Assembly: GCA_002256025.1 (NCBI GenBank)
Contig: NKIB01011400.1
Coordinates: 1 to 64,000 of the forward strand
DNA from: Asterionella formosa
Lineage: Eukaryota
Direction: 5' to 3'
Length of the DNA stretch: 64,000 bases
Each line of letters starts with the position of its first letter. Position 1 is the stretch's first letter. Below are positions 1 to 64,000 of the stretch, piece by piece. The translations under genes were made by a program, and so were the position numbers. The notes under the pieces are model-generated. The model worked only from the letters and a program-made list of their open reading frames with translations. It was not told the DNA's origin and did not search any database.

Positions 1-382
1 AGACTTATGCATCAGTTGCATTGATTTGTGGTAAGTGAAGCAAGAGGATATGATGGAATTGCGTGTTCTTGTGTCAATGTAACATGACTAGCTAACAAAC
101 CATTCCTTCTCATTGTAACTGTAACTGCATGCATAGGACAATAAAAACAATCAAACAACGGAATAGTCGGCAAGTTCAGAATGACACTTACAGCAGGGAA
201 AGAGACGCAGCATCAGTAAGGCACTGCCTCGCACACGATTCAGATCAGAGGAAGAAAGAGCAAGAAAGGAATATACATTGAGCCGAGTAGAGAGAGAAAC
301 GTTGGGTCGCTGGCATGTAGATTAATAGATAGCATTGCTTAACTTGATAGTTAAATTTTTTCATTTCAATCTATTTTTAACA
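1..382 (+). repeat. Diverged dispersed repeat, possibly the 3' part of a retrotransposon LTR
   Basis: Bases ~1-250 are homologous to the reverse complement of ~770-1027 (shared TATGCATCAGTT, ATTTGTGGTAAGTGAAG and CATGA..AGCTAACAA blocks). The segment ends in ...TTTTTAACA at 382, an LTR-like CA end. LTR identity is inference. Confidence 0.4.
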
Positions 383-769
383 ATGCTTGTGATTAGAATT
401 ATGATCATGTTTACGATAGATTTACGATGAAACAATTCACATGATAGCATAGAGTTGAGCTGGCTTTAGGATACGTTGTAGTTATAATTTACATCGGGCG
501 ATCACGAGAAGTGAAAATAATATGAGAAGGTTTATGATATTTATGGGAAATGTTGTTGATCAGTTTATATACATTGTGTGATGATAATGTTCTTATTATC
601 ATTATACTTCAAGGTCGGTAACATATTAATAAATCATCATATTTACAAGATACTTTGATCATATTTTTGATCCAAAAATTATCATATATACGAAAATCCT
701 GTGCCACTTAGCGTACAATACCCTTGATCATATTTTCATGATATTTTTTATTTACAGACGCCCCCCAAT

Positions 770-1027
770 CCAATTCTGAACGTTGTTGTACTGGTTGCCT
801 TGCCGTTGTTCCCCTGCTTGCTTTGTTCCATTTACTCCTAGGGGTTGTTCTGAGTTTGCATTCACGCACTAGTATTGAATCCGTTTTGTTGTTCCAAGCA
901 GCCATACTAACAAAGAGAAGCAATTCATTGTTAGCTGTTCATGTTTTGCTTACACAACAACATTCATTTCGCTTCTATCTGCCTTCACTTACCACAAATT
1001 GAGGAAGTAACTGATGCATATTTCTGT
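770..1027 (-). repeat. Second, inverted and diverged copy of the repeat at 1-250
   Basis: Reverse complement reads AGAAATATGCATCAGTTACTTCCTCAATTTGTGGTAAGTGAAGGCAG..., matching the window start AGACTTATGCATCAGTTGCATTGATTTGTGGTAAGTGAAGCAAG... Confidence 0.6.
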
Positions 1028-1362
1028 AGAAGAATGTGTTAGTCGAAGATTGAATGAGAAGCAAAGTATCGATCAATAAATGGGCTCCAACACTGCTGTT
1101 TGTAATTTACAAATACTGTTTGTCTACCATCATCCTGAAAGAAGCAACAGATATGTGTCATTTTTTCTAACAGTTGTGGATTGATCCAAAGATGGCTGAT
1201 ATGCAGCACTTACCGATTTCTTTTGTCCACAGCCATTGATGGTTGGCCAGTCACCAAATCGAAAAGGAGCTATTGAATCACTGAAAGGGGACAAGTCATT
1301 CCGTAATTGTAATCCCAGCAATTGATCATCTCCTGACAAACCGTATTGTTATGCACAGCTTG

Positions 1363-1656
1363 TTGATTCCGCCCTTCTCCATCATATTCACTCATTCTTA
1401 TCGTGCTGTATTGTCACTTTATTATTTCGCATCATGCTGTGTTGCTTGAGATCCTTCATCTGAGGAAGTGGGTAGAACATGACAAGGAACATGAAAGGCA
1501 TTTGCTCTTGACTTATCATCAATTGATTCCGCCCTTCTCTTCTAAGCCGCAAGTATCATTGTGCTTTATTATCACTTTCGTTTTCCGCGTCATCATCTGT
1601 GTTAATCCTTCAATTCAGGAGCAAAGTGTATGCATGACAAGGAACATGAAAACATG
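1363..1656 (+). repeat. Diverged tandem duplication, unit about 160 bp
   Basis: Both units start TTGATTCCGCCCTTCTC (1363, 1523) and contain ATCCTTCA...CATGACAAGGAACATGAAA. Confidence 0.7.
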
Positions 1657-2439
1657 ATTTCAAATGTTTCAGCCATGAATACATATATATAAAGATCTGT
1701 AACAAGTTTAAATGTATACATAGTTGAACATTTGCATAGCTTTAAACACGCTCATTATACGGCACATCCTGTGTATACTAATATCAATTTTGATTATACA
1801 TAGTTCAAATATATACAATGCATGATGAGTTCATAGTTTTCCACGACTGTTGAGTTTTTTCAATTTTTGTTGTGTCAATTCTTGTACATACAAGTCAGAA
1901 GAATTATCGCAGCATGCATGCATACATGGTGACTCCTACTGGTATATACAATGCGGAAATGATGACCACCAGACTACCAATCCTATAGGTCCTGTAGAAT
2001 TATCGCAACATGGCTGCATATCTAATGAAAGGGCGGGAGGAGTCATCCATGCACCTGTATAGTATGAAATATGGAAATGATCAAATATAGCTAGTCTACA
2101 CAAGGAGCAGTGCATCATATATGCCCTGCTGTTTTTTTTTAATTCCTATAAAATCTCGCTCTTGATCTGTTCTGCGCTTTTTCGCCACAATTGTTTTCAT
2201 TGGCTGTTTCACTGGACAGCATTCGAATTGATTGTGCTTTGAACAAAGCAATGATCAAAGTCCACCCCCTTGCAGAATGGTGAGTCTCACAACTAAGTAT
2301 CAGCCAGTTGATTAAAATTGGACTGTCTTTTGTGCACCCTCGCTCGTTGTGTTTGTACTTGACTTGGCAGCTGTCAGCCAACCAAGAGCAGCCATGGTAT
2401 TCCACTATTTATTGTCTGTACGAGTTTCCACTGCGTTCA

Positions 2440-2880
2440 GCTATGATAACTTTTGCTCCCCCCTTCTATACGACACTATCTCACCCCCCTCCTTTCTGTC
2501 ATAGATTTTTCTTTATCCTTTGGCTTCACAGGCCCAGGTTACTCAATGCCTTCATCTGCAAGGAGTTCAGCCAAGCAGGTCCACGTTGGCGTCAAGAAAA
2601 CCTCAACCCCAATTCTCCTCACATGCTCCACCCATTGACTTCTTCATTGATGAAGTCGAAGTAGCTATATTGACGACATCAGGTGGCGCAGGCTTGTGTA
2701 TAGATTGATGATGCCAAAAGCAATGCTTCCTTTTCCCGTAGGTATCTATTTGTCAAAATTGTTTGGTTCAATCCATTCTTGTTCCCACAAGGCCAGAAGC
2801 AATTATCCCTTTACTTCTCCTCCCAAGAACCTTCATTTCTCTTTCACAATTGTACTGACATTTGCAGAGCATTTTTAGTT
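2440..2880 (-). pseudogene. Decayed DDE (Tc1/mariner-IS630-like) transposase fragment
   Basis: Manual minus-strand translation across stops and frameshifts gives KG*LLLALWEQEWIEPN...SLRHLMS...IGVEVFLTP...AELLADEGIE.TWA. This resembles the KG(L)xxVLWERGW / LTPKxHxELAGEGIEYxW blocks of DDE transposases. Family assignment is from memory, not a search. Confidence 0.5.
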
Positions 2881-4983
2881 CCCTTTTGATTTTTCCACTG
2901 GTTTCGATCCCTTTTGCATTGAAGTCAAGAAACAAGCAACTCATTGATATTTCTGGAGGTTTTGGTCAGTGGCACCAAAAAGCAACAATCAACAGATCAT
3001 GGCGGCTGTTCTCCATTTTCTGTAGCCAGTGACATTCAAAAAGGGTCTGGGATCATTGGGGAGAAAAATTAGTAGGCTTCTCTGTGTTTGCCCCCGCCTG
3101 TTTGGCAGCCATTCTACCATTGCTTCCTCTCAATCAATACTAGTATAGCTAATGAAAACCGTAATTAGATGAAATGTGACTTTCGTTTTCTAATATTTTA
3201 CATTATTGCACTACTGAAACTTGAATCCATAAATGGGCATTCAACTTGTGCTTCTTGCATTTTTGCAGTATAGACTGACTGGTGGTCGATAGGCCAAAGT
3301 GTCTGGCTTTTTATGAACATCTACAAAGTAGTGCTTTTGTCGAGGTTTGTGTCTAAATCCAACTGCTGCCATCCATTGAAACATTCCAGATACATCAAAG
3401 AATACGCTCTTGTCTTCAAAGGTAAGGAACTAGTACGATGACAAAGGAAATCTAATGAGACATGAAAATTACGAAACCAGAATCACTCTGTCACTATAAA
3501 TAGATGGTCTCATGCTTCTTTGTGCATATCGCCTGCTATGCTGCGTTTCAATTCTAGATGTATTACGTTCTTGTTAGAGAGACGATGTTATGGAGAAGTA
3601 GATTGTGCTGTTTTTTGATGGATGTTGTTTACTAGCTATGATTGAGGTTGTAACACTGATTGATGCTCTGGTGACAGACCGACCGGAAATATTCGTCTTG
3701 TGTGATGAGGCATTTCGTTTTCATTGGATTTCTTTTCAAGCTCTTCACGGATTGCATAGTACAAACATACTGTGCAATGTAGATGATGATTCATCGGAAA
3801 CATATGATGACTTGAACGACAAATGAAGATTTTATCACAAACATTCGTTCCTCTCGACATGGCTGGTTTGTCGTTGTTGCAAGAATCAGAGCGAGGACTG
3901 GAGAGGATGATGAGCCAAACCACATTACTCTAACTGGTACATTATCCTACCAAGAAATTTAAATAAAGGAACCTAAAAGAAACAATACATATAATAATTA
4001 AATTTCCATAGTCAAAAGGGTTACTATTTAAATTACGAGGGCATTTATCAAATTTATTAGATGATATAACGAAAAATTATGATCAGATGATCACAATCCT
4101 ATGATGCATCATGGAAATATGATGGTTTTTATTTGCAGACGCAGTGCCATCTTCAACAGCAATGCAATAACGATGCCTAGGGCTATCAACCTGGCTGTTC
4201 CTCCCCAAGAAGTTCTCTCATGTTAATGGCCACAGAACACTTTCTTGATCTTCCCCCAACAAGGGTGTCCCAATGTACAAAATCTTTGTGTCCAATGACC
4301 TGAAATCTGCCTAAATCTTTACAACTCCTCCTTGTTGGCTCCTTCTAGTTGCTGTACTTCAGGGTAGTGAGCACCGGTGCATCCCTTGCTCCGGTTTATG
4401 TGCATACCATCTGCATCTTACTAGATGCACTCTGATAATCCTCTGATGGCTTGTTTCAAGTTCACTGCCCACAACACCATCTACACTCATCCAACTACAG
4501 TGGTGATGCCTTTGCAGCTGGACAGATTTGTGGCACACTTCTCTCCATCAAGCTGGCACAGCACTACTCCAAGCCATGCAACTCATCACCCAACAGATGC
4601 AACAACTTCTCTTTGCCACCAGTGGTGGCGCACTGGCCCAGTGCATATTCTTGTACTACTTGATTGATTGGAAATGGGACAAAGAGGGATCCCTTCCATA
4701 AAATTTGTCAAGGATGACCCTCTGACACTCTTTCTTAGCTCTATTTCTATTTGCTTCTTTTGGCACAATGCTTGGCCATTTTTACGATTTGGTCACTATA
4801 TTTTTATCGATGTGATAAAATGAAATACTAAGTATGAGCAACATGTCACAGCTTCAATGGCATCTAATTTTTGGATGATGCAAGGCAGATCCTCTTAGTT
4901 GGCATGTCATAACACCAGGATGGTATTTGCACTTCTATCCTTTTAACATATTAGGGCAGAATAGACAAAGTGACAAAGCAAAC

Positions 4984-6627
4984 TTACTTCAAAATCTTTT
5001 TAAGCGATTGCTCCTGTTCTGGATGTGAAAAGAAGCAATCCTTTCGAATGCAGTCAGCACCAAACTGACAAGCAATTCGTTTCATTTTCCTCTTTTCCTT
5101 TTTTTCTGATGCATGCCCACCACCCCACTTCAGCACAGACGGCGCCTGCTTCTTGTCTCCTTTCTCACCACGAACTCCAACACCATTGTTAGTGTACTCC
5201 ACATCCACTGCTGGAACAGTGATATCTTCCTGGACACATAGTGGGCATCGAGTCACTTCCTTGCTCCTCGTTGTCATGCAAGAATCACACATGAGCACTG
5301 GAACTCCACACATGTGACATTTCTTCTTTCCAATGTAGCGATCCCACGGGCTGGCACAGATACAACACTTGGCGCCCACATTATTGTCATTGACAGAAGC
5401 GTGCTTTATAATACCACCGTCGCCATTTATATTGTGAGCACCAATCGCTTCTCGCTTGTCGAAGACGAAATTCTTTCCGCGCCAAAAACCGCCATCGTCA
5501 AAAGTCTGAAGATACCGTTCGATTCCACCCTTGAGTTGATAGCACCCTTTCACCGAGTTTCCCATTTGCTTTTTCAAGTACGCAGATGCCCGTTCGCATC
5601 TAACTCCGCCAGTACAAAACAATAGGACTTGCTTTTCTTTGAGCTGCTCCTTGGTTTCTGGTTTTGCCAGCCACGTGGTAAAGTCAGTTGATTTGCGCAT
5701 CTTTGGGTCAATGTACGTCGCTCCACCAGTAGTTCCAACTTGCTGCCCATCAAAGCGCCCAATATCTGCTTCGTAGTGGTTTCTCACGTCCACCACCACT
5801 GTATTCTCTTGTGCCAACTTGTCGTGAAATTCCTCCGCACTTAAATGAGTCCCTCCCATTTGGAGAGGTGCCTCAGCTTCCCTGATCCCATAAAATACTA
5901 GCTCCTTGACAGGAATAAGTTTCAAGTCTTTGAAATGCCGATCTGGCGACAGGTTGTCAATTAATTTGAAGTCCGTGTCGGCAAATGCAGAGTCAAAGCC
6001 TTTCAGGTCTTGAACAAAATGTCTCAATGTCCGAGCAGACGTCATGTCAGGTGAATCTACCGACGAGACGGTGGCATTGACGCCTTCTGCAGCGATTCGA
6101 ATGCGACCCCCCAGGACACGAGTGTTCCCCACAACTTGTAGGTATTCCATGAGAATGGATACTTTCTCGTCGTTCCACTGGGCGTATTGATAAAATAGAA
6201 GCAAGGACGCTCTCGCCACAGTCTTCTTGTCGTTGGAAAAGCATAGCTTTGATTTCATCGTCTTGGCCTTGGGGAACCACTTTCCAAGGGAAACGCCAGC
6301 TGCGGTGGTGGATTTGGCGGCTGCCTTTGGGACAAGAATGGTTGTATAGTCTGACAGGTAATCAATGACTTCTGGATCTATCGATGCTGATTTGTTGCTA
6401 TCCTTAAATGTAGCTTGATCCTCCACGAAAATGTTAGCTGGTGTTTCGTCATTCTTGCTCCTACTGCTGTCGCTGTTTGTAGAAGCAGGTTGTCCAGATC
6501 TTCGTTGCTTCTTGAGCGCCTTTTGGTCTTTCCGACTATGGCGGCGCTTTCGGGTACTCAATTCGGGCTCCACTTTATTACTTCCTGCCATCATTCTTGA
6601 TGTGCTATTATTATTATTAAGCCACAT
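4984..6627 (-). CDS. TSTD2: Rhodanese-domain protein of the TrhO/YceA/TSTD2 family (tRNA U34 hydroxylase-like) with C-terminal CCCH zinc finger
   Basis: 547 aa single ORF. Family motifs: LLLFYQY, GRIRIAAEGVNAT, VDVRNHYEADIGRF, FCTGGVRCERAS, QLKGGIERY, GKNFVFDKR and a Cys-rich tail. C-terminal CQFGADCIRKDCFFSH. Confidence 0.85.
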   Translation of the reverse strand: MWLNNNNSTSRMMAGSNKVEPELSTRKRRHSRKDQKALKKQRRSGQPASTNSDSSRSKNDETPANIFVEDQATFKDSNKSASIDPEVIDYLSDYTTILVPKAAAKSTTAAGVSLGKWFPKAKTMKSKLCFSNDKKTVARASLLLFYQYAQWNDEKVSILMEYLQVVGNTRVLGGRIRIAAEGVNATVSSVDSPDMTSARTLRHFVQDLKGFDSAFADTDFKLIDNLSPDRHFKDLKLIPVKELVFYGIREAEAPLQMGGTHLSAEEFHDKLAQENTVVVDVRNHYEADIGRFDGQQVGTTGGATYIDPKMRKSTDFTTWLAKPETKEQLKEKQVLLFCTGGVRCERASAYLKKQMGNSVKGCYQLKGGIERYLQTFDDGGFWRGKNFVFDKREAIGAHNINGDGGIIKHASVNDNNVGAKCCICASPWDRYIGKKKCHMCGVPVLMCDSCMTTRSKEVTRCPLCVQEDITVPAVDVEYTNNGVGVRGEKGDKKQAPSVLKWGGGHASEKKEKRKMKRIACQFGADCIRKDCFFSHPEQEQSLKKILK

Positions 6628-7113
6628 CGAATAATAGTAGTAAGATAGTATTCAGTACCTATTCGTTTAGAAAAGACGCAGAAAGGCAAGAAGTAATGGA
6701 CGGAAACATGCAGGAAAGAAGTGGATAGGAGGACAAATTATATAAACGGTACCGGTAGTTAGTCCTGAAGGGTGGATGGCGGGACGAAGGTGACAACACA
6801 CTTTATATCATGTATGTACGGGTATACATATTTGCTTACCATTTACCGGTATATGTACCGGCATGCATATCCTTCGTGTAAATAAATCGACATAATTTCA
6901 CATCCATCCCTGAAGTGCATCATTCATATGTATCATTCATACAAATGTTCATGTATATGTACCAGTAGTAATTTATGAACAAATCAAAACTCGGTGACGT
7001 GCAGACCAATATCGTCACCATCAATCATCTGAATCAAATGGTGATACCAAAAATACAATTTGTCTTTTTGATCTTCTTCGCACCAACAGAAAAAGTCGAC
7101 ACTGCCCACCATC

Positions 7114-8319
7114 ATGGCTGACCATGCTGTCTATCTCCCAGGATATCACTCTCAACTTAACGAGGATGCAATTCAGCACTCCATAGACAAGCTCAATGAG
7201 AGCAAAGAAGATCTGCAGCTTCGTTTTCCCGCAGAGATCAAAACTCATCCTTGTGTCACATTGGACGATACGCTCGGGTATCGGTGCAAGTGCACGTTTC
7301 AACTGATACGAGATGAATGTGGTCGACTTCAATATTGTATGAGGGAAAAGGGAAGGGCTTTCAGCTTGGGATCCTCCCGTTTTCCTATTGCAAATCTAGG
7401 CATTCAAAACGCAATGGAGAGTTTACTAGTTGAATTGAACGTCAACTCGGATTCAAGAAGTGCTGTCGGAGACCACTTGACGAGTGTGTCCTTTGCCTCC
7501 TCGTGGAATGAATCAGACGTTATTGTTACCGCGTATTACGACAGCCCAATTGAGGAGCAAGAATGGGTAACTGAAGCGAAAGGTATTAGAAACAAATTGA
7601 ATTTACTTAAATTCTCAGGTCGATCCAAGGGAAGACTCTTCTCTGTCCCTATAGAAACTGTGTACCTACGCGATACCCTTTGGTTAGACCTTCAAACCGA
7701 TACTGTGACATGTGGCAGATCGAATACACCATCGGATTTCAACGTAGACTATGAGAAACCCGAGACGGCCTTCTTTCATCCAAATCCGCATGCAATGACG
7801 AAAGCCTTATCGTGGATGCTGACTCGCATACGAACCATGTCAACACCCAAAGTGTTACTTGAACTCTACTGTGGATGTGGCGCTCACACAATTGCATTGG
7901 CCAATTCTGGTCTGTTGACAAAAATTCTTGCTATTGAGCTCGACCAGCGTTTGGTTCATGCTTGTAATCGAAACATTGCGTTGAATCAACATCAAAGCTG
8001 TCGACCACGGACACCAGTGGCCGTAGTTCAAGGGGATGCTGGCAAGTGGGCCAAAAACGCACGGATCAAGCAATCCGTTCAAACATATGACATTTTATTA
8101 GTGGACCCGCCGCGACAAGGATTGGATGAGCAGGTCTGTCGACTGGCCATAGAAGGGCGGTTTCAGCATATACTTTATGTTTCTTGCGGACGAGTCGCCT
8201 TGAAGCGAGATTTGGAGATTCTCATGCCATATTTTGATGTGGTGGATTGCCAACTTTTTGACCTTTTTCCCAGGACTGATTCTATCGAGAGTGTGGTTCA
8301 TTTACAAAGCCGGAAATAA
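7114..8319 (+). CDS. trmA: tRNA/RNA (uracil-5-)-methyltransferase, TrmA-like
   Basis: 401 aa. GYRCKCTF, GRSKG, SAM motif LELYCGCG, LVDPPRQGLD, catalytic-Cys motif ILYVSC and DLFPRTDSIE (DxFPxTxHxE-like). Confidence 0.85.
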   Translation: MADHAVYLPGYHSQLNEDAIQHSIDKLNESKEDLQLRFPAEIKTHPCVTLDDTLGYRCKCTFQLIRDECGRLQYCMREKGRAFSLGSSRFPIANLGIQNAMESLLVELNVNSDSRSAVGDHLTSVSFASSWNESDVIVTAYYDSPIEEQEWVTEAKGIRNKLNLLKFSGRSKGRLFSVPIETVYLRDTLWLDLQTDTVTCGRSNTPSDFNVDYEKPETAFFHPNPHAMTKALSWMLTRIRTMSTPKVLLELYCGCGAHTIALANSGLLTKILAIELDQRLVHACNRNIALNQHQSCRPRTPVAVVQGDAGKWAKNARIKQSVQTYDILLVDPPRQGLDEQVCRLAIEGRFQHILYVSCGRVALKRDLEILMPYFDVVDCQLFDLFPRTDSIESVVHLQSRK

Positions 8320-8457
8320 GAATCATTGTATTAACAATATACATATATCAACCATCAAACAACACTAATTAACGCGCACACACTACACGCGCATTTTACC
8401 AATACATGAGCGCTATTTCAAAACCAAAAAAAACACTTCTTAGCTAGGAATAGTACC

Positions 8458-11400
8458 TTAACTTGCAACACCTTCTTGCTTCATTTCTTCATAAAGCTTC
8501 TGGTAGTCCACCTGGTTCCGTCGTCGCTTCCGAGCTGGCTGGTCACCGTCGCTTGTCACGTGATCAGCAGCTGCTGCTGCGGCCACTCCAATATTTTCGT
8601 TCAATGGTTCTTTCATCATTTCATCCACTTCTTGTTGCTGCTGCTGTCGTCGAGAAAGATCAGCTACCCGATGGAGTCGATCGACCCTCTGTTGACGCTT
8701 GCGCTCTCGTTCCTCAATAATATGCCTTTCGAATTGAGATTCCCAATCTCCGTCGGATGGATCATATAGTTCACGCGACCTGCTGCCGTCTACCAGACCA
8801 CGGACGTGACTGGCAACACTCCTTGCAAAAGGCGAGATAACGCCGCCGTGAATCTTGTAACCACCTTCAAGAACGGAGACGATGCGCCCATTGCAACAAG
8901 TGTTCGCAATTTTGACCAGCTGCTCGGTCAACCACTCGTAATCATCCTCTACCATTCCGACATATCCGAAATTCATAGTATCTTTTCTGTGGGCATCGAA
9001 CCCAGCACTCACGAAAATAATGTCAGGATCAAAGTCCCTGAGAGCAGGCAGAATTTTCTTTCGGTATGTGTCACGGAGCTCCAAACGCTGCACACCGGGA
9101 GGGGCTTCGCTGTCAGGAAGCCCCAAGCCGCAGTTTATAATCTTGCAACAGTTGGCCTTAGCATCTTCACCCATTCTTGTCCATGTTTGTGACAAGATAA
9201 AATCAGATAGATTGGGAGTGTCAACCGAATTAGGATTTCGAATTGCATCAGAGGTGTGGGTCTTCCCAGAAGCAGGATAGAACCAGCCTTGTGGTCCATG
9301 GTGCTCTGCAATATCCTGGCCTCTCGGACCGTAACCATGAGTACTTGCAAAAAAAACATTTTCACAATCTGTTTCATCAAGCCAAGGTCGATACCTAGTG
9401 GACACCAACTCTCCAACTGTAAATGGTGTTCGAACGATTGACTTGTCTACACCAGGAAGCAGCTGCCGGATAATCTCTTCTGTTCCATTTCCGTGATGAA
9501 CATCAAAGTCCACGATTGCAACCTTCTTGATACCATCATTTCTGTACATTGTCCTTGCGTAGGCTGCACCAATAGCAATGTTGTTGAGAAGGCAAAAGCC
9601 ATGAGATCCCCCCTCGGGATCATTTTCACACTGAACAATTCCACGGGGGCCTGCATGATGGCCAGGAGGCCGAACTGCACAGAAAGCGTTGCGATGTTCC
9701 CCTGACATGACTTTGTCTACAGCTTCGCAAACACTTCCAGCAGCATGCATGGCGGCTTCAAAACTCCATCTAGATACGGCTGTATCTGCATCCAAATGAG
9801 CAATTGCAGAGGGATGGTCATGTATTGTATTACACAGCTGACTGATACTTTCCACATAGTTATAGTCGTGACACTTCAAGACATCAGCCATTGCAGCCCG
9901 TCTCGCTTTTCCTTCCCAAAAGATTTGACCAAATTCGTGTGATCGTAAGATGCCATCATGATCATTAATCAAAACATGAAGACGCCGAACATTCTCTGGT
10001 GGAGGATCCACAACTGTGTCTCGTCGAATCGGAGGACAACTGCGATGTGCCAAACACAGCTCATGACAAATCAATAGGGTACTGCTGTGGGGATCGACTA
10101 TCAGATCTCTCGGTGGTGCCACTAACCCTGTTGTTGGAGCTCCACCAAGGAGTGAGAGCAAATCGTTTGGTACAGGCATACCTCGCTTGTGTGCAGCTTG
10201 ACCAGGAGTAAACCCTCGTCGGTCAGTTATCGAAGGACTTGCCCCAGAGTGCAAGAGCAACCGTACAACTAGCCAATTACCCCTTGAACAAGCGACATGC
10301 AGTGGTGTCTGACCCACAGAGTTCTGAGCATCGATCTCGATGCCGACAGCTGCCAAGAGTATCTCCGTGATAGTGCCTACAGAGCCTGTCATAGATTGCT
10401 CAGGCAACACCACAGTTAGCTTGCTCCCACTTGCAATCCCATCCTCAGAATTACCCATGACCGATGCACCTGGTAAATGTGATATAGCCACTGATCCATC
10501 AGGATGATGTGTGGGTACTATTACCGCAGGGGTTGCGGAGCGCACTTGTCGAGTCAGCCCCGTGTATCCAATATTCTCATATTTGGCAGCAGCATGAAGT
10601 GGCCTGCTACCAGATCGATCAGCTCGCATATTTAGAGTGGATCGACCAATCTGCGTGGAGAGAATGAATTTAACGACCTGTGGCTGATTCATCATGCATG
10701 CGAGATATAAAGGAGTGTGCAAAGCATCATCCTTCAAACTCACGTCAGCTCCTTTGTCTGCCATGGCTTTGATGCAGGCATGAGCAAACTCTTCATGGCC
10801 TGGAATGGCTCCCATGCTAATGGCAGTGTGTATGGGAAAACTTCCGTCGCATTTCTTGTGCATTGATGCACCGGCTTGCAACAATAGCTTGACTTGCTCC
10901 AGCTTGCGAGCATGCACGGCGACATGAAGAGGGGTGTTTTCGTCTTCGTCGCGTTCATTGAGATCATAGGGACAAAAAAATTTTCTTTCCTTCTTCTTCC
11001 GCTTTAGTGGGAACTTGCAGGGAGGAAAAGGAGCTCCATTTACGGGCTCACCTTTCATGACACCCACTTTTTGTTCCTCCCCATCTGCCATTGCAGCAGA
11101 CAATGTCAACGACGAACCGAAATCTGTTGGAGCAGGTGGAGACGTTATTGTTTCAGCTTGTTGAGCGTTGTTCTGCGCGACGTCACTGCTTTCATTTTGA
11201 TCTTCGTTGCTGCTTGGCGAAACCTCGCTCGAATGGACGTCGACGTTAACTGGCAGTTCACTTGCGCTTGGAGGGGTCGGTTTCGCCACAGCTATGGGAC
11301 GAGGAGAGTGTCCGATAGCGGCAGCATGAGCTGCCTCCATGGAGTCGTTACTATCTTCTGAGCTACTAGAGTCATCTGAAGGTTCGTCCCCGTCGTCTGA

Positions 11401-11798
11401 ATCTCCTTCTTCGGAATCATCAGCAGGAACGAAAATCAGTCTCTGTTGTCAGTGGGAGCAAAAGTAGGTCAGCGAAACGTGAAGGCGGCCTCCTTTCTGT
11501 TCAGATCTGGTCATGAGCTGAAATAGGCCCAATCTTCATTCCACAGCAGCGCAAAGACAGCGAAAAATGTCGCTAACGGAAGCTAACCTGAAACCAGTCC
11601 CTGAGGCTGCGATGCTGATTGCGTCCATCGGCTGTTCTCAACCCTCATTCCAACGATTTTCATTTATCTTTCACTTTTCCTCACCTTGAGACTCTCAGCA
11701 TCTTCAAACTCGCAACAGTCGTGAACCGGATATCGTTTTTGGCCCACTTGGTTGGATCCAAACTGAAAGTCATCATCGTCGGAGGAAGAGCCTGACAT
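8458..11798 (-). CDS. Ankyrin-repeat-containing class II-type Zn-dependent histone deacetylase (2 exons)
   Basis: Predicted exons 11798-11685 (MSGSSSDDDDF...ESLK) and 11442-8458, joined in frame across a GT..AG intron at 11684-11443. Ankyrin motifs TPLHVA, FPIHTA, TPLYLAC, RPLHAA, TPLHVAC. HDAC motifs RPPGHHAG, GFCLLNN, DFDVHHGNGT, SAGFDAH, LEGGY. Confidence 0.9.
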
Positions 11799-12118
11799 CT
11801 TCGCTGCCTACAGTATATATTGTGTAGAAATGTACAGAACAGTTGATGGACTATGAAGGTTTCAGAGCTAAGAAAGTTGAATGGAAGATGGACAGACTGG
11901 CACGTAGATGTCCCCTTTCATCGCAGTGCCCGAACAGCCGTTTTATGAGTGTCAACCACAACTTTTGTGCCAAAGTTCCTCCGTCGAGAAAATCCGGAAA
12001 CTCAATCCTACAAGGGGAATTAGTACATATTTAGTGGAAACGTTCCTCCTGTAGATTTCTACGTTTGTTTTACCGCACGGCTGGCTCGCTTCCAATTTTG
12101 GTTTTCACCCTTTTACCT

Positions 12119-12203
12119 GCAAGTAGCGGTCATTTTGCTTAAACAGACAATTTAATTGAGGATAAAGAAAGCTAAATAATTCAGCAAAATTACCGCAACT
12201 TGC
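12119..12203. mobile_element. MITE-like element, copy 1 (85 bp, ~21 bp terminal inverted repeats)
   Basis: GCAAGTAGCGGTCATTTTGCT...AGCAAAATTACCGCAACTTGC, with homologous copies at 45939 and 50921. Confidence 0.65.
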
Positions 12204-12629
12204 TGGTACGGTACCTGGTACCTGGTACCGGTATCATGTCTGTATCATCATACCGGTAGGGTGTTCTTTTTATTACCGGATAAATCAAAGTTGCAGCGGT
12301 GCTGACACAGTCTCTCATTTGATCATTTTAAGCCAATCAGAAGGTGGCATTTAACATCCATACCGGTAGTGAGTTTTGTGTAATTGGCCGTTGCTGTCAT
12401 AATACCTGGCAAATCAACTGCTCTCTGTATGCTGTACGCGTACCGGTATATGCAGCAGCATAATACCCAGTACTTGGTAAACGAATTCCGGGTACGTGTT
12501 TCGATTTGAATTTGTTCGTTTGACTTTTGCTTTCAATTTTTTCTCTTTCTCTTGCGCTTCCATCTTGTTTCTGCTGTTTGCTCATCTTTCGCTATTGAGG
12601 CCGAGAACGGACAGTGCTTCATCGAAACC

Positions 12630-15600
12630 ATGTCGACGCCTCAGAAAGGCACGCCCAGGAAGTTGTCGACTCCAAGTAGGATTCCCCGTCCTTCCAGAGG
12701 AACCACAACATGTACTACAATGGAGAACTATGGAACCCCTCGACGAGGAGCACTTACCCCCGTCAAAGCTCGTACGCCTACTAGGAGAGTTCCTGTAGAA
12801 AGCCATTCTTCTGCCAGCAAACAATCTGAAAATGATCGAGGCGAAGAAGGGATCACTGGTAAGTACCTTGTGTGTGTTGTATCGTCGGTAGTGTGCCGAC
12901 CCTAGCAAGTGAACCAACATGCCACTCACATGACACGCTTGCGCTCGGCGAATTTCTAGTTGCTATTCGCATGCGACCTCTGAATGCCAAAGAAAGCACC
13001 AACGAGAGTTCTGCATCAGCTGTCGCCAACCGAGTCTGGCGTGTGCTTCCTCAGTATAACTCGATTGCACAAACAACACCATCAGGCCAGCCTATGCAGG
13101 AGCGGATCAACGGAAGAACATACTTTGCATTTGACAAGACTTTTGGAGAGCAGAGCACTACACGCGAAATTTATGATGGGGTTGCAAAAGGGATTGTAAG
13201 CAGTGTTGTTACTGGATTGAATGGGACTATCTTTGCATATGGTCAGACTTCGAGTGGGAAGACATACACCATGCAAGGATCGGGGTCTATTGAGGACGGC
13301 AACGTCAATGGTGGCGGTGGTATTGTTCATATGGCTGCCGCGGATATATTTAGTTATATCGAGAATACCCAAGATAGAATATTTCTCGTCCGAGCTTCCT
13401 TTATCGAAATATATAATGAAGATGTCCGCGATTTGTTGGGAAATAATGAAACGTTGCAGATTCGTGAAGACCCCCGTCGCGGCGTCTTCGTTACAGCTGC
13501 AGAGGAGATTGTGACTGATTATGCGGGTCTTCTCGAGATTCTCTTTGGTGGAGAAAAAAACCGATCTGTTGCTTCAACTAACATGAACGAACGGTCGTCT
13601 CGTTCACATACCATCTTTCGTATCACAATTGAGAGTCGCTGTAAACATACTCCAGACGACGAATCCGACGAAACCATTGACACAGATGACGACGCTGTCC
13701 GTGTTTCAACCTTAAACCTCGTTGATTTGGCTGGATCTGAAAGCGTTCGACTCACTGGAGCTACTGGAGATCGCCAGAAGGAAGGAGGGAAGATTAACCA
13801 GAGGTGAGTGTTTGTCTATGGGGTCATACATTGTTGAGATCGGTGGCTATTATCGACTTCACTCACATTTACTTTCATAGTCTCCTTACCTTGTCTCGAG
13901 TCATTGTTGGTCTTGGTCAGCCAGGCAAGGCACACATAAACTTTCGTGACTCAAAGTTAACCCGTATCCTTCAACCATCCCTCTCTGGCAATGCACGAAT
14001 GGCTGTTGTTTGCTGTGCTACCCCTTCGGAACTTTACCTTGAAGAAACAAGATCTACCCTCATGTTCGCATCGCGCGCCAAGCTGGTCAAGACTCACGCA
14101 ACAGTGAACGAAGTTTTGGACGACAGGTCGTTGATTAAGAAGTTGCAACGAGAACTTGCTGAAGCTCGACTGCGCAGTTCAGGCGGAAATCATGATCACG
14201 TCCTGGCCCTGCAGGCACAAGCTGCACAATCGGGTAGTGCTGCTCGTGATGCAGAAGAAAAGCTCAGAAAATTGAAAGCATCGATCCTCAATACTGGTGT
14301 TCTAATGTCCAAGGCTCCAGTTGAGAAGACGAGGCCTATCCGCAAGAAACGAAGGCTTTCCGATTCGTTGCTTTATGTAAAGACTGACATTTTAACCCCG
14401 ACAAAATCTCTATTCAACACAATTGCAACGCCCAGGACCGTTCCTAAACAAGGAAAAGAAAATCACACCAAACTTGTTGAATGTTTGTCGCCTACCTCAG
14501 AATTGAGTATTGTTCGATATGCCGTTGCTGCCAAAGCTGTCGTGCATGACAAGACACAGAGCCAACTTAAGATCGCCAACGAAATGTTAATGCGCACTGA
14601 AGCGGAACTCAAAAGGGTATCGAACGAAAATTTCGAATTGATTAAAGTATGCTCATCCACTAATTTTGAGGTTCGATCCCTGGAATCCAATCTTACTGAA
14701 ATTCAAACCGAGTACCAGAAATTACAGTTCACCACAGAACAGGCAATTTCGGTATGCCAAGGACAATTAGAAATCGAGCGCAATGAAAAGAAATCCCTTC
14801 AGGCCCGGGTTGCTCAATTGGAACATGCTTTGACAGAAACAGAGACAACTGTTTCCAATCAGAATAATCTGGCATTGCAAGCTGACACTAAAATCTCCGA
14901 AATTGTCTTGAAGAATCAGAAACTGGAAGATGAACTCTCCAAGACTCTATCTGAGCTGGAAAATATGAAAGCAAAATCTGACAAGCTCATTGCCGAAACA
15001 AAAACCCATGCTGATGCCGAAATCGCTACAATGATCCTAAAAAACAAAAAACTAAAGGAGGACTCAGCAAATGTGTACGCAAAAGCTGAGGAAGTGATTG
15101 CCAAATTAAAAACGACTTCGGAATCAAAAATTTCGGAAGCGATGGAAGTACAAATTTCCCTTCGCAGCCAAATCAATTTACTAACTTCACAAATCTCCCA
15201 AGAAGAGAAAAAATATTTTGCTGAAATTAACGCCTTGAAAAATGAAGTAGCAGATCTCACCGACAAAAAGGATTCAATTGCAAAAGAAAAGGATAGAGTA
15301 TGTGACCAGCATCAAAAAAGGGTAATTGAAATTGCGGAGAAGCAAGCAGAATTGGAAGGATTGTTGGTGAAGATCACACATTTGGAGAGAGTCTTAAATC
15401 ATTCAGAAACTGAAAACACTCAGCTACAAAGTTCTCAATCTGAATTGGAGTCTAATCTACATACAGCGGTTTCTGAAATTGGGTACCTAAAGCAGCGTAT
15501 CGAAGAACTAAACAACGACAAAGCATCTTTAGACTCAGAATTGGATCAAAGTCAAAAAACACTCAAGGAAGCACATGATCAAATTGCTACTGATTCGGCT

Positions 15601-18369
15601 AGCATCGCTGACCGAGATGGCACCATTGACTCACTCACAACCAAAATTGAAAGTTACGAGGCCCAGCTTCAGTCAAACCAAGATATTCTTGAAGCTGCTC
15701 AGAAGCAAAATCATGATCTTGATTATTCCTTGAGTGAGTCTCGCACCTCAAATGCTGCATTGCAAAGACAGATCGACGTTCTTTTGAACGACATCAATGA
15801 ATTACAGGAATTAAGAGATCTGATCACTGAGAAGGAAAGTACCATTGACAGGTTGACACATGATGTCGACTCAGCAAGGGTGTCCGAAGAGACAACCTCA
15901 CAGTCCCTGAAAGTGATGCAACAGCACGTGGAGACACTAGAAGCCACCATTTCTTCCTTGAAAAGTCAAAGCAGCGAAGAGGTTTCAATGTTGGTAGAAG
16001 AAAAGCAATCAATTGCCGCTGCATTTGATGCTCAGAAGGAGGTTCTCGTTGCCCTTACCAAGGAACACGAGGAGCTCAACAAAACAGCTGATTCACTGCA
16101 AGCGTCGCTCTTGTCAAGCCATACACAAGTTGAAGAATGTCAAGCTGAGATACTTGATTTATCTTTGCAGAAGTCGAACATGATTAAAGCACTTTCTGAA
16201 GAAAAATCAAAGGGTGAACATTTCCAGAGTGAGCACAACAAGCTAGAACTACAGCTAAAGGAGACGCGTACTTCCATTGGCCATCTTCAATCCGAAAATG
16301 AAGAATTGTCCAAGAATTTGATGGTTTTCTCTGCAAGTACTGATGATGTCTCAAATTTGAAATCAATTTTGACTTCTCTTAAAAGTGAGCAAGTCGAGCT
16401 TACCCAACTTCTATCGTCGACGACCGAAAGCCTCATCGAGGCACGTGCGTCTGCTGACACTGCAGAATCTAACCTCAAGCTACGACAACATAGTCTTGAA
16501 GAGTCACTGACTATGCTTGCAAAGAATGACGAAGACCTGTGTTCTTTCAGGAATCGCATCGTTGAGCTTGAGGCGCAACTCCGTGACCATGGCACTTCAG
16601 ATACTCGTTTGATTGAGCTGGAGCAACAGCTTCAGAAGGAAAGGTCTGATAGAGATGTGACTGAAGCTGCCTTGAAACTGCTCATGGGTGAAGAACAACG
16701 AAGCCTAATAAATGAGGCGGAAAATACAATGGCAGCCTTGAGAAACGAGAACGAGAAACTGAAGATTGCACTATCCCAGGTGGAGGCAGGTGCGTATTCT
16801 CTTAAACAAGAGTTTGAAGAATTGTTTGACCAAAATAAGCGTATGGAACAGCGAGCGATATCTGCTGAGGCTTGGGCTTCCTCCCAGCGCAGTGATATCA
16901 CAAACTATGAATTAAAGGTCGAAAAGCTGACATCAGAAAATCGAAGGCTTGTGAAGGAAGTGCAAACCACAAAGGCATCAATAGAATCACAGATTGATCG
17001 AAACGATGTTGAAAATGCCAAAACTGAAGCCAAAATGAACTTTGTACGAGCAGAATGCTTTTCAGCGAAACAGCGAATTGCTGAATTGGAGGAAAATGTA
17101 CGAATCAGTAGAGTCGACAAAGAAGGTGTTGAAATAGAAATTCAAAGTCTTCGCGAAAAATACAAACAATTGGAGTCGCAGTTTGAGCAAGCCCAGAAAA
17201 ATCATTCTGTACAGATGATTGACTTGCTTGCCAACAAGGAGAATGCAAGCGAGCATCCTCAATCGGAAATCCTGAAGAGGAAAATAGCAGAACTTACGAA
17301 AGACATACAAAGCAAAGATCGGCGAATCAAGAAACTTGAACTTGTAAAACTAACGAAAGAACAATGTGATGCATTGAAAAAGATGAAAACTGAAAGAGAG
17401 GAATATCAGCAACAGGCAAAAGAATCGCTTCGAAGACTTCGTGAGGCTGAAAAAGAGATTGTTGCTTTAAAGGCCTTAGTTGGCTCGTCGATCCCCAAGA
17501 GAAATGGGGATGAAATTGCTGCATTGATATTCGAAAGGGACGCCCTGGAGACAAAACTCAGAAAGTATGCTGCCCATTGTCAGCGATTGGAGAGCGACAA
17601 AGCTACAATCGTTGATGCACTTTCCTCTTGTAATCGAAACAAAATTGTGGATGGAGACCTTGCTGGAGCCATAGTATCACTTTGCGACAATTTTTCATCC
17701 TTGGAAGAAGAGTGCGATGCGCTTACTAGCGCAGAAACTCGAGCATCTTCCTACCTTATGGAAATAGAGTCGATTCGCAATCAGGTTACTGAACTTGAGG
17801 ATCGGAACGCAAAGCTAATAAAATCTGAAGCTGACCTAGCTGTGAGATTAGCCGAGGCAGTACGCCAGATAACTGCAGTTCAAATCGAACGAGACAAATT
17901 GAAGGGCTCTGTTGAGTACAAGAGAGGTCACACAGAAGTTAGTGGCTCTGACAAAAATCGACAAGTTAAATATCTGGAGCAAGAAAACCTTTCTCTCATC
18001 ATGAATCTGAAAGCTACCAGAAAGCAACTTCAAAGCGCTCGATCAGAGTTAGATACCATGAAAATGAGGGCAGAGGATACTGATGCTGTCGGCCTGGAAT
18101 CATTGTCAATGAAAGCCAGCGCCTTTCCACTTACGCAGCTCCCGAACTCACAAGGACACATTCCTATTGACTTGCAGACTTCACTAGATAAGGAGAACGT
18201 CCCAAATCATGATCACAATTATAACTCAATGAAGCCTGTCAATGAATCGATAAGCGGGAAGATCATTGGAACTAGGTCAACAAGGAAAGCAAGGAGAGAC
18301 AGAAATTCTTCCACCCTTGGTGAACCCGGAATAGACGACGACAATACGCAAAACTGCCAGCAAAGTTAG
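12630..18369 (+). CDS. CENPE: Kinesin-7 / CENP-E-like N-terminal motor kinesin with long coiled coil (3 exons)
   Basis: Exons 12630-12858, 12960-13803 and 13881-18369. GT..AG introns 12859-12959 and 13804-13880 restore VAIRMRPL and INQSLLTLSRVI. Motor motifs FAYGQTSSGKTYTM, NERSSRSH, VDLAGSE, HINFRDSKLTRILQPSLSGNAR. C-terminus CQQS. Confidence 0.88.
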
Positions 18370-19868
18370 AGAAATTCTATCTTTCCATATTTAATATATA
18401 GCAATCAATATTAATCCCAGCCTACTCGCAATTCTTCGTACTCACACGGATCTTCCACCCTTGATAAACCGCGAAGAAATAAGCAAATTGCGAGCAGGGT
18501 TTTATAGTTGTTTCGTAAGGTGTGTTCAGAATGGTGGAAATCAGGCCTTTCATGCTTACCGGTAGACATATCCGCAAGGGCACATCAAAGGTACCTATTT
18601 ATTGAAAAAAGCTCTTTCTGCGACAGTGTCCTGATATTGTTATGACTTGCTAATTACTAGTATATGACCAAAGATGTAATAACTGTGCGTGTCTCAATAT
18701 TCTGTGCTGTCTGCTTCAAGCAGTCTAACGGTACACATGAAATTGACAACTGTTCTATTATTTTCATTGTAACTCTTATCTCATGTTTCATATCTGCTGA
18801 AAGGACAATCAAAGGGAAATGGCTCAGTTGGGTTGGGCATGTTGCCTTTGATTTGAAGTTGTGTGTTTCCAATTCCCGAAATTGTTTGCGAAGGAATTGT
18901 TGGGTTCAACTCCCATTTAACCAAAATCTTTCTGATCATGCACTGTTAACTGTCGCATCAAAAGCTCAAGTTGTTCCATTGATTAGTGTGTCCAATATCA
19001 TCAGTGATGAAGGTCATTAATCTTAACATAAGTAAGGTCATTATCACTGCCAAAGTCAACAATTGATCGGAAACATTTTTCTGGTACAGCTTATGATGAT
19101 ACGAATTTCGATGATGCTGTATTTGATTATTGTGTTCGTATCGTTGGTATCAATGGCACTGCTGTAATTAAACTTTGTCATAAACTGAGCACTACACCGC
19201 ATTTCACTACAGAGGCAGAGTTGGATGCTGTGATTACACTGACAAAATTATTCTGATGGCCATCCATTTACATAGAGGATATGACACTTCCTCATGCAGA
19301 AGAAATTGTTACTGCTGTTCATCAACAAGACATGTACATTTTTCAGGACTAGTTGAAGGACCTTGCTAAGTCATGCCAATTAGCATTCTTTGTCTTATCT
19401 CATAAATGTATGAGATGGGTAGATGTTATGAATTGCTCATGACTAAAAAGGATTAATCTTCACTCATATTAAGTGCTTTAAGACCACTCATTTGCTAGAA
19501 GGGTCGACCACATAAGCGTTTCCTGATGCTGCTAGCCCTAGTGTTCATATACTTACTTACCAACCCAGTATCATCCCAACAAACGTACAGTGACTTGGGG
19601 AAGTGAACACGGGGATATTAGTACCAGTTTTATTCGTCCGTATATGCACTCTGCACACATCTATATATGAATGGTTCTTTATGCATTCCAAATGAAGGCA
19701 GTGTGCTTACCTCATGCTTGGCATTCCTACAAGAAGGGCAAGCGCATATTTTAAACATTAATATATTAATGATATGTTACATATTATAGTGAGATATTTC
19801 CAATCAAGAAAACACGCATGGAGCCAGCCATTTCTGCAAGGGGTTCCGGTCCCGGTCTTGGTGCTGGA

Positions 19869-21248
19869 TTATATTTCATGTCCAACTTTCTTTCCTGTTT
19901 TCCTGAGAAATCCGAAGCAACCCTTCATCCTTCCCTTTTCCCTTGGCGCTTTTACTGGAAAATCTGCTATTTTCAATTCTTTGGCCAAGGGAGCAGGAGG
20001 AGGGGGAGTAGGACGAGGATTATATACCTCGAAGAGAGTAATCAATGGTTTCAGGTAGAAATCCGGCATGTGGTCTCGAAATCGGCGGGGAATCATGGCA
20101 ACTATCGTGTCATATTTGGATTCATTGCCCCCCTCGATAACCTGACTGCTTGATTCCTTTATACTTGCCTCCTTTATGTCCTCAGTTGGAGGAAGTAAAA
20201 TATCTGTGTTCTTTATAAGGAATTTCATCTCATTGTTGTCGATCATGTGTTCATCAGCTAAAACCGGGTTGATAAGAATCACTCCTTCTTCGGTGATGAA
20301 AACCATCTTGTCCAAGTGTGCGAAACCAAAAGCGGAAGGAGGTAGTGTGGGTACCACATCTCGATCTCGCACAATACGACAAATAACGGCCTTGTCCAAT
20401 GGTCTGAGCTTCACCATCTCCTGCTCGATTAAGACTTTCATAGATTCTTGGCATGCACGTGGACATCCCGCGGTGACATTCACTAGTTTGTGCGGCAATT
20501 CAGCCCAATTGAACTTCAAAAGCAAGTAACACGCAGCCATAGTTGCAATGCCAGCGCCCAAGCTGTGCCCCACCACAAACAGCTTTCTAGGAGGCTGATC
20601 GGGCGCCAACAAGGGCTCAATGTGCTCTTGGATAAGTGGAGCAGAAACCAAGAAGTTGTTGTAAAATCCAGTGTGCACTCGAGGCTTGTAGGTTTCAGAA
20701 CAACAAAGATTTGAGAAAGCACTTACATACCCAGAGTGCCCCTGGGGAATGTCAATCTCGGGTTCCCACTCTGAGGATGTTGTTGTCAGGTTGGTAAGCC
20801 AATCGTTCGCAGATGTAGTGCAACGATAGGATAAGACAATCACCTCATCATTATGAGCAATATAACCTTGCGTATCCAGAGCATGACCAGCACTTGAGAA
20901 TCCAGATATATCAATAATGTGATCGCATTTCAGACCCATATGGTCGTCAAGGATCTGTGTCAAATGTTTGTGGGCAGCTTCTTCAGATCCCGTAATTATA
21001 GTGAGTGCTTCAATGTGCCATGGGTTGGTTTTCCCAACATTTTTAAGGGTGTTCGGCTTGTCGTCCGTGATGGCAAGACTTGCATATTTCATTCCGAGTA
21101 CCAAGTCATTAATGTGTATCGCACCAGGTTTCTCACTGAACTCTTTCGAGTAGGTTCTTCCCTTCGGAAATCCTTTGCCACTCGCCACTGCGGCAGTTAT
21201 CAACTCTAGGGACGAGTCCTTGAGGAGGAACGTTGATTTCTGATCCAT
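19869..21248 (-). CDS. Class 3 (fungal-type) lipase, paralog 1
   Basis: 459 aa. VLSYRCT, VHTGFY, nucleophile motif VVGHSLGAG, DVVP (Asp) and DHMPDFY (His). Confidence 0.85.
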   Translation of the reverse strand: MDQKSTFLLKDSSLELITAAVASGKGFPKGRTYSKEFSEKPGAIHINDLVLGMKYASLAITDDKPNTLKNVGKTNPWHIEALTIITGSEEAAHKHLTQILDDHMGLKCDHIIDISGFSSAGHALDTQGYIAHNDEVIVLSYRCTTSANDWLTNLTTTSSEWEPEIDIPQGHSGYVSAFSNLCCSETYKPRVHTGFYNNFLVSAPLIQEHIEPLLAPDQPPRKLFVVGHSLGAGIATMAACYLLLKFNWAELPHKLVNVTAGCPRACQESMKVLIEQEMVKLRPLDKAVICRIVRDRDVVPTLPPSAFGFAHLDKMVFITEEGVILINPVLADEHMIDNNEMKFLIKNTDILLPPTEDIKEASIKESSSQVIEGGNESKYDTIVAMIPRRFRDHMPDFYLKPLITLFEVYNPRPTPPPPAPLAKELKIADFPVKAPREKGRMKGCFGFLRKTGKKVGHEI

Positions 21249-21765
21249 GGTCCTGATTTAACGAAGTGCTGTCGTGCAATATCAGAACGAGAGGTGAAGA
21301 AAATTTATAGACAGCATTTCTTAGTTGGAATCTTATATGATGTCCTTGGCGATGCTCTATTATATCGCAGATGTTTCGCTCAAATCGTCGCCAACGGAGT
21401 CTACAATGATGTGTGGCAGGCGATTTCATTACGTATGTACTCGTAGAATGCACTTAATTATCTAAATACTCGTATGTGGAATGAGGACAAATGCAGCTCA
21501 CATAATACACATTATTTCTGTAAATGATTATTCAATCACCACATACATATATATGTATAAAACGAAAACGGGATGGGGCAAGGATACCACATGTAACATG
21601 TTGTGCTTCAAATTAGATGCGTCTTAAAGGGCAATTAATTTTGGTGGTAAAAGAATTCTAATTTCTTCCCATTATTGTATGAAGCTAATAATTTAATTTT
21701 GTCGCTGCAATCAAGAGAAAGGAAATGAGGGGACGATCGAAAACGATTTCTTTCATTATTTGTCA

Positions 21766-21842
21766 GCCAATCTTGCCCACATTTTAGACTTAAGTTAATA
21801 CATTTACGGCGAGCTTAAGTCTGAAATATGGTGAAGATTGGC
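21766..21842. repeat. Imperfect inverted repeat (29 bp arms, 19 nt spacer)
   Basis: Left arm GCCAATCTTGCCCACATTTTAGACTTAAG versus reverse-complemented right arm GCCAATCTTCACCATATTTCAGACTTAAG, 25/29 identical. Confidence 0.7.
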
Positions 21843-23468
21843 AGAAAGATGAAGAAGTTGAAAATCGCGAAGTAACAATTTTTTTTGGTGTTTTAGCGCT
21901 TGTATGTTTCGTCGTAGAAACGTCATGTAGAAGTAGTTTCATCATGGTGAAGCTAGACAAAACTACCAGTAGTCAAATGTCCAAAGGATTGGTACAACGA
22001 TGAGCTTGATTCAAGCAACAATTACTCTACTGCTAACTGGGATGTTTTGCTCCACTTTTCCACAGTGTTGTTGACCTCAAAATATGCTAACATCATGCCA
22101 TGAGTGCTACCATGTTACAAAAATAGATTGAAGAGTTGTATGTATTTGAATGCAGCTAGTGGAAATGACAATCAACAGGTTGATGCAAGCACCTCAGCAT
22201 TCACTTCATCCAACTACCAACAAGTCCCGCAATGGAAATGTCACCTACCAAAACATCAAATGCTATCACAAGAGCCACAACAGGAATGAACGACATCTAC
22301 AAAATCAAGAACATGAGGACTGTTTTAAGTACGGGTATTGTTGCATGTGACACTTGGAGCACTTGTCATTATGATACTTATGGATAGGATTTTTGATCCC
22401 CAATGTTGCCTACTGGAACCTCATGTAGCTTTTTTTGTTTAGAGAAACAATTATTTTAGTTTATCTACTTTGTCTGTAAGTCAGGTATTTGATGTCTGAA
22501 ATATTGCCTACTCTGATGGCAATAGAAGCAATATATATATTTAGCATACATTAGACTGTAAGCGTAGTAGGCCATTTGATACTGCCCTGGCATTCGAATC
22601 CTATTGTAACAACAAGTGCTCCATGTGTATTTGAAAATGAGCCGAATTGTGAAAACAGTAGCAAAAGGTTCCCCGGGTGTGGCTGGCTCTGTCACTGCGA
22701 ACCCGGTTGTTTTGGCAATGCTGGCAGTGGCACTGATGAGACAATTACTTACCGGTAGCGCAAATCATGCTGGGACAGGAACCTGGTACCACGGAAGTTG
22801 CGGTAAAAGACAGTTCTTACTATGTATAATAACGGAAACAGAGCTAAACTTCTCGTTAAACAGCAACTTGCTTGGTAGTACCTGGTAACAGGGAGACTGC
22901 TCCCTCTGTTCAGTAACAGTTCATCAATTCTTAAAATTTCTCCAAGGCCATTTTCATTCATATTGGCAGCATCAGAAGTTTCAGCTATATCCACTACTTT
23001 GCTGCTCATTGTGCCAATTAATCCAGATATAGTCGATGTTGGAAGACAGGTACAGAGATGAGCATACTACTTATTCTCATGTGACCAAAGAAATATGCAA
23101 TGTATGTAACCTCTAAGAGATTGACAAGGAATGTCTAGGAATACTCAGACTAGTATGGTATGCCTTTTTATACAATCTACTGTTAAAATTGTTACTGTTC
23201 GTTGTTTTACATTGGCTTCTCTGGTTTGATGCTCACATTGTTGACACTGTACTTGGTGATAAAGCCCAGCCTGGCCCCATAAATGTTTCATGCAAAATGG
23301 TTGTCGAGAATGGTCAGTTTCAGCAGCCAAGGTTACGTAGTGCACCTGAGCAACAGAAAAATCATGAAAACTTCCGCCGATATTAAACCTTACGGGAAGA
23401 AAATCAAACAAAAATTTTCCTGTTGTAACTGTCATAATGAAAATGGAAGTGTAGGTGTCCGTGGAGGG

Positions 23469-24875
23469 TCATTCTCCCCTCTTCCCACCCTTTTTACGAA
23501 ATCGAAAACCGAACAAGCCTTTTCTCTTTTGCTTTTCTTGAGTCTTAGTAGCAGTTTCCAGAGAATCTGCTCTCTTTCCTTCATCAGATGATGTCGCAAC
23601 GGTGGCCGGGGTTTCATTGTGTAACTCAAAGAGTGCAATCAATGGTTTCAAGTAGAAATCTGGCATGTGGTCCCTGAATCGGCGGGGAATCATGGCCACT
23701 GACTTCTCGTACTTTGTTTTTTCAATAGCCTTGTCTTTCTCCTTAGGATTCATTCCTTCAGCATCTAATGCTTGGTTCAGCACTTCAGTCCCTTCTTCTT
23801 TGGTGTCGTCAGTGGGTGGGATAAGAATATCCCTGTTCTTCAAAAGGAAGTTCATCTCTTTCTTTTTGATCGTATGTTCTTCTCCTAATAGTGGGTTGAT
23901 AATTATATCTCCAGATTTAGTTATGAAAACCATCTTGTCCAAGTGTGTGAAACCAAAAGCGGAAGGAGGTAGGGTGGGTACCACATCTCGATCTCGCACA
24001 ATACGACAAATAACGGCCTTGTCCAATGGTCTGAGCTTCACCATCTCCTGCTCGATTAAGACTTTCATAGATTCTTGGCATGCACGTGGACATCCCGCGG
24101 TGACATTCACTAGTTTGTGCGGCAATTCAGCCCAATTGAACTTCAAAAGCAAGTAACACGCAGCCATAGTTGCAATGCCAGCGCCCAAGCTGTGCCCCAC
24201 CACAAACAGCTTTCTAGGAGGCTGATCGGGCGCCAACAAGGGCTCAATGTGCTCTTGGATAAGTGGAGCAGAAACCAAGAAGTTGTTGTAAAATCCAGTG
24301 TGCACTCGAGGCTTGTAGGTTTCAGAACAGCAAAGCCCAGAACAAGCACTTACATACCCAGAGTGCCCCTGGGGAATGTCAATCTCGGGTTCCCACTCTG
24401 AGGATGTTGTTGTCAGATTGGTAAGCCAATCATTCAGTGTTGTAGTGCAACGATAGGATAAGACAATCACCTCATCATTATGAGCAATATAACCTTGCGT
24501 ATCCAGAGCATGACCAGCCCTTGAGAATCCAGATATATCAATAATGTGATCGCATTTCAGACCCATTTGGTTGTCAAGGATCTGTGTCAAAGGTTTGTGG
24601 GCAGCTTCTTCAGATCCCGTAATTATAGTGAGTGCTTCAATGTGCCATGGGTTGGTTTTCCCAACATTTTTAAGGGTGTTCGGCTTGTCGTCCGTGATGG
24701 CAAGACTTGCATATTTCATTCCGAGTACCAAGTCATTAATGTGTATCGCACCGGGTTTCTCACTGAACTCTGCTGCGTACGTCCTGCCTTTCGGAGTCCT
24801 TTTTCCACTCGACACTGCGGCAGCTATCAACTCTGGATGCGAGTCCTTGAGTAGGAATATTGAGTTCTCCCTCAT
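23469..24875 (-). CDS. Class 3 lipase, paralog 2
   Basis: Likely ATG at 24875 (MRENSIFLLKDS aligns with MDQKSTFLLKDS of paralog 1). Same GHSLG / DVVP / DH catalytic motifs, and the core is nearly identical to paralog 1. Confidence 0.85.
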   Translation of the reverse strand: MRENSIFLLKDSHPELIAAAVSSGKRTPKGRTYAAEFSEKPGAIHINDLVLGMKYASLAITDDKPNTLKNVGKTNPWHIEALTIITGSEEAAHKPLTQILDNQMGLKCDHIIDISGFSRAGHALDTQGYIAHNDEVIVLSYRCTTTLNDWLTNLTTTSSEWEPEIDIPQGHSGYVSACSGLCCSETYKPRVHTGFYNNFLVSAPLIQEHIEPLLAPDQPPRKLFVVGHSLGAGIATMAACYLLLKFNWAELPHKLVNVTAGCPRACQESMKVLIEQEMVKLRPLDKAVICRIVRDRDVVPTLPPSAFGFTHLDKMVFITKSGDIIINPLLGEEHTIKKKEMNFLLKNRDILIPPTDDTKEEGTEVLNQALDAEGMNPKEKDKAIEKTKYEKSVAMIPRRFRDHMPDFYLKPLIALFELHNETPATVATSSDEGKRADSLETATKTQEKQKRKGLFGFRFRKKGGKRGE

Positions 24876-25672
24876 TGTCTTTGCTGAGATTGTTGACGAC
24901 AAATAATGCTGAGACGATCACCGATGTACGGTTAACTTATAGTACCGATTACCGATGACATGAAAAAATAAACATTATGACCTTTGAACCTACCGGAACA
25001 CCGGTAGACTCCTACCATTATAACATGCCATTATGCCGAAGCAATACACCGATCAAATTCTTACCGTTACCGGTTTGGCGTACATTCGCTTGATCAAAAA
25101 TCGATGAGCGACATCATGAGCAACTGCCGGCGACCCAACGTACACGACTCGGTGAATATATATGAGAAAAACTGACCTGTATACGGGTCTATATACACCA
25201 CAGCAAATTCACCGCATATTAAAACGAGCTACCGGTAAGGAATACCAGGAAATTTAATTTTATACCTTTCCAGCTAGCTAGGAAAGTACCACTTGCAATA
25301 CTCCAACCTGAATTAAGGAAACACCAACATTCTCAATCATCTGGTAAACAAAGATATCTATTTCAATAATTTTGCTTTATCTTTCCCATTGGAAAAGGAC
25401 AAACCCATTTGAAGAGACCCTTTTTGTGTGTAAAGCAGCTGCTTCCACAGCTGTATATGGATCTGCAACCAATGGAAAATCTAATACTGAGTTCAAGTTC
25501 AAAAAAGTTGTTGTGCTACCAGACTTTCATTTCAAGAACATTGATAGGAGTTGTCAACAAAGAAGAGTCTCAAAATGATAATTATTTTGCAGGTTGAATC
25601 AGCACCAGTTGAAACAGCATGTCTGTTCTTCATCTCTAGAACATACCTGTTTTAAGTAGGACATTGAACTAG

Positions 25673-26650
25673 CTAATCGATGAATGGAAAGAGCGGAGCC
25701 TTGACTGCTAACTTATATGCTTCATATTTGGCTTGTCCCTTGTACTTGGCCGCCTGTGTTTTATCTAGACGATTGGTAGCATTGGTCATGATACCGAAAA
25801 TGCCATATATCCCAAGTAATGATGCCACCCATGCCACTATGGACTTGCCAAATGTTGGAGCGCCAGCAACAAACACGCCAGTCCAGAACAATAGTTCGCC
25901 AAGGTAATTGGGGTGACGTGATATTCGATACACCCCACCCGTGGGTCCAACGAACAATTGTTCGTTCGATCGCTTGACAATATACTTGTGTGTGTCTGCA
26001 ATAGCTTCCAAGGCTGCACCCAAGGCAGCCATGCCAGCTCCAATAGTGGATACAATGGAGGGAATGGTCTCTGCTGCCCGACACGCATAAAGGGCAGGGG
26101 TGGTAATGAATGCATAAAACAATGCAACACTTAGTGCCATGGGGATGCGCTGCAGTCTAGGTGATTTATCAAATGCCTTGATTTGCTCTGCTTTCGAAGG
26201 AACTGTAGCGTCTCTAAGCATGAGGTATGCCCCAAGTCTAAAGCCATAAAAAATAATTGATACAAGCATTGTCGAAGGTAGTGGTGCAGTAGGCTGAAAT
26301 ACTTGAAGTAGCGCTAGCCCCATGGCCATAACGGCGAATCCGTAACCGACACTGAATGAATATCCCTGCCGATACATGGTCATAGGTATGACTACAGCGG
26401 AAGCAATGGCCCACAAGGAAACAACCCCAAATGGGCCCGATCGAAGGGCAGCTGTGCCCATGGCGATGATTCCGCCACCTCTAGGAATAGCTCGAACAGG
26501 AAATGGACTCATTCCTAGCGGTTTGCCCTTTTTCGGAGAAGCTGATGACACCAGGGGCCTGGCTTTCGGACCAAGGGTTACTTGGAAGCCACAAGCTACA
26601 GCAATAAGAAGGGCAGAAAGGAAAAGACGAACGATCCCCACAACTCGCAT
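25673..26650 (-). CDS. DUF1295 / steroid 5-alpha-reductase-like membrane protein, probably plastid-targeted
   Basis: 325 aa. FSVGYG, YGFRLGAYL, LEAIADTHK, GVYRISRHPNYLGELLFWTG and Y..Y...V..LFP motifs. The N-terminal signal peptide ends ACG|FQV and is followed by a basic Ser/Pro-rich transit-like region. Confidence 0.8.
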   Translation of the reverse strand: MRVVGIVRLFLSALLIAVACGFQVTLGPKARPLVSSASPKKGKPLGMSPFPVRAIPRGGGIIAMGTAALRSGPFGVVSLWAIASAVVIPMTMYRQGYSFSVGYGFAVMAMGLALLQVFQPTAPLPSTMLVSIIFYGFRLGAYLMLRDATVPSKAEQIKAFDKSPRLQRIPMALSVALFYAFITTPALYACRAAETIPSIVSTIGAGMAALGAALEAIADTHKYIVKRSNEQLFVGPTGGVYRISRHPNYLGELLFWTGVFVAGAPTFGKSIVAWVASLLGIYGIFGIMTNATNRLDKTQAAKYKGQAKYEAYKLAVKAPLFPFID

Positions 26651-27225
26651 GATGGTTGTCGACAGACGATGAGTTTTTTACGGTGGTTTGTTGGTATCGT
26701 CATCTCGGATAAACTCGAACATAGCTACCGGTAGGTACATTTTAGACATCATCGTCAGTCAGGTAAAATTTAGCTACCGGTGTACTGCGCAGCAATACCG
26801 GTAGGTACTGTGTGTACATTATCAATACTCATCGCCCGTGTGAGGAATTTAACTACCTGGTACCGTGCAGGGTAGTGGGTATGATTGTTACAATGCCATA
26901 CCGGTAGCAAGGGCACATCTCTATACATGAATATATGATATACTACACTCACTACCTATGGATGCACCGGGAGTCGGCCGAAATCTACCAGGTAGTACAT
27001 ACAGTATCGGTATGTCAGACCAACTGCACGGGTTGTTGAGTTTGTTGTCCTGCCTCGATCACATCGTCTCGATTGTAGACCTCGCCCATCGGTCATCGCT
27101 CAAGCTTGCAAACGGATATCAAGTTTAGCTACCGGTACCGGTACCGGTATTCCATTCCACTCCATCAGATTGTCAGTCTCAGGGACCGCAGCTGTTGCAG
27201 CACACATTGAGTAACAACGAATAGA

Positions 27226-30200
27226 ATGCCGTCGTCGTCGTCGTCGGCTGCTCTTCTGATGGATCGGCTCGTTTCAGCAAGCAGTTCAGACGATGTTCGC
27301 GAATCGTTGATGTCGATGTTGGAGAAACTCAAGCTCGGCGATGACGCGCTCTTGCCGGAGGATGTTTGGGCCGACGCTGAGCTGCTGGAAGCGATGCTGC
27401 AGCTCCTGAGCAGTGCCTCGTACAAAGCACTGCCTGTAGAAGAAGGACCAGTCTTGGTGGCGCAAATATACCTATTGCTCTTGCAAGACCGACAGGCATC
27501 CATACTCCTCAAGCAGCCGCAACCGGGTCGTCTCTTGGAAACGCTGCTCGACTGCATTGGAGACCGCAGCCAAACTAGTTACTCTCGCGTGCTTTGTCTA
27601 CAAGTCCTCACCAAGGTGTGCAACTCTAGCCCCTCGCTTGCGCAGGCGCAGCTCCTTCAAGTTCCTAACGGATTGCACCGCCTGTCGGAAGTGCTGCAAG
27701 ATGCAGACGCATCAGTCAGAAATGAAGCACTCCTGGTAGGCCGCATCATTGCGACCTGGCCATCATGTGCCAAGGTTTGGGTATTCGCCGAAGTTTGTGA
27801 CACTGTCATTTCCCTGGCGGTGGACGAGGGGGGTCTCACGGGGGCACCGGCTGTTGTGGCGGACTGCATCGAGCTTTTAAGGAACTTGCTTAGACACGAT
27901 GTCGCACTCAGTGATTTAGTGTGGCAGTCGCCCATATTTGCTCCCAAGATTAGTCAATTGTTAGATTTGCGAAAAGGAAGGGAGTGGTTGGAACCAAAAG
28001 TTACCATTTCGACGACGGATGACTTGGACGAGATTTTGCAAAGTGGAACGGAGAAGGAAGCAATTGTGATTCCGAAGCTCACTAATAAGGAAGAAGACTT
28101 ACTCACACATGTCTTGGGGTTGGTGGAGAGCTTGCTAGCGTCGGAGAATATTCGTATCAGCGTGTGGAAAAAACACATTCCTTTATCGAGTTTGATTTGG
28201 GAGCTGGCATTAATTTCGCCTCCACCACAGGGTGTTAAGTATGTTTGCGCCATGCCTTCAGCTAGCCTCCAACAGTTGGCTCTGGAGCATGTTGCGGAAG
28301 TTTGGAATTCTGTTGATAGTATGGACCGACACAATGGCCTGGACCGATTGTTGTTTATTGTATGCACCGGAGGGGCTCCAGAATCATTTTCAGACAAGCT
28401 TGGCTTGTCTCAAGCTGCTCTGCATGTTCTTCGCAAGACACTACCTCAGGACCGAGCCATGGAAATCGTGATGCATTCGCTGGCTCCGCCAATGTCACAA
28501 GACTCATTATTGGAGCAGCCTCCCACGTGCGTACAAAAATTACTCAATACGGTCATGGAAAATGTCTCATCGGGAACACAAAACTTGGAACGTCGGAAGA
28601 TCAATCTCAGTGGATCCCTTGGTGCCCTTGGTGCCTTTATGAATGACTCAACAAGCAGGGAAATGATTTTGAAAATAACATTTCACCATTCCTTAATAGA
28701 TCACATATTGGAGAGTCTAGAGTCGCAAGACGAAACGATTCAACTCAGCCTTCTTCGATTTCTTTGTGAGTGGGTGATGGACACACCTACTGTGGTCCAA
28801 AGCATATTCTCATCAACGCAATCAACTTGTCTCAGTCTATTGATATCCAAGCCTGGCAAGACCGCAACCATGACGGGGCTGTTGCTAGGTATGTGCATGG
28901 AGTACATGGTGGACGACCCTGAAAAGAATGGAGGTTGGACCCGAGAATCAATTCTCAGCATTGTCCAAAATGGCAAGGGTAGTGTGAGTGGATTTTTGAG
29001 CAGACTTGAATCTTTTAAGAAAGAGGAACTCCTTTGGAGGGCTAGTCCGTCAGAATGGAAGGGTTTCGTTCAATGGTATTCCACCCAAGTCTTGATCGTG
29101 AGGCGTCGGTTAGTACATGAATTAACTGGTAGCGGTGGTGGTGATAATGATAATGATGCTAGCGATGAAGGAGACGCTGTAGCCTTCAGCACCAAATCGC
29201 TTCAAAAACTATTGCTACAGCAGTCGAATGAGTTGGATGAGATGCGCAGCATTCTTGATGATGCGCATGCTAAGATTTCTAACCAAGAAAAGCAGATGCA
29301 GCTATGGCAGCGACGAATTGAATCCACACCAAATCAGTTAGACGAGATACTGAGCGAATTATCCTTAAAGAATCAAGAACTTGAAGCTACAGTTTCGGAG
29401 CTGCAAAGGGACATGCAGTCGAGCAATGACGCTTTTCTTACTCAGTTGAAGGCAAAAGAAGACGAAACTGCTGACCTTCAAAACCAACTAGATGCCGCTA
29501 TAGCACGGGAGCAGGATGCTCTTGCTGAACACGAAGCTCTCCGTGGAGAAATGGAAGGAATTAGTTCAGCTTACACTACACTTGAAAATGAATTCAATAG
29601 AAGCAGGGATACATTGCCAATCATGGCATCAGAGTCTCAGCAGGATGGTCGCCAACCGGAGGGCGAAGTGTCTAGCCAAGAGAATAGCTCTGAATTTGAC
29701 TCTGTCAGGGCTGAGAATGCTCGATTACGAGCAGACGCTCGTGCTGCTGATGATTGGATGCAGATGGCAGTGCAGCGAATGAATGACATTGGAGGACAGA
29801 ATGTATCCCTTCAACACGAACTTGCCATACTGAAAGAACAATTGAGCCAGGTTAGTGAGTCAACCTATTCATCAATTCAAGAGCAACTTGAACAGGAGCA
29901 GCTTCAAAAGCAGGCACTAGAAGCCAAACTGGCGTCAGAAATGGACACGGTGCAACAAGAACTAGAACAAGAAAGGAACCGCCGTCAATCTTTGGAGACC
30001 CAATTGGCCAGTGTCAATGCCGGAGAAAGTACTGCAGATGCAGCACTTCAGCAAGAGCTAGGAGTCGAAAAGATGAAACGATTATCGTTAGAATCTCAAC
30101 TAACGAATGCTCAACAAGATGTCACCGATGTAATGGAAAATCTTCAAAAGATGAAGGCTGAAAAAGAGGAACTGGCGAGAAAGGTTGAGAACATGGACAT

Positions 30201-33200
30201 GGATTTGACAATTGCGACAGCCGACGCTACGTCTCTGCGAGAAGCTCACAGGCAACTTGAGATTAAGCTGCAGGCTGCGTTGGTTGAAGGTGAGATGCCT
30301 TCGTTGGATCCACCTTCCACAGAAGAGATTGACTCACTCAGGAGCACTGTCGAATCCTTACAGGAGCAGTTGACGGATGCGCAAGCTGAACTGAAGACGG
30401 TTTTGCTACGTGAAAGGTCAGAAATAGATAGCCGCGATGAAATCATACTTGAGTTGAAAGAAAGGGAATCTATGGAACAACCGCTTCCTTCCATAATGAC
30501 CCCTTCCGGAGATTCCACTGTTAAGGCGCGAGACAACGAGATTGTCCAACTTCGCCTTGCAAACGAAGCGGCTCAGGAATGGATGTCAAAGGCTGTGGAA
30601 CACCATACAATGTTATCTGAGCAAGTAACGGCACTCTCGGATGAAAGGGATGCATTAAAAAGGGAACTCCGAGAAGTTAGGAATACAATGTCAACAATGA
30701 AAAAGAAGCGCGAAGTCGAGGTATCTATGGAAGATCATATTCAAATGGAGACTGACCTGGCTGAAAAGACTGCGGAACTGCAAGATGCCGAGCTCGAACT
30801 CGATGAATTGAAGGCGAAACTTCTGTTTGCAGAAGACGAGCTATCCGCTCAGCGCTCAATTTGCCAACTTAATCAATCCTCGTCCGATGAAGTTCGTGAT
30901 TTCAAAACGAAATTATTGGAACGCGATCAACAAATTCAACTGCTCCAAGCAGAAATCGAAAAGGGAGAAAAGGGGGACTTCTCGAAGGATGCAGTAGCCA
31001 ATCTCAAGAACGAACTGGCAGAGATGGTTGAGTTGACTTCGCAGTTGAAAAAAAAGGCATCACTTTTCGAATCAGTGCAACGTGATCTTCAGGATTCTAT
31101 GGATAGAGTGTTGGTCCTAGAGTCCGAAGTTTCTCAACTCTCAGAAGACAAGGCCACTGCACAAATGCTTCTTGACGGCGCCAGAGACGATTTACAAAAC
31201 AAAGAGCGCGAAATTTCAAATAGAATGGCTGAAGTCGAAGCTACAAAGCAGGCAACGTCGAACGAGTTATCGAACTTGAAGGCAGCTCTATCACAGCGTG
31301 AACATGACGTTTTCCAACTTCGGAACGATGTGGCAAAACATGAATGCGCTGTTGAGGACATTGAGCTATTGAAGAATGAGCTGATATCGGCTACAGATGA
31401 TAACATAAGGTTAAAAGCAGAGTTGGATTCATTGAAGTCAGGGGCAGTTTCTGTAAATGACCGAACTGAATCGTTCGAGCAGGTACAAACTGAGCTTCAA
31501 AATTTAATGAATTCTAAGTCGGCTTTGGAACAATCATGTGAGGCGAGCATGGTCGCGCTCGAGAGGATGAGATCTGATTTGATTTCGCTAAAGCAGGACA
31601 ATGAATTTTTGTCAGTGAAAGTAGACACAAGAACAACAGAAATCGAAAACCTTAAGGCGCATATTTCAGACTTGGAAACGGCGTCTTCAAATTCTCAGCA
31701 GATAGTTGCGGAGCTTGAGGCTTTCCAAGTCAGTTCCATTGTTCAGGCCCAAAGACGAGAAGACGAAATAAGCAGTCTTTCGGTTAAGGTTGAGACTTTT
31801 GAGACGGAAAACAATCTTTTGTCGGAACTGACGAAGTCGCTAGAGGACGAGAAGAAGTTGCTTGCAAAGCAGTTGCAAGACTTTTCCGACGGTGGTAAAG
31901 TCGACAATGTTGATTTGTCAAAAATGAAAGATAAAGTGTCCATTATGGAAATGGAGCTAGCAACTGTGCAATCCGAAAACCGAGAAATTGTTGAACAATG
32001 GGAGGTGAGAGTACTGGAACTCGAAGCAGGAACGAAGGAGCTCGAGGGCGAACTTGAAAAACAGCAGAAAGAAGCATCGAATGTTATCGAGCAGTGGAGT
32101 ACCCGATGTCTTGACCTTGAACAAAGAGTATCTGATTTGCAAAGTAATGCCGCGAAATGGAGACTAGAGAAGGTTGACCTACAGACAAAGTTGGATGAAG
32201 CACGACAAGACGGAATTGGCCTGGTCGAAAGCCTTCAATCTAAACTGCAACTAAGAGATGATGAAATCGTTAGCCTTGGTGATAAGTACAAAGCAGACAC
32301 CGAAATTCTGAAAGTCCAACTTGAAGAAATGAATAAAAAAGTAAATGATTACGAATGGAAAGTTGAATCTTACACACAAGAATCAACGCATCTGGCAAAG
32401 AAACTTGCGGAATCCGAACAATGTCTGGTTTTGTCGTCAGATACTTTGCAAAATCGTATCAACGAACTGAATTCGCAACTGCAAGCTGAAAGGGACCAAG
32501 GCATAAGGTCGTGTGACACGCTTCAAATGCGCATAAAGGAGCTGGAGAGTGCATTCGAAATTGTTACAAGTGAACACAAATCAAATCTTGCCAAATGGGA
32601 GGAAGAACGGGAATCATTTTCAGACCAGGCCTCATCACTTTCACAGCAGAACGAAGCATGTCGAATTGAGATAGAGAAACTTCGCCAGCTGCTTGATGAC
32701 AAAGTTGTCAACAACGATGATACTCTAACCCAGTGGGAGACGAAAATTGCTGAACTCGATAGCGAGGCCTCTAGTCTTCGGTATCAATTGGAACAACAGC
32801 AGGAAGAAGCTGGAATTGTAATTGATCAATGGGAGAATCACTCATCGGACCTTGAAGTGCGAAACTCAACTTTGGAGTTAGAGGTTGAAACTCTCAAGGA
32901 CGAACTTTGCAGAGCAAGGGCTGACCTTAAATCAGCCGAGGATGAGTTTCGATCCCAGCTGGAACATGTCGTCCAGACCAATAATTCTTTACTTCAGAAA
33001 CATGTCGACGATATCGCAACAGAGTCAGAAGAGGTCATTAAACAGTGGCAAGAACGTGTGTCTGAGTTGGAAGATGTTGTCGCCGAGCTCGAAAGGCAAC
33101 TCGAAAAACAGCAAATGGAAGCAATGGATGCTATTTCAGAGTGGCAAGATACCTGCTCAAATCTTGAAAATGAAAATCTTGAGACGAAGAAAGATTATTC

Positions 33201-35469
33201 TGCTCTCTCACAGACACTGATCACGGCGCTCAAGTTTGAGATCGAAAGCAAGGAAGGCATGTTGTCATCGTTTTTAGAAGGTTATGAAAGGACGCACGTG
33301 GATGTACAGGAAAACTCTCCTGCCTCAATAATGGACGCGCTCAAGTTTGCAATGGTTGAAACTGATCAGTTAATAGCTCAGGTTGTAGATGGCCTTGTCA
33401 GCGAGCGCGAGGCACATTTATCTGCAATTGAAAAACTGGGCGAACAAATCGAGCAAAAGGATGTTATCAACAAGACTCTACAGACCGAGCTAATTATTGT
33501 TAAGGAAAGCATGATTGACCAAAATAAACATGATAGTGAAATTGCTGTTCTTCAGCAGCATGTCGAAGAAAGCCAAAACGAACTTATAAGTTTAAGGGCT
33601 CTTCTCGACAAGGAGAAAATGGCTGTTGCTTCATTTGAGAAAAAATTGTCGGTATTAGAAGTTACTAACGAGGCCAAGCGTGAGCTGGAAATTCGCCTGG
33701 ACAATGATAAGACCTTGATTCATACATTCAAGGCTAACTTGGATGCATCTCGAGCTAAGCAAATGGATCTTGAGTCAGAATTGTTGAGACAAGAATCAGC
33801 ATTAGCTGACTCAAACCTCGCCCTATCGAAGGCGATTGCTGCGTTAGAGAAATCAGAAACGACCCTATCGGATTCCAGGTCAGAATGTGTAGATCTTGAA
33901 AGAATAGTTGAAGAGCTACAAGGAGAGCTAGAAGCTGCCAATAATTCTCTTCCAGGTCAGATAACAGACGAGATCTCAGAGCGAGCTACTGAAATGGCTA
34001 CTCAGGCTCTTCGCGAACAACTTCTTGCAATGCAAGATCAACTCGAGGGCGATCGGGAAAGGCTCCAGAGCGAAAAGGAAGCTAGGAAGGCTGCACAGGA
34101 AGAGGCTGCACGCCTGAAATCCGATCTCGCAGTTCTTTTGCGGGCGGAAGACGCACCTGATCGACTCAGCAGTTTGATGATGAGTGCTGTAGACGAAATC
34201 CAAGGTAACGAGCGACGTGAAATCGATGAGCTTCGCAAGACTCTCGAACGAGTAATGCAAGATTTGGTTACAGCAAGACTTTCTGAAAAGTCTGCCTCCG
34301 AAATTGCGGCATCGTCACGGTTACAAGCAACATTGTTTGAGCAGGAAGTTATAGATGCCAAGGCTGATATTGCCTCCTTGACCGACATGATTGACGAAAT
34401 GCGTCAAACCGAATCCGGACGAATCGCATCCTTTGAGTATCGCATCACTGCTCTCGAAGACGACAGAGAAACATTGCGACGTTTTCACGCCGATGAACTT
34501 GAGAATGTTCGCAACGAACTGTATCATCTTAGTATGGAGAAAGATCGTGTCCTTCAGGCTCTCAAGGACAGTGAGAAAACCAATGCTGCTCTACTTTATA
34601 CGACAACAAGGGAGCACGAGGCGGTAGGTCCTGACTCAAGTTCAGAAGCGGAATTAGCCAAGCTTCGTGTTTCTCATGCTCAGCTACTAGCAGCTGTTTC
34701 CGAAGAGGGATCACGCACTGAGCGCCGAATCAAAGAGGCCATGGCTGCAAGTGCTGCATCAATCGAAGCTGATGTGATTGTTGAGAGGGAGCTTCGCTTT
34801 GCGGCCGAAAAAGCGTTGGAGATAATGAGGGTTCAAGTGGAGAACATGCGACAACCTAAATCACCAAGAGCGTTACCGTCCAACGAGATCGACAGACTTT
34901 CTAGTCAGTTGAAGCAAGCAAAAGCCGACACCAAGAAGCTAGTTGTCCAGTTATCCACAATGCGTCGTGAATATGAATCTTTCAAGGCAGAGTCCAAGGC
35001 TGCCATAGACGATCTAGCCGAGAAGTATCGAAAGGCTCAGGCCAAGGCTCGCAAACTTGAGAGGGAGGGTCAGCTGGACTCTGAAGTCAACCTTGAGGCT
35101 GCTCGACTTCGCAGCACGCACAGTCGTGGTTGTCAAAACGATGACAATTGGCTGGTCGCCCAAGATTCAACAGTGGAAGAGGAGAAAAAGGATATGTATG
35201 GGCACCAGTCATTGATGTCACCATCAGCAGCATTTGATTACATCCAGCAGCAAAAAGCGGCAATTCATGAAGAGCGCCAAATGTATCAAGAACTCCTTGC
35301 CGAACATGATGATTTACTGGCCCTTCTTGCACAGCACGATTTAGAAAAGGCGAGTCTCCATGCTGCCCTGTTAGATGCAGCTGGGTCGGATGCTGTTGAG
35401 GCAGCCATTCAAGAAGCAGAAGTTAACGCTGTTAAGCAGTTTGGACGCTACATCCAGTTACAACAGTAA
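27226..35469 (+). CDS. USO1: Uso1/p115-like vesicle tethering factor (armadillo-like head plus very long coiled coil)
   Basis: 2747 aa intronless ORF. Head motifs PNGLHRLSEVLQD...VRNEALL, EGGL...VVADCIELLRNLLR and GLLLGMC. Heptad-rich middle. C-terminal EHDDLLALLAQHDLEK resembles the Uso1/p115 C-terminal motif. Confidence 0.8.
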   Translation: MPSSSSSAALLMDRLVSASSSDDVRESLMSMLEKLKLGDDALLPEDVWADAELLEAMLQLLSSASYKALPVEEGPVLVAQIYLLLLQDRQASILLKQPQPGRLLETLLDCIGDRSQTSYSRVLCLQVLTKVCNSSPSLAQAQLLQVPNGLHRLSEVLQDADASVRNEALLVGRIIATWPSCAKVWVFAEVCDTVISLAVDEGGLTGAPAVVADCIELLRNLLRHDVALSDLVWQSPIFAPKISQLLDLRKGREWLEPKVTISTTDDLDEILQSGTEKEAIVIPKLTNKEEDLLTHVLGLVESLLASENIRISVWKKHIPLSSLIWELALISPPPQGVKYVCAMPSASLQQLALEHVAEVWNSVDSMDRHNGLDRLLFIVCTGGAPESFSDKLGLSQAALHVLRKTLPQDRAMEIVMHSLAPPMSQDSLLEQPPTCVQKLLNTVMENVSSGTQNLERRKINLSGSLGALGAFMNDSTSREMILKITFHHSLIDHILESLESQDETIQLSLLRFLCEWVMDTPTVVQSIFSSTQSTCLSLLISKPGKTATMTGLLLGMCMEYMVDDPEKNGGWTRESILSIVQNGKGSVSGFLSRLESFKKEELLWRASPSEWKGFVQWYSTQVLIVRRRLVHELTGSGGGDNDNDASDEGDAVAFSTKSLQKLLLQQSNELDEMRSILDDAHAKISNQEKQMQLWQRRIESTPNQLDEILSELSLKNQELEATVSELQRDMQSSNDAFLTQLKAKEDETADLQNQLDAAIAREQDALAEHEALRGEMEGISSAYTTLENEFNRSRDTLPIMASESQQDGRQPEGEVSSQENSSEFDSVRAENARLRADARAADDWMQMAVQRMNDIGGQNVSLQHELAILKEQLSQVSESTYSSIQEQLEQEQLQKQALEAKLASEMDTVQQELEQERNRRQSLETQLASVNAGESTADAALQQELGVEKMKRLSLESQLTNAQQDVTDVMENLQKMKAEKEELARKVENMDMDLTIATADATSLREAHRQLEIKLQAALVEGEMPSLDPPSTEEIDSLRSTVESLQEQLTDAQAELKTVLLRERSEIDSRDEIILELKERESMEQPLPSIMTPSGDSTVKARDNEIVQLRLANEAAQEWMSKAVEHHTMLSEQVTALSDERDALKRELREVRNTMSTMKKKREVEVSMEDHIQMETDLAEKTAELQDAELELDELKAKLLFAEDELSAQRSICQLNQSSSDEVRDFKTKLLERDQQIQLLQAEIEKGEKGDFSKDAVANLKNELAEMVELTSQLKKKASLFESVQRDLQDSMDRVLVLESEVSQLSEDKATAQMLLDGARDDLQNKEREISNRMAEVEATKQATSNELSNLKAALSQREHDVFQLRNDVAKHECAVEDIELLKNELISATDDNIRLKAELDSLKSGAVSVNDRTESFEQVQTELQNLMNSKSALEQSCEASMVALERMRSDLISLKQDNEFLSVKVDTRTTEIENLKAHISDLETASSNSQQIVAELEAFQVSSIVQAQRREDEISSLSVKVETFETENNLLSELTKSLEDEKKLLAKQLQDFSDGGKVDNVDLSKMKDKVSIMEMELATVQSENREIVEQWEVRVLELEAGTKELEGELEKQQKEASNVIEQWSTRCLDLEQRVSDLQSNAAKWRLEKVDLQTKLDEARQDGIGLVESLQSKLQLRDDEIVSLGDKYKADTEILKVQLEEMNKKVNDYEWKVESYTQESTHLAKKLAESEQCLVLSSDTLQNRINELNSQLQAERDQGIRSCDTLQMRIKELESAFEIVTSEHKSNLAKWEEERESFSDQASSLSQQNEACRIEIEKLRQLLDDKVVNNDDTLTQWETKIAELDSEASSLRYQLEQQQEEAGIVIDQWENHSSDLEVRNSTLELEVETLKDELCRARADLKSAEDEFRSQLEHVVQTNNSLLQKHVDDIATESEEVIKQWQERVSELEDVVAELERQLEKQQMEAMDAISEWQDTCSNLENENLETKKDYSALSQTLITALKFEIESKEGMLSSFLEGYERTHVDVQENSPASIMDALKFAMVETDQLIAQVVDGLVSEREAHLSAIEKLGEQIEQKDVINKTLQTELIIVKESMIDQNKHDSEIAVLQQHVEESQNELISLRALLDKEKMAVASFEKKLSVLEVTNEAKRELEIRLDNDKTLIHTFKANLDASRAKQMDLESELLRQESALADSNLALSKAIAALEKSETTLSDSRSECVDLERIVEELQGELEAANNSLPGQITDEISERATEMATQALREQLLAMQDQLEGDRERLQSEKEARKAAQEEAARLKSDLAVLLRAEDAPDRLSSLMMSAVDEIQGNERREIDELRKTLERVMQDLVTARLSEKSASEIAASSRLQATLFEQEVIDAKADIASLTDMIDEMRQTESGRIASFEYRITALEDDRETLRRFHADELENVRNELYHLSMEKDRVLQALKDSEKTNAALLYTTTREHEAVGPDSSSEAELAKLRVSHAQLLAAVSEEGSRTERRIKEAMAASAASIEADVIVERELRFAAEKALEIMRVQVENMRQPKSPRALPSNEIDRLSSQLKQAKADTKKLVVQLSTMRREYESFKAESKAAIDDLAEKYRKAQAKARKLEREGQLDSEVNLEAARLRSTHSRGCQNDDNWLVAQDSTVEEEKKDMYGHQSLMSPSAAFDYIQQQKAAIHEERQMYQELLAEHDDLLALLAQHDLEKASLHAALLDAAGSDAVEAAIQEAEVNAVKQFGRYIQLQQ

Positions 35470-36322
35470 ATGTTGACTCATCTAATATAAATAGGGAGTT
35501 GAGTATATCCCATTTTTGTACTTGATTATCATAATATATACATAATATCTGATGGAGCATAGCAGAGGAATGTTGCAGCATACCTCTGATAAAGTCATTC
35601 AATAGTGAATGTCAACAGTAGTATGTTGGAAGATACAGATGTCTAATATGTATGTATTTGCCAGAACTTAAATAAATGCATTTATGATAGATGGTTTACT
35701 GCTACCAGCCATATGCAGACCCAACAGAGAATACAATAAATTTATAGAGCACATATGAGCAGAAGTAAACAGTTGGTAGCTGTATTTCTCTATGTCTGGT
35801 GGCAGAGTACGCTTTTGTCATGATATGTTCAGAACTTGTTTATATTTTGTGTACTGAAGTATGATGTGATGATTTACTTTTTGTATTTTAGTTTGAATTG
35901 ATAGGCAGCAGCCTATTTTTGATAGAATTGCTATGGAGGAGCCTACACATTAGCGATGTACTAGAGTTTCAATGTATTTTTGAATTCTTGAGATGGATAT
36001 GGTTATTATTTGTGAGCTGATCACCATGCTTTCTTCGTCATTGGCTTTTGTGAGGTTGTGACCACTTTGCCTGGAAGGTCAAGTAGCACATGTTCTAAGT
36101 GCACCTTTCAGTTTTGATGTACTCCCAAAGAATTGTCTCATGCCTGCCAGACAAGATAGACTGGCTTTTCATTCCAAACTCTCTTATGTAACTTTCTTCA
36201 ATGTCAAATTATTATTCATTAATTCCAAGTCATTGTCTGATACTCAAAATCGTGTTCACCTACTCCTACTGGTGGTAATGGTGTTCAGCAACTGGATGAC
36301 AGTGAATGCACCAATCAATAAC

Positions 36323-36380
36323 TTCTAGTCATGGTCAGCAGTTTCTAGTTGCAGTCAGCAGTTTCTAGTCATTGTCAGCA
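36323..36380 (+). repeat. Minisatellite, 20 bp x ~3
   Basis: TTCTAGTCATGGTCAGCAGT / TTCTAGTTGCAGTCAGCAGT / TTCTAGTCATTGTCAGCA. Confidence 0.8.
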
Positions 36381-37001
36381 AGTTCGAAATGTAGAAAGGT
36401 AGGATTCCTATGTTGATTCCAAAGCTAGAAGATGGTTTGCTGAACATGTTCATCAGTCAGCAAATCTTTTGTGTTCAGAGACTGATTCTGCAAATTGTCA
36501 TTGGCCAATAAGAGTAGTGTTTTCCTAAATTACTTGCGGAATATTTTTGGAAAGCTGGCCTACAGTATCTCGTCCAGCAGGCATATGACGATCCATTGGG
36601 AGTGCATCGAAACTGACAGGTGCACATCGAACGTGCGCTACCGGACCCGCAAAGTTAGAGGATTTCTAATTTCTACATATCAGCATCCACAACCCTGGCC
36701 TGGTGATCATAACAAAGACGAGCGACCTCTCCAACGCTACTAAATATTTAAATAGCCGAGACTTCTGTTAAGTGTGTTGAACAGAATCTATTTAAATACA
36801 TATAAAGGTATAGAAGTATGGTTGCATCATCTAAGTATGATGCATTTTTTACTAACATCAGGTTATGTGTTCTTGCCTTTGTTGCCTTACTGCCGTCCGC
36901 ACAAAGGCAACGCAATAAAATTCCTCGTGTTTCTTCTAGCTTGCTGAGCGAGACTAAAAATTGCAGTCTAGAAGGGAAGGTCCACCAATCAGACCACCAC
37001 C

Positions 37002-40000
37002 ATGTCGCGATTCTGGGCTGCTGGCGGATCGTCGTCTGACTCTGACTCTGAGTCGGACTCTTCAGACTCCGTCGAGTCCTTGCAGAACGCCGCCGCGGCC
37101 GCCGGGGGCACCAACGCCGACACCAAGTGGAAGGATTTGTCCGACGAGTCTTCTGACGACGATGCCGTACGCGTGGTCAAGTCCGCCAAGGACCGGTTCC
37201 TGCTGGGCTTCGAGGCCTCCATCAAAGCCATCCGCGCGGCCATGAAGACCCGTGACTACAACACCATTTCGCAGGTCTTTGACGACCTCAGCAAGGCCAT
37301 GATCAAGGCCAAGGCCGTGCTGGCGCAGGGTATTCCCAAGCCGCTGGTCCGCATCTTGGTGGACCTGGAAGACTATGTCACTGAGCGGCTGCTGGACAAG
37401 GCGGCCTTCAAGACGCTCAGTGCTTCCAATGGTCGATCGCTCAACAGAATGAAGCTCACGTTGAAGAAGCACAACAAACCATACGCGCTGGTTATGGAGG
37501 CTTATCGCAAGAACCCGATTGTCGACGACCAAGATGACGACGACGACGAGGACGAAGAAGACTCGGACGACGACAAGGACAGCGATGACGATGATGATTC
37601 CTCGGAAAGTGACAAGGAAAAGGACAGCTCCAGCTCGTCGGTACGTAACACTCTATGCATTGCTGTGACAGAACCGAAGCGCACTGTGATGACAATTCAC
37701 TCCTTCTGGAGATGAATTCCTCGTTTCCGATCCTGCCAATCCAACTCGCTGTCGAAGCGGGCATGGGATTGGATAGATGAGACTAATTATTTCTATTGAG
37801 TGAATATGTACACATCATTTGCTACCATTGCTGTTGTCAATTATTCTTGAATTCACCTTACGCAACTGTTATACAGGACTCGGATAGTGATTCTGAGAAG
37901 GACAGTGATGCGGAATCTGATGCAGATTCCGACGCCGAGTCGGTACGTTACCACGTTCATCCCCTTTAATTATTATTTTGTGGTATAGTTGTAATGATAC
38001 TCACCACCATACCTTGTGTTTTGATTTTTTTCAGAAAGATGAATGGGCCTCGGATCAGGATTCGTCGGACAGTGATGACGAAGATGCAGGTCTATATTCA
38101 GAACTTAAAGGTCGGGCGCGTTGGCTCAAGAAGAATACTGTCGTCAAGGAAAAGGTTGTCAAGGACAAGGAAGCCCGTGGTCGGTTACGTAAGGCAACCA
38201 AGGAGGCCACATTGTTGTCGTCCGCGGAAGCTGTTTCGGCTACCAAATCATTGTTGGCAGTTGTAACTCCATCGTTGTTAACGAAGAAAATACAAGAACT
38301 GGTGGCATCTCGTGGAAGACGAGGAACTGATGCAAGACAAGTTCTTGGACAATTGGAAGCATTGGCCAAGTTATCATTAGAATTTGGACCAAGAGTGGAA
38401 GTGCCGATTCTGATGCATGTTATCACAGCGCAGTTTGATTTGCAACGAACGATGGATGATTATATGCCTACCCCTACTTGGAAATCGTGTGCTAACTACT
38501 TGCAGCGGGTCACAACTATTTTGGACGATGGATACACATTAGGACAGGCTACGGAAGATGACACCATTGGAAGGGGATTCAAGACTAAAATGGTCGTAAC
38601 TGGCGCTACAGGCGTTTTGGCACCGGCAGAGGATGCGCTGGTGAATCCGCATACCGACGAAGTTGAGACAGAAGATGAACGAGCGGAACGTTTGAGACTT
38701 GAAGTGGAAGCCAACATGACAGAAGAAGAGAAAAAAGTTATTCCTGTCATGGGGTCTCTTGCCATGTTTCTGAACAGATTGGAAGAAGAATACGTTAAAT
38801 CGCTACAGCACATTTCTCCTCATTCTGGAGATTACGTTACCAGACTTCGGGATGAAAGTAAATTGGTTGACTTGCTCACCAAGGGGCAAGAATATTATGC
38901 AAGAGTAAACCAAGAGGCGGAAGCAGCAGCTTTGGCCCAATTGAGAATTGAGCATATATATTACCGTCATGACTCTATTGCAAAACAAGTGGATAAAGCC
39001 GCGGAATTTTACAAGAATTTTGGGGAAATGGATATGTTGCACCCTGCCTGTGTGACGTGCGATACTGTTCCAACGGAGTCGGAGGTTGAAAAGTCACATC
39101 CAGCAGCAGTTTCAGGCAAGCCAATAATTGATGATTCAGAGACGGAGGATTACAATTCGGAAGGCCTCATAGGATCTCTCTGTATGAATGTTTACCAGTA
39201 CGGAACAGACCGTGGGAAGACGCGCGCCATGATTTGCCACATTTATCACCATGCACTTCACGATCGCTTCTCGGAAGCTCGTGATTTGTTGTTGATGAGT
39301 CATTTGCAAGATACGATTACTAGTTCAGGAGATGTATCAACCATGATTCTATTCAATCGCATGATGGTCAACCTAGGCATGGCTGCCTTTCGGCTTGGCA
39401 AAATTTGGAGCGCACATCAATGTTTGGCAGAGATTTGTTCTGGACGTGTCCGTGAATTGTTGGCCCAAGGTGTTTCAACGGGACGCTTCAATGATAAGTC
39501 TGCGGACCAAGAAAAGGCCGAGAAGCGTCGTCAAGTACCCTATCATCAGCATATTAACTTGGATCTTCTGGAATCTTGTCATTTAATTGCGGCTATGTTG
39601 TTAGAAGTTCCGAACATGGCGTCTGCCGAAGATCGCCGGGCTCGTGTCATTTCCAGGACATTTCGCAAACACCACGACATTTATGAACGTCAAGTCTTTA
39701 CAGGTCCTCCCGAACAGACTCGTGACTTTATTATGCGTGCATCTAAGGCACTCCGCAAGGGTGATTGGAAGACGTGTGCAGACTACCTGACCAGTATGGA
39801 CGTTTGGAAATTGGTACCAGGCGATGATGCCGCCGAAAATATCAAAAAAATGTTGCTCGATTCCGTCAAGCTGGAGGGTCTTCGTACCTATTTATTTGCA
39901 TTTTCATCGCAGTACGATTCGTTATCCTTAACTCAATTGTGCGGGATGTTTGAACTTTCGAAGAGCGAAGTTCATTCTATTGTGTCGAAGATGATGATCA

Positions 40001-40419
40001 ACCGAGACTTGTACGCCAGTTGGGACCAACCGACCGAGACAATTGTCTTGCGCAAGGTGGAGCCTTCATCGCTGCAGCTCATGGCCCTTCAATTTGCTGA
40101 AAAGGCAGCAAGTTTGGTCGAGGCCAATGAACGTCTTTTGGAGGCAACGTCTGGAGGTAGTGGATACAAGGATGACAATTGGCAAGGTGGACGTGATGGT
40201 GGCGGCCAAGGTCGTGGTGGCTACCAGGGACGTGGAAGTGGTCGCGGCGGGGGCGGCGGTGGTGGCCAAGGTCGTGGTGGTAGTAGTGGCGGTGGCCGAG
40301 GCGGTGGTCGTGGTGGTGGCCGTGGCGGAGGACGTGGTGGAGGTAGAGGCGGTGGACGTGGTGGTCGTGGCCGAGGAGGAAACCGTGACAATGATAACAG
40401 AAATCACAACAATAATTAG
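37002..40419 (+). CDS. EIF3C: Eukaryotic translation initiation factor 3 subunit C (3 exons) with RGG-rich tail
   Basis: MSRFW start, RVVKSAKD, SRGRRGTD, HIYYRH, ARDLLLMSHLQD, RRQVPYHQHINLDLLE, FTGPPE and a PCI domain. Predicted exons 37002-37640, 37877-37942 and 38035-40419 with GT..AG introns. Confidence 0.93.
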
Positions 40420-40628
40420 ATCCTTTGGTAGAAGAGTAAGAAATAAGGACGATATAGCCATCAGCGAGAGCAATATTGCGACCATATCGAGCAAAGGTGA
40501 ACGTAAAAACTTGGCATCGATTGCTGTCACCGATTCGACTATCTTGTAGCTTACATATTATTGTGCGTTTCTGCACGCACAGCTTGTGCGTCCTGTCATC
40601 GCCGACGTAACACGATTACACTTTGACA

Positions 40629-41707
40629 CTAAATGGACCCATCACTCGTTCCTTCGATTCGTGCCAATATAGCACACATGGATTTGTCAAAAGCCTCCAA
40701 CACGCCCAATTGTTGCACGTTTTCTAACGCTTGTTTATTCAACCCTCCTGGAGTTTGCTCTTGTATCAAGTCTTCCAATGTGACACCGGGTCGTATTGTC
40801 GAATCCCGCACCATACTCATGTATTGACTTGTCACAAGTTTTGCAGCATCAGTCTCGGATACACCATGTCGGACTAACCAATCTTGATTCTGTTGCATGA
40901 TTCCATACAGTGGTCCCATAAGGCACGCCGTTACCATCATGACATTTAATTGGGTTTCTGAAGTGGTAAAAATGGTTCCTCCTGCGAAGAGAGAGGCCAA
41001 AACTTGGTCTTTTTGGGACCCACATTGCAAACATAGTCCTTCACCACGGGCAACAGCAGGGATGCAAATCATTCTCGACACAGCTTGGAGGGGTAGTTTG
41101 GAATAATTTGCTAGGTCAGTGAGGCTAGCTGTAGACTGAGCGACAGAATAGTAGATATGAATTGTCAATAAAAGGGGAAATTTGTGTGTGAGGATCCAAC
41201 ATAAAAAGACAGCGAACTGATGAGACGCACACGCAGACAAAAAATGGGAAAGTTTGCAGCCGCACATACCACCAAGGAGACGAGCCGATGCTTGCTGGGG
41301 TCAAATGTCAAACTCTGCAGGATTCCTGCGGCTCGTTGTGGAAGGACGCAGAGAAAGACAACGTCGGATTGATCCACAATTTCTTGATTGTCGTCATGAA
41401 CAGTAACTTGATCTGGAAAGGTCACTTGCAACAGCGAGGATTTGGACTCGGTGCGACGCGATACCCTTATCTTCGCCGTAGACGTACTAGTACTGCAAAT
41501 GCCAGTGACAATAGCTGACGCAATGGTGCCACATCCGATGAATCCAATGGACGCGATTTCTTGCGAGGCAGCTTGTCGATGCGTCGGTTTCTGACGGACG
41601 GATTTTCCGGTTTCAGGCGCGACGAAGGATTCAGAGGAAGGAGCAAAGCCAATTGTAACAATGAGACCAAGTTGAATCGCTGATCGCATCAGCATCCTTC
41701 CAAACAT
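40629..41707 (-). CDS. proC: Pyrroline-5-carboxylate reductase-like NAD(P)-dependent oxidoreductase, probably plastid-targeted (2 exons)
   Basis: Exons 41707-41270 and 41135-40629, with a GT..AG intron at 41269-41136 joining LVSLV|STASL in frame. Motifs IGFIGCGTIASA, DNQEIVDQSDVVFLCVLPQ and EQTPGGLN. Presequence with TIG|FAP. Confidence 0.75.
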
Positions 41708-42210
41708 CCTTCCGTTCTGTGCGTTCTGTTTGCTTTCTGGGGGGGTGTGATTGTATGCCCGTGATAATTACTGGCATGTACCGGAGCTACCTGGGACCTG
41801 GGACCTGGGACCTGGCACTTTCAGTCTTGGCACCTTGTACCAGGGTAGGCCCAGCCGGGTAGACTACCAGGTACCAGTACCAGTTGTCTACCGGTACCAC
41901 CGGTATTTGAATCGATGTTTGGAATCAAGAACTCAGCATCGGAAATAATACAATTCTTTCAATTCATAAGATTATAAAAAAGGAATGATTTCATAGCTAT
42001 GTAGGTACTGGTACCAACGCGTACCAAGAACAAACAAATGACAGAAGTCAGTACCGGTACCTGGTACCAGGGTACATACTGGTTGATCACCTGTCGGTAC
42101 GTGCGTTCCGGTCGCATCAGGGCGGAAAATACCAAACAGAACAAAACAATCATGACAGTTTGATCTGTTCAGCAAAAGTCAAGCATCATCCATTCCATCT
42201 ATTCAACACA

Positions 42211-43763
42211 ATGAGTACTTCTGCCATACCACTGTCAACATCGAGGTCTTCGCTTCGTGTGGTTGTCGTGGCTTCCAGTGTCGCTTCCGTGATGGCCATG
42301 GCGGCTGCACTGTCCAGCAGCAATCGCACAACGTCTCTGGAGGAAGAAAGGGCAGTGTCACAATCCCCTCCAAGCATCAGCACTGTCGGACCAGACTTTA
42401 TGGATCGCATTCGCAATAAGCCATACATGAAAGATACGATTCAACGAGGGATACCACAGTCATTACGACTCGTTACTGTGGACGTGCCAGAACTGCGACG
42501 CCATTTGACAGGCACGTGCGCTGTTGACTACAGGGCCTCCTATGAGGACGGGGTGGCCCCTGATTTGCAGTTGCCTGATGGACGAAAAGTGGAACAAAAG
42601 ATGTTGGCTCAAAGCATGTACAACTGTTTTAAAACATCGACTCGTGTGGCGGGAGTTCAAGTACTGGAAACCAGCGTTCAACGTCTCAATCCAAATCACG
42701 TGAGGAGAAACATTCCAGTACTCAACGCGGTGGAAAAAATAAAACTCTCAATTGAGGAGAAGAGAAACTCCAGTGAAAAGAAGAAGAATAAGAAAGAAAA
42801 TTCTTCTCCTGACCTTGAGGAACCCGTGCCTGCAACAACTGAAGATGAAATGAATGCCCCATGGAACCAGTATGCTTGGCCAGATGAATTAACACTCCGA
42901 GTAAGTCTGTTATTCGTGTGCTTCGCAGCACTGATAATATGAAACAGATGAGTTTTGTTCATCGCGTTCTAACGAAGAAATCCATACATTCATTATCGCA
43001 GCTCGAAGGTCGAGTCCCCTTCGGAGCACTAGTGGAAAAGTCATCATGGGTCGCACGACTGTGGGGGGAACCTGTCTATCAGCCAACCATACAACTATCC
43101 AAACGATGGTATGAATATTTCTTGCCATACTTTCTTTGTCACGATCCTGCAGGGATAGATGGGGAGGACGGGACATGGGCATCCAATATGCCACATGCCA
43201 TTATTGCCAATGGCCGGTTGTTGCATCGTGTGCCAGGATCTTTGCTTCTGTTACGAAAGACGTGTGATGATTTGGGCATTCCATTATACATTATCCATGA
43301 TCCACGTCGATGGGTAAGTACCAACAAGGACCTCAATGAAGTCATTCATGATTTGCGTCACACTGTTAAAGCAAACATCATCTTAAGTGCCACCAAAGGT
43401 AGTGGATCAGCCTTTAGTAGGGGATATTATCTGGGGAAAATGGAAACGGAAACCAAATATCAAGTGAAGGAACACTATCAAAGTGTGACGGACAAATTCG
43501 CAGCTTTCAATGCTCAGCTAGAGCATGATTGGAGTCAACTTGGTGTAGAAGCATTAGAGGAAAAGTTAAAGGAGCACAAAGCGATTCAAGGAAATGGCTC
43601 AGCGAAGGTTTATACCAATGGATTGATAGCTCTAGCGCGACAGGTATTGAATCAAGAGAGTCTGTTGGCTCAACCAGCTTTGTCAAAGAAAATCAATAAG
43701 CCTAACGACAGTCCTGTGGATGGCAATGATTCCATACATGAAACGGGAGCATCTTCTGAATAA
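42211..43763 (+). CDS. Hypothetical protein (2 exons)
   Basis: Two ORFs join in frame across the GTAAGT..CAG intron at 42901-43001 (ELTLR|LEGRVPFG). Ser/Arg-rich N-terminus with a hydrophobic stretch. No domain recognised. Confidence 0.65.
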
Positions 43764-44262
43764 ATTTAATTTTTTTCCAACCCCGCCATGCTGCATTCAG
43801 CATCAGTGTAGAGACCATCAAGGTCCAGACATTGAGATATTCAGCTCTGTTCTTCCAAGTGTGTAAAAAACCATCTTTTACCTGCCCCTTCCAAGTCACT
43901 TGGTTGACCTGTAATTTTCCCTAGAATATATTGGCTACTTCTAGTAGGTACCACCATGCATCGTAACCAGTGAAGTGGGAGTTGCCCCTTCATGACAGTG
44001 GGCCGAACATGGGACACTCTGGCTATCAAACTCAAATCAACATTTCCCACGGAGCTTACCTCCTGTTTAACAGAAGATGGTATTATAGTAGCTAAAGCTG
44101 ATTCCTTGGTCACCCTTGGAACAATTTAGAGTATCCACAAGGCTGTTGGTTTTACTAGATTACTAAAATGCAGAAATTCTAAACTATGTATTGAATGGCA
44201 GGTATTGAATGGTGGATGATTGCAAGCAATTGACATTACAGATGGTTGCCAAATGCAAAATA

Positions 44263-45654
44263 CTACATACTCTGTCCAGGCCAACTCGGTCGGTTTATTG
44301 ACTGCTCCACCATGCTTAGATTGGCTGCCAAAGACTGCACTTCTGGATCTGTCTCATTTCCTTTTGCTTTGATCCGTGCAATAAAAAGTGCCTCCCGAAA
44401 ATGTCTTGCTGCATCACTTGGATTGCCTAATTGTGCCTGACAGGCCCCCATGACATTGAGTAAATGACCAACCTCGGGATGAGTTTCGCCTCCTTGCTCC
44501 TTGGCCGTGGTATATGCCGTTCGCAAGTGTGTCATGGCTTCTCCATACTTGCCTTCCTTGTACTTGGATTCCCCAATGGCTCCATGTAGGATACATTCTA
44601 GCATAGGGTTTGAAATGTTGGGTTCGTCTTTGAAAGTTTGCAACATTTCTTGGTACATTTGCAAAGCCCGATCCGGCGCTCCTTGAAGGTCAATGGCCTG
44701 TGCCATTCCAAGCTTCAATAAATACTTTCTGTCAACATCAGCATGGTCCACAATGGTTTGTAGTGCTGCCTCAAATTTAAGTGCACATTCTCTTGGATTG
44801 TCCATTAACTTTGCAACCAGTGCTTGATTTTCCAAAATGTGTGTCAAATCCGCATGGTGTCCACTAGTCATGTCCGAAAAAGTTCCTGGTGTCGTATCCT
44901 GCATAATGTCCTGAACCGTCTTTCCGTCATGACGATAGTGTACTTCGGCTTGTCTAAAGTAGTTGGATGCCTCCACAAGATCTTGTCGTGCGTAATAAAT
45001 CTTGGCAAGTTGTGCAAGGTCTTCTCCCATTACGTGAGAGAATGAATCTCCCAGCACTTTGTTCCGTAGTGCCACAGCTTGTTTCAAGTGTTTCGTCGCC
45101 TCCACGAGTTTCCCCTCGGACGCCAGGATAGTTCCAAGTATATGAAAGTGTCGAGCCATGACATTGTCATTTGTGGCATCCAAATATTTCAATCGCGTGT
45201 ATTCAATGTGTAGAGCTTGGTCCCAATGATAGAGTTTCATATAAATGGTCCGCAATCTCTCGAGACAGGCATTCATATCGTCGTGTGACACCTGATCGCC
45301 GTGCTGCAGTTGCAGTTGCTGCAGTTCCTTGTACTGATCCAATGCTTCCGTGTACTCCTTTTCTAATTCCTCAGTGGCGTCCAGTGTGTCCAAACCCTGG
45401 TTGCCATTGGTCTTAGTAGCAGTAGTCGTCGCAGTCGTAGTCGTAGCGCTGGAGGAGGAGGAACCAAATCGTCGGCATGATTTACCCACTGCGGATGATT
45501 TCGTATTGATATTTTGAATTGGTAACAGTATTCGCAAAACAGCTTTAGTACTCAAGTTATGATGATGAATACGACTAGGACTCGGCTTGATGACTGATGT
45601 GAGCGAGAGGAAGCGGCGCCTCAAGAAGGGATGACCCGTAGATCGCAACATCAT
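44263..45654 (-). CDS. TPR-repeat protein, probably mitochondrial
   Basis: 463 aa. Arg/Ser/Thr-rich acid-free N-terminus. TPR-like units such as GKLVEATKHLKQAVALR, GKYGEAMTHLRTA and HPEVGHLLNVMGACQAQLGNPSDAARHFREAL. Confidence 0.75.
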   Translation of the reverse strand: MMLRSTGHPFLRRRFLSLTSVIKPSPSRIHHHNLSTKAVLRILLPIQNINTKSSAVGKSCRRFGSSSSSATTTTATTTATKTNGNQGLDTLDATEELEKEYTEALDQYKELQQLQLQHGDQVSHDDMNACLERLRTIYMKLYHWDQALHIEYTRLKYLDATNDNVMARHFHILGTILASEGKLVEATKHLKQAVALRNKVLGDSFSHVMGEDLAQLAKIYYARQDLVEASNYFRQAEVHYRHDGKTVQDIMQDTTPGTFSDMTSGHHADLTHILENQALVAKLMDNPRECALKFEAALQTIVDHADVDRKYLLKLGMAQAIDLQGAPDRALQMYQEMLQTFKDEPNISNPMLECILHGAIGESKYKEGKYGEAMTHLRTAYTTAKEQGGETHPEVGHLLNVMGACQAQLGNPSDAARHFREALFIARIKAKGNETDPEVQSLAANLSMVEQSINRPSWPGQSM

Positions 45655-45938
45655 TGGGGCGTTTTATTTTTGTGATTCTTTCTTACGTCGTCGATGGAAT
45701 GATGATCGTGATTTATTTCTATCGGCTGCTGATCATGGCTGCTTCATGCAAGATCTCATGATGCTGCTGGCTGATACGTATGATGATCCTCGAGATGTCT
45801 ACATATGTACAGTCCGTACCAGGTACAGTGGTCTAACATAGGTCTACTGGTATCATGAATAAAAATTTGTTAACTGTCCATATGGTGTGTCCAAACAAGC
45901 ACCGGCATGTAGCATTCATACAACAAGAACAGGTCCCT

Positions 45939-46028
45939 GCAAGTTGCGGTCATTTTGCTTAAATAAACAATTTAATATAGGATAAAGATAGCTAAAGTAT
46001 TAGTTTCAGCAAAATTACCGCAACTTGC
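45939..46028. mobile_element. MITE-like element, copy 2 (90 bp)
   Basis: GCAAGTTGCGGTCATTTTGCT...AGCAAAATTACCGCAACTTGC, TIRs 20/21 complementary. Shares the internal GGATAAAGA.AGCTAAA block with copy 1. Confidence 0.7.
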
Positions 46029-46726
46029 TTGGCACTCCCAGGTCCCAGGGGGGAGAGTGAAGACTTGGAGTAAAATATGGTAGCCAGTGCACTGGGAGTC
46101 GTAATGGTTTTACTCATACAATACATGTTCGGAGAAATGTACCGGTAGACGTAGTATACACCACCAGTATGTTGCGGTGAATGGGAAATTTAGCTACCGG
46201 TAGCTTTGTTTTCCTTACCGTAAGTATAGATAGTAAAACCGTCTTCTACCGGAAGGCACTGGTCTCACTCAACTCAGCGCAGTTACATACAGCATAAATA
46301 TACGTGTACCGGTAGTATGTACGATGATCGGACCATGATCACCACGTCCGTTCAAGCAAATTAGGTAGACTACCTGGTACCTGGAACCGGCTTTCTCAAC
46401 TCCAAACACTCTCTACCTGGTACCGTAGTACGAGGAGCACACAAAAAATGATCGTGTGGTCCAAAGGGAAGTATGAAAAATACAGACCATTTATTAGAAA
46501 CATTCGTTTCTTTATTATCAAGGTCTGATTGTCCCATTCTGATTCTTAATCTGATCCCAGTTGTGTGCAAGTGCTGATCCGTTCGGTTCGTTGCATATAT
46601 CTGTATCTACAATATAGTACACGCAAATGTCCCTCGGAACGGCTTTGCACCCGTACAACGAATAATACTGTAGAATCAATTTCACAAACGAGAATACCAG
46701 TAGAAGCAACAATAACATCATTCGTG

Positions 46727-49666
46727 ATGACTGACATGACCCCGCAAGAACTGGAAGAGCTGGTCCTCCTTGCAGCGCACGTCAGTGCTACTTCTATTAA
46801 TAGTATTTATACTACTTCCGAACCAACATCACGACAATGGGAAGCGACCAATCGACTTGTTGAATGGACCAATAGTACTTCTACTACTGCCATTGCACCG
46901 TTGCTCATGTATCTGTTGAACCATTCGCAACATGATATTGTTATTTTTTATGCACTAAGTACATTTAAAGAATGTACCATTACATCCATCGACCGCCGTA
47001 TCGAATTACGAAATCTACTACTAAACTGGCCTGGAGAATCGGCATCACTGTTCCTACAAGCCAAAATTGGAGAAGTATTGTCGTTATTGGTTCAATGGGA
47101 CTTTCCACAGACATGGCCGAATGCCCTATATGACTTGACCAATATGGCATCACCTACTATATGGCTTCGTACATGGGATGAACTGTTTCAGGATTTAGAG
47201 TATAGCGGTGGTACTAGTACAACAACTACTACTACTACTACTTTTGATCCACAGCGGAGCATCCTAGTGGTCAAGGAAGCCATTCGTGGAACGACATTGG
47301 CATCACATGTCCTGACTACACTTACTACAGCCATAAAACAACAACCAAAGGATTCATTACGAAAATTGGCATTGCAGGTATTGCGACGGACCTTGTCTTG
47401 GCTTGATTTGAATTTGATACTACGTGATGTTGTTGGGCTGCTGTTTTTGTGTTTGTCACATGATGAAGGTATGGCGGTGTCGGCCTTGGAATGTTTACAA
47501 GAAATAATGAACCGTGGCATGGACCCAACGAAAAAATTACAATTGTTCATGACTACAAATATGCTGCATCACATCCATGCGCATGTTAACTTGGATATAT
47601 TGGACGTATCACCCATTGGTACTGTATTGGAAGTGGCCAAATTTGTCAACATGACGGGCTTGGAATTGGTGTCTTTCTGGGAAGACGATCCAGCCTTGCA
47701 TAACTTATTGCCACTGCTACAACAAGTTTTTGATTTGTTTCTTCGCTGTTTTGCCTTTGATGATATTGATGTTTCTGGGGCAGTCATCCCTTTGGCATCG
47801 CGATTGACATTGGCCATGGGCATGAATGATGAACGTCACAACAACAACAACAACAACAACAACGGAAATCCATTTCGAACTTCATTGCCTCAATTACTTG
47901 CTATTGTATATAGACAAATGAGATACCCACCTGACTTTACGTTTGCTCCAGACGATGAGGATGAAGCCGAAGAAGAAATATATAGAGCGGAGCTACGAAA
48001 ATTGAATCTACGATTGGTTAAGGTTGCACCTGACGTTTGTCTTGGTTTCCTTTGCGAAGCATTGGCGAATTTGCCAATGCCAATATCCACATCTACAATG
48101 CCAGATGTAGAAGCAGCCCTCAGGATGGTCTTTCATTATAGCGAAGGTATTCGCCCACCGCCTGGACTAAAGGTTGTCATGAAGAATGTCACTTTTCGAT
48201 CCATTCTTGTGGCATTGCATAATAGTGACATTACATCACATCCGCATAGTGAGGTATTGATGTTGTACTACGACTTGGCGGTACGTTATTTTCCCATTTT
48301 CAAAGATCAACCAGAGTTGTTGCCATCTTTTCTTGGGGCGATTAGTGGCCCGAACGGATTGCAACATGCCAATCCACGAGTGACAAGTCGGTCTTGTTAT
48401 CTACTTTTAAAATTGGTCAAGTCACTGGTGTCAGACATGCGACCCTACGTAGAGACTGCTGTGACGGGCATTCAAGGATTATTGTCGAACCAATCTCAAT
48501 ATTCCCTCCGACCTGACGATGCACTATACTTATTTGAAACCATTGGACTCCTTTTGGGAAAAACAGGCTTATCCCCAAAGGAACAGCAGCAAAGTTTAAC
48601 CAAGGTCATGGCCCCTCATATTCAATCCATTGAAGAGATGATACAATCATCAGACTTGGCACGAGATCCAGAATACTTTGGAGGTGTTTTATCTTCTTCA
48701 CTTTCTGCTGTCGCATATCTCAGCAAGGGCTTTTCCAAACCTCCACCTGAAGTCCAGTTAGTGTTGGCCGAAACTCTCAATGTTGCTTTGGTCGTCCTCG
48801 AGGTTCTACCTGAGAAAGAGCAAATTCGACGAAACAGTATTATTCTCTTTCAACGAATGATTCAATGTTTGGGCCTTCTAGTTTTGGAGAATGCCCCTCG
48901 TTTCTTTGCTATTTTGATAGTCAACTGTACCAGTGGAGATGTGGTTGACGTGGCTCAAATGTTCAATCAATTATGTATCAAATTCAAACAAGATGCTGCA
49001 CCTGCTTTGGACCGAGCCCTGCTTCCATTTCTTCAAAAGTGCCATAGTTTGATGCCCGTGACTGGGGAAGTGGTCCAGGGTGATATTCCGCCCCATTTAT
49101 TGACGGAACAGCTATCCATTAAGAAGTTGACATTTACCGTGCTGCAGCATATTGTTACACATCGAGCAACTGTTGTCTTGCTGTCTCCATCGAATTCGCC
49201 AAGCTTTGAGAGTATTATGAGAACAATGAGCGAAGGTGCCATATCTGTGGAAGATGCTGTAATGAAGAAGACATGCATTCAATTTTTCCAAGAGTTGGTG
49301 GACCAATGGGGTGAGCAAGTGAATGGATCAATTAATGGAAATTCGTCTATTCAGCAAGTTTTCTTGCAATACATTTGCACATCATTTGGACCAGGAATGA
49401 TCAAATGCCTTCTTGATCCTAACTTTGATGAAAAGGATGCTATGCTATCACGTTGTGTAGTAGAGTTTGCATCGGTATTTTGGTCATTCAAGGCCAGACG
49501 GGGAGCCGAGATCTTTCAGCAAGGAATTGTTATGGGATGTCTTCAGTCCAGTGGATGCCCATCCAACATCTTAGCAGGCTTCCAGGCAGCGTCGAATAGA
49601 ATAGAAATGGAAGTTTGTATGAAAGAGATGGTCAAAGTCATGAAAGTAAAACGCAGTTTTTCATGA
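46727..49666 (+). CDS. XPOT: Exportin-T (tRNA nuclear export receptor, importin-beta family)
   Basis: Likely ATG at 46727. HEAT-repeat protein with DFPQTWP, SWLDLNLI, EIMNRGMDPTKK, QMRYP, DEDEAEEEIYRAELR, VEAALRMVFHYSE, VRYFPIF, SRSCYLLLKLVK, LYLFETIGLL and LSKGF, matching exportin-T/Los1/PAUSED patterns. Confidence 0.85.
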   Translation: MTDMTPQELEELVLLAAHVSATSINSIYTTSEPTSRQWEATNRLVEWTNSTSTTAIAPLLMYLLNHSQHDIVIFYALSTFKECTITSIDRRIELRNLLLNWPGESASLFLQAKIGEVLSLLVQWDFPQTWPNALYDLTNMASPTIWLRTWDELFQDLEYSGGTSTTTTTTTTFDPQRSILVVKEAIRGTTLASHVLTTLTTAIKQQPKDSLRKLALQVLRRTLSWLDLNLILRDVVGLLFLCLSHDEGMAVSALECLQEIMNRGMDPTKKLQLFMTTNMLHHIHAHVNLDILDVSPIGTVLEVAKFVNMTGLELVSFWEDDPALHNLLPLLQQVFDLFLRCFAFDDIDVSGAVIPLASRLTLAMGMNDERHNNNNNNNNGNPFRTSLPQLLAIVYRQMRYPPDFTFAPDDEDEAEEEIYRAELRKLNLRLVKVAPDVCLGFLCEALANLPMPISTSTMPDVEAALRMVFHYSEGIRPPPGLKVVMKNVTFRSILVALHNSDITSHPHSEVLMLYYDLAVRYFPIFKDQPELLPSFLGAISGPNGLQHANPRVTSRSCYLLLKLVKSLVSDMRPYVETAVTGIQGLLSNQSQYSLRPDDALYLFETIGLLLGKTGLSPKEQQQSLTKVMAPHIQSIEEMIQSSDLARDPEYFGGVLSSSLSAVAYLSKGFSKPPPEVQLVLAETLNVALVVLEVLPEKEQIRRNSIILFQRMIQCLGLLVLENAPRFFAILIVNCTSGDVVDVAQMFNQLCIKFKQDAAPALDRALLPFLQKCHSLMPVTGEVVQGDIPPHLLTEQLSIKKLTFTVLQHIVTHRATVVLLSPSNSPSFESIMRTMSEGAISVEDAVMKKTCIQFFQELVDQWGEQVNGSINGNSSIQQVFLQYICTSFGPGMIKCLLDPNFDEKDAMLSRCVVEFASVFWSFKARRGAEIFQQGIVMGCLQSSGCPSNILAGFQAASNRIEMEVCMKEMVKVMKVKRSFS

Positions 49667-50429
49667 TATTATACCTCTTCTGCGATAATGGCTATAATTT
49701 ATAATAGAGCTTCAGAAATATATTCCCTCGTTTTTCATTGCGAATAAGGTTGTATTTGGCCTTGTCGTGGAAACTTCATTCATATGAATATTTTTGTCTA
49801 GCACTTGAAAAATCAGTTTGTCATTGTGATGCACCCGTAAACCGACGGTTCATCTTGCGAAACTGACAATAATAAAGTGTAAATTATGTGGTCGAAATCT
49901 ACTAGGTGACAAACACATTAATTAACATCATAGCATTAAAAGGCGATACGCCCATAATGATATTTATTGACAATATTATCCCTCGGATGAAATTCTCCTG
50001 TTGGAACTCGCCATTGTCGAAGTTCGACAACCAAGAAAAGAAACTGCCATTTAAAAAGGTGCGCTTTGCTTGTCATATTTTGCACAACACACGTGTACTA
50101 ATTAATTCACTCCGTAAATACGCAAATTGAAAACAGAGCACGAAAAGCGATGATGTTAGATGAGTCGATAAAACATCGCATACAATGAGTTTTTCACATA
50201 GCTGCAGAACACGACGATGTAATCATGAAGGAGAAGGAAGCAGCAAAGCTAATAAATAGGTAACATTGGTAGAGGACGTCGTTGCGAAATTGTCACAAGT
50301 TGGTGTTTCGAACTCACCTAGGAGTCGAACCGGTACCGGTATATGCCCTCAAGTAGCATTTGAATGTTAAAGAGATTTTAATCTCATTTATAATATTCAT
50401 CTGCTCCTCAGATAATTTCCCCTTAAATG

Positions 50430-50700
50430 CCCACGGTAACTATCCTTGGCCGTAGAATTAAAAAAATTGAAAATAAATTCTCAACCATATGTGCTGGCTT
50501 CCCCAGCTTTTGGACGATTTGCATTGTTACTCCTCCCACAATTGTCTTGCTTGTAATAGAAACCGAAGGTTTGTCTTCCATCGCGGGGAAATTCTTTCGC
50601 ATTGCAAAAACTGATTGACCTTGTGGGCTCCCTTTCCCTTGGCATCAGCTGCCACAGATTGTAATCTGGATGGTAGCGTGAGGACTTGTCAAAGAAGATC
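50430..50700 (-). pseudogene. Possible highly decayed piggyBac-like transposase C-terminal fragment
   Basis: Minus-strand fragments WQLMPREREPTR...YYK...NNANR...KLG...NLFSIF loosely recall the YY..D.HN..R region. Weak, by-eye similarity only. Confidence 0.25.
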
Positions 50701-50920
50701 TTCAGGCACTGACAGAATAAAGGATTATCATGATACTTGCCCTTGATGAGCTTGGGTACATCCGCATATATTGCACATTGTAAATTTTAATTGCAGCCTG
50801 AAATAATTTGCAGTTTCGGATAAATTCATTGCCCAACTTCGCTTCCCGATTGACTTGCTTGTGGCGATAGGTTTGCTTCCAGGGAAGTTGTGTTCTGTAA
50901 TCTGGCATGCCATCACTCCT

Positions 50921-50993
50921 GCAAGTTGCGGTCATTTTGCTTAAGTAAACGATTTCATATGCGATAAAGATAGCTAAATTTTGAGTTTCAGCA
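50921..50993. mobile_element. MITE-like element, copy 3 (right TIR truncated)
   Basis: GCAAGTTGCGGTCATTTTGCTTAAG...GATAAAGATAGCTAAA...GTTTCAGCA, after which homology stops. Confidence 0.6.
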
Positions 50994-51259
50994 TGCAGCA
51001 AGTTGAATTCTTGTAAGAGATATGCTTGTCCCACCCAAGTATTCTCTTGAGTACAATGGTATGTGAGAATATTTTGTATTTTTGTTTCTTCTACACATTC
51101 ACTAATTGAAACATTTAATACCAATGCAATTAGCTGTGACACCATCAGGGAAAGAATAGATTGTTTCATCAGCTCAAAGCCAACATTTTGGCACTTCTGC
51201 TTTATCCTTTAGCACATCAAATTGTTCAAACAGTTCAGCAAAACAAACTTCCCTCTTTG

Positions 51260-51690
51260 AACCCAATTGAAGTTAATTTTGGAAAGCAACATTGGACAAA
51301 AATTTTCCAAGTAGTATTCAATGCCAATCAATCTCTATTATTTTTATTATGGCCGAGTTGATGATACCTCAGTTACATAATTTTCTCAATATTCAACAAA
51401 GAAGAACAAGATAAATCATAAAGGCAAAAAGGGTAAATCATTCTTTGACTTGGGTTGAAATATTTGCTTTCTGCTCAAGTGATTCAATCGCTCTAGTGTG
51501 AAAGAAACCCAATGCAAGCTAATTTTGGAATGAGCAACATTGGACAACGATTTCAAGTATTTCATTGCCAATCAATCTCTAATATTTTCATAATGAAACA
51601 AATCATGAAATATTAGTAACCATTTTTTTCTCAATATTCAACAATGAAGACCAAAGATTTTATATTCTCTAGCAAAGGGTTGAAAGCTTT
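51260..51690 (+). repeat. Diverged tandem duplication, period about 245 bp
   Basis: AACCCAAT..AAG.TAATTTTGGAA..GCAACATTGGACAA...TGCCAATCAATCTCTA...TTTTCTCAATATTCAACAA occurs at about 51260 and 51506. Confidence 0.65.
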
Positions 51691-53659
51691 CCGAATTTCC
51701 CTCTCAGGTTTAAGAATAGATATCCTCCCAGGGTACAGAGAAGGTATTAGTTGCCTGAATGTTGTCCCATTTCGTGTTAGGATCACAACGCAAAGAATGA
51801 CGCAATTTACTGCAGTATGATTTGAGACCACCATTGAAATGGGAGGACAACAAATGTTCGGGATAAAATTTGGTTTTGGCCATGCAAATGTAACCTTTAA
51901 AAGGAAGAATGGCCGAGATAGAATAATTGAGCAAATCAGCAACTAAATATATATTTCAATCTCAGGGAGTTTTCAACATTCCACATGTTTTAAAATTATC
52001 CATACTTATCTCTTTTCTTGATGATAATCTGAAATTTGGACATCAGAAATTAAAAAGCCTCAGAAAATACCAAAATTCCTCATTCTGCTTTGCGAGCTTG
52101 CGAGCAATACCCATCACTCATCATTTTGGTAAATCGGCAGGTAGATATATTCTCCCGAATAATGCCATTGATAGAATTATTTTGCAAACTGATTATCCTT
52201 AAATAATGTCATCTCAGGGATTGTTGAACATTCGAAATGCTTTACAAGGATATTCTCCCAATTCTCGATATCAGAATTATCTGCTTTTCAGATTATATTT
52301 TGATGTATTACGCAGCTAATATTTAGCTAGAATAACCTTACTGACGTGAAAAAATATATGTGAAACAGCTACAAAGTTTGAACGAAGTGCCAGCATCATA
52401 ACACTTGATGAATCAGTTGATGGGAAGGAAGTACAGGCTTATACCAACAAATCAAGTCATGTATTTTGTTGACGTTGAATCTGCTTGGATTGGATGTTTA
52501 AAAATTGAACAAAATGTCTCGATTATTAGTTTTTTAACCCCGCTTAAAATTCGCTTGTTATCCAACAGAATGCATTGCTTTTTTAAGAAACGACTGAAAA
52601 GAGCTTACTCATTGTTGGAAACCGCGATTTTGGCAAAGCTCAAGGCTCATGCAAGTTTGTTGCAAGTGTGTAGTGTCATGTTGTAAGTTTTAAGGACCGG
52701 GAGTCATCGGGTATGTGACATAATTTGATGTTCTTGATGCGACAAAAATAAATGTCATGTCAGAAGTTGTGGTAGGGTTCTACAATCACAAAGAAATCCA
52801 ATTGGAGATAAACAGCTGAAGGGAAGATTTGCATGTTAGGATGATCGAAAATCTTGTCCATGGTCAAGTCTTGTGTGGCTCCATTATTCTTCAGAAACGC
52901 GTTCATGGTCGTTCTTTATTTGCGTCCGCTGAATCCATAATGATTTCCATGCAAGTCACTCAGCTAAGAAATGTGTTTTCAATGCCAATTGACATAAGTC
53001 ACCTGCAGACATTGTCAGTTTGGTTAAACCACCATTAGAGTTCATGCAACACCAAATTCTTCTTGTTTGTGCTCAATATCCGTGCTGTCATTGTGGCACT
53101 TACTTACTTGACAATTGGCGAAAATGGTACTAAGTGATGCGTGCCATGAAAAAATTTAACCAGTGTCAAACATTATAGCATGCATCGAATGCTGCCACAA
53201 AAAGCACTACCTATATATAATAAGCAGAGCAATTCCTCAAGCTCCTCGAAACAAGTTCATCCCAACTGATTCTTCATTCACCATCAAGCCAGAGTTACTT
53301 AACATGGATTTTTGGCCCCTATTACAACAGGACAGTGCTAGTTGGCGCCATTGTCCAACATCCATCCTTATGGTCTACATGGGCTGCTGTTGCCCGTGTT
53401 AGTTAGCACTCAGCTTGCATATTATCCAATGTGAGCCATGATCAATCCAAATATTATATTATTAGTTTCATGATTGTTCGTTTAATGGCTTGTTATATAT
53501 TATTACAGGACTCAAACCAAAGGAGTTGAAGGTCTAGCATGTGGTTCATCACTGGTGTCCTTTTTTGTGTTTGTTTTCGACCATTCATCTTGCCATTCAA
53601 AAAAATGACCATATATGGCTTGTTGTGTGACATTGCGCCACCCCAAGGAATAGATAGGA

Positions 53660-56245
53660 GCACAAAGGAGATCGCCCTATTCACACAGAAATGCAAAGGT
53701 ATTTGCAAGAGCTGCGGCAAACAAGGGCACAAGGCCGACGTGTGGTGCCGATAGAAAACAGAAAACAAATACAAGCGGAATGAACAATGCAAACGGGACA
53801 AACGCAAGAAATGAGATTAAGTGCTATAATTGCAACATACATGTCGGGCATATTGCAAGGGACTGTCCGGAACCAAAACGCGCAGGGCGCGGTGAGAAGA
53901 AAAAAGAATCCGGCACATACGTTGTAATGTGCGAGGAGATAATGGAGGAGGTGACGACAGCCACCACGGACGTAATGAATGCTAGTACCGGAACTCCTAG
54001 TATGCATGTGGTTTGTTCCTACAATGGAAGACAAGTGGTACGAAGGCCAACATTGCGCATCAAGTAACGGCACGGAGCGCTGGCTTGCGGACACTGGGGC
54101 TACCACGCACATCACTATGAGTGACGAATACATGACAAACGTCGAAAACGTCAACATCTCGGTCATTGTTGGTGATGGCAAAGAGGTGGTATGCACGAAA
54201 TGAGGTGATATTCTAATTACCAACAAAACGTGGTGCTCAATGTCGTTACTACGCAAGGTACCAGGTACTACTCTACTACACTCCACACTTCCACAAGAAT
54301 ATCGTAAGCATCGGGCGATTTGTTAAGAACAGAGGGTGCGAGGCACGCATGAAGGGGTCCGAGTTGAGTCTTCATAAGGAATGCAGGATAAGACAACGAA
54401 CTCACCTTTTCTTGTGAGGATCAAGGCGTCCTTTACTACTTCAAGGGAAAACGTTTCCTACAAGAATCCGAAACGGTCTTGTCTATCCACGACTCGACAA
54501 TTAACCCTCCACCCAATCTTAGGTACTCCAAAGATTACCAAGACAGTGATGCAACCTCCTAAGCCAAAGACTACCAAGAAACCTAGCTACTACGCAAATG
54601 GACATCAACGATGAGGCCCATGACAAATACGGCCACATCAGCGAGGCATCCCTTCGCGCAACGCTAAAGTCCCTCGGTATTGAACTTACGGGCAAGATTC
54701 AGTCGTGTGAAGCTGCGCACTAGCTAAGTAAGGCAAAGGCCAAAGCGGTACCTAAAGTCACGACCCTCAAGCAGGCCTCTACTCCTGCTGAATTGTACAT
54801 GGACATGATTTCAGGTCCCTACAAGAAATCTCTAATTGGAAGCAACCACTGGATCCTATTTGTGAATCAGTACACAGGCAAGGCATGGAGTTATTTCGTT
54901 TACAAGAACAAGAGTGCAAAAAAAATGTCGCGGATGCCCTACTGATTACACTCAAGTGAGCGGGCTATGTAGTACGCTTCCTAGGCTACGTTGCGACAAT
55001 GCCGGTGAAAACATGACCAGTCTAAGTATCGTCTGCACCACGCAGGGTATTCAGATTTTTTCATCAACAGAACGGAGTCGTGGAACAAAAATTTGTGACA
55101 ATACAAGACTGAGCAAGCATGCGCCGCCCTCCACACGCAACTAACGAACTCTGTCACTAACTCAAATACGGAAAAATGCCCCAACTGGCTTATCTACGGT
55201 TTTCAGCCTAAGATTTATCATCGCCTGATTCAGTTTGGAAGGGTGGGGTGGGCCACAATTCGGACGCTGAGGCAGAAATTATCAAATGTGTCATGCTTGG
55301 CTACAGTCATGACCACGCCAGTGATTTCTACCGCATGTACAATATGGCCACGAAAAAGGTCTTCAACACAAGGGATCTTAAATGGGCCGACTGGCATGGA
55401 AATATCAAACCAACAGCGGACATGATGGACGAATTCACCACAGACGGATCCGGTATAGATGAGAAATTCGACACTCCTACTAAACCTACCAACGCAATCT
55501 CTCCTGACAAACATGGGGCCAATATACTACTACCAACGAAACCAGACAATCCCAGTACTCCCAAGAGAGTGAGCTTTGCAGATTCCGTTGCAGCTGGTAT
55601 GAATACGAACGAGCATCGCTTGTACGAATTATGCTACGAAATCTACCAAGCTCGATCGAGAAATGAATAGGCTATCTACTCCAGGCTTTGTGGCCTCGCC
55701 TACGCCTACTCATGCAGGCACACGGCAGCAATCATCCGCAGCACGCACGCTAATACTGGATGACGATACCAACGAAAACCTCGAAGAGCACCAATCTAGT
55801 AGTGAGGAAGCTCATTCAACGAGCCTAGTTTCTGACCCACTCAAACCCAAGAGCTACAAGCAGGCACTATTAAGCAACGAAAAAGACGAATGGACAAAGG
55901 CAATCGAAGCTGAGATTGAAAACTTCTACTCCCGCAAAGTGTGGAAACTAATCCTCGGAAGAACCTAAATTGACAAAAGCCACTTGGAGCAAAATGAGTA
56001 TTTAAGAAAAAGAACGAGCACGACAACACTACGCGCTACAAGGGTTGTATTGTGGTAAAAGGCTATCATGTGCAGATATCAGATGTCGACTTCACAGATT
56101 CATTTGCACCTGTTGTTACGTATACTGGCCTACGTAGTATTGTGTTTGCAATCACCCAATGCAGGAAAATTTGTATTTGAAATTGTGGACATCGAAGCGG
56201 CATTCCTCAAAGCCAACCTCGACGAAGAAATCTAGTACATAGAAT
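53660..56245 (+). mobile_element. Decayed Ty1/copia LTR retrotransposon, internal gag-pol region
   Basis: Domains appear in copia order across many stops and frameshifts: two zinc knuckles (CKSCGKQGHKAD, CYNC..HVGHIARDC), protease WLADTGATTHIT, pre-integrase HDKYGHISE, integrase (LRCDNAGEN, CVMLGYSHDHASDFYRMYN), and RT (PKSYKQAL..EWTKAIEAEIENF..KVWKL, DIEAAFLKANLDEEI). Confidence 0.9.
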
Positions 56246-56421
56246 TGTTGAGGGGAAGAACCTTATCGTGAATAAAAGTGAGTTACAATATAATCATGAC
56301 TACTATTCTATTGCTATCATGAGTGCATTCTTATTAGCACTCACGCATGTATCTAATCTGGTGGTTACACCGGTATGGTTCTTACGTCGCTCGTATGGAA
56401 TGCCATACATAGATATTAACA
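56246..56421 (-). mobile_element. Putative 176 bp 3' LTR of a second, opposite-strand copia element inserted into the RT of the first
   Basis: Bounded by TGTTG...TTAACA. On the minus strand it is preceded by a purine-rich GAGGGTG immediately before TGTTAAT. The host RT homology stops exactly at 56245. Confidence 0.55.
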
Positions 56422-57600
56422 CACCCTCACCAGCAGATTCAGGTAGAATAGTGGGAAGAGAAAGGGGAGCAGCAGCAGAGGCCAAGCAAGCATAGTAGTT
56501 AGAGGGACCAGGGAGGGAAGGAGGACAGCCAATGGAGATAGCAAGCAAGGGCGCATCAAAGTATGATGGGAAGCAGGATGATGCTTAGAACGTCTATGAA
56601 TAAAATTTCCATTAGATCTAACGTTTTACTCAGCATATTTAAAAAAGTTATTTATTAAGCTAAATTTGTATTATATTGATAATAATTTTGATATCATATC
56701 AGCAACTTTTTCTGTGTGATCACCAATCAAATTCACATCTCAGGTCATAATCATACACATGTCACGTTATCTGGTGGTTACACCGGTATGGTTCTTACGT
56801 CGCTTGTATGGAATGCCATACGTACATATTAACACACCCTCACCAGCAGATTCAGGTAGAATAGTGGGAAGAGAAAGGGGAGCAGCAGCAGAGGCCAAGC
56901 AAGCATAGTAGTTAGAGGGACCAGGGAGGGAAGGAGGACAGCCAATGGAGAGATAGAAAGCAAGGGCGCATCAAAGTATGATGGGAAGCAGGATGATGCT
57001 TAGAACGTCTATGAATAAAATTTCCATTAGATCTAACGTTTTACTCAGCATATTTAAAAAAGTTATTTATTAAGCTAAATTTGTATTATATTGATAATAA
57101 TTTTGATATCATTTCAACAACTTTTTCTGTGTGATCACCAATCAAATTCACATCTCAGGTCATAATCGTACACATGTCACGTTGTCTGGTGGTTACACCG
57201 GTATGGTTCTTACGTCGCTTGTATGGAATGCCATACGTACATATTAACACACCCTCACCAGCAGATTCAGGTAGAATAGTGGGAAGAGAAAGGGGAGCAG
57301 CAGCAGAAGCCAAGCAAGCATAGTAGTTGGAGGGACCAGGGAGGGAAGGAGGACAGCCAATGGAGACGATAGCAAGCAAGGGCGCATCAAAGTATGATGG
57401 GAAGCAGGATGATGCTTAGAACGTCTATGAATAAAATTTCCATTAGATCTAACGTTTTACTCAGCATATTTAAAAAAGTTATTTATTAAGCTAAATTTGT
57501 ATTATATTGATAATAATTTTGATATCATATCAGCAACTTTTTCTGTGTGATCACCAATCAAATTCACATCTCAGGTCATAATCGTACACATCTCACGTTG
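56357..57600 (+). repeat. Tandem array of three ~413-416 bp near-identical units
   Basis: Units start TCTGGTGGTTACACCGGTATGG at 56357, 56770 and 57185, and differ by only a few substitutions and small indels. Confidence 0.95.
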
Positions 57601-57886
57601 TGCGTATGTAAAAACTTGCTTGTTTATCTTATGTACCAAAACTTATTGATCAAGCGAAACTTTTGTTATACAGTATCGAGTGAATTTTTGATTGATCAAA
57701 AACTTTTGATCTTTGATCAATTCAATTTATATTGAAGGTTATCACTTATGCACACGTCACGGATGAGAACGTAGAAGCTTGTACTACCTGATAATTGCAT
57801 ACTGATTTTTTTGTACCAGCTCCTTCTTGCTATTCGCACATTAACAATCATCCTTAGCTGGTACCTGGTACCAGGGTACCATCGAC

Positions 57887-58084
57887 ATTGCTGAAGGCAA
57901 TAAACGCCCGAGGTGGTCTCATGCCTGCGAGTATACATGTGTTCGAGGCTGGGTGGCGCGAGTAGGTTGACAATACGAGTGGCGCCCGCACTGCGAGAAG
58001 GTCACCCTACGAGTGCCATCCCAGCCGAGTACACATGTGAACGAGAAGGCATGTAGCCACCGAGCAGGGTATTACTGAGGCAAT
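57887..58084 (+). other. ~200 bp fold-back element with periodic CGAG/CGAG (tandem G.A) internal loops
   Basis: Ten CGAG motifs at 57909, 57928, 57944, 57959, 57976 | 57994, 58010, 58026, 58042, 58061, arranged mirror-symmetrically. The intervening segments are reverse-complementary across the axis. Confidence 0.8.
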
Positions 58085-59334
58085 TCACAAACAACCTATC
58101 GTCGTGCCATTCGCTTACCTACTGCCCACTCATCGAGTGTAAATATCAATTTTAGTAGCTCGCTATAGCCCATCATATAAAATATATTTCGTTTATTTCC
58201 TATCTTCACATCGACATTTGCAATGGGTCCGATATTGCCCATCATTAAAATATATTTTTTATATTTTCTATCTTCGCATTTTGGAATTACAATTTGTAGC
58301 AATTGCCCCTCGGTTGTGCAGCCCTGGGATTGCCGAAATTGGCAAGAAGGCTACTTAAGGAAACCATTTTATATACTCTTCAGATTTTAATAATTTTTAT
58401 CTAGAATTCACCTCATTTTTGTTCGTCTCCTGAAAAGTGGACTCCGGCAATTCACCTTTCACCATGCCGATCATTGTCCATCATCATTACCGGTTTGAAG
58501 CGAAATCAGTTCAGGGATGACGCCAGTAGCGATTCTTTGTCTAACGGATGCGTTTGGTTGTTGGATTGCTTGTCTTCTCGAGGGATTCATGTAGTCGCAT
58601 CGTCCATATTTCGTCGGACGAGCGATGATAGCGATACATTTGATGTTGGTGGCAAGTTTTTGCTCTGGTCATGCATGTGATGATGCTTTACGGAAATTCT
58701 TCCGGTAGTCATCTAGCCTACATACGTACGTGGTACTGAAAACAACCAAGCATGGTTTAAGCTAAACTTTAACGCTTACTTTGACACGTTATAATATTAT
58801 CGCTGTAGACTCGGTATTATCTTTAAGAGACCAGAATGTTAAATTGGATCGTTCAAGTATTGATTGATTTTACGTACCGAATGACCGATTTCGTCCTCAC
58901 AATTATAATTCTCACTCTATCCTGCCTGCCGTTGCTCAATTTGGGCTTGCAACAGGAACTTTCGACTTTTTTATGAGCCCATCGTCTGCTGTGTGTTACG
59001 CGTGTTAGAGCGGATCGGTGAGTACAACAGTGAAAAACTGAATGTGATCGTAGATACAAAATTGTCGAAGTTCCGATTTGATTGCTTCCATCGTCGTTGT
59101 CGTTCCACACTGTCATTTTTTGTTTCGATTGTATCTATCTACATAAGAGCCAATGTATTTATCGATGACTACTCTTTGACGACATATTGTTGTTGATCGT
59201 ATTTGTTCATGTGTATAGTTGTTTACCATGATGTCAATCTTGCCTCAAAGCAATACTTTTCTTGTACTAACGCACTTTGCTACATTTATACTACGAGTTC
59301 GTATCACAAGCTACATAAATACTCGAAGATTGGT

Positions 59335-59640
59335 AGCAGCTTCACTTTTGATGAAGCCCACTTTACCTCTTCCAAACGCCCTCCTGGGCCTCAATTTCTC
59401 TTTGACCTTCTTGGTCTCCACCAATCTACTATCCTGGAGCCCCATACTGAGCCATTGTCCACAACCATTGCTGCTGTTGCCCCTGAACCACCCTTTCTTA
59501 TGTGTGCACCTATGATTCCTCCACTCCGTGCAGGTGCTTTTCCCCTAGTACCCTTTGGTAAAAACTTCACACCTCCTCCTTCCAATGCCTTCCTTCTTCC
59601 TTCTCCTGCTGGTGATCATCCTACTCAGCTAGAGAGAGTC
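59335..59640 (+). pseudogene. Probable copia-type retrotransposon fragment (post-integrase region)
   Basis: FDEAHFTSSKRPPGPQFLFDLLG followed by a Pro-rich linker resembles the region after the integrase of copia elements. Recognised by eye. Confidence 0.4.
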
Positions 59641-60054
59641 AATAGTGCTGGTGCAGCGTGCTGTCGATCACGTTTGCTCAGAATGGAATGATCAGGGTTG
59701 CTTGTTTGGTGGCCGGAGGAATGATGACTGTGGCGAAAATACGACTGCTAATGGTGTCAGGCTACTACAGCGATGCGCATGGTTGCAGCAACCAGACCAT
59801 TTACACTACATAACGACGCAGGTCTAAATTGGGTTCAGCATTTTTTCTTCTTCTTTCGGTCTTCGATTGTGTGGTGATGGAAAGTCAAGCAATGTTGCCT
59901 GTGTAAGTACTACTACAATGATTCACAATGCATGCGTCTCCATTGAAACTCCTATTTTTTACTTCATTTCTATCCCAAAACAATTTTTTCTATTTCTTAT
60001 TTGATGCAGCTTATTACATCGCATTTCATACTTTGGTTGCTCCAAACATGGCAG

Positions 60055-60245
60055 TATAGCCACGGAGGGTGGCTTCGGGGTTGGTTGCACAATAATTGAA
60101 AAGTTGCGTAATGGCAGTTAATGTGGCCATAGTTGCTGGGGGTGGCTTGTTGTATGGCCAATGTACCGAGGGGGGCAGCATAGTGCAATCAATAGCACGG
60201 GCATAATAGAGGAGGGTACCAAGAACTTCCTGCACACGTGCGTTT
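60055..60245 (-). pseudogene. Ty1/copia reverse transcriptase C-terminal fragment
   Basis: VQEVLGTLLYYARAIDCTML..LGTLAIQQA...ITQLFNYCATNPEATLR, assembled across frameshifts, matches the copia GxLLYYARAVD / QLLxY.ATHP.A region. Confidence 0.75.
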
Positions 60246-62472
60246 TTTATCAAGGAGGTAGAGGACAGATGTGACATCCTCGGGAATGACAAATTGCTGG
60301 CGCACGCCATATTGCGGTCTATTCCAGGCAAGATTTCAGGGTACTGTTTAATAAAAATTTTCCACGGATGATACTTAGGAAAGTGTAGGCCTCTGTGCTG
60401 CCATGAATTGAATCACCAACATGCATGTGTGCCATGCATAAGACACTTTCCTTGCCTCTCACCTTGTGCTTGTATGAGCTAACTGGACCCAGTAAATATT
60501 GATCATGAGTCTTGATTCCTGTTCAGAAAAAACTGAGTGGAGTGAGTAATTGGAGGAAAGACCAGCAGTATTGTTTGGATGAAAGATCAGTAGCCCAAAC
60601 AATAAAATCGGATTTACTGTATTTTCCGTAAAGTTGGTTTTGATTAAACCAACTGAGACAGAGAATAAGCTCACAGATAAAATCCATATCCACACATTTT
60701 CATTGGAAATAGTAAACTTACTCAAAACCGTACAAATGAAATGATTCAATATCAATTGGAAGTAACGCATACGATAAATGCACATATCTCCAAATGTACT
60801 GTCAAAGTAAACCTTCCGTTCCTTAGTACTTCTTGAAGATAGAAAATCAGTTTGTCTATGAGAAAGGTCTTCAACACCATTCAATCCTTCAATTCGGTAG
60901 TTTCGTCCTTAATGGCAAGAGCAATTTCAGGATAGCGTTTCATCAAGAAGGTGAGGCACAATCTTACAAACCAATTACTGCATGGACTTCTTGATATTCC
61001 AAAACTACTTGGTGCACATGTTTGAGCAGGATGTTTGTAAGACTGTAAGGATCATGAAAGTCATCATGCTGAATAACTTCATCGAAAACAAGGTTATTCA
61101 AGGAGAATTTATGTGTATAGGAATCTTACCTGCATGTTACAAAATTTTCTAGTATGAAATAATTCACCAACTACTTCGGTTACATGAGAGGATGTTATCG
61201 ATGCAACGATATCCTTTCGTATTGGTATAGACAGTAGTGGCAAGGCTGGAATCACGGTATAAACTAATAGAAGAGATGTTCAGCGCAATTTTGCGTTCCA
61301 AGAGGGCATTCTTATTATGAAGTTGTTGAACATTGAACAACAATGCACGGAAAATGATGCTTCTGTTTAATCAATGTCTCATGACTAGCTACTAAAGACG
61401 GAATTGTGCAATATACTTGTTTCGTTCGTCATCTGATGCAAGATGTAACTCTATAATATTTGTCTTCGGATTATCGGTGACTGGTGCATCCTCATTTCTT
61501 CCTTGAATGATGGTTGGATAGAAAGGCGGCATCTTCATGCTACCATGAGTCGACAGAAATGAAATAACATCTTCGTCAGAATCTGGTTCTTGGTGATGAG
61601 GGCGTTCCCTTTCTGCAGATGATTTATTATGAGCATAGTTTTCATATGCATGACTTGCATTGTCAGACAGTTTCGTTAACAATGTAACCTACTGTATTTT
61701 GTCTTTGACATGACTGGTAAGCTTTTTTCCCAGAATTGTCATCATGATTGCTGTTTCATAGTAGCCTACTAGCTCTTTTGAGATTTGTTCTCACCAAAAC
61801 GTTTACCAGTTCGTTTTGTTTCCTTTTTTGACATGATGATAACGAAGTAGGAGTAGAATGAATGTAGATGTTTCAAAATCAAAGCTTGAAACTATATCTA
61901 CCGGTACCGGTATATTACTTCCATTTCTGGCTGCCAACAATAAAAGTTACCGGGTAGTAGGTGTGTTAGCTAGCTAGGTCTTGTACTAAAATTATTAATG
62001 GATCATTCATTTACGTTTCTTACTTCGAAGATGTAATCTGATTACATAACAATATAGATATGTTATGTCTCGATTATGATCAAACTCATATCATGTCAAT
62101 ATTGATCATTCATTCTATTACCGGTATATCTTGAATACTGGTGACGTACTACTGTACTGTCCATATCATGTAAGTACCAGTATACATTATGTACCGGTGG
62201 TACTACCAATGACACTTATTTATGTACTATTCCTTACCAGGGATAGGTTTTTCCAAGTCTTGAAAAGTTTATCTTTCATTCATACTTTTATGATATTGAA
62301 TGTTCCTTTGAAATAGGTTATTGACATTCATAAATTTAAATGATTCATAAATTAAGTTTTGGAAATTTTTATAAATGATTGCGAAATTGATAAAAGTACC
62401 CATATTTCACACAACCTGATGATGAAATGAAGATCGACAGCCTCCTATCGAACTAACCTGAAAGCGCAGGCT

Positions 62473-62676
62473 AGAATGATGATTGATACCCTGTCACCTA
62501 TCAATCAACCATGAAAGCAGATGTAAGTTAGCTATATGGTGCTCTTTACCTGGTGTTCATATTTCATTAATGATTGATATGTACTACAAAGGAATTCGAC
62601 ATTAATAAAATCTCTCGTCCCTACCTGCAGATGCGAGAATGAAGATTGATACCCTGTCACCTATCAATCAACCATG
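62473..62676 (+). repeat. Pair of 41 bp direct repeats, each containing a hairpin
   Basis: AGAATGA(T/A)GATTGATACCCTGTCACCTATCAATCAACCATG at 62473 and 62636. Internal stem GATTGATA/TATCAATC with a 10 nt loop. Confidence 0.8.
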
Positions 62677-64000
62677 GTAAAATATCAATCTATTTCAACA
62701 TATTTTGAACCTTCACTTTGATTAGAATTACAAATATGTTGAGATACAAGATATACTATGATGAAAATTTTGATAACAATTATATGGTGTGCTGTGTATT
62801 ATTAGCATGCTTGACATGATCTTATAATAAATTTCACTTTTAAAGCGCCTTATTGCTTGCTCCTCTATTATCAGTAGGGGAGCCTTCATGGCGCTTCCTG
62901 GCGTACCAAGAAGCCTGGGTTTTGTTGAAATGAGAAAAAAACCCTAACCCGCCTGGTATCAACAACCCAACATATGTGGTGACTCGTCTAGGTACTTGTA
63001 TGCAGGGAGGTGGTGGTGGATACACTCTCTCTAGGGGAAGTCGGGGAAGTACTTACTTGGGTGTGCTGTATTTTTCACCAGCAGTCTCCTGGTTTGACAT
63101 GATCGTATAGTATATATAGTATGCATTTATCATACATATAAAGGAATACGTATCATGTGGCGAAAATTTCTTTGCCAGTTAGTTGCGTTGTAGCTACAAT
63201 ACCTGTGATCTTATAAATGTGATACTTTCAATTTGCAGATGCAGGTTAGCCGCTTAGCATGTTGCAACAACTAGTATAGTTGAAATCCAGCAGAGGGAGT
63301 ACTTTGAAGGAAACAATAGTACAAAATGACTTCAACTTGTTAGGTAGGAGTGCTACTTGCTTCTTGGCTTTCATAACTCGAGTCAAAACAGGCAATCATG
63401 GTTCTGCATTTGAAAATCGAAAATGCAGAAAACTAAACAATATTTACTTTCCCTAAAGGCCAGGAGCGAGCACTGCCTGAGCCTGCAGCTTGATAATTGC
63501 GCCACAACTTGCAAGCTTGCAAGTTGCAGATTCGATGATTGAAATAGATCTCAGGCCAAGGATATCTATCACCATTGCAAATGTCATTGTTGGCATTGCT
63601 CGTTTTGGTGTTGATTGTTGTTCCATCATGGTGACTGGTATGAATACAATTACAGGTTTAAATACATGAACAAATAGCTAGAATACACTTGAATGCTGTT
63701 TTTTTTCTGTAGACAAATATTTGGGAGTGTTGTGCCAGATGTACAAAGGTGTACAGGCATACCGGTACCGGTAGATGAGGGGATACGAGACACCCGGTTT
63801 TACCGTAGTCGCTGAGCGTGTTGCAACTATTCCGGATCTGCCAGAGGGATTATTTGATAGAGGTCATCTCGATCATTCATACAACTTCCATTACGCCGTT
63901 CCAACGTTAATTGCACGCCTAAAGACCCTCCTTGTTCAGGCAGTCCTGTGGCCAGTCCAGTCGTCTCCGTCGCCCGCATCTGTTCTCTCGCCTCGGCCAT

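Follow-up and report, generated by a model that had tools for sequence, protein, structure and literature searches.

The long hairpin located at positions 57887..58084 of the 64,000-nt stretch of Asterionella formosa DNA analysed here (the window) is tentatively interpreted, with a probability of roughly four in ten, as the terminal palindrome of a high-copy, non-autonomous mobile element of this freshwater diatom, resembling the Helitron2/Helentron group. Read on the + strand, the family to which the hairpin belongs consists of the word ATTGC, a laddered hairpin of ~190 nt, an inverted repeat of 24-27 nt, a body of ~2 kb, a segment designated S, the partner of the inverted repeat and a final ATTGC. 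The whole repeat, roughly 2.1-2.4 kb long, is non-coding and is capped by the hairpin at one end.

In eukaryotes, little is understood of the terminal hairpins of rolling-circle and other single-strand transposons, which are short, and both the strand that is handled and the setting of termination are still argued from a few model elements. The present family offers an extreme and easily assayed case, with a 190-nt end palindrome in which all the non-Watson-Crick steps are of the Py-GA-Pu form, a far-end repeat that could dock at the hairpin base, and a joined-ends form that occurs naturally. Should the ladder indeed set strand choice, it would offer a case, open to testing, of strand selection coded by structure in a non-bacterial system. 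A Helitron-like affiliation would also extend this biology to the diatoms, for which surveys of transposable elements mostly report copia-type elements. Moreover, the hairpin could serve as a diagnostic marker for annotating an abundant repeat in freshwater diatom genomes and metagenomes, where it is a likely cause of contig breaks.

The Terminal Palindrome and its CGAG Ladder

The palindrome extends over 198 nt on the + strand (57887..58084), as delimited by scans, folding and comparison of copies, and contains ten CGAG words starting at 57909, 57928, 57944, 57959, 57976, 57994, 58010, 58026, 58042 and 58061, with spacings of 19, 16, 15 and 17 nt on one arm, 18 nt across the axis, and 16, 16, 16 and 19 nt on the other arm. 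CTCG does not occur in 57887-58084, the nearest one being found at 58159. The ladder, its spacings and the long inverted repeat had been claimed in a sequence-only reading of this DNA, made from the letters without database searches, and were reproduced to the base. The pattern CGAG-N11-15-CGAG-N11-15-CGAG has eight matches in the 64-kb window, all of them at the hairpin, against 0.04 expected, and a count of eight was reached in none of 100 shuffles. The palindrome and its same-strand CGAG ladder are real, far beyond chance.

The hairpin comprises six Py-GA-Pu/Py-GA-Pu steps, i.e., five CGAG/CGAG steps and an outer TGAA (57892)/TGAG (58075) step, separated by helices of 11-15 bp whose spacers pair across the axis, and an ATTGC/GCAAT stem closes its base. 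The Py-G-A-Pu context is that in which tandem sheared G.A pairs are stable. The outer TGAA/TGAG pair had been described as a decayed sixth rung inside the ATTGC/GCAAT stem; its presence is confirmed but its decay is not, since this step lies in the conserved terminus of all three copies available as DNA (the window copy and the metagenome loci L017 and L042 presented below) and keeps the Py-GA-Pu form in each of them, which is not obviously decay. In the family consensus, all 12 step positions are Py-GA-Pu on one strand, in both arms, including the TGAG variant of L042, and this uniformity, together with the eight pattern matches, agrees with the earlier view that the ladder does not result from the random decay of a palindrome. 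The hairpins of L017 and L042 possess a clean apex, GCGCC-CCC-GGCGC, and arms that match better than those of the window copy, whose apex shows a 3-nt deletion relative to both. CpG-type transitions affect the CGAG steps of decayed copies, giving TGAG in L042 (DNA) and CTTG in the stray ORF translations P0005 and P0008 (as deduced from codons), so that the ladder is a property of the family consensus and not of every copy.

Related Copies and the Hairpin-Side Terminus

Contigs of four public runs were mapped on 57650-59200 at a likeness of at least 80%, and their depth was summed in bins. In the DNA run X2, the summed depth amounts to 215-417 over 57650-57857, rises to 87,775 over 57858-57909 and 234,487 over 57910-57961, and remains at tens to hundreds of thousands out to 59200; the DNA run X3 gives 9-17, 2,250 and 5,351 for the same three intervals. 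The jump in contig depth, at least 200-fold, falls at 57887, contig pieces start at 57887-57892, and the depth is continuous across 58084. The public runs containing this stretch are freshwater or algal metagenomes. As a side observation, the left arm exceeds the body in summed depth in the poly-A run X18, in which 93% of the mapped contigs continue into unlike sequence, and the unique flank has zero cover in the RNA run X15, which was not used as evidence; because contig depth cannot rank the parts of a gene, no claim of expression is made.

A scan of metagenome contigs with the ladder pattern returned 31 loci, two of which (L017 and L042) are related to the window copy, the remaining 29 being chance matches in G+C-rich DNA. 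L017 and L042 share 91.5% identity, and each of them is 87-88% identical to 57887-58642. All three copies diverge from one another exactly left of ATTGC (57887..57891, + strand), the outermost five bases of the element, which form their common boundary. The viral contigs yielded 16 loci with the CGAG-ladder pattern, none of them related, exact-word scans of genome contigs and viral contigs with hairpin and S words gave 0 matches, and no second copy of the hairpin unit occurs within the 64-kb window. The search for further copies that had been recommended thus produced L017, L042 and about 60 stray ORF translations, and the hairpin is not a single-copy sequence, although most of this copy evidence is peptide-level and derives from metagenome contigs possibly mis-assembled across the palindrome. 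Similarly, the ends of the element could be defined as had been proposed, the hairpin edge at 57887 being a terminus common to many copies according to both the depth jump and the boundary with L017 and L042. Of seven copies, two (P0004 and P0008) show variation in the outer two bases of the left ATTGC, compared to about 3/40 for the word at the right end, both being small numbers. Deletion variants with a short hairpin are common (contig joints; P0009 and P0033).

The Far End, the Inverted Repeats and the Joined Form

The far end was characterised by tracing copies via stray ORF translations in a protein collection and mapping them back to L017 by tblastn. A + strand ORF running across the unit end, S and ATTGC matched 54 proteins, and a - strand ORF across the hairpin matched six. 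In reverse-complemented L017, positions 1-191 correspond to window positions 59859-60049 and are followed by S (237 nt), then by ATTGC, the hairpin and the body. Along this sequence, 29 tblastn alignments end at 430-434, directly after ...GCGGGAATTGC, and the terminal peptide ...SGNC (DNA ...GGGAATTGC) is present in 40 of the 59 stray ORFs (P0005-P0063). Beyond this peptide, L017's own ORF runs into the hairpin, three ORFs stop at once or one residue on, six exhibit an L-initial tail (four with recognisable reversed-hairpin peptides), and 30 continue into sequence unlike the hairpin, a few of them sharing a flank pairwise. The first flank codon after the peptide starts with G in 0 of 38 cases. 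Since the ORFs diverge into unlike flanks after ...GCGGGAATTGC, this position corresponds to a true terminus.

In L017, the 27 nt that precede ATTGC and the 27 nt that follow the hairpin form a pair of inverted repeats, identical at 22 of 27 positions once one of them is reverse-complemented; these repeats abut the hairpin on both sides. The inner one, a subterminal inverted repeat located just inside the hairpin (58080..58106, + strand), reads GCAAT TCCCGCTCTAGCTATCGTC... in L017 and is an inverted copy of the far terminus. The window copy shows no such match at three or fewer mismatches, and has therefore diverged in this region. The stem of L017 continues straight through the inverted repeat. 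Ends joined head to tail through a single ATTGC occur in L017 (DNA) and in P0006 (peptide level). A reversed hairpin beyond the S end is recognisable in P0005, P0007, P0028, P0033, P0035 and P0058, and possible in P0046 and P0060; a mirror-image long terminal inverted repeat (TIR), recombination between the 27-nt repeats, or mis-assembly fits these ORFs better than a model with one hairpin. If these reversed hairpins are real, inversion of the hairpin might also be involved.

The same features bear on a second interpretation, a foldback or long-TIR cut-and-paste DNA transposon, in which the hairpin would represent a TIR-derived, MITE-like module placed outside one true TIR, sometimes both, and the CGAG ladder, if relevant, would serve for cruciform formation or transposase recognition on double-stranded DNA. 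A true pair of inverted repeats does exist, and the start of the left arm in L017 and L042 (GCAATACACGCCCGAG, replaced by GCAATAAACG... in the window copy) shares 12 of 16 positions with the inner repeat GCAATTCCCGCTCTAG; the frequent short-hairpin deletion variants and the at most eight ORFs with a reversed hairpin outside the other repeat, disposed as in a mirror-image long TIR, are also consistent with such a transposon. However, 30 of 40 right ends stop at ATTGC without a hairpin whereas left ends keep theirs, so that the ends are asymmetric in most copies, and the common form is bounded by direct, not inverted, termini (ATTGC...ATTGC). The one copy for which two flanks are available, itself truncated, shows no target-site duplication, and recognition of double-stranded DNA would leave unexplained both the twelve purine-purine mismatches borne by the same strand and the 10:3 bias of wobble pairs described below. 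A foldback or long-TIR transposon is thus regarded as unlikely.

Folding, Strand Asymmetry and Covariation

The 198 nt fold as one long hairpin on either strand. With RNA parameters, the window hairpin reaches -99.3 kcal/mol on the + strand (z -7.8) and -86.6 kcal/mol on the - strand (z -6.4), and the strands differ more widely in L017 (-113.5 and -85.8 kcal/mol, respectively) and L042 (-111.6 and -85.4 kcal/mol). With DNA parameters, the window hairpin gives -45.1 kcal/mol (+) and -42.2 kcal/mol (-), and the 266-nt junction of L017, which forms one stem, gives -76.6 kcal/mol on the + strand (z -9.8) versus -69.5 on the other strand; these gaps of 3 kcal/mol and 7 kcal/mol, respectively, are small, in a parameter set which may not credit tandem G.A pairs. 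The proposal that the structure folds on one strand only is thus upheld in part: a bias towards the + strand is clear with RNA parameters, but both strands fold and the gap is only 3-7 kcal/mol with DNA parameters. The better-preserved copies fold better and more asymmetrically. The numbers of G.U pairs on the + and - strands are 5 and 6 in the window copy, 9 and 2 in L017, and 10 and 3 in L042; in the latter two the wobbles, like the twelve G.A/A.G positions, also lie on the CGAG strand.

Among the 75 consensus pairs compared in the three DNA copies, one is compensatory (A-U in the window, U-A in L017 and L042), five show one-sided compatible changes and seven are broken, five of these seven in the window copy. 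Covariation is thin because the copies are closely related. The expectation that stems would co-vary while the CGAG steps stay fixed found no confirmation, with a single compensatory pair among three copies and steps that mutate in decayed ones.

The enrichment in G.U pairs suits RNA at least as well as DNA. The selected molecule might be an RNA, in which case an inward transcript of the element end would take the shape of a 200-nt rod containing six tandem G.A loops as well as G.U pairs, and would act as a cis element bound by protein or as the precursor of small RNAs. In addition to the 9-10 G.U pairs on the + strand versus 2-3 on the - strand, and to the gap of 26-28 kcal/mol found for L017 and L042 with RNA parameters, the hairpin is covered by contigs of two RNA libraries (X15 and the poly-A run X18, whose record 9 spans 57889-58137), but neither the strand nor the ends of a transcript can be read from such contigs, and DNA can be present in RNA libraries. 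Rfam offers weak matches to generic miRNA-precursor hairpins only (E about 2), the best one in 57700-58700 being mir-941 (19.7 bits versus a gathering score of 60, E 1.9), and no family reaches the threshold: at gathering score the window gives 0 matches, miRNA precursors and self-cleaving ribozymes included. Moreover, the hairpin coincides with the terminus of a mobile element and has its pairing partner at the far terminus, which points to a role in DNA mobility and renders a selected RNA rather unlikely. Ribozyme, snoRNA and k-turn ideas were rejected, as Rfam lends them no support.

Element Body, Window Copy and Neighbourhood

The non-coding body of the element occupies 58085..60049 (+ strand), with a high contig depth to at least 59200 and a protein match, P0002, that maps to 58887-59815. 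Near the hairpin end it contains internal tandem repeats of ~68-69 bp (58161..58300, + strand; repeat families D1, D2 and D5), and further on a fragment of ~330 bp corresponding to the C-terminus of a copia-type integrase (59326..59654, + strand), which shares 91% identity with P0001 (PF25597) between 59326 and 59598. The match of P0002 runs from 58887 to 59340 and resumes at 59626-59815, skipping most of this fragment, a captured piece that the window copy carries and that is absent from the copy behind P0002. The window copy ends at 60049, where its similarity to L017 stops, and is devoid of the last ~240 nt (S and the terminal inverted repeat) present in L017.

Directly beyond this point, a copia-like pol ORF fragment (60050..60412, - strand) is broken exactly at the element boundary; its nearest Atlas clusters are from diatoms, and a match to RVT_2 represents a weak lead only. 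On the opposite side, the left flank carries GGTACCW repeats 10 nt from the terminus (57858..57878, + strand), which also occur in the flank of L042 and, as VPGT/GTRYQ peptides, in the flanks of several further copies. A decayed copia-like gag/integrase/RT region lies at about 53.5-56.3 kb (+ strand), followed by three copies of a 415-bp tandem repeat (56357-57601). The surroundings of the hairpin are gene-poor and consist of broken repeats. The window is that of an intron-poor eukaryote, with long ORFs for eIF3c, exportin-T, kinesin, ankyrin-HDAC and others, and a tRNA scan of it found 0 genes. Pfam searches on small ORFs of 58400-61700 gave nothing significant, and no ORF for Rep/Hel or another transposase occurs within the 64-kb window; the ORF and Pfam searches agree with the earlier statement that no cognate enzyme is visible there.

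Possible Mode of Action

A Helitron2/Helentron-like element of this kind would move via a single-stranded or joined-ends intermediate, once both of its ends have been cut beside ATTGC by a trans-encoded enzyme, whose nick position and class are likewise presumed. On the CGAG strand, the terminal 198 nt would form a rod, with six sheared G.A/A.G steps and 9-10 G.T(U) wobbles taking the place of Watson-Crick pairs, whereas the complementary strand would exhibit C.T/T.C and A.C mismatches at the corresponding positions; the two strands should thus be structurally distinguishable. The far-end inverted repeat would pair with the stretch just inside the hairpin, thereby lengthening the stem and bringing the ATTGC-flanked ends side by side, in an alignment that would resemble the joined form of L017. 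The ladder may stabilise one strand, but it may equally mark the other strand by pyrimidine bubbles. Following the Helitron2 convention, in which the palindrome is 3'-terminal, the transferred strand would be the CTCG strand, while the variability of the left ATTGC and the stability argument favour the CGAG strand, whose 5' end would then bear the hairpin.

The sequence-only reading had envisaged a non-autonomous mobile element. This part is borne out by a terminus common to many copies, and the layout of the ends is of the HUH/rolling-circle type; the folded species may be single-stranded DNA or RNA, and an HUH enzyme or a tyrosine recombinase may act on it. A more specific and doubtful expectation is that of a eukaryotic element moving in the form of one folded strand, the choice of strand being encoded structurally by the periodic G.A/A.G ladder. 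In such an element, a sheared step would occur every ~1.5 helical turns, one strand would form a stable 200-nt rod while its complement would be bubbled, and the far-end repeat would dock at the base of the rod, aligning the two cut sites.

Another candidate process is the Crypton-like integration of a circular form by a tyrosine recombinase, through a short ATTGC core and with the palindrome as attachment site. The 5-nt direct repeats found at both ends, the joined form with one ATTGC, and the outer bases of the left ATTGC, which vary in two of seven copies as expected for a target-derived half-core, are compatible with such an integration, and terminal short direct repeats are important for Crypton transposition according to PMC3627910. 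Cryptons, however, are without inverted repeats whereas the diatom family possesses a pair of 24-27 nt, the flanks diverge right after ATTGC and not after a common overlap region, and no recombinase was seen, all of which makes a Crypton quite improbable. Finally, a functionless decaying palindrome whose ladder is a by-product of mutation or repair bias is scarcely credible, for although individual copies do decay (five of the seven broken pairs in the window copy; CpG-type step transitions in L042 and, from codons, in P0005 and P0008), all 12 consensus steps are Py-GA-Pu on the same strand, the pattern count of eight far exceeds the expected 0.04, and the better-kept copies fold better and more asymmetrically.

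Comparison with Known Systems

IS200/IS605 elements (HUH Y1) are bacterial, lack inverted repeats and carry at each end a hairpin of ~20-30 nt, the two lying on the same strand. The diatom element resembles them by its imperfect end hairpin, the constant short word by its ends, the lack of an evident duplication and a strand-specific logic, but differs by one giant hairpin, a pair of inverted repeats and a eukaryotic host. The terminal hairpins of IS200/IS605 are mentioned in PMC3627910. An IS200/IS605-like HUH element was rejected, with no significant fold at the other end of L017 and an inverted-repeat pair present. In the integron attC sites and the folded attP of filamentous phages, one folded DNA strand works and strand choice is made via non-Watson-Crick features; these are sites of 60-150 nt used by bacterial tyrosine recombinases and distinguished by extrahelical bases. 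To our knowledge, a periodic G.A ladder occurs in none of them, and no recombinase is linked to the diatom hairpin.

Hairpins derived from foldback elements or MITEs also have arms composed of short modules, often undergo internal deletions that leave the hairpin intact, and give hairpin RNA on read-through. However, their arms are true complements whereas the module boundaries of the diatom hairpin read alike 5'-3' on both arms, and the latter caps a 2-kb unit instead of being free-standing. A MITE or foldback as the whole element was discarded, the hairpin continuing into the same body in all three DNA copies, with continuous depth across 58084. Other identities were considered and set aside. 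A long terminal repeat (LTR) delimited by TG...CA ends (57889-60048), with L017 read as LTR, 237-nt internal region and LTR, failed because the S end meets unlike flanks in 30 of 40 ORFs and no direct repeats occur in the window; no PBS- or PPT-like sequence was evident by eye in L017. A minus-strand LINE with a 3' hairpin disagrees with a terminus devoid of a tail and with the inverted repeat at the far end. A parvovirus- or poxvirus-like hairpin telomere with flip/flop is a lead only, because repeat recombination, a mirror-image TIR or mis-assembly explains the reversed hairpins equally.

The closest resemblance is to the Helitron2/Helentron group. In PMC3627910, Helitron2 elements are described with short asymmetric terminal inverted repeats, the 5' one located 0-2 bp from the end and the 3' one subterminal, directly upstream of a hairpin, and also with a 5' hairpin; pairing of the two repeats was suggested by Bao and Jurka to set the end point of rolling-circle replication (PMC3627910). 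The Helentron-derived HINE/DINE of Thomas et al. (PMC4067079) are non-coding and high-copy, with subterminal inverted repeats (subTIRs), a 3' palindrome and internal tandem repeats, and joined ends and tandem copies in Helitrons were reported by Chellapan et al. (PMC5148889). The diatom family likewise has one terminal inverted repeat and another that is subterminal, with the terminal palindrome directly after it. The asymmetric repeats are found as the 22/27-nt match of L017 and the 29 alignments ending at 430-434, and the terminal palindrome is recovered by folding, at ~190 nt. As in HINE/DINE-1, the repeat is non-coding and of high copy number, with internal tandem repeats and a captured gene fragment, and its joined-end or head-to-tail forms recall those of Helitrons (PMC5148889).

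Differences concern size, end sequence and structure. Published Helitron2/Helentron palindromes measure 5-20 bp (5-10 bp in PMC4067079) versus ~190 nt in the diatom and the inverted repeats of Helitron2 8-15 nt (PMC3627910) versus 24-27 nt, a two- to tenfold excess in length, and Helitron2/Helentron elements insert without duplication at a T-rich target, TT or TTTT^T/C, whereas the diatom ends exhibit no T-run and a constant ATTGC on both sides. A 5' hairpin of the Helitron2 type was not found at the non-hairpin end of L017, the one copy inspected, in 60- and 100-nt segments of both strands, whose folds relative to shuffles gave z values of +0.80, +0.41, +0.11 and -0.04. Unlike the palindromes of Helitron2/Helentron, that of the diatom is a ladder of six tandem G.A steps. 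A limited literature search found no description of Helitron-like elements in diatoms or of a G.A-laddered terminal hairpin, and within that search the periodic G.A ladder in a terminal palindrome is unprecedented. The asymmetric-end layout is nevertheless that of the Helitron2/Helentron (HINE/DINE) rolling-circle elements. Should the diatom element indeed move as a folded strand, it would represent a diatom counterpart of the strand selectivity of attC and IS608-type systems, operated by a Helitron2-like or still unclassified enzyme.

Shortened Hairpins, and Hairpin Pieces in a Poly-A RNA Library

In many copies of the element, a high-copy non-coding repeat capped by the CGAG-laddered palindrome (57887-58084, + strand), the hairpin occurs in a shortened form that has lost the inner modules and retains outer ones that still pair, as seen in the contig alignments and in P0009 and P0033, two stray ORF translations of such copies. 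These deletions, exemplified by the joining of 57947 to about 58070, tend toward symmetry about the apex. In the public poly-A RNA library X18, 38 contigs were aligned to positions 57650-59200 with at least 80% likeness, and 93% of the aligned portion continues into unlike sequence; pieces of the hairpin therefore lie inside many different transcripts or contigs.

Open Reading Frames and Annotation

The uninterrupted ORF of 2747 aa located at 27226-35469 (+) is devoid of any Pfam family at E ≤ 0.001. In P0012, the source's protein for L017, a metagenome contig harboring another copy of the element, the TGA within ATTGCTGAAGG is translated as W. The gene calling of L017 was therefore evidently performed with a TGA=W code, an annotation artefact on eukaryotic DNA.

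Sequences Within and Around the Element

Two decayed copia-like fragments of opposite orientations lie on either side of the window copy (57887-60049). The one at 53500-56300 (+) carries a gag zinc knuckle together with an SH3-like piece of integrase and the beginning of RT; the other, at 60050-60412 (-), is a post-RT stretch broken exactly at the element boundary 60049/60050. Within the copy itself, a copia integrase C-terminal fragment (59326-59654, +), sharing 91% protein identity with the copia-integrase match P0001, is absent from the copy behind the ORF translation P0002, and represents either a captured gene fragment or a later insertion. Directly 3' of the truncated copia-like RT, and some 290 nt ahead of the hairpin, stands a tandem repeat of three 415-bp units (56357-57601, 97% matches). 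The contig depth is low at 57650-57857, just past this repeat, so the sequence flanking it on the right, at least, is not high-copy.

Allowing at most one mismatch, GGTACCWGGTACC occurs seven times in the window, versus 0.01 expected (12210, 12217, 22778, 42056, 46376, 54257 and 57860), the majority of these sites being located between ORFs, frequently with other GGTAC words around them. The motif also flanks several copies of the element, including those of the window and of the metagenome contig L042, and the VPGT/GTRYQ peptides of the translations P0015, P0016, P0019, P0020, P0029 and P0037 correspond to this motif in the copy flanks. In this diatom it may serve as an intergenic signal and as a favoured landing zone.
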